From Robinsoniella sp. (lineage in GTDB: Bacteria > Bacillota > Clostridia > Lachnospirales > Lachnospiraceae): DNA of 64,000 nt. The DNA lies in assembly GCA_022788205.1 (NCBI GenBank), contig JALEVQ010000081.1, forward strand, positions 27,278 to 91,277, read 5' to 3'. Under the pieces are notes generated by a model. That model made no database searches, was not told the origin of the DNA, and saw only the letters and a program-made list of their open reading frames with translations. Of this stretch, positions 1 through 64,000 are shown piece after piece; positions within the stretch are counted from its first letter, which is position 1; the number at the start of each line of letters is the position of its first letter. The translations under genes and the position numbers were made by a program.

Positions 1-39939: not shown

Positions 39940-40839
39940 ATGAATCTTTTACATTTTCTCGCACAATACCGAACACCGGCGGGCGAAGCGATCTTCCAGC
40001 TTTTCACATATTTTGGTCAGGATCTCTTTATCATCCTCATCCTATGTGCGATTTACTGGTGTCTCAACAAAAAACTTGCCTATCAGATCGGTCTTTCTTT
40101 TTTTGTCTCCGGTCTGCTGATGCAGATTTTGAAGATCACATTCCGCATCCCACGCCCATGGATTCTCGACCCCTCGTTTGAAGCTGTCGCTTCCGCAATC
40201 CCCGCTGCGACCGGCTATTCTTTTCCAAGCGGTCACACACAGGCTGCCACCGCACTTTTTGGCGTCTTAGCCCTTTCTTTCAAAAAGCCATGGCAGCGCG
40301 CTGCCTGCATTTTTGCCTTCGTGGTGGTTGGCTTCTCCAGACTGTATCTCGGTGTTCACACCCCAAAAGATGTACTGGTATCCATGGCGATAACTTTTTT
40401 CGTTGTACTCGCCGTATCCCGCCTCAATGCCTATATGGAACACCATTTTGTCTCCCCTGTGCTGATCAGTGTTGTCCTTGCAATTTGCTCCATTGTCACG
40501 GCAGTCTATGCTTCCAGCCTTCTTTCGCAAAATGTGATTGAAGCAAAATATGCCTCGGACTGCCTGAAATCTGCGGGTGCAGGACTCGCCTTCGCACTTG
40601 CCTGGTACCTGGAGCACACGCACTTAAATTTTGGCACTCATGTGCCACTCAAAAGACAGATTGGAAAATTTGTCACTGGAATCCTTGTCACCGCTCTGCT
40701 GGAGTTTGGTCTGAAATATCTCATCGGAGACGGTCTGTTCCTCAGTTGTCTGCGCTATTTTATTCTGGTACTGTGGGCACTTGTTATTTTCCCGCTCCTC
40801 GACAAAAAATATTCCTGGGGATTCTTTGTCTTTGAATAA
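39940..40839 (+). CDS. PAP2-family (type 2 phosphatidic acid/undecaprenyl-PP) phosphatase
   Basis: Contains the KITFRIPRP, PSGHT and SRLYLGVHTPKD motifs and an AATGGAGG RBS. Confidence 0.75.
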   Translation: MNLLHFLAQYRTPAGEAIFQLFTYFGQDLFIILILCAIYWCLNKKLAYQIGLSFFVSGLLMQILKITFRIPRPWILDPSFEAVASAIPAATGYSFPSGHTQAATALFGVLALSFKKPWQRAACIFAFVVVGFSRLYLGVHTPKDVLVSMAITFFVVLAVSRLNAYMEHHFVSPVLISVVLAICSIVTAVYASSLLSQNVIEAKYASDCLKSAGAGLAFALAWYLEHTHLNFGTHVPLKRQIGKFVTGILVTALLEFGLKYLIGDGLFLSCLRYFILVLWALVIFPLLDKKYSWGFFVFE

Positions 40840-40891
40840 TCCCTTGATTTTCTTCATACAATATAGAAAATCATAATAAGGGGGCACGCAG

Positions 40892-41338
40892 ATGAGTGCA
40901 AAAACAAAAATCCTGGTTTTTCGGATGCGTGAGATTATTTACACAGCAATCTTTGCGGTTCTGGGAATTATTCTGCTTGTTCTGCTGTTCTTAATGTTTC
41001 TCCCAGCCGCAAAACAATCTTCCAGTCAGGAAGATGCATCCGTACCAAAATATATCGCCGGTGTCTACACCTCCCCGGTCAGTCTAAACGGCAGTACGAT
41101 TGATGTGGAGGTAGTAGTTGATGAGACACATATCAACTCCATTCGCCTTGTCAACCTCAGCGACACGGTCGCCACCATGTATCCGCTTGTCAGCCCCACA
41201 CTCGACACGATCGCGTCACAGGTCTGCCAGAATCAATCTCTGGAAAACATTACTTATCCGTCGGAGAGCAAGTATACCTCCGAAATGCTGATTGACGCGA
41301 TCTCCAAAGCACTCACTTTAGCGGAGGGCGATATCTGA
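40892..41338 (+). CDS. hypothetical membrane-anchored protein
   Basis: 148 aa with an N-terminal TM segment and an AAGGGGG RBS. Confidence 0.4.
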   Translation: MSAKTKILVFRMREIIYTAIFAVLGIILLVLLFLMFLPAAKQSSSQEDASVPKYIAGVYTSPVSLNGSTIDVEVVVDETHINSIRLVNLSDTVATMYPLVSPTLDTIASQVCQNQSLENITYPSESKYTSEMLIDAISKALTLAEGDI

Positions 41339-41373
41339 CCTTTCAAACTATCTTTTAATCTGCCGGAAAATCA

Positions 41374-41455
41374 AGGGGCTGCCGGAAAAAGAAGATGGAT
41401 GAAACGTATGGTTACATCTGTTCTTTTTGGGGCAGCCCCTATCTGTTTTATTTTG
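41374..41455. terminator. long bidirectional hairpin terminator (AAGGGGCTGCCGGAAAAAGAA ... TTCTTTTTGGGGCAGCCCCT plus T-run)
   Basis: A nested inverted repeat lies between convergent genes, the 148-aa ORF (+) and nadE (-). Confidence 0.55.
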
Positions 41456-41495
41456 GAATCTTTTTCTTTCACATTAAAAAACAATTTCTGTCAAA

Positions 41496-43481
41496 TCATC
41501 CGTTGTTGACTTCCAGCTCTGCCAGCTGATCCAGCCAGACTTTCGCACAGGCATCACTCGGCATTCTCAGATCCCCTCTCGGTGAGACGGCGACAGATCC
41601 CACTTTTGGTCCGTCTGGCAGACAGGAGCGCTTAAACTGCTGTGCGAAGAAGCGTCTGTAAAACGTTCTGAGCCATTTCAGAATAGTCTCCTCGTCGTAA
41701 AGATCTTCAAATGCTTTTTTCGCAACGCGGTAAATCTTTGCCGGATCATATCCAAAGCGCAGCACATAATACAGGAAGAAATCATGGAGTTCGTACGGTC
41801 CCACCAGATCTTCTGTCTTCTGTGCAATCTCTCCGTCCTTCGGCGGAAGCAGCTCAGGGCTTACCGGAGTATCCAACACATCGAGCAAGATCTCGGAAAG
41901 TTTTTGATCCTCACATGTATCGGCATAATAGCGCACCAGATGGCGCACAAGTGTCTTCGGCACCGACGCATTGACACCGTACATCGACATGTGATCCCCA
42001 TTGTACGTCGCCCATCCGAGTGCCAGCTCTGACATATCTCCTGTCCCTATGACCATACCTCCGTTTTGGTTGGCAAGATCCATCAATACCTGTGTCCGCT
42101 CACGCGCCTGACTGTTCTCAAATGTGACATCGTGCTTTTCAAAATCTTGTCCGATATCGCTGAAATGCTGGTGTACCGCATTCTTGATATCGACCTCTTT
42201 TAATGTCGCTCCCAGTCTTCTCGCCATCTCACACGCATTGGTATAGGTGCGGTCTGTCGTTCCAAAACACGGCATCGTCACTGCGAGAATATTGGCGCGA
42301 TCCATATCAAGCAGATCAAATGCTTTTGCCGTGACAAGCAGAGCAAGCGTGGAGTCAAGCCCTCCTGAGATCCCGACCACCGCATTTTTTGCGTGTGTGT
42401 GCTCCAGTCTCTTCTTTAAGCCCAGTGCCTGGATTGTCAAAATCTCCTCACAGCGCTGCGTGCGCATCGCCTCATCGTGCGGCACAAAAGGAGCCGGATC
42501 AAAATAGCGTTCCAGTTTCACTTCTTCCATCTCAAGCGAAAATGCGATTTTCTCGTATCCGCTATTATCTGTATGGAACGTCGTGATTCTTCTTCTCTCG
42601 CTGCGCAGACGGTTCAGATCCAGGAGCGCATACACCTCATGTTCCTCATGACTTTTTGCTTTCTCCAAAATCACTCCGTTCTCAGCGACCACATTCTGAC
42701 CCGCAAACACGAGATCTGTCGTCGATTCTCCTTCCCCTGCGTTTGCATACACATAGGCACACAGAAGCCGCGCCGACTGTCCTGCAATCAACGCTTCGCG
42801 GTACCGATTTTTTCCTGTGCACTCATCGCTCGCTGAAAGGTTCACAACAACGGTCGCGCCGGCGAGGGCATGTCCGATGCTCGGCGGGTTTGCCACCCAC
42901 AAATCCTCACAGATCTCTGCAGCGACTTTCAGTCCTTCCATCTCGCGGCAGCAAAAAATCTGTTTTGTGCCAAACGGGACTGGTTTTCCCTCATATTCTG
43001 TCCATTCCACCGTCTCATTTCCCGGTTCAAAGTTTCTCGCCTCATAAAACTCTGCATAGTTCGGCAGATTTTTTTTCGGCACAAGTCCCAACAGCTTTCC
43101 ATGGCAGACTGCTGCCGCCACATTGTAAAGCTTGCCGTCCTTCTCCCATGGCAGTCCCACAAAAATCAATGCATCTTTCTCTTTTGAGTGAAAGATAACT
43201 TTGTGCAGCTCATGCTTCGCCTGCTCTAACAGACATTCCTGCCAGAATAGATCTCCACAGGTGTACCCCGTAATGCAAAGCTCTGGAAACACCACAATCT
43301 TCGCGCCATTTTTGACTGCCTCATCTATCATCTTACAGATCTGTTCTGTGTTGTACGCGCAGTCTGCGACACGCCCCTTCGGCGTCATTGCCGCCACCTT
43401 CAAAAACCCATCAAACACAGGCTTTCCCTCCTTTTTCTCCTCACTGATTCCCTGCAAAGATGCCTTGCCTTCCACAGTCAA
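41496..43481 (-). CDS. nadE: glutamine-dependent NAD+ synthetase (N-terminal nitrilase domain + NadE)
   Basis: CN-hydrolase domain followed by the GISGGLDS PP-loop. The start could instead be MTPKGR near 43388, which has a GAAGGTGG RBS. Confidence 0.8.
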   Translation of the reverse strand: MTVEGKASLQGISEEKKEGKPVFDGFLKVAAMTPKGRVADCAYNTEQICKMIDEAVKNGAKIVVFPELCITGYTCGDLFWQECLLEQAKHELHKVIFHSKEKDALIFVGLPWEKDGKLYNVAAAVCHGKLLGLVPKKNLPNYAEFYEARNFEPGNETVEWTEYEGKPVPFGTKQIFCCREMEGLKVAAEICEDLWVANPPSIGHALAGATVVVNLSASDECTGKNRYREALIAGQSARLLCAYVYANAGEGESTTDLVFAGQNVVAENGVILEKAKSHEEHEVYALLDLNRLRSERRRITTFHTDNSGYEKIAFSLEMEEVKLERYFDPAPFVPHDEAMRTQRCEEILTIQALGLKKRLEHTHAKNAVVGISGGLDSTLALLVTAKAFDLLDMDRANILAVTMPCFGTTDRTYTNACEMARRLGATLKEVDIKNAVHQHFSDIGQDFEKHDVTFENSQARERTQVLMDLANQNGGMVIGTGDMSELALGWATYNGDHMSMYGVNASVPKTLVRHLVRYYADTCEDQKLSEILLDVLDTPVSPELLPPKDGEIAQKTEDLVGPYELHDFFLYYVLRFGYDPAKIYRVAKKAFEDLYDEETILKWLRTFYRRFFAQQFKRSCLPDGPKVGSVAVSPRGDLRMPSDACAKVWLDQLAELEVNNG

Positions 43482-43513
43482 CCATCCTGCAGTGAACCGA
43501 TTGCGCTCCTCTT

Positions 43514-44392
43514 TTACTTACTTTTTGCCAAAATTTCTTTTAATTCTTCCACATCAAACTTGTAATTTGTGTTGCAGAAATGGCAATTCACTTCAATCGG
43601 TTTTCCTTCCGCGATCATCTCTCTGATCTCCTTCTTGCCGATACTGATGATCGCTTTTTCTACACGCTTTTTTGAACAATTACAGGAAAACTGTGTCGGG
43701 ATCTTTTCATTGATCTCCAGACCGAACTCTCCTAAGAGGTCTTCCAGAATCATCTCTGGCGTCTTTCCCGCTTTCAAAAGTAAAGTGACTGATGTCATCT
43801 GACTCAATTTCGCCTCCAGCGCATCGATCACTTTTTCATCGGTAAAGGGCATCAGCTGGATGATAAAGCCTCCCGCCTGTTCTACTTCATTTTCCTTTTT
43901 CATCAGCACGCCAAGTCCCACGGACGATGGAACCTGCTCAGAAGTCGCAAAATAATACGTCAGATCCTCCGCAATCTCCCCCGTCTGGAGTGCTGTCTGT
44001 CCCACGTAAGGTTCTTTCATTCCCATATCTTTGATGACGTTTAAAAATCCGTCACCCACTGCTTTTGACACGTCCAATTTTCCCTTTGCATTTGGCGGAA
44101 CCATCACATCAGGGTTATTGACGTATCCTTTGACATTTGCCTTTGCGTCCGCCGTCACGACGATTCCTCCGATCGGACCGTCTCCCTGAATCTGAAGTGT
44201 CAGAAGATCGTCCTCCCCTTTCATCATCGCTCCCATCATGGCTCCGGCTGTCATCAGCCTGCCCAGCGCGGCTGTCGCCACTGGGCTTAAATTGTGAATC
44301 TGTCTCGCATGCTCTGTCAGTTCTCTCGTTGTTGCTGCAAATGCCCGAATCTGGCTATCCGCAGCTGTCGCTCTCACAATATAATCAGACAT
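43514..44392 (-). CDS. hslO: Hsp33 redox-regulated chaperone
   Basis: C-terminal zinc centre CNCSKKR...CHFCNTNY. Confidence 0.8.
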   Translation of the reverse strand: MSDYIVRATAADSQIRAFAATTRELTEHARQIHNLSPVATAALGRLMTAGAMMGAMMKGEDDLLTLQIQGDGPIGGIVVTADAKANVKGYVNNPDVMVPPNAKGKLDVSKAVGDGFLNVIKDMGMKEPYVGQTALQTGEIAEDLTYYFATSEQVPSSVGLGVLMKKENEVEQAGGFIIQLMPFTDEKVIDALEAKLSQMTSVTLLLKAGKTPEMILEDLLGEFGLEINEKIPTQFSCNCSKKRVEKAIISIGKKEIREMIAEGKPIEVNCHFCNTNYKFDVEELKEILAKSK

Positions 44393-44407
44393 TTCTATCT
44401 CCCTTTT

Positions 44408-45160
44408 TTATTTTCCATTTTCTCTTGCAATCACATAGATGCGCTCACTGTCTTTTCTCGGTTTTTCTTTTGTAAAGGCATCGTACGCTGTCACATACTC
44501 CATCCCCGCCTCCTCGATCAGTCTCCTGACTGTCTCAAGGTCATATGCTTTCTGATAATGGGTCTCTTCATATTTCTGGTATCTGCCGTCCTCCTCGCGG
44601 ATAAACAACGTCAGATCATATTCATTTACCTGATCCTCATCGTAATATGTATTTTCCCAGATAAAACTGCTCTCCTCACGATTCTCAGCGATCGTGGAGT
44701 CTCCCAGAAGTTCTTCGTATTTATACACCGTATTCAGATCAAAGATAAAGATCCCCTTCGGATCCAGATAATTATTGACAAGCCGAAACACTGCGAGCAA
44801 ATCTTCTTCTTCCATCAGATAGTTCATGGAATCACAGATACTCACGACTGCTCTCACTGTGCCATACAATTCAAACTCACGCATATCTTGCTGAAGATAG
44901 AGGATATCGTGACCGGAGTCTAATCTCTTTTCCAGCGCAATCTCCAACATTTCCTCAGACTGGTCTATTCCAATCATATCATATCCCGCCTGCGCCAAGA
45001 GCTCTGTCATACTTCCTGTTCCGCATCCCAGTTCCAGCACAAGCCCATCTGTCACACCGTATTCCCTCAAAAGCCCTATCAAGTACGCGCTCCATTCCTC
45101 ATACGGGACATTGTCCATGAAGGTGTCATAGACTCTCGCAAAACTTGTATACGCTTCCAT
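44408..45160 (-). CDS. class I SAM-dependent methyltransferase
   Basis: Contains the LELGCGTG motif I. Confidence 0.6.
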   Translation of the reverse strand: MEAYTSFARVYDTFMDNVPYEEWSAYLIGLLREYGVTDGLVLELGCGTGSMTELLAQAGYDMIGIDQSEEMLEIALEKRLDSGHDILYLQQDMREFELYGTVRAVVSICDSMNYLMEEEDLLAVFRLVNNYLDPKGIFIFDLNTVYKYEELLGDSTIAENREESSFIWENTYYDEDQVNEYDLTLFIREEDGRYQKYEETHYQKAYDLETVRRLIEEAGMEYVTAYDAFTKEKPRKDSERIYVIARENGK

Positions 45161-45163
45161 ACT

Positions 45164-45661
45164 TTACCATACCTTTCCAAGAATTCCGTAAGAAAGTGTC
45201 GTCATAATGCAGGTGGCAAGCAAAATTCCAAGTACAATTGCCGGAAACGCCTTGCGGAAACGGATACCCAGCAGGGACGCAATCAACGCTCCCGTCCATG
45301 CTCCTGTCCCCGGCAGTGGAATTCCCACAAACAACACAAGCCCCCAAAATTCATATTTCTCAATCTGGTCTTTCTTGCCAAGTGCTTTCCTTTCCAATTT
45401 CTCTACCATCGGTCTAAAAATCTTTGTCTGTTTGAGTACATTAAAGATCTTTGTGATCAGCAGCAAGATAAATGGAATTGGAATGAGATTTCCAATCACA
45501 CAGATCACAATCGCCCGTGCCATATCAATATGCATCCAGGATGCTGCCAGCAATCCTCCCCTTAATTCCAGGATCGGAATCATAGAGATGACAAAGGCAA
45601 TCAGCTCCTTAGAAAGCACACCCGACAAGTTTGTGGTAAACCATTGTACTAATGTTTCCAT
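45164..45661 (-). CDS. small multidrug-export-like membrane protein (COG2426 family)
   Basis: 165 aa with 4 TM segments and an IPLPGTGAWTGAL motif. Confidence 0.45.
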   Translation of the reverse strand: METLVQWFTTNLSGVLSKELIAFVISMIPILELRGGLLAASWMHIDMARAIVICVIGNLIPIPFILLLITKIFNVLKQTKIFRPMVEKLERKALGKKDQIEKYEFWGLVLFVGIPLPGTGAWTGALIASLLGIRFRKAFPAIVLGILLATCIMTTLSYGILGKVW

Positions 45662-45673
45662 TATTTCCTCCTT

Positions 45674-46738
45674 TTATTTGAGATATTCTTTTAAAAATTT
45701 AATGAGACAATCCATCTCCTCGTCTGTCCCGATCGAAATGCGCAGATGATTGTCGATGCGTGGATGATTGAAATAGCGCACATAGATGCGGGAACGCTTC
45801 AATGCCTCGAAGATATCGCGTGCCATATATTTTTCATGCGTGACAAACAAAAAGTTTGACATAGAATCCTCAAACGCAAAGCCCAGCTCTCTCAATTCTT
45901 TCTTCACACGCTCTCTCGTCTCGATAATCTTTTTTCTCGTGCCCTGGAAGTATGCTTCATCCTCGATTGCCGCCGGTCCTGCCGCGAGCACCGTCTGATT
46001 CATGGTATAAGAATTGAAAGAATATTTGACATCGTTCAAATATTTGATCAAAGTCTTGTTTCCCATCGCGTAGCCTATGCGCATTCCCGCCATGGACCGT
46101 GATTTCGAGAAAGTCTGCACAATCAGCAGATTGTCATATTTTTCAATCAGAGGAAGCGCTGAGGTTCCCCCGAAATCAATATATGCCTCATCCACAATCA
46201 CAATGACATCCTGATTATGTTTGATGATATCTTCAATTTCATCTAGCTCCATGAGTACACCGGTAGGAGCATTCGGGTTTGGGAAAATCACACCGCCGTT
46301 TTTCTTGTAGTAATCGCTCTTGACAATCCGGAATCTCTCGTCAAGCGGTTGTCTCTCATATGGAATGTGGAATAAATCTGCCCAGACATCATAGAAAGAG
46401 TATGTGATATCCGGAAACAAAATCGGTCTTGAAGAGTTAAAGAAAGTCAAAAATGCCATCGCCAGCACATCATCCGATCCGACTCCCACAAATACCTGGT
46501 CTTTCTCAAGATGATAATACGTAGCCAGACTTTCCACTAAGACATCCGCAGATGGATCCGGATATTTGCGCAGCGTGTCATAGGAAAGAGCAGAAAACTG
46601 CTCCAATGCTTTCTGCACCCCAGGTGCAGGCGGATACGGATTCTCGTTTGTATTTAACTTGATGATATCCTTCTGTTTCGGCTGTTCTCCCGGAACATAC
46701 GGAATCACCTTTCTCACATTTTCCTCCCAAGCTCTCAT
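45674..46738 (-). CDS. hisC: histidinol-phosphate aminotransferase
   Basis: Contains LNTNENPYPP and the TFSKSRSMAGMRIGY PLP-lysine motif. Confidence 0.8.
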   Translation of the reverse strand: MRAWEENVRKVIPYVPGEQPKQKDIIKLNTNENPYPPAPGVQKALEQFSALSYDTLRKYPDPSADVLVESLATYYHLEKDQVFVGVGSDDVLAMAFLTFFNSSRPILFPDITYSFYDVWADLFHIPYERQPLDERFRIVKSDYYKKNGGVIFPNPNAPTGVLMELDEIEDIIKHNQDVIVIVDEAYIDFGGTSALPLIEKYDNLLIVQTFSKSRSMAGMRIGYAMGNKTLIKYLNDVKYSFNSYTMNQTVLAAGPAAIEDEAYFQGTRKKIIETRERVKKELRELGFAFEDSMSNFLFVTHEKYMARDIFEALKRSRIYVRYFNHPRIDNHLRISIGTDEEMDCLIKFLKEYLK

Positions 46739-46891
46739 CGTGTGTGCTCCTCCTTGTTCTTTTTTTATAATCCAAACTCTTTGGCAAGTTGTTCAAAATA
46801 CAGAAGCGATTTTTCAAACGGATTGCAGCTCCGTTTTTTACATACTCTTTGATTCTCTCTCATATCTTTACCTTCTTTCTTGTCGTATCTC

Positions 46892-47806
46892 TCACTCTGG
46901 CTGTTTTTCCTGAACAAGCCCCTTTTCCAGCAAAATCGCAGGGTGATACGAGAGTTTTGCCTGTCTTAAGCCTTCCTCCCCCGTATCCTCCTCACGGTTT
47001 ACATACTGATAATCCATCGCTTCATGCTGCACAAACTGCTGGTTTATCATCGTGTACGCACCCTCTATGTCCGCAAACGCTTTCTCGATATGCACCACCA
47101 TCGTATCTTTTGTCACTGGTTCTCCGATCGAGAACGCGACCACTTTTCCTCCGACGCGCAAGAGTCCGCCTCTCAGATGCAGTTCCCGAAACAAGCGCAG
47201 AGAATTCAGGCTCACGCACATTTCAGCATTTTTTTCTTCGTGATCGTTGCATCCATTCTGGTTTCTCCATTCCAGCGCCATCTGGAAGCAGTCCTCCACA
47301 TTTTGCTCATTCAAAGACTCATATTTCCAGTCAGGATAGAGACGCATAAATTTGTTAATATGGTTTTTCTTTCCATGATATTTCCTGCCGGACAAATTTG
47401 CAAGCTTTTCTGTCTCATAAATATAATCTGCCATGTCACGGTCATATTCAATCTTAAATTTTCCCGGATACAGCTCATCCAAAATTTCAAACTGCTCCGG
47501 TGTCACCAGATGCATCTGAAAAGGAATCCCGTGCTCTTTGCTGTACTCCATCAACAGATCCATGCTCTGTTTGATATTTTCCTTCCTCCCGATCGGAAAC
47601 GAAAATGTCTGCGTTGCTCCCTCTGTCTTCACAACCAACATGTCCCCCACAACTCCGATTCCTGCCGGATACTGCCGTCTCCAAAGATACATATTTGCAA
47701 ATGTAAATTCACAGTTTCTGCTGTTCTGAAGTTCTAAATACCGGTTGACCCATTCCCGGTCTTCCAGTGTCGGTGTATGAAATGTTATGTCTGTCACTTT
47801 TTTCAC
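46892..47806 (-). CDS. DUF2156 protein (MprF C-terminal aminoacyl-phosphatidylglycerol-synthase-like domain, stand-alone)
   Basis: Contains the YHGKKNHINKF motif typical of DUF2156. No N-terminal flippase domain is present. Confidence 0.5.
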   Translation of the reverse strand: MKKVTDITFHTPTLEDREWVNRYLELQNSRNCEFTFANMYLWRRQYPAGIGVVGDMLVVKTEGATQTFSFPIGRKENIKQSMDLLMEYSKEHGIPFQMHLVTPEQFEILDELYPGKFKIEYDRDMADYIYETEKLANLSGRKYHGKKNHINKFMRLYPDWKYESLNEQNVEDCFQMALEWRNQNGCNDHEEKNAEMCVSLNSLRLFRELHLRGGLLRVGGKVVAFSIGEPVTKDTMVVHIEKAFADIEGAYTMINQQFVQHEAMDYQYVNREEDTGEEGLRQAKLSYHPAILLEKGLVQEKQPE

Positions 47807-47808
47807 CT

Positions 47809-49533
47809 CTATCGATTATACAGCATCGCATAGATGCCATTTCTGTTTAAAAGTTCCTCGTGTGTTCCCTGTTCCTCAATTCCATTTTCCGTCAGCACCA
47901 AGATCTTCTCTGCGTTCTTGATCGTGCTCAGGCGATGTGCGATCACAAATGTTGTCCTGTTCTTTGCCAGTTCCTCCAGAGAATCCTGCACAATCTTTTC
48001 ACTCTCATTGTCAAGTGCCGATGTCGCCTCATCAAAAATCAGTATTGGCGGATTTTTCAAAAATACACGCGCGATTGATAATCTCTGTTTCTGTCCGCCC
48101 GACAGCTTCACGCCTCTCTGACCGATATCTGTGTGATATCCATTCGGCAGCTGCATGATGAACTCATGCGCATTGGCACGCTTCGCCGCCTCGATCACTT
48201 CCTCGTCCGTCGCATCTGGTTTTCCATAGCGAATATTCTCCATCACATCTTCCATGAACAGATAGACATCCTGCTGTACAATCCCGATGTGGTCTCTCAA
48301 ATCTTTCAGCTGAATCTCTCTGATATCGGTTCCATCCAGCAAGATCCGCCCCTTTTCCACTTCGTAAAAACGCGGTATCAGGCTGCAAAGTGTGGTCTTG
48401 CCTCCCCCGGAAGCTCCCACAATCGCCACATACTCACCGGCTTTTACTTTCAGGTTGATGTGATTCAGCACTCGCTCTTTGTTCTCCCCATATCCAAAGG
48501 AGACATCGTCAAACACAATCTCGCCCTTCACATCTCCGAGCAGACGGGCTCCCGGCTGATCCTCAATGTCCGGATGGACATCCAGAATCTCTAAGAAGCG
48601 CTCGTACCCACTGTACCCGTTCTGAAACTGCTCCGTAAAATTGATCAGTTTCTTCACTGGCTCTGTAAAATTGTTGATATACAGCAGGAAAGTAACCAGA
48701 TCCGTCACAACCATCTTCCCATTCGCCATCAGAATGGCTCCCACGATCAGAACTCCGATCGTGACCATTGTCGTGAGCGCTCCAAGACCCGAGTGGAACC
48801 ATGCCATGTACCAGTAACTCAACCGCTTTGTCTGGACAAACCGATCATTTCCGGCGCGAAATTTTCTCATCTCTTCTTTTTCATTCGCAAACGACTTGAC
48901 TACCCGTATGCCAGAAAGACTGTCCTCAATCTGACTGTTGATATCCGCTATCTTGGCACGGTTCTCCTTAAAAGCCCGCTTCATCTTCCTGTTAAAATAA
49001 TATGCATAGCCTGCCATGATCGGCACAAACGCATACGCCACCAGCGTCAGTGTGCCATTCACCTGAAACAAGATCACAAACGACCCGACAAATTTGATCA
49101 GGGAAATCACCACATCCTCCGGTCCGTGGTGTAAAAGCTCGCTGATATCAAACAAATCACTCGTCACTCTCGACAGCAGCTGCCCGACCTTCTGGTCATC
49201 ATAAAACGTAAAGGATAATTTCTGATAATGCTCAAAAATCTCATTTCTCATATCATGTTCCATCTTTGCTCCCATGATATGCCCACAGTATGTAATATAA
49301 AAATTACAGAAAAACTCCAGCACGACAAGCCCGACCATCAAAATGCCAAGCCTGACAATCTGCCTGAGTGGTTCACTCCCCTCCAGATACACAACCTCAT
49401 TTGTGATATACCGCACAATCAGCGGAATCACCAGCGTGACTGCCGCTCCGGTCAGGGCAAAAAACATGTCTGTCCAGAACAGCCTGCGATATGGCTTGTA
49501 ATATCCGATTAATTTTTTCCACTTATGTTCCAT
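47809..49533 (-). CDS. ABC exporter, fused permease/ATPase (MsbA-like)
   Basis: 6-TM N-terminal domain, Walker A GASGGGKTT and the LSGGQKQRLSIAR signature. The start is MEHKWKK, with a GGGAGG RBS. Confidence 0.8.
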   Translation of the reverse strand: MEHKWKKLIGYYKPYRRLFWTDMFFALTGAAVTLVIPLIVRYITNEVVYLEGSEPLRQIVRLGILMVGLVVLEFFCNFYITYCGHIMGAKMEHDMRNEIFEHYQKLSFTFYDDQKVGQLLSRVTSDLFDISELLHHGPEDVVISLIKFVGSFVILFQVNGTLTLVAYAFVPIMAGYAYYFNRKMKRAFKENRAKIADINSQIEDSLSGIRVVKSFANEKEEMRKFRAGNDRFVQTKRLSYWYMAWFHSGLGALTTMVTIGVLIVGAILMANGKMVVTDLVTFLLYINNFTEPVKKLINFTEQFQNGYSGYERFLEILDVHPDIEDQPGARLLGDVKGEIVFDDVSFGYGENKERVLNHINLKVKAGEYVAIVGASGGGKTTLCSLIPRFYEVEKGRILLDGTDIREIQLKDLRDHIGIVQQDVYLFMEDVMENIRYGKPDATDEEVIEAAKRANAHEFIMQLPNGYHTDIGQRGVKLSGGQKQRLSIARVFLKNPPILIFDEATSALDNESEKIVQDSLEELAKNRTTFVIAHRLSTIKNAEKILVLTENGIEEQGTHEELLNRNGIYAMLYNR

Positions 49534-49625
49534 CTCACATGAAGCCTCCCAATTGTAAAAAAGGAAAGCTGCTATGACCGAAAACGTATCACAGCACCTC
49601 CCCCAAATCACCTCATTCTTCTCTT

Positions 49626-49768
49626 CTTACCATAAAAGCCCAATCTCAGTGGACGGTAGACGGGTCGCTTGCGCACCTGGCTGCACGGACACTAGAGACG
49701 CTAACCCGTATGAGCAGAAAAGCCACGCGAATGAACGGAGCAATCCAATGGGCTTTTATAATTGGTAG
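49626..49768 (-). repeat. complete copy of the short intergenic repeat family (about 143 bp) with 17-21-bp terminal inverted repeats (CTTACCATAAAAGCCCA / TGGGCTTTTATAATTGGTAG)
   Basis: Lies between the prfA stop and the ABC exporter start. Its internal part is homologous to 28867-28937 and 9186-9230. Confidence 0.55.
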
Positions 49769-49793
49769 TGACGCCGTCAGGCGTCCTGTCCGT

Positions 49794-50870
49794 TTACTCT
49801 ACCTCATTGAGCTTGCTCAGACGAATTGCCTGATCTGCCGCAATCAAGCTGTCGATAATCTCGGATAAATCTCCGTTCATCACATCATCCAGTCTGTGCA
49901 GTGTCAGCTTGATTCTGTGATCTGTCACACGCCCCTGAGGGAAATTGTAGGTTCTGATCTTCTCCGAGCGATCCCCTGTTCCGACCTGGCTTCTTCTCGC
50001 TTCCGCCTCAGCGTCATGACGTTTCTCCAATTCCATCTCATACAGTCTTGAACGCAAAATTTTGAGTGCCTTGTCCTTATTTTTCAGCTGGGATTTTTCA
50101 TCCTGACAGGAGATCACAATTCCTGTAGGAATATGTGTCAGTCGAACCGCAGAATCTGTTGTGTTGACACACTGTCCGCCATTTCCAGAAGCGCGGAATA
50201 CATCAAATTTACAGTCGTTTAAGTCGAGCTGGAAGTCAATCTCCTCCGCCTCCGGCATAATTGCGACCGTAATTGTGGAAGTATGAATTCTTCCTCCGGA
50301 TTCAGTCTCTGGCACACGCTGTACACGGTGAACGCCGCTTTCATATTTCAGCTTTGAATACGCTCCTCTTCCGTTAATCATGAACACAGCTTCCTTAAAT
50401 CCGCCGATTCCATTTTCATTTAAACTCATCATCTCTGTCTTCCAGTGCTGCATATCTGCATATTTGACATACATTCTGTAAATCTCAGACGCAAACAGCG
50501 CTGCCTCATCTCCGCCGGCTCCGGCACGGATCTCTACGATTACGTTTTTCTCATCGTTTGGATCCTTCGGCAAAAGCAAAATTTTCAATTCATGCTCTAA
50601 CTCCTCGATGCGCTTCTTTGCCTCACTTAATTCTTCTTTGAGCATCTCGCGCATATCTTCGTCAGACTCTTCCTCGAGCATCGCCAGACTTTCTTCCACT
50701 GTCTCCTGGCATTTTTTATATTCCTTATAAGCGTCCACAATTGGCTGTAAGTCGCTTTGTTCTTTCATCAACTTCTGAAAGCGAGCCTGATCGTTTACCA
50801 CAGAAGGCTCATTTAATTCACTCATAATTTCTTCAAATCGGATCAACAAATCTTCCAATTTATCAAACAT
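49794..50870 (-). CDS. prfA: peptide chain release factor 1
   Basis: GGQ motif in context and the RF1 PxT-type domain. Confidence 0.85.
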
Positions 50871-50881
50871 TTCGTTTCCTC

Positions 50882-51712
50882 CTATCCTCTCTGTCCCATC
50901 ACAACACGGTCAAGTCCTGCCAAATCTTTCTTTACTCTCACATGCTCATATCCTGCCTGTCTCATCATCCCGGATACCGCCTCTGCCTGATCACACCCGA
51001 TCTCAAAAAGAAGCCATCCATTCTCTTTTAAGTGTTCCTGACTCTTCGCCACGATTTCCCGATAAAAAAACAATCCGTCTTCTCTTCCGTCAAGCGCCAT
51101 GCGCGGTTCATGATCACGCACCTCTTCCATCAGAGAATCAATCTGCGCTGTCGCAATATAAGGCGGATTTGATACAATACAGTCAAATTTCCCCTCCACC
51201 TGATCAAACAGGTTGCTTTTTATAAATGTCACATCTGCCTGCAGATTTCGTGCATTCTCTCGTGCCACCTCAAGTGCCTTCTCCGAGAGGTCTGCGCCGA
51301 CGCCTGTGACATCCTCCGCCATCTTCACGACACTGATCACAATACACCCGGAGCCCGTACACAGATCGAGCACCCGATCGTGTTTCTTTATCACTCCAAG
51401 CACTTCTTCCACCAGTGTCTCCGTGTCCTGACGCGGGATCAGGACATTCTCATTTACATGAAACGGCAGTCCCATAAATTCCTGCTCCCCTGTCAAATGC
51501 TGAAGCGGAATATGAAGACTGCGCTTTCTCAGAAACTCCTGATACCTTTGATAGATCGGATCAGGAATCTCTTCCTCTCTATTCAGAAGAAACCAAGTGC
51601 GGTCAATCTCTGCGCAATATTCCAACAGATACCAGGCATCAACTGCACTGTCCGCGATCTGCATTTCGGCAAGGAAATCTTCTCCCTGCCGAAGTGCCAT
51701 CTGCCACGTCAC
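50882..51712 (-). CDS. prmC: release-factor glutamine N5-methyltransferase (HemK)
   Basis: Contains LDLCTGSG and the NPPY motif. Confidence 0.8.
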
Positions 51713-52698
51713 GCGGAAGCCTCCGCCTGCTGTTCTGTCGCCTGTGTCTCTTCCTCATAATGTTTTCCAAAATTTTCACTCAAATATTTTTTCCAGTCGA
51801 ACACTGCCTCTACCGATGCGATTCCAACCTCGATCATCGTATCATCCGGCTCTTTTGTTGTCATTCTCTGAAGCATCATGCCAGGCTTGCTCAGCAGTTC
51901 CACAAATTTATTGTCACTATTTCCGGCAAGGCGGATAAATTCATAGGATATTCCTGACACAACCGGCAGCAGAAGGAGACGATACACCACTCTCATAACC
52001 GGTGAATCTGTGCGGATAAACATAAACAGAATGATGCTGACTACCATGACAATCAGCAGAAAGCTTGTACCGCACCGCTTGTGATGCTTGGAACTTTTTC
52101 TTACATTCTCCACTGTCAGGTCCAGACCGTGTTCGATACAGTTGATACACTTATGCTCTGCTCCGTGATACATGAAAACTCTCTGAATGTCTTTCATTCT
52201 TGAAATCAAAATAATATACGCGAGGAAGATTGCAATTCGGATAATACCTTCTGCCAGACTGATCAAGAACGCAGAATCTGTCAGTTTTCTGACGATATTT
52301 GAGATGAAATACGGCAGAATCATAAAAATAGCCACAGACATCACGAGTGAGATTGCCACTGTCACTCCCATCAAAAGATCATCTGATTTTTTCTTCTGTT
52401 CCTCCGTCTTTGGCGGTTTTTTTTCATTCTTCTTTTCTTCCTCCTCATCTTCCTCAAGGAAGAAACTGGAAGAATACATCAACGTCTTCATTCCCAAGAT
52501 CAGGGAATCAAGAAAATTGAAAACACCGCGAATAATCGGTATTTTCTGAATCTTTTTATTCTTTACTATTCCTTTGTAATCATCTACCTTGATTTCGATC
52601 TCCTGGTTCGGTTTGCGCACTGCCACTGCATATCGGTCGCCATTTTTCATCATGACCCCTTCCATCACGGCCTGTCCGCCAATGTTCGATGATTTCAT
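51709..52698 (-). CDS. DUF1385 (YqhQ-like) membrane protein
   Basis: Begins MEGVMMK... and has the HGAEHK motif. It overlaps prmC by 4 nt, a conserved prfA-operon partner arrangement. Confidence 0.6.
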   Translation of the reverse strand: MKSSNIGGQAVMEGVMMKNGDRYAVAVRKPNQEIEIKVDDYKGIVKNKKIQKIPIIRGVFNFLDSLILGMKTLMYSSSFFLEEDEEEEKKNEKKPPKTEEQKKKSDDLLMGVTVAISLVMSVAIFMILPYFISNIVRKLTDSAFLISLAEGIIRIAIFLAYIILISRMKDIQRVFMYHGAEHKCINCIEHGLDLTVENVRKSSKHHKRCGTSFLLIVMVVSIILFMFIRTDSPVMRVVYRLLLLPVVSGISYEFIRLAGNSDNKFVELLSKPGMMLQRMTTKEPDDTMIEVGIASVEAVFDWKKYLSENFGKHYEEETQATEQQAEASA

Positions 52699-52834
52699 AC
52701 GTCTGTACCTCCTCCTGGTGCTCCTATCTTTCGCAAAATTCTCCTACATCATACACACCCACATACCTCTGCCGAAATTTCTCCCATAGAGCAAAAATAG
52801 GTTGAGATTTCGCAACCCCAACCTGATCTTTCTC

Positions 52835-53047
52835 TTACTTATTGATACCATATTTCTTATTGAATTTATCAATACGTCCACGAGCTGCAGTAGCTTTCTG
52901 CTGTCCTGTGTAGAATGAATGGCATTTTGAACATACTTCGACGTGAAGTTCCTTCTTTGTAGATCCTGTCACGAATGTGTTTCCACAGTTACAGGTAACA
53001 GTTGCCTGATAATACTTTGGATGGATTCCTTCTTTCATGATTTTCAC
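52835..53047 (-). CDS. rpmE: 50S ribosomal protein L31 (zinc-binding type)
   Basis: [10 protein letters not shown] start with CNCG...CSKCH. Confidence 0.85.
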
Positions 53048-53253
53048 CTCTTCTTATGATTTTGTGAACTGCTTATTGCAGATCTATCCACCATCTGCAA
53101 TCCGTTTCCGGTCAATACTGCTCCCACGTTTCCACAGTAAGTTTCTCCGGACTATCCCTGCAAGTCCCTGCAGTTGTTCTATCCATGCTTGTTTTTTGAT
53201 TTACATAGCGATTAGATCATATCACATTTATGTTAAAATTGCAACCAGCTTTT

Positions 53254-54744
53254 TTAAATGAATTTCTGTTTTTTCACCGTCTGTACAAACTCCTGATTGT
53301 TCTTTGTCCTCGTGAACAAATTCAGAATATTCTCCACCGCCTCATCCGATTTCATGCCATTTAAGGCTTTCCTCATGATATAGACAGCCTCCAGTTCCTC
53401 GGAATCCAGGAGCAGATCTTCCCTTCTCGTGCTCGATTTCTGAATATCGATTGCCGGGAACACACGCTTTTCCGACAGCTTTCTATCCAGAACAAGCTCC
53501 ATATTTCCCGTTCCTTTGAATTCCTCGTAGATCACGTCATCCATCTTACTTCCTGTATCGATGAGTGCTGACGCTAAAATCGTCAGGCTCCCGCCCTCTC
53601 TCATATTGCGCGCCGCACCGAAAAACCGTTTCGGCATATGGAGCGCCGCCGGGTCAAGACCACCCGACAATGTTCGTCCACTCGGCGGTACAATCAAATT
53701 ATAGGCTCTCGCCAGACGTGTGATACTGTCGAGCAGAATGATCACATCTTTCTGATGCTCCACCAGACGTTTTGCACGCTCCATGACCATCTCAGCCACA
53801 CGTCTGTGGTGTTCTGGCAGCTCATCGAAGGTAGAATAGATAACCTCCACATTGTCACCACAGATTGCCTCCTTGATATCGGTCACTTCCTCTGGACGCT
53901 CATCGATCAGCAAAATGATCAGATGCATCTGCGGATTGTTCTGCTGGATGGATCGCGCGATATCCTTCAAAAGTGTCGTCTTTCCTGCCTTCGGCGGTGA
54001 CACAATCATACCTCTTTGTCCTTTTCCGATCGGCGAAATCAGATCGAGAATCCTCATCGATACTTCCTTTGGACCTCTCTCCATTTTCAGTCTCTTATTC
54101 GGGAAAATCGGTGTCATGTCCTCAAAATTATATCTCTTCATTGCCACAAATGGTGGCATTCCATTGATCGTCTTTAAGTACAGCAAAGCGGAAAACTTTT
54201 CCTGCTGCGTCTTAATCCTGGTGTTTCCGGAAATAATATCGCCGGTCTTTAAATTAAATTTCCTGATCTGTGATGGTGAGACATAGACATCATTGTCACC
54301 TGGCATATAATTCTCACAGCGGATAAATCCATATCCATCTGGCAGAACTTCCAAAATCCCATGTGCTATGATGCCGCTGTCAAGCTGTGATAACTCTCCC
54401 GGAGCCGCTTTGTCATCTCGAAAACGATTCTCCTCTCTTGGGGTTCTTTCTTCCCTGAAACGATTCTCTTCTCTTGACATTTTTTCTTCACGCAGACGAT
54501 AATCGTCCCTCACACCCTTTTCTTCTCTCAGAGGATTTTCTTCGCTCACATTTGTCTCTTCAATCAGAGTACTCTCCTGATCTCCCCTGGAAACCGTTTC
54601 CTGATTTTTTTCCTTCTCATCTTCTGCGAGCATTAATTCTATCAATTCGTTTTTTCTCAGTGCAGAAATGTGTTTTAATCCTCTTGCCTTTGCAATGTCT
54701 CGCAGTGCAACAGCCGATAAAGATTCATACTTTTCTCTTGTCAT
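53254..54744 (-). CDS. rho: transcription termination factor Rho with Arg/Glu-rich N-terminal insertion domain
   Basis: RNA-binding domain, P-loop [11 protein letters not shown] and Q/R loops. An approximately 70-aa insert carries REEKxxRxxxR-like repeats. Confidence 0.85.
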
Positions 54745-55184
54745 AAATTTTCTCGCCCATTTTCTATTGCAGAAACGAGCCGCTCCTTTCCCTTATGCGA
54801 TTCACTTTTATGGATGTCTGAAAATGTTGGATGCCACGCGCAGTTTCCCAAAACAGCGCACGTCTACGGTCTACGCGGATCTATCCGCCAGAAGCTTTTT
54901 AAAGATTTGTTTACAGGAGTCCTTGTCTGAAATGACATTGATTGTATTTAGACCTGATACCACTATACCACAAAATATCCGTAAAAAAAAGAGATTTTTT
55001 GACGATTCTTTTCCCATATATTCCATATTCTTTGACAGATTAGCGCATTTTCAAGCAGAGGTTCAAAATCTTCTTTGCTTTTTCTCATGAACGCAGATCG
55101 CTTCTCAGTGTCTGCGTTCACATGTTCTCCAATTCACGCATCCTTTCCTTGTTCTGGATCTATTTTGCTCCAAAAAGCACTGTT

Positions 55185-55565
55185 TTATGATAACATGCCG
55201 CCAATCATTCCCGACCCGGCACATAAAATCAGTGTCGTGAATATATGAAATCCTTCCTGCAGCAAAATACGCCCTGACGCAGCTGAGATCCCCGTCAAAA
55301 TCAGGAAATAGAGAACCCCCACTCCCAATCCCCATAAGTATTTTTTGCTCTCAATTCCTTTTCCTGCGAGAAACCCTCCCACAAATCCGGACACAATATA
55401 GATCACCAAGATTCCCGCTGCCACCTTACTCTCGTCCAGATCCATCTTATAGAGCAAAAGTGCCAGGATCAGGAGCATCACTGCCGTCATGAAATAAGAG
55501 GCAAAGAGCGCCGTCATACAGATAGCCGCCTTTTTTTTCGTCCGCACTGTCTTTCCACCGTCCAT
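55185..55565 (-). CDS. small 4-TM membrane protein (hypothetical)
   Basis: 126 aa and hydrophobic. No recognised motif. Confidence 0.35.
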   Translation of the reverse strand: MDGGKTVRTKKKAAICMTALFASYFMTAVMLLILALLLYKMDLDESKVAAGILVIYIVSGFVGGFLAGKGIESKKYLWGLGVGVLYFLILTGISAASGRILLQEGFHIFTTLILCAGSGMIGGMLS

Positions 55566-55759
55566 CTACATTTCCCTCCTCCTTTTTCATTGTATGACAC
55601 TGGGAATCAAATTATTACCTTGCCAATCGTTCAAAAATATTGTATATTTGTAACAGTTCATTACCTATGAACCTCCATCCGCTTTTCACTGCAATGGACT
55701 ATGGTATGCACAGGTTGAACGAACTGAAACAACGATACCATTATTTTTATCAAAAGGAG

Positions 55760-57061
55760 ATGACTTATTTGGATTCAAGTGATGCCATACAGCTGATCAT
55801 TATTTTGGTGCTGATTCTCTTATCAGCCTTTTTCTCATCAGCTGAAACCGCATTGACAACCTCAAACAAACTCAGAATCAAAACCCTCGCTGACCAGGGC
55901 GACAAACGTGCCGCCACTTTGATCAAGTTGACAGAAAATCCAAGCAAGATGCTCAGTGCGATCCTGATAGGAAACAACATTGTCAACATTTTCTGTTCTT
56001 CTCTGACGACAACATGGGTTACCAGAGTGTTTGGAAATGCGGCGGTCGGAATTTCGACCGGACTTTTAACTTTACTAATCTTAATTTTTGGAGAGATCAC
56101 TCCGAAGACAATGGCCACAGTTCATGCCGAAAAGTTAGGGCTTGCCTACGCCGGCATTATTTATCTGATGGTCCGCATTATGACACCACTTATCTTCATT
56201 GTCAATAAACTTGCAAACGGTGTTCTGAAATTGCTGCGCATCGACTCTTCCCAGTCCGGCAACGCAATCACAGAACATGAGCTGCGCACCATCGTAGATG
56301 TCAGCCACGAAGAAGGCGTCATCGAGAGCGATGAGCGCCAGATGATTTACAACGTGTTCGATTTTGGTGATTCTCAGGCAAAAGATATCATGGTTCCGCG
56401 TGTCGATATGATTTCTATCGATATCCACAGTACTTACGAACAAATTATTGATGTGTTCAAGCGTGAAAAATTCACACGCCTTCCTGTATATGAGAAAAGT
56501 CCAGACAATGTTGTCGGTTTGATCAATGTCAAAGACCTTCTTCTCTACACTTCGCCGGAACAATTCAACATTCAGGATATCATGAGAAAACCTCATTTCA
56601 CCTACGAATTTAAAAAGACTTCCGAGCTGATGATGGAGATGCGCCAATACTCTATCAACTTCACCATCGTCCTCGATGAATACGGTGCCACTGCCGGACT
56701 TATCACATTAGAGGACCTTCTCGAGGAGATCGTGGGCGAGATCCGTGATGAGTACGACAAAGATGAAGAAGATCTGATCAAAAAAATCAGCGATACAGAA
56801 TACATTGTCGAAGGTTCCATGAAACTTGATGACATCAACGATGCCCTCGGACTTCAGCTCAATTCTGAAGACTATGACTCAATCGGCGGATATGTCATCG
56901 AAAAACTGGATCATCTGCCCGAAGTTCACGAGTCCGTCACTTCCGACGACGGTATCCGTCTCGTCGTAGATGACATCATCAAAAACAGAATCAACAAAAT
57001 TCATCTTTATCTGCCATCCGAATTTCCAGACGTGGAAGATTCTTCTGATTCTCCCGCCTGA
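55760..57061 (+). CDS. CNNM/DUF21-CBS-CorC_HlyC family transporter (TlyC/CorC-like)
   Basis: DUF21 TM domain, a CBS pair and the C-terminal CorC_HlyC domain. The start may be the TTG at 55769, downstream of an AAGGAG RBS. Confidence 0.75.
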   Translation: MTYLDSSDAIQLIIILVLILLSAFFSSAETALTTSNKLRIKTLADQGDKRAATLIKLTENPSKMLSAILIGNNIVNIFCSSLTTTWVTRVFGNAAVGISTGLLTLLILIFGEITPKTMATVHAEKLGLAYAGIIYLMVRIMTPLIFIVNKLANGVLKLLRIDSSQSGNAITEHELRTIVDVSHEEGVIESDERQMIYNVFDFGDSQAKDIMVPRVDMISIDIHSTYEQIIDVFKREKFTRLPVYEKSPDNVVGLINVKDLLLYTSPEQFNIQDIMRKPHFTYEFKKTSELMMEMRQYSINFTIVLDEYGATAGLITLEDLLEEIVGEIRDEYDKDEEDLIKKISDTEYIVEGSMKLDDINDALGLQLNSEDYDSIGGYVIEKLDHLPEVHESVTSDDGIRLVVDDIIKNRINKIHLYLPSEFPDVEDSSDSPA

Positions 57062-57087
57062 CACTGGATTCTTTCCATAAAACATAG

Positions 57088-57160
57088 CTGTCCCTTTCTC
57101 CGTTTCGTCGGGCAATCAAATCGCCTGAAAAACAGAGAAAGGGACAGTTTTTTATTTTCT
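57088..57160. terminator. bidirectional terminator (13-bp stem CTGTCCCTTTCTC/GAGAAAGGGACAG, T-run)
   Basis: Lies between the convergent transporter (+) and sigma-like gene (-). Confidence 0.55.
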
Positions 57161-57161
57161 G

Positions 57162-57980
57162 TCATTCTTCCTCATCAAGAAAATTTTCATGTTCATGGTG
57201 ATGCCCGTGATGATGCTCATGATGTTCATTGCCTTCCATCTCAATCTCATCACCTGCCATCCTCAAAATATCCTCGATCTCATCGGTTGGCATCTCTAAA
57301 TATGCTGACAACTCTTCCACTGAGACTTTATGTTCCAGCTCTTCCTCCAGATTGTGAATTGCCTCACTCAGATAATTGACTCGCTCTGCAATCTCCTCGC
57401 CCGCATGGCGACTGTCCCTCTGCATCTCAATCGCTTCCTCAATCGCTCCCCTGATCTGACTTTGCAGAAACATATCTGCCTCCAGGATTCTCGCTGTGCC
57501 ACTGAGACCATCGACTGCCATCATCAGCCCTATATTGCCCTCCTGGATCAAATCTCCAAGCGGCAGCTCTTTTTTCTCGTATTCTTTTGCGATTTTCGCC
57601 ACAATCGGAAGATACATCTCAATCAGCCTTACCTTCGCCATCGCATCTCCCCGCATGACGCTCTGAATCACCTCAATCTTCTCTTCCTGTGAAGCAATCT
57701 GAATATTCTGAAGTTCTTCCTCGTAAAAACTGAGGTATTCCGACTCCTGACCTGCCCACTCTGCGAGATCTTCCTCCAGATTTTCGTGCTGTTCCTCATA
57801 TCCCAGAACCTGAATATTCTGTCCGGCAAGATATTCAAAAATCATCTTCATCTGCTCATCATTAAAATGACTGTCCTGAAAAAAATTCCGCACTTCTTCC
57901 TCTGTCAGTACATTCCCCTTCTGGTCTGCAAGTTCTTTAATCTCCTTTAACATTTCACGAAAAACAAATTTTTCTTTCAT
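57162..57980 (-). CDS. sigma-70-like protein with regions 1.1-2.2 and 3 but no region 4; His-rich C-terminal tail
   Basis: DLIQEGNIGLMMAVD matches sigma region 2.2, but region 2.3/2.4 (YATWWIRQAI) and region 4 are absent. The protein ends HHEHHHGHHHEHENFLDEEE. Confidence 0.5.
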   Translation of the reverse strand: MKEKFVFREMLKEIKELADQKGNVLTEEEVRNFFQDSHFNDEQMKMIFEYLAGQNIQVLGYEEQHENLEEDLAEWAGQESEYLSFYEEELQNIQIASQEEKIEVIQSVMRGDAMAKVRLIEMYLPIVAKIAKEYEKKELPLGDLIQEGNIGLMMAVDGLSGTARILEADMFLQSQIRGAIEEAIEMQRDSRHAGEEIAERVNYLSEAIHNLEEELEHKVSVEELSAYLEMPTDEIEDILRMAGDEIEMEGNEHHEHHHGHHHEHENFLDEEE

Positions 57981-58003
57981 CTTTTATCTCCGTTCCGCCG
58001 CCA

Positions 58004-59224
58004 TTATTGCAGCAAAGATTCGTCTTCTTTCAGTATTGAGATTGCTTTCTGGATCTGGTTATCGTCCTCCATCGGGATGACATTCTGACTCTCCACATCC
58101 TCGTTCAATTCAATCTCCACATCCGGTGTAATTCCTTTTTTGTGGATATCGTTACCGTTTGGCGTATAATATTTTGCTGTTGTCAGTTTCAGCGCGCTGC
58201 CGTCCGAGAGACTGTATGTTGTCTGGACAATCCCTTTTCCATATGTCGTCGTCCCGACAATCGTTCCAACATTGTGATCCTGAATCGCCCCCGCAAAAAT
58301 CTCAGCTGCACTTGCGCTGTCACCGTTCACGAGAACCGCAAGCGGCTTTGTAAACTGGTGCTCCTCATCCGAGGTATACTCTGAACGATTTCCATTCTTA
58401 TCTTCAATATATACCATCAAGCCTTCCGGCAAAATCTGATCAAGAATATCACACACACTTGTAAGCATTCCGCCCGGATTGTCACGCACATCCACGATCA
58501 GTTTTTCCATGCCCTGTTCCTCCAACTCCTCCAGCGCACTCTCAAACTGGCTGACTGTGACAGAGTCAAACTCGATAATCTGGAGATATCCGATCTCATC
58601 ATCCAGCATCTCCTGGTAGACCGTCGGTACTTCCACATTTGTGCGCTCCATCGAGAATGTCAGCAGCTCTGACTCACCTTCCCGCAACACCTTCAGCTCG
58701 ATGATATCCTGTTCTCCTTTTTGGATCACATTCACCACTTCACTCAGCGTCATCTCTTCTGTGCTCTGCCCGTTAATTTCTTTCAAAATATCATTCGGAA
58801 GCATCCCCGCCTTCTCAGCAGGCGCCCCCTCATAACAGCGGATTACTCTGATCTCATTTGTATCAAAATTTTGTGTCATCAACACACCGATTCCCTTGTA
58901 ACTTCCGTTCAGAGAGCGCTGTACGCTCTCCATCTCCTCCACAGTATAGTACGCAGCATAAGGATCCTCCAGTCCTGCCACCAGACCCTTATACATATAG
59001 TTCTCCATCTGTTCCTTGTCCACTTCTTCAAGATTATAGGCATCAATCATCATCTCAATCTCTGCCAATTTATTGACACTCTCCTGCGTAACCGCACTAT
59101 CCCCTGTGTCAGCCGAAGCTTCGCCGCGAATTTTCCCCTTCACGCCCAGCGCCACCACTCCTATAAGCAACATAAACGCCCATCCGCTCAAAAATCCCTT
59201 AAAAAAATGATAATCTTTTTTCAT
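58004..59224 (-). CDS. ctpA: S41 carboxy-terminal processing protease
   Basis: Signal anchor, a PDZ domain, and the GDSASAAEIFAGA and TYGKG motifs. Confidence 0.8.
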   Translation of the reverse strand: MKKDYHFFKGFLSGWAFMLLIGVVALGVKGKIRGEASADTGDSAVTQESVNKLAEIEMMIDAYNLEEVDKEQMENYMYKGLVAGLEDPYAAYYTVEEMESVQRSLNGSYKGIGVLMTQNFDTNEIRVIRCYEGAPAEKAGMLPNDILKEINGQSTEEMTLSEVVNVIQKGEQDIIELKVLREGESELLTFSMERTNVEVPTVYQEMLDDEIGYLQIIEFDSVTVSQFESALEELEEQGMEKLIVDVRDNPGGMLTSVCDILDQILPEGLMVYIEDKNGNRSEYTSDEEHQFTKPLAVLVNGDSASAAEIFAGAIQDHNVGTIVGTTTYGKGIVQTTYSLSDGSALKLTTAKYYTPNGNDIHKKGITPDVEIELNEDVESQNVIPMEDDNQIQKAISILKEDESLLQ

Positions 59225-59403
59225 TTATACGCCTCTTTCTATCTCTCTTCGTTTTTCTTCTGTTATCTATCCTATCATCATAGAAAACTTTTTATTCCGC
59301 AAATGCGATCTCTATCTGCCAAGGTAACAAAATGAGACTGCCGCAAAAAACGTCAGACTCTTCCTCGCAGCCAGACTCTCTTTCCACAGCAGCCCCATCT
59401 TTT

Positions 59404-60483
59404 TTAATAATCAAGCGATTCCATATATTTCACAACCATCAAAGCAATCTTAAAGGTGATCGCATCCTCAAACACGCGCAGATCAAGTCCTGTACTCTTT
59501 TGCAGTTTATCAAGGCGATACACCAGTGTATTTCTGTGAATATAAAGCTGACGAGATGTCTCAGAGACATTTAAGCTGTTCTCAAAAAACTTGTTGATCG
59601 TCGTGAGTGTCTCTTCATCGAAGTCATCCGGCGACTTTCCATCAAAGATTTCCCGGATAAACATCTTGCACAGCGGAATCGGCAGCTGGTAAATCAGACG
59701 CCCAATTCCAAGTGAACTATATGCTATCACTTGTCTTTCGTTGAAGAAGATTTTTCCGACATCGAGTGCCATTCTCGCCTCTTTATAGGATTTGGAAACC
59801 TCCTTGATCTCATTTACAATAGTTCCATATGCGATATGAGCATTCTCTTTTCTGTCCGGTGAAAGCACTTCAAAAATGCTGTTTGCTGTCTTATCCATCT
59901 CAGGATATCCTTCTCCCTCTTTTAACTCTTTCACCACGATAATGCTCTTCTCATCGACTGCTGTGATAAAATCCCCTGTCTTTCCGCTGAACAGCGTTCT
60001 CACACTCTCCAGAGAATGCGTGTCTTTCTCATGATTTGTCTCAAGAATGAACACCACACGCCGTGCTTCTGCTTCAATATGCAGTTTTTTGGCTCTGTTA
60101 TAGATATCTACCAGCAGCAGATTATCCAGCAATAAATTTTTGATAAAATTATCTTTGTCAAAGCGCTCTTTATACGCGACCAGCAGATTCTGGATCTGGA
60201 ACACAGCTACTTTTCCAACCATGTAGGAATCATCACTGCTCCCGTTCGCCAGCAGAATATATTCCAGCTGCTGTTCATCAAAGACCTTAAAAAATTGATA
60301 TCCCTGCACTTCCTGGCTGTCTGCCGGAGATTGTACAAAAGAAATGATAGAATCCCGATAGTTCTCTGCCTCCGCGAATGTCGATGCTAGTATATTGCCC
60401 TCGGTGTCCATCACACATAAATCTACTCTCGTGATTACCTTTAAGCCGTCAAGCGTAGTCTGTAAAATTTGATTTGATATCAC
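59404..60483 (-). CDS. PucR/CdaR-family transcriptional regulator
   Basis: GGDEF-like middle domain and a C-terminal HTH, SRQLYIHRNTLVYRLDKL. Confidence 0.65.
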   Translation of the reverse strand: MISNQILQTTLDGLKVITRVDLCVMDTEGNILASTFAEAENYRDSIISFVQSPADSQEVQGYQFFKVFDEQQLEYILLANGSSDDSYMVGKVAVFQIQNLLVAYKERFDKDNFIKNLLLDNLLLVDIYNRAKKLHIEAEARRVVFILETNHEKDTHSLESVRTLFSGKTGDFITAVDEKSIIVVKELKEGEGYPEMDKTANSIFEVLSPDRKENAHIAYGTIVNEIKEVSKSYKEARMALDVGKIFFNERQVIAYSSLGIGRLIYQLPIPLCKMFIREIFDGKSPDDFDEETLTTINKFFENSLNVSETSRQLYIHRNTLVYRLDKLQKSTGLDLRVFEDAITFKIALMVVKYMESLDY

Positions 60484-60755
60484 AACGCGCCACTCCTTTT
60501 TCTTTTTATAGCTTTTGCTTCCGCATTTGCTGCGGTCTTTGTTTCCCCAAAAATGATTTTCGATCTCTGTATACTATTGTAATATAAATATAGAAAAAAA
60601 TAAAGAAAAATCAATGCACTTTTCACAAATTTCTTTTTTTGTGCATTCGATTGCCGCGTCTGTCTGTCAAAACTTTGAGGCGCCGCAGCCGGCGCATTTC
60701 TCATCTTTCCGTCCATCCCTCCTCTTCAGAGCAGTGGACTTTTCCTGTTAAAGAT

Positions 60756-64000: not shown

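What the first reader, a model, noticed from the sequence alone, without database searches (positions are those of the whole stretch)
49626..49768. Short intergenic repeat family: one complete about 143-bp copy with terminal inverted repeats, two 3'-partial copies
49626-49768 is bounded by CTTACCATAAAAGCCCA and TGGGCTTTTATAATTGGTAG, which are inverted repeats. Its first roughly 72 nt recur at 28867-28937 at about 85% identity, and its 3' module recurs in opposite orientation at 9186-9230 at about 75%. All copies are intergenic. On the minus strand, copies 1 and 2 sit directly after the hom and prfA stop codons and ahead of the apgM/lysC and ABC exporter starts. The shared 3' end, CCAC(T/G)GAGA..GGGCTTTTA(T), forms a small GC hairpin plus U-tract, so the partial copies could act as terminator or attenuator modules. 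In the full copy the inverted repeats would close a long-range helix around a structured core of about 100 nt. It could be a MITE-like mobile repeat, a REP-like terminator family or a structured regulatory RNA.
Basis: seen in the sequence. Interest (0 to 1): 0.55.

Follow-up and report, generated by a model that had tools for sequence, protein, structure and literature searches.

The report
Species-specific MITE-like intergenic DNA repeat
This is a short DNA repeat, apparently confined to one uncultured gut Lachnospiraceae species, with one complete copy closed by inverted ends and two truncated copies; it looks like a small mobile-element relic inserted between genes, not a conserved regulatory RNA, so it is fairly ordinary.

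Summary
Three intergenic sites share a 60-90 nt G+C-rich module: 49609-49699(-), 28851-28937(-) and 9172-9241(+). Identity is 77-81% (E 2e-19 to 3e-11). Only the 49.6-kb copy is complete, closed by a perfect 11-bp inverted repeat (ATAAAAGCCCA/TGGGCTTTTAT, 49632-49642 and 49749-49759; p about 0.003).

It matches no Rfam family and shows no compensatory base-pair changes. An ORF across it has no homologue. The nearest relatives (88-91% protein identity) lack it at both orthologous sites checked. There, prfA is followed directly by the terminator that the window keeps at 49557-49604, so the element lies inside the prfA 3' UTR.

A 23-nt signature matched by all three copies found only chance hits in 185,579 species genomes, JGI metagenomes and IMG/VR. 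Within the species the copies are fixed. k=31 assemblies from five samples break inside copy 1, at positions that one further near-identical copy elsewhere would explain.

Best reading: a low-copy, lineage-restricted MITE-like interspersed repeat (compare Bacillus cereus bcr repeats) with 5'-truncated relics. Target-site duplication, genome-wide copy number and a partner transposase could not be tested. The terminator and riboswitch readings are weak. Interest is low.

The parts
49632..49759 (-). Complete copy (copy 1), 128 bp from inverted end to inverted end.
   Evidence: The element folds as one closed structure: -47.7 kcal/mol, z -2.8 on the - strand; -53.8 kcal/mol, z -5.1 on the + strand.
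49749..49759 (-). 5' terminal inverted repeat arm. It reads ATAAAAGCCCA on the - strand.
   Evidence: An inverted repeat of at least 11 bp arose in 6 of 2000 shuffles of the spacer.
49632..49642 (-). 3' terminal inverted repeat arm. It reads TGGGCTTTTAT on the - strand. This end is shared with copies 2 and 3.
   Evidence: In strain L008 the inferred identity with a further copy ends exactly at 49632.
49609..49699 (-). Shared right-arm module of copy 1, the part homologous to copies 2 and 3. It consists of an outer helix GUCUCUAGUG/CACUGAGAU, an imperfect GCAA-capped hairpin, and then UGGGCUUUUAU.
49700..49748 (-). Left half of copy 1. No other copy of it exists in the 80 kb examined.
   Evidence: nhmmer with the full element matches only the right-arm module elsewhere.
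28851..28937 (-). Copy 2: a 5'-truncated copy with the right-arm module only, starting 8 nt after the hom stop codon.
   Evidence: It is identical in 5 contigs from the same species and absent from relatives L025 and L026.
9172..9241 (+). Copy 3: a shorter 5'-truncated copy, antisense to both flanking genes. It abuts the T-run of the fumarate hydratase terminator.
   Evidence: It is identical in 4 contigs from the same species.
49557..49604 (-). Ancestral prfA intrinsic terminator (long hairpin plus U6). It is not part of the repeat; the element sits upstream of it.
   Evidence: minimum-energy structure. It is homologous to the hairpin in relatives L021 and L022, which lack the element.
49770..49785 (-). 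GC hairpin GACGCC-TGAC-GGCGTC between the prfA stop codon and the element. It is absent from relatives and may have arrived with the insertion.
28779..28847 (-). Long hairpin (29-nt arms, 86% complementary) next to copy 2. It is part of the same roughly 205-nt lineage-specific insertion.
   Evidence: (I1).

Best explanation
This is a lineage-restricted, low-copy, non-autonomous interspersed DNA repeat of the MITE type.

The complete unit is about 128-143 bp. It is non-coding, richer in G+C (52-65%) than the genome (46%), and bounded by the inverted ends ATAAAAGCCCA...TGGGCTTTTAT. Such ends are what a transposase supplied in trans would recognise.

The complete unit was inserted between the prfA stop codon and the pre-existing prfA terminator. 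Copies 2 and 3 are 5'-truncated relics that keep only the right arm. At least one further near-identical copy probably exists elsewhere in the genome, which would mean recent spread.

Shown here: the repeat itself, the inverted ends, its absence from relatives, and its fixation within the species. Inferred: transposition as the means of spread, the existence of the extra copy, and any effect on the host.

Because copies 1 and 2 lie on the sense strand inside transcription units, their hairpins are probably carried passively in the prfA 3' UTR and the hom-apgM spacer. There they could mildly affect RNA 3'-end stability or read-through.
For: The repeat is significant at three sites and in both orientations.

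The 11-bp perfect terminal inverted repeat is rare by chance: an inverted repeat of at least 11 bp arose in 6 of 2000 shuffles.

It is not coding. The 64-aa ORF across it has no homologue among 1.84 billion representative proteins, and a six-frame chimeric query found nothing.

Relatives have sites without it:
- The prfA-ABC spacer of relatives at 91% and 88% protein identity has only the terminator plus a promoter and 5' UTR.
- The hom-apgM spacer is 82 nt in L026 and unrelated AT-rich sequence in L025.
- nhmmer finds no copy in any locus from a relative.

Distribution is narrow. A pattern that all three copies satisfy gave only chance hits in GTDB species genomes, JGI metagenomes and IMG/VR. 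Plasmids and phages gave nothing.

Assembly breaks point to a further copy. Logan contigs from the prfA side (three samples) end at 49706. Contigs from the ABC side start at 49673 (C allele at 49665), at 49695 (A allele) or at 49661 (strain with C at 49643). With k=31, all four break points fit one extra sequence that is identical over 49735-49644 and, in the last strain, up to the element end at 49632.

G+C content is 0.52-0.66, against 0.46 for the window.
Against: Only one complete copy was seen. The two ends therefore cannot be compared between copies, and no clear target-site duplication is visible. TTAT/TTTAT or AT at the junctions cannot be separated from the inverted repeat itself.

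Only three copies occur in about 80 kb. The whole genome could not be searched, so copy number is unknown. No partner transposase or IS with the same ends was found or could be looked for.

The extra copy is inferred from assembly break points and from my knowledge that Logan contigs use k=31. It was not observed, and co-occurring strains could mimic the pattern.

The relatives differ at species level, so the sites without the element do not give exact insertion boundaries. Loss in the relatives is not formally excluded. The three copies are 77-81% alike, so most of the spread is old.
Confidence: 0.55

Rival explanations
1. A REP-, BOX- or SPRITE-like structural repeat kept for its function in RNA. 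The shared 3' module (imperfect hairpin, small GC hairpin, U-run) would act as a transcription terminator, an attenuator or a 3'-end stabiliser after hom and prfA. It would spread by recombination rather than transposition.
For: Copies 1 and 2 lie on the sense strand directly after stop codons. Copy 1 has a minimal terminator-like site, GTCCA-CTGAGAT-TGGGC followed by TTTTAT. Copy 2 folds into a 9+11-pair hairpin of -28.7 kcal/mol, z -1.9. Both one-sided changes in the outer helix between copies 1 and 2 keep the pairing (A to G, U to C).
Against: The small hairpin has only 5 pairs and 4-5 U. It fails the scan in copies 2 and 3, and in copy 3 two of its pairs are lost.

At copy 1 the conserved prfA terminator lies about 30 nt downstream of the element and exists in relatives without it. 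Termination after prfA therefore does not depend on the element.

Copy 3 is antisense to both neighbours. The copy 1 module alone folds no better than shuffles (z +0.6). There are no compensatory changes.
Confidence: 0.17
2. A family of paralogous structured RNAs: a cis-regulatory leader or riboswitch for the downstream ABC exporter and the apgM-lysC genes, plus a free-standing small RNA at copy 3.
For: Copies 1 and 2 lie upstream of genes and are each followed by a hairpin. Copy 3 lies downstream of a strong promoter-like site, TTGAAA-16-TATAAT at 9068-9095(+), scoring 11 of 12, and upstream of a bidirectional terminator. The full element folds better than shuffles.
Against: No Rfam family matches any copy, even at E up to 10.

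The element is absent upstream of the orthologous ABC exporter and apgM genes in the nearest relatives, and the signature found nothing in 185,579 species genomes.

None of 14 consensus pairs is compensatory. Three of the five differences between copies 1 and 2 in the central hairpin break pairs (read from alignment A1).

The hairpin after copy 1 is simply the ancestral prfA terminator. The downstream genes share no functional theme.
Confidence: 0.08
3. Remnants of a larger element rather than a MITE. Examples are the right end of an IS200/IS605-type element or its PATE derivative, or att-like scars of an integrative element. This would explain why the copies share one end only and show no target duplication.
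For: Two of the three copies keep only the same end, with a subterminal imperfect hairpin. No target-site duplication is evident. Copies 1 and 2 are both followed by GTAAG (CTTAC on the other strand), which recalls the TTAC-type target of IS608. That comparison is from my own knowledge and is a lead, not a test. At copy 2 the lineage-specific insertion is about 205 nt, larger than the module.
Against: The complete copy has a true terminal inverted repeat, which IS200/IS605 ends lack. No transposase, TnpB or integrase gene lies near any copy. No Rfam IS605-orfB or omega-RNA family matches. Phage and plasmid collections gave no match.
Confidence: 0.15

Closest known systems
Bacillus cereus group bcr repeats (bcr1-bcr18)
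   Same: These are lineage-restricted interspersed repeats of 100-400 bp in a Firmicute. They are mostly intergenic and their distribution is not conserved between related strains. Some families average only about two copies per genome. Mobility is linked to a TTTAT motif (PMC6542083; PMC3184786). Here every copy ends in GGGCTTTTA(T/C), and copy 3 abuts TTTTTTAT.
   Different: There is no sequence similarity, and the host is a Lachnospiraceae. The 5-bp direct repeats that flank bcr1 could not be shown here. The bcr1 RNA fold shows compensatory changes; this repeat shows none.
Bacterial MITEs (e.g. Correia/nemis elements, RUP)
   Same: Under 200 bp, non-coding, with terminal inverted repeats around a core. 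The element folds into a long stem-loop, inserts in intergenic regions in either orientation, and is co-transcribed with neighbouring genes (review PMC3184786).
   Different: Classic MITE families have tens to hundreds of copies, clear target-site duplications and often a recognisable parent IS. None of these three features could be shown. Two of the three copies seen are one-ended.
SPRITE and REP-type terminator-like repeats
   Same: A G+C-rich hairpin followed by a U-run, located after stop codons (PMC3184786; PMC3733652).
   Different: The hairpin and U-run are weak and are not conserved in all copies. The module, at 60-90 nt, is longer than the 20-40 nt of REPs. The GTAG head occurs only in copy 1, while copies 2 and 3 have GCAG. 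Termination after prfA is provided by a separate conserved terminator.

Membership tests
MITE (miniature inverted-repeat transposable element) | Terminal inverted repeats bounding the unit | tested here: met
   11-bp perfect inverted repeat at 49632-49642 and 49749-49759, with a gapped extension. An inverted repeat of at least 11 bp arose in 6 of 2000 shuffles. This rests on the one complete copy only.
MITE (miniature inverted-repeat transposable element) | Target-site duplication (direct repeats) flanking the unit | tested here: inconclusive
   The flanks are CCAATT | element | GGTAAG. Only AT or TTAT can be read as a direct repeat, and that overlaps the inverted repeat itself. No second complete copy, and no empty site in a close relative, was available to fix the boundaries.
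MITE (miniature inverted-repeat transposable element) | Small (under about 400 bp) with no transposase or other ORF | tested here: met
   128-143 bp. The one 64-aa ORF across it has no homologue.
MITE (miniature inverted-repeat transposable element) | Multiple dispersed copies with presence/absence differences between related genomes | tested here: met
   Three copies in 80 kb. The element is absent from two orthologous sites in relatives. A further copy is inferred from assembly breaks. No presence/absence polymorphism was seen within the species.
MITE (miniature inverted-repeat transposable element) | A parent IS or transposase with matching ends in the same genome or lineage | not testable with these tools
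   The rest of the genome could not be searched by DNA.
REP/BIME | A 20-40 nt imperfect palindrome with a conserved GTAG or CGTC head, in high copy number, associated with a RAYT transposase | tested here: not met
   The module is 60-90 nt. The head is GTAG in copy 1 but GCAG in copies 2 and 3. Density is low, and no RAYT gene lies in the 80 kb examined. Genome-wide copy number was not tested.
Intrinsic-terminator repeat (SPRITE-like) | A stable GC-rich stem immediately followed by a U-run in every copy, oriented with transcription | tested here: not met
   Only copy 1 passes a minimal scan, with 5 pairs. Copies 2 and 3 fail. Copy 3 is antisense to its neighbours.
Riboswitch or cis-regulatory RNA family | Conservation upstream of orthologous genes across taxa, with covarying helices, or a match to a curated family | tested here: not met
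   No Rfam match. Absent in relatives. No compensatory pairs (only 4 sequences, so power is low).
bcr-like repeats of Firmicutes | A lineage-specific interspersed repeat associated with TTTAT motifs at its junctions | tested here: inconclusive
   The copies end in TTTTAT, TTTTAC and TTTTAT, and copy 3 abuts TTTTTTAT. Flanking duplications could not be shown. There is no sequence relationship to bcr, so the resemblance is an analogy only (PMC6542083).

The most novel reading that the evidence does not exclude
The repeat is a still-active MITE family confined to one uncultured Lachnospiraceae species, and its right-arm module has been taken over as an RNA element. At copy 3 it would be the body of a free-standing small RNA of about 180 nt, driven by the TTGAAA-16-TATAAT promoter at 9068-9095(+). 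At copies 1 and 2 it would modulate read-through from prfA into the ABC exporter, which in this species has lost its own promoter, and from hom into apgM-lysC.
Probability: 0.08. Interest if true: 0.4.

Novelty: new member of a known kind. Interest (0 to 1): 0.2.

Why it matters
The value is mostly for annotation. The finding marks three G+C-rich intergenic blocks in this Lachnospiraceae species as repeat DNA rather than riboswitches or terminators, and it explains why short-read assemblies of the species break downstream of prfA.

If more copies and a partner transposase were found, this would be one of the few small non-autonomous elements described in gut Lachnospiraceae, and a possible strain-typing marker.

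The insertion also coincides with a rearranged prfA-ABC exporter junction, where the exporter's own promoter and leader are lost. That gives a small natural example of operon rewiring near a repeat.

Tried and rejected
Rfam, at gathering thresholds on the whole window and at E up to 10 on each copy, gave nothing at the copies. The only hit is an unrelated cobalamin riboswitch.

The pattern CCNTCCNCTGAGANNGGGCTTTT gave only hits with no upstream homology: one in genome contigs and three in metagenome contigs. A shorter pattern gave six in viral contigs. All are chance matches.

Distant blastn against plasmids and phages found no match.

I tested the coding hypothesis because the three copies share an open frame (KSP[IV]S[VA][DE]GR..AC) and a 3-nt indel. 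I rejected it for three reasons:
- Variable sites show no clear codon periodicity: 6 of 14 fall at third positions where 4.7 are expected. This is my own count from alignment A1.
- The ORF has no homologue.
- A chimeric six-frame query found nothing. That search was largely wasted.

I looked for extra copies in the remaining parts of the source contig that could be reached (10 kb and 6 kb) and found none. One look-up failed because I guessed the start codon wrongly.

Hammerhead, integron attC, Tn3-end and IS630 (TA duplication) resemblances were considered by eye. Each rests on 9 nt or fewer, or fails a defining position, so I dropped them.

A literature search for MITEs in Lachnospiraceae returned nothing relevant.

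Full report
**Observation**

The shared 3' end CCRCTGAGAYYGGGCTTTTA occurs exactly three times, at 9208-9227(+), 28874-28893(-) and 49633-49652(-). None is expected by chance, even with three mismatches allowed. A second shared block, GCAGCCAGGTGYGCAAGC, marks the same sites.

Pairwise blastn of the three intergenic spacers gives:

| Pair | Identity | E-value | Coordinates |
|---|---|---|---|
| copy 1 vs copy 2 | 74/91 (81%) | 2e-19 | 49609-49699 vs 28851-28937 |
| copy 1 vs copy 3 | 51/66 (77%) | 3e-11 | 49620-49684 vs 9176-9241 |
| copy 2 vs copy 3 | 48/59 (81%) | 2e-12 | copy 3 at 9175-9233 |

It is the strongest dispersed repeat in the window (D3). Only copy 1 is complete. It is closed by a perfect 11-bp inverted repeat, ATAAAAGCCCA (49759-49749 on the - strand) and TGGGCTTTTAT (49642-49632). 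An inverted repeat at least that long arose in 6 of 2000 shuffles of the spacer. The left half of copy 1 (49700-49748) has no other copy in anything examined.

**Context**

- Copy 1 lies between prfA (49794-50870, -) and an ABC exporter (47809-49533, -).
- Copy 2 lies 8 nt after the stop codon of hom (28948-30180, -), upstream of apgM and lysC.
- Copy 3 is on the opposite strand, between a fumarate hydratase beta gene (9338-9889, -) and a phosphopantetheinyl transferase gene (8291-8974, -). It is therefore antisense to both neighbours.

The window is 99.9% identical to contig JAXEMP010000123.1 of GCA_034099945.1, a Lachnospiraceae MAG. The nearest named relatives are Murimonas, Marvinbryantia and Robinsoniella.

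**No match to a known RNA family, and not coding**

Rfam gives no match at any copy, either at gathering thresholds or at E up to 10. RNAalifold on the four available variants gives a weak consensus of -8.95 kcal/mol, with none of 14 pairs changed on both sides.

Reading alignment A1, the central GCAA-capped hairpin is best in copy 2. In copy 1, three of the five differences break pairs. A population variant (A to C at 49665) repairs one of them. The outer helix GUCUCUAGUG/C(A/G)CUGAGA(U/C) is kept in copies 1 and 2 by two one-sided changes, but its 5' strand is missing in copy 3. With so few sequences this has little power, yet nothing points to selection for a fold.

An ORF of 64 aa crosses the element, and the three copies share an open frame. 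However, variable sites show no clear codon periodicity, the ORF has no homologue among 1.84 billion representative proteins, and a six-frame query found nothing.

**Comparative evidence**

This is the decisive part.

In the two nearest relatives for which I could fetch the prfA-ABC exporter junction (exporter 91% and 88% identical), the spacer has no trace of the element. prfA is followed by a long hairpin with a U-run, then a TGATATAAT promoter and a leader of about 100 nt. That hairpin is homologous to window 49557-49604, which is also the dominant terminator-like structure in the fold of the window spacer.

So in the window species the element, together with a small GC hairpin at 49770-49785, sits between the prfA stop codon and the pre-existing prfA terminator, inside the prfA 3' UTR. 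It is not the terminator itself.

At the hom-apgM junction, one relative (89%) has an 82-nt spacer and another (91%) has 360 nt of unrelated AT-rich sequence. The window species has a lineage-specific block of about 205 nt made of the module plus a 29-nt-arm hairpin (28779-28847).

nhmmer with the module finds no copy in any locus from a relative. A 23-nt pattern with 19 fixed positions, which all three copies satisfy, found only chance hits in 185,579 species-representative genomes, in JGI metagenomes and in IMG/VR. Plasmid and phage collections gave nothing.

Within the species, all three copies are fixed, and copies 2 and 3 are identical across samples.

**Evidence for a further copy**

Logan contigs that carry prfA end at 49706 in three samples. 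Contigs that carry the ABC exporter begin at 49673 (three samples with C at 49665), at 49695 (a sample with A at 49665) or at 49661 (a strain with C at 49643).

Logan assemblies use k=31 (my own knowledge, not tested here). On that basis a contig stops k-1 bases into a stretch that is shared with another path. All four break points are explained by one additional sequence in every sample. That sequence would be identical to copy 1 over 49735-49644, carry C at 49665 and C at 49643, and match up to 49632, which is exactly the last base of TGGGCTTTTAT.

Copies 2 and 3 share no 31-mer with copy 1, so they cannot be that sequence. I read this as at least one more, near-identical, copy elsewhere in the genome, and hence recent duplication. 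This is an inference. A mixture of strains in every sample could mimic it.

**Interpretation**

The following features fit a non-autonomous, MITE-like interspersed repeat whose truncated copies keep only the right arm:
- small size and no coding capacity
- inverted ends
- higher G+C than the genome (0.52-0.66 against 0.46)
- occurrence in both orientations
- insertion into intergenic DNA
- absence from orthologous sites in sister taxa
- a very narrow host range
- one-ended relics
- a probable young copy

The closest described analogues in Firmicutes are the Bacillus cereus bcr repeats. Those are lineage-restricted, 100-400 bp, sometimes present at only about two copies per genome, and associated with TTTAT motifs (PMC6542083, PMC3184786). 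Here every copy ends in GGGCTTTTA(T/C), but the resemblance is an analogy, not homology.

Three defining MITE features could not be established:
- Target-site duplication. It is ambiguous because AT or TTAT at the junctions overlaps the inverted repeat.
- Genome-wide copy number.
- A parent transposase.

**Rival readings**

The terminator-family reading is weak. The shared small hairpin has 5 pairs and 4-5 U. It passes a permissive scan only in copy 1, copy 3 is antisense, and prfA already has its own conserved terminator.

The regulatory-RNA reading fails on conservation and covariation.

A reading as the end of a larger IS200/IS605-like or integrative element is not excluded. However, the true terminal inverted repeat argues against it, as does the lack of any nearby transposase or omega-RNA match.

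**Verdict**

The finding is a new, narrowly distributed member of a known kind of element, and its interest is low.

Noticed in passing
window 22440-22632 (-): Cobalamin riboswitch: Rfam RF00174, 93.7 bits, E 5e-22, full length. It is the only Rfam gathering-level hit in the window.
   Followed up: no
window 49534-49604 (-), compared with L021:1380-1582 and L022:515-708: Relatives have an extended -10 promoter (TGATATAAT) and a leader of about 100 nt between the prfA terminator and the ABC exporter. The window species has only TACAAT followed directly by the ribosome-binding site. The exporter has apparently lost its own promoter and leader, and may depend on read-through of the prfA terminator.
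   Followed up: partly
window 9068-9095 (+) and about 9236-9283: A strong promoter-like site, TTGAAA-16-TATAAT (11 of 12), points into copy 3. A bidirectional terminator hairpin follows (AAAAAGAGACCG...CGGTCTCTTTT). Together they could define a small RNA of about 180 nt containing the repeat module. A promoter-like site on the - strand overlaps it.
   Followed up: no
window 28779-28847: A long hairpin with 29-nt arms, 86% complementary, separated by 11 nt, directly downstream of copy 2. Like the module, it is absent from the hom-apgM spacer of relatives.
   Followed up: partly
window 31359-31579: Three tandem copies of a 78-nt unit (65 nt aligned, 83-88% identity), apparently inside a coding region (D1).
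   Followed up: no
window 1-9000 and L036:5005-15005: A biosynthetic gene cluster. It contains a double ketoacyl synthase (817 aa), an acyl carrier protein, a FabA-like dehydratase, a condensation domain, a glycosyltransferase, an ABC-2 exporter and, at 8291-8974, a phosphopantetheinyl transferase.
   Followed up: no
L025:2640-3001: In a relative with 91% identical apgM, the hom-apgM spacer is 360 nt of AT-rich sequence with short tandem AATAAATAATTGATAAAT-like repeats. This spacer is therefore a hotspot for lineage-specific insertions.
   Followed up: no
window 49665 and 49643: Population variants inside copy 1. A to C at 49665 restores a G-C pair in the GCAA-capped hairpin (L007, L009, L011). 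T to C at 49643 (L008) matches the base found in copies 2 and 3.
   Followed up: partly

What the first reader, a model, noticed from the sequence alone, without database searches (positions are those of the whole stretch)
57162..57980. Truncated sigma-70 paralog: regions 1.1-2.2 and 3 retained, promoter-recognition regions missing, polyhistidine tail
The protein parallels SigA through the core-binding helix (DLIQEGNIGLMMAVD). It lacks the -10 recognition element (region 2.3/2.4 aromatic YATWWIRQAI) and all of region 4. It ends in HHEHHHGHHHEHENFLDEEE, a likely metal-binding tail. Such a protein could bind RNAP core without promoter recognition, acting as a sigma competitor or metal-responsive modulator. 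It is not a standard sigma or anti-sigma annotation.
Basis: seen in the sequence. Interest (0 to 1): 0.55.

Follow-up and report, generated by a model that had tools for sequence, protein, structure and literature searches.

The report
Conserved sigma-A look-alike lacking promoter-reading parts
This gene encodes a short, very acidic copy of the main bacterial transcription initiation factor. The copy keeps the motif that grips RNA polymerase but has lost everything that reads promoter DNA, and it belongs to a large, uncharacterised protein family found across the gut-bacterial family Lachnospiraceae.

Summary
The ORF at 57162..57980 (-) is real: 272 aa, pI 4.5, with a ribosome-binding site and a strong terminator hairpin. 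It aligns collinearly with SigA from region 1.1 to the first residues of region 3.2, then stops. There is no sigma finger and no region 4.

The segment has full length, but its melting and -10-recognition residues are replaced by variable or acidic ones.

The truncation is not an artefact. At least 150 clusters at 50% identity share the same 240-320 aa architecture and the same C-terminal boundary. Members occur in Blautia, Roseburia, Anaerocolumna, Faecalimonas and other Lachnospiraceae. dN/dS is 0.1-0.2, and a full-length SigA coexists in the same genome in Blautia.

The core-binding motif DLIQEGN is invariant in 61/61 members, even at 28% overall identity. The gene neighbourhood varies, and no sigma-4 partner gene lies nearby. 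The His-rich tail occurs in only 17/142 members, although it recurs in several clades.

Best reading (about 0.5): a "pseudo-sigma" that binds RNA polymerase core without recognising promoters, acting as a competitor or sequestering factor. I found no paper on this family, and databases call it only "sigma-70 domain-containing protein".

The parts
57162..57980 (-). CDS of the truncated SigA paralogue ('pseudo-sigma'), 272 aa plus stop codon; pI 4.46, net charge about -45
   Evidence: ORF list; Pfam r1_1, r2 and r3 hits; collinear alignment with solved SigA chains; composition; AF2 model with mean pLDDT 82.8; Foldseek top hits are all sigma factors
57762..57956 (-). Region 1.1-like N-terminal domain (aa 9-73). 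Unusually well conserved within the family (FREMLSEIKxLAD...GNxLT...YEYL)
   Evidence: Pfam PF03979, E=6.4e-7, above the gathering score; family alignment A1; AF2 pLDDT 86-92 over aa 10-60
57501..57734 (-). Region 1.2-like remnant plus regions 2.1-2.2 (aa 83-160)
   Evidence: Alignments with SigA. The Pfam r1_2 model does not hit; the r2 model matches only profile positions 1-42 of 71
57534..57554 (-). DLIQEGN (aa 143-149), the region 2.2 core-binding motif that contacts the beta' coiled-coil
   Evidence: Read directly from the sequence; invariant in 61/61 family members down to 28% overall identity; residue roles from the literature
57387..57500 (-). Degenerate region 2.3-2.4 (aa 161-198). 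Full length is retained, but the aromatic melting residues and the -10/-12 recognition residues are lost. Net charge is -2 to -4, against +5 in the same segment of SigA
57231..57386 (-). Sigma-3 domain (regions 3.0-3.1, aa 199-250). The most conserved block of the family (RVNHLNEAIxNLExDLEHKVSxEELSAYLEMPxEEIxDILRMAGDEIE). The extended -10 residue H455 is not conserved
   Evidence: Pfam PF04539 matches profile positions 1-44 of 78; alignments; residue table
57165..57230 (-). His- and acid-rich disordered tail NEHHEHHHGHHHEHENFLDEEE (aa 251-272). It occupies the position and roughly the length of the SigA region 3.2 finger. Lineage-specific
   Evidence: 17/142 members have at least 3 His; AF2 pLDDT 41-59 over the last four 10-residue blocks; only His-rich run in a real ORF of the window
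57988..57991 (-). Shine-Dalgarno GGAG, 7 nt upstream of the ATG. The gap to the stop codon of the upstream peptidase gene is 23 nt, which suggests co-transcription
   Evidence: Read directly from the sequence; ORF coordinates
57089..57147 (.). Long GC-rich hairpin between the convergent pseudo-sigma and CNNM/CorC genes. Probably a bidirectional terminator
   Evidence: RNA fold of 57062-57165 (-): -42.5 kcal/mol, z = -7.6 against shuffles
58004..59224 (-). Upstream co-oriented gene: S41 (CtpA/CtpB-like) PDZ peptidase. A neighbour only in the query's sub-clade
   Evidence: Pfam; synteny in L001-L006, L010-L013, L015-L017 and L019, but not in L007, L014, L018 or L020-L033
59404..60483 (-). PucR-family regulator at the head of the same gene string. 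Context only
   Evidence: Pfam HTH_30 + GGDEF_2; 77-81% identity in the related loci that carry it

Best explanation
The gene encodes a 'pseudo-sigma': a paralogue descended from the primary sigma factor SigA. It keeps the sigma 1.1, sigma 2 and sigma 3 domains, including an invariant region 2.2 motif for the beta' clamp helices. It has lost the DNA-melting, -10, extended -10 and -35 determinants, together with the 3.2 finger and sigma 4.

The most likely mechanism is that it docks on RNA polymerase core at the sigma-2 site. Its acidic 1.1 domain and acidic sigma 3 would lie in or near the DNA channel. It cannot open or recognise promoters. It would therefore compete with real sigma factors and/or hold core in a DNA-free, inactive or recyclable state.

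Shown: the architecture, the conservation pattern, purifying selection, coexistence with a full SigA in Blautia, and the absence of a nearby sigma-4 partner.
Inferred: binding to core, competition with sigma factors, and any physiological role.

The His-rich tail of this particular lineage is an add-on that may bind Ni, Zn or Co. It is not needed for the family's core function.
For: 1. Homology and architecture. Pfam r1_1, r2 and r3 hit, but r4 does not. Partial hits to the RpoD/RpoS NCBIfam models cover only the N-terminal two thirds. The alignment with solved SigA chains is collinear from region 1.1 to the start of 3.2. The AF2 model is confident and its fold matches are all sigma factors.
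2. Selective retention. D403, L404, Q406, E407 and N409 (E. coli numbering) are 100% (98% for L404) conserved in 61 members. Y425, Y430, W433, W434, R436, Q437, T440, R441, R451 and H455 are unconserved. Positions 440, 441 and 451 are mostly Glu or Asp. Net charge of segment 2.3-2.4 averages -3.4 in the family against +5 in SigA.
3. A real, selected gene. dN/dS is 0.09-0.20. There are 576 homologues, and the 120 listed are 229-323 aa. 511 clusters at 50% identity reach E<=1e-30, and the best 150 are all 158-339 aa, with the profile matched to its end. The C-terminal boundary ...MAGDEIExEG is shared.
4. Not a replacement for SigA. Blautia locus L022 carries the truncated gene, then dnaG, then a 374-aa SigA with all regions.
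5. Stand-alone. The neighbours differ between clades: S41 peptidase, AP endonuclease, Xth, Fe-ADH, MatE, RecG, DUF3810. No sigma-4-like ORF is found in the window.
Against: - No experiment or complex model shows binding to RNAP.
- Without the 3.2 finger and sigma 4, affinity for core should be well below that of SigA, so effective competition would need high expression or extra contacts.
- Region 2.2 is also part of the surface that many anti-sigma factors cover, so its invariance could reflect a different partner.
- The very strong family-specific conservation of sigma 3.1 and of the 1.1-like domain is not explained by simple competition. It hints at a further, unknown interaction.
- No conserved neighbour gene points to a pathway.
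Confidence: 0.5

Rival explanations
1. Sigma decoy (partner-switch logic, as in PhyR). The protein mimics free SigA and titrates a factor that normally binds sigma 1.1, sigma 2 or sigma 3 of SigA, such as an unknown anti-sigma-A, a phage-encoded inhibitor or a protease adaptor. This would protect or release SigA.
For: DNA-binding residues are lost while the protein-protein surfaces are kept. The sigma 3.1 and 1.1 blocks are much more conserved than in real SigA proteins. Sigma mimicry by a degenerate sigma-like domain has a precedent (PhyR; PMC8103513).
Against: In PhyR the core-binding region is degenerate too, whereas here it is invariant. No candidate anti-sigma gene is linked in any of the roughly 10 neighbourhood types seen. 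To my knowledge no anti-sigma-A is known in Clostridia.
Confidence: 0.15
2. One half of a split sigma factor. The protein supplies sigma 2 and sigma 3, and a separately encoded sigma-4 protein supplies -35 recognition, as in SigO-RsoA of B. subtilis.
For: Two-subunit sigma factors exist (PMC8103513). The architecture is exactly 'everything except 3.2 and 4'.
Against: SigO and RsoA are described as activating a shared yvrI-yvrHa operon. Here no sigma-4-like ORF lies next to the gene in any context, and none is found in the 64-kb window. The -10 and melting residues needed by any functional sigma 2 are gone and replaced by acidic residues.
Confidence: 0.08
3. A minimal but genuine sigma factor. 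Like phage T4 gp55, it would recognise an unusual -10-like element using sigma 2 and sigma 3 alone.
For: Sigma 2 alone can suffice for promoter recognition in some systems (T4 gp55; from my own knowledge, not tested here). The sigma 3 helix-turn-helix is strongly conserved.
Against: The would-be DNA-reading helix 2.3-2.4 is the least conserved part of the protein and is net negative. All melting aromatics are missing. Overall family charge runs from -13 to -53.
Confidence: 0.07
4. A decaying pseudogene, a frameshifted gene, or an interrupted sigma gene that is rejoined by DNA rearrangement (like sigK split by the skin element).
For: Read alone, the ORF looks like a sigA cut after region 3.1.
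Against: dN/dS is 0.1-0.2. The end point is identical in hundreds of diverged homologues that sit in different genomic contexts. A terminator follows the stop codon directly. No region 4 coding potential is found anywhere in the window.
Confidence: 0.02

Closest known systems
Primary (group 1) sigma factor SigA/RpoD of Firmicutes
   Same: Clear homology and collinearity from region 1.1 through region 3.1. The DLIQEGN core-binding motif is identical. There is a Firmicutes-type short 1.1 domain and no large non-conserved insertion. In Blautia the gene lies in the dnaG-sigA neighbourhood, which is consistent with origin by duplication of sigA.
   Different: There is no 3.2 finger and no region 4. 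The Pfam region 1.2 model does not hit. The melting, -10 and extended -10 residues are lost. Scores are far below the NCBIfam RpoD cutoff (81 against 572 bits). The protein is much more acidic in the 2.1-2.4 segments.
PhyR sigma-like domain (sigma-factor mimicry in the alphaproteobacterial general stress response)
   Same: A sigma-derived domain that no longer binds promoters and acts through protein-protein interaction. This is the only established class of 'sigma look-alike regulator'.
   Different: PhyR derives from an ECF sigma (sigma 2 plus sigma 4), is fused to a receiver domain, has a degenerate core-binding region, and has a linked anti-sigma partner, NepR. Here the parent is a group 1 sigma, there is no receiver domain, sigma 4 is absent, the core-binding motif is invariant, and there is no linked partner.
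[quoted passage not shown]
   Same: A sigma-2-containing polypeptide that lacks sigma 4.
   Different: RsoA works with the sigma-4 protein SigO; the two are described as activating a shared yvrI-yvrHa operon, and together they initiate transcription. Here no partner gene is adjacent and the DNA-melting determinants are lost.
RNAP-binding acidic accessory factors of Firmicutes (delta subunit RpoE; functional analogy only, from my own knowledge)
   Same: A folded N-terminal part plus a strongly acidic, partly disordered C-terminus. A possible role is keeping nucleic acid out of RNAP and so affecting recycling or selectivity.
   Different: There is no sequence or fold relationship. The delta subunit binds elsewhere on RNAP. 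The analogy was not tested here.

Membership tests
Functional sigma-70-family sigma factor | Sigma 2 domain with the region 2.2 core-binding motif | tested here: met
   DLIQEGN at aa 143-149; Pfam Sigma70_r2 26.6 bits against a 24 cutoff; invariant across the family
Functional sigma-70-family sigma factor | Region 2.3/2.4 aromatic and polar residues for DNA melting and -10 recognition (Y425, Y430, W433, W434, Q437, T440, R441) | tested here: not met
   The query has I, F, S, Q, G, E and E at these positions. The family shows no conservation there, and acidic residues dominate at positions 440 and 441. The Pfam r2 match stops at profile position 42 of 71
Functional sigma-70-family sigma factor | Region 4 (sigma 4) helix-turn-helix for the -35 element and beta-flap binding | tested here: not met
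   No Pfam r4 or r4_2 hit. The protein ends at the start of region 3.2. No region 4 is found elsewhere in the window. None of the best 150 family representatives is long enough to hold one
Group 1 primary sigma (RpoD/SigA) | Region 1.1 present | tested here: met
   PF03979, 29.7 bits against a 22.5 cutoff, aa 9-73
Group 1 primary sigma (RpoD/SigA) | Region 1.2 consensus, and a full-length match to the RpoD equivalog models | tested here: not met
   No PF00140 hit. DPVRMYLKEIG corresponds to EYLSFYEEELQ. NF006666 scores 81 bits against a 572 cutoff
PhyR-type sigma mimic (anti-anti-sigma) | ECF-like sigma 2 + sigma 4 domain fused to a receiver domain, with a linked NepR-type anti-sigma | tested here: not met
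   No receiver domain. The best matches are group 1 and group 2 sigma factors. No small anti-sigma-like neighbour is conserved
Split sigma (SigO-RsoA type) | Adjacent or co-occurring gene for a sigma-4-only partner | tested here: not met
   Neighbours were annotated in the window and in L001-L009, L021, L022, L024, L028, L029 and L031, and none has Sigma70_r4 apart from bona fide SigE and SigA in L022. tblastn in the window was negative. Genome-wide co-occurrence could not be tested
MzaA (sigma factor associated with the MZA anti-phage system) | Full-length match to the MzaA model | tested here: not met
   NF041931 scores 52.5 bits against an 800 cutoff. The PADLOC MzaA match is 22.8 bits over 70 residues only
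RNAP-core-binding protein (functional class) | Physical binding to the beta' coiled-coil or to RNAP core | not testable with these tools
   Supported only indirectly, by the invariance of the binding motif

The most novel reading that the evidence does not exclude
Lachnospiraceae carry a dedicated, previously unrecognised RNA polymerase regulator that evolved from SigA. In this reading the 'pseudo-sigma' clamps onto the beta' coiled-coil through its invariant region 2.2 and plugs the DNA channel with its conserved acidic 1.1 domain. That would give a protein-based way to sequester or hibernate core RNAP, or to tune sigma competition. Because it lacks the 3.2 finger and sigma 4, the two parts that nascent RNA must displace, it could even ride on elongating RNAP and compete with NusG for the clamp helices. 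In some lineages a His/Cys-rich tail replaces the sigma finger at exactly that position, which could make the interaction metal-dependent.
Probability: 0.2. Interest if true: 0.8.

Novelty: new variant of a known kind. Interest (0 to 1): 0.6.

Why it matters
Sigma competition and RNAP sequestration are central to bacterial global regulation. The known players are RNAs (6S), anti-sigma factors and small RNAP-binding proteins. A widespread, selected SigA paralogue that keeps only the polymerase-gripping parts would be a new type of player.

It occurs in one of the most abundant bacterial families of the human gut, where transcription regulation is barely studied. It would also be a natural 'separation-of-function' sigma for studying what sigma 1.1, sigma 2 and sigma 3 do on core without promoter binding. 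Annotation pipelines currently call it 'sigma factor', 'primary sigma factor' or 'hypothetical protein', which misleads regulon predictions.

Tried and rejected
- Frameshift or assembly error: rejected.
- Region 2.3/2.4 deleted: rejected. The segment is present but degenerate.
- Conserved operon partner: sought in about 30 loci. S41 peptidase plus a PucR regulator is linked only in the query's sub-clade. Elsewhere the upstream gene is an AP endonuclease, Xth, Fe-ADH or another gene. DUF3792 and CNNM recur, but not universally. No functional lead resulted.
- Link between the His tail and the convergent CNNM/CorC metal-transporter gene: rejected. L014, L018 and L023 have the CNNM neighbour but no His tail.
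- Phage, plasmid or defence origin: PADLOC and PHROGs give only generic sigma similarity. Phage and plasmid collections give only weak (at most 34% identity) matches to ordinary sigma factors.
- Literature: six of the seven full-text searches looked for this family or its neighbour domain (truncated sigma, lacking region 4, Lachnospiraceae sigma paralogue, pseudo-sigma or sigma mimic, DUF3792, SigO-RsoA). None found a paper on it; the seventh only retrieved residue roles.
- The simple promoter scan was uninformative: 8 sites found against 6.2 expected.
- The AFDB fold library was unavailable.
- dN/dS from near-identical loci had too few differences, so more diverged pairs were used.

Full report
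**The object**

The minus-strand ORF at 57162..57980 encodes 272 aa. A GGAG ribosome-binding site lies 7 nt upstream of the ATG. The upstream S41-peptidase gene ends 23 nt before the start. A hairpin of -42.5 kcal/mol (z = -7.6) follows the stop codon and is shared with the convergent CNNM/CorC gene. The protein is extremely acidic: pI 4.46, with 68 Asp+Glu against 23 Lys+Arg.

**Checking the observation**

- Pfam finds Sigma70_r1_1 (aa 9-73), the first 42 of 71 positions of Sigma70_r2 (aa 119-160), and the first 44 of 78 positions of Sigma70_r3 (aa 199-242). It finds no region 4 and no region 1.2.
- NCBIfam RpoD, RpoS and SigA models match at E = 1e-23 to 1e-12, but far below their cutoffs. 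For example, NF006666 scores 81 bits against a 572 cutoff.
- phmmer against PDB sequences aligns the protein collinearly with S. aureus SigA (aa 9-260 against 21-277). C. difficile and B. subtilis SigA align in the same way.
- That alignment has only a one-residue gap across region 2.3/2.4. The helix is there, but YATWWIRQAITRAI has become DMFLQSQIRGAIEEAI.
- The protein ends at ...ILRMAGDEIEMEG, which matches SigA ...ILKISQEPVSLET. That is the first residues of region 3.2. A 22-aa His- and acid-rich tail follows.
- An AF2 model built on a 40-sequence alignment is confident (mean pLDDT 82.8). It shows a 1.1-like domain, the sigma 2 helices, a sigma 3 helix bundle and a disordered tail. Its 50 best Foldseek matches in the PDB are all sigma factors.

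**Not an artefact**

- tblastn with a SigA region 4 finds nothing in the 64-kb window.
- A 99%-identical protein from an independent assembly has the same end.
- Of 576 homologues, the 120 listed are 229-323 aa, and nearly all end at ...MAGDEIExEG plus a few residues.
- A profile search of 1.84 billion representatives gives 511 clusters at E<=1e-30. The best 150 are all 158-339 aa and match the profile to its end.
- A second search, started from a Roseburia member, finds another 130 proteins; the 120 listed are 161-283 aa, most of them 245-283 aa.
- dN/dS between orthologues is 0.09-0.20. For the best pair, L015/L016, dS is 0.63 and dN is 0.12.

**Distribution and context**

- A scan of species-representative genomes finds members in Lachnospiraceae MAGs and isolates. 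These include Choladousia, Galacturonibacter, Faecalimonas, Anaerocolumna (a complete genome), Blautia, Roseburia and Eubacterium. All are 244-301 aa and stop after region 3.1.
- In Blautia locus L022 the gene order is ftsZ-spoIIGA-sigE-xth-[truncated sigma]-dnaG-sigA-trmK. The sigA there is a normal 374-aa protein with regions 1.1, 1.2, 2, 3 and 4. The paralogue therefore coexists with SigA and may have arisen by duplication next to it.
- The neighbourhood is otherwise not conserved. PucR regulator-S41 peptidase lies upstream only in the query's sub-clade (L001-L006, L010-L013, L015-L017, L019).
- Upstream in other clades are an AP endonuclease (L007), Xth (L022), Fe-ADH (L024, L031) and unannotated genes on the opposite strand (L028, L029); the response regulator next to the L021 gene is also on the opposite strand. 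Downstream are MatE, RecG, DUF3810, a small RelA/SpoT synthetase, transketolase, CNNM or DUF3792.
- No sigma-4-only gene is adjacent anywhere.
- Source names are only 'hypothetical protein', 'sigma factor', 'sigma-70 domain-containing protein' or, from JGI's automatic annotation, 'primary sigma factor'.

**What is kept and what is lost**

I aligned 61 family members with the Blautia SigA and mapped E. coli numbering onto the alignment.

- Kept: D403, Q406, E407 and N409 are invariant in 61/61, and L404 in 60/61. The whole DLIQEGN string is unchanged even in members only 28% identical overall. These are the region 2.2 residues reported to bind the beta' coiled-coil. Substitutions L402F, E407K and N409D weaken the sigma-core interaction (10.1101/2020.09.07.285775 and PMC3326312).
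- Lost: Y425, Y430, W433 and W434 (melting), Q437, T440 and R441 (-12/-10), R451, and H455 and E458 (extended -10) show no conservation. Positions 440, 441 and 451 are mostly Glu or Asp.
- Charge: segment 2.1-2.2 averages -3.9 in the family against +4 in SigA. Segment 2.3-2.4 averages -3.4 against +5.
- Family-specific conservation is strongest in two blocks. One is the 1.1-like N-terminus (FREMLSEIKxLAD..GNxLT...YEYL). The other is sigma 3.0-3.1 (RVNHLNEAIxNLExDLEHKVSxEELSAYLEMPxEEIxDILRMAGDEIE). Both are more conserved than in genuine SigA proteins, and this remains unexplained.

**The His tail**

Counting residues after the conserved MAG, 17 of 142 members have at least 3 His. These include all 9 members of the query's cluster. 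The others are scattered: P0018, P0024, P0060, the P0045/P0082/P0103 group (up to 21 His, some with Cys), and the two Anaerocolumna proteins. They fall in 7 of 36 clusters at 60% identity, and the median tail is 11 aa. The tail is thus recurrent but lineage-specific. It is the only His-rich run in a real ORF of this window. Its position and length (22 aa) correspond to the SigA 3.2 finger. This correspondence is suggestive only.

**Interpretation**

- The pattern is an invariant polymerase-binding motif, retained 1.1 and sigma 3 domains, loss and acidification of every DNA-reading surface, and no finger or sigma 4. It fits best a protein that binds RNAP core at the sigma 2 site without recognising promoters, that is, a competitor or sequestering 'pseudo-sigma' (confidence about 0.5). 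All binding steps are inferred.
- A PhyR-like decoy for an unknown SigA-binding factor is the main rival (0.15). PhyR's core-binding region is degenerate (PMC8103513), whereas this one is invariant, and no partner gene is linked.
- A split sigma like SigO-RsoA (0.08) and a gp55-like minimal sigma (0.07) are disfavoured. There is no adjacent sigma 4 gene, and helix 2.3-2.4 is acidic and unconserved.
- The conservation data exclude a pseudogene or an interrupted gene.

**Novelty**

Six full-text searches for this family or its neighbour domain found no paper on it. No curated model is specific to it. It is a member of the sigma-70 superfamily by descent, but it fails three defining features of a working sigma factor. 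I therefore rate it a new variant of a known kind. It is moderately to highly interesting because it is widespread in a dominant gut family and directly testable.

**Numbering note**

Alignment A1 and the AF2 model lack Met1, so their positions equal the protein position minus 1.

Noticed in passing
window 53254-54744 (-), repeats at 54422-54550: The Rho gene carries a long Arg/Glu-rich insertion after its N-terminal domain. The insertion contains 36-nt (12-aa) tandem repeats (...[41 protein letters not shown]...). Homologues in related loci vary in length (448-496 aa).
   Followed up: no
window 22440-22632 (-): A cobalamin riboswitch (Rfam RF00174, 93.7 bits) lies upstream of the 507-aa ORF at 20657..22180 (-).
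   Followed up: no
window 31362-31568: A 78-nt tandem repeat, 2.7 copies at 85% match, lies at the end of ORF 31355..32695 (-).
   Followed up: no
window 55185-55565 (-); L007 6843-7217; L012 about 4912-5169: A small DUF3792 membrane-protein gene recurs close to the pseudo-sigma gene. It is directly downstream in L007, L008 and L012, and one gene away in the window, L001 and L004. In L007 it is followed by SCIFF, its radical-SAM maturase, recJ, apt and relA. The association is not universal.
   Followed up: partly
L022 3983-7867: In a Blautia genome the truncated sigma gene sits immediately upstream of dnaG-sigA and downstream of spoIIGA-sigE-xth. This suggests origin by duplication of sigA, or a link to the macromolecular-synthesis operon.
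   Followed up: partly
window 59404-60483 (-): The PucR-family regulator at the head of the gene string is 77-81% identical in related loci where the S41 peptidase is only 38-52% identical and the pseudo-sigma only 38-48%. It is therefore under much stronger constraint than its neighbours.
   Followed up: no
phage collection hits H1-H3, H5 (MT837372.1 etc.): Several unannotated 'Bacteriophage sp.' records from human faeces encode 24-32% identical matches that cover most of the query. H1-H3 are 5-7 kb; H5 is 89 kb. They may be mis-binned Lachnospiraceae fragments or phage-borne sigma-like genes.
   Followed up: no
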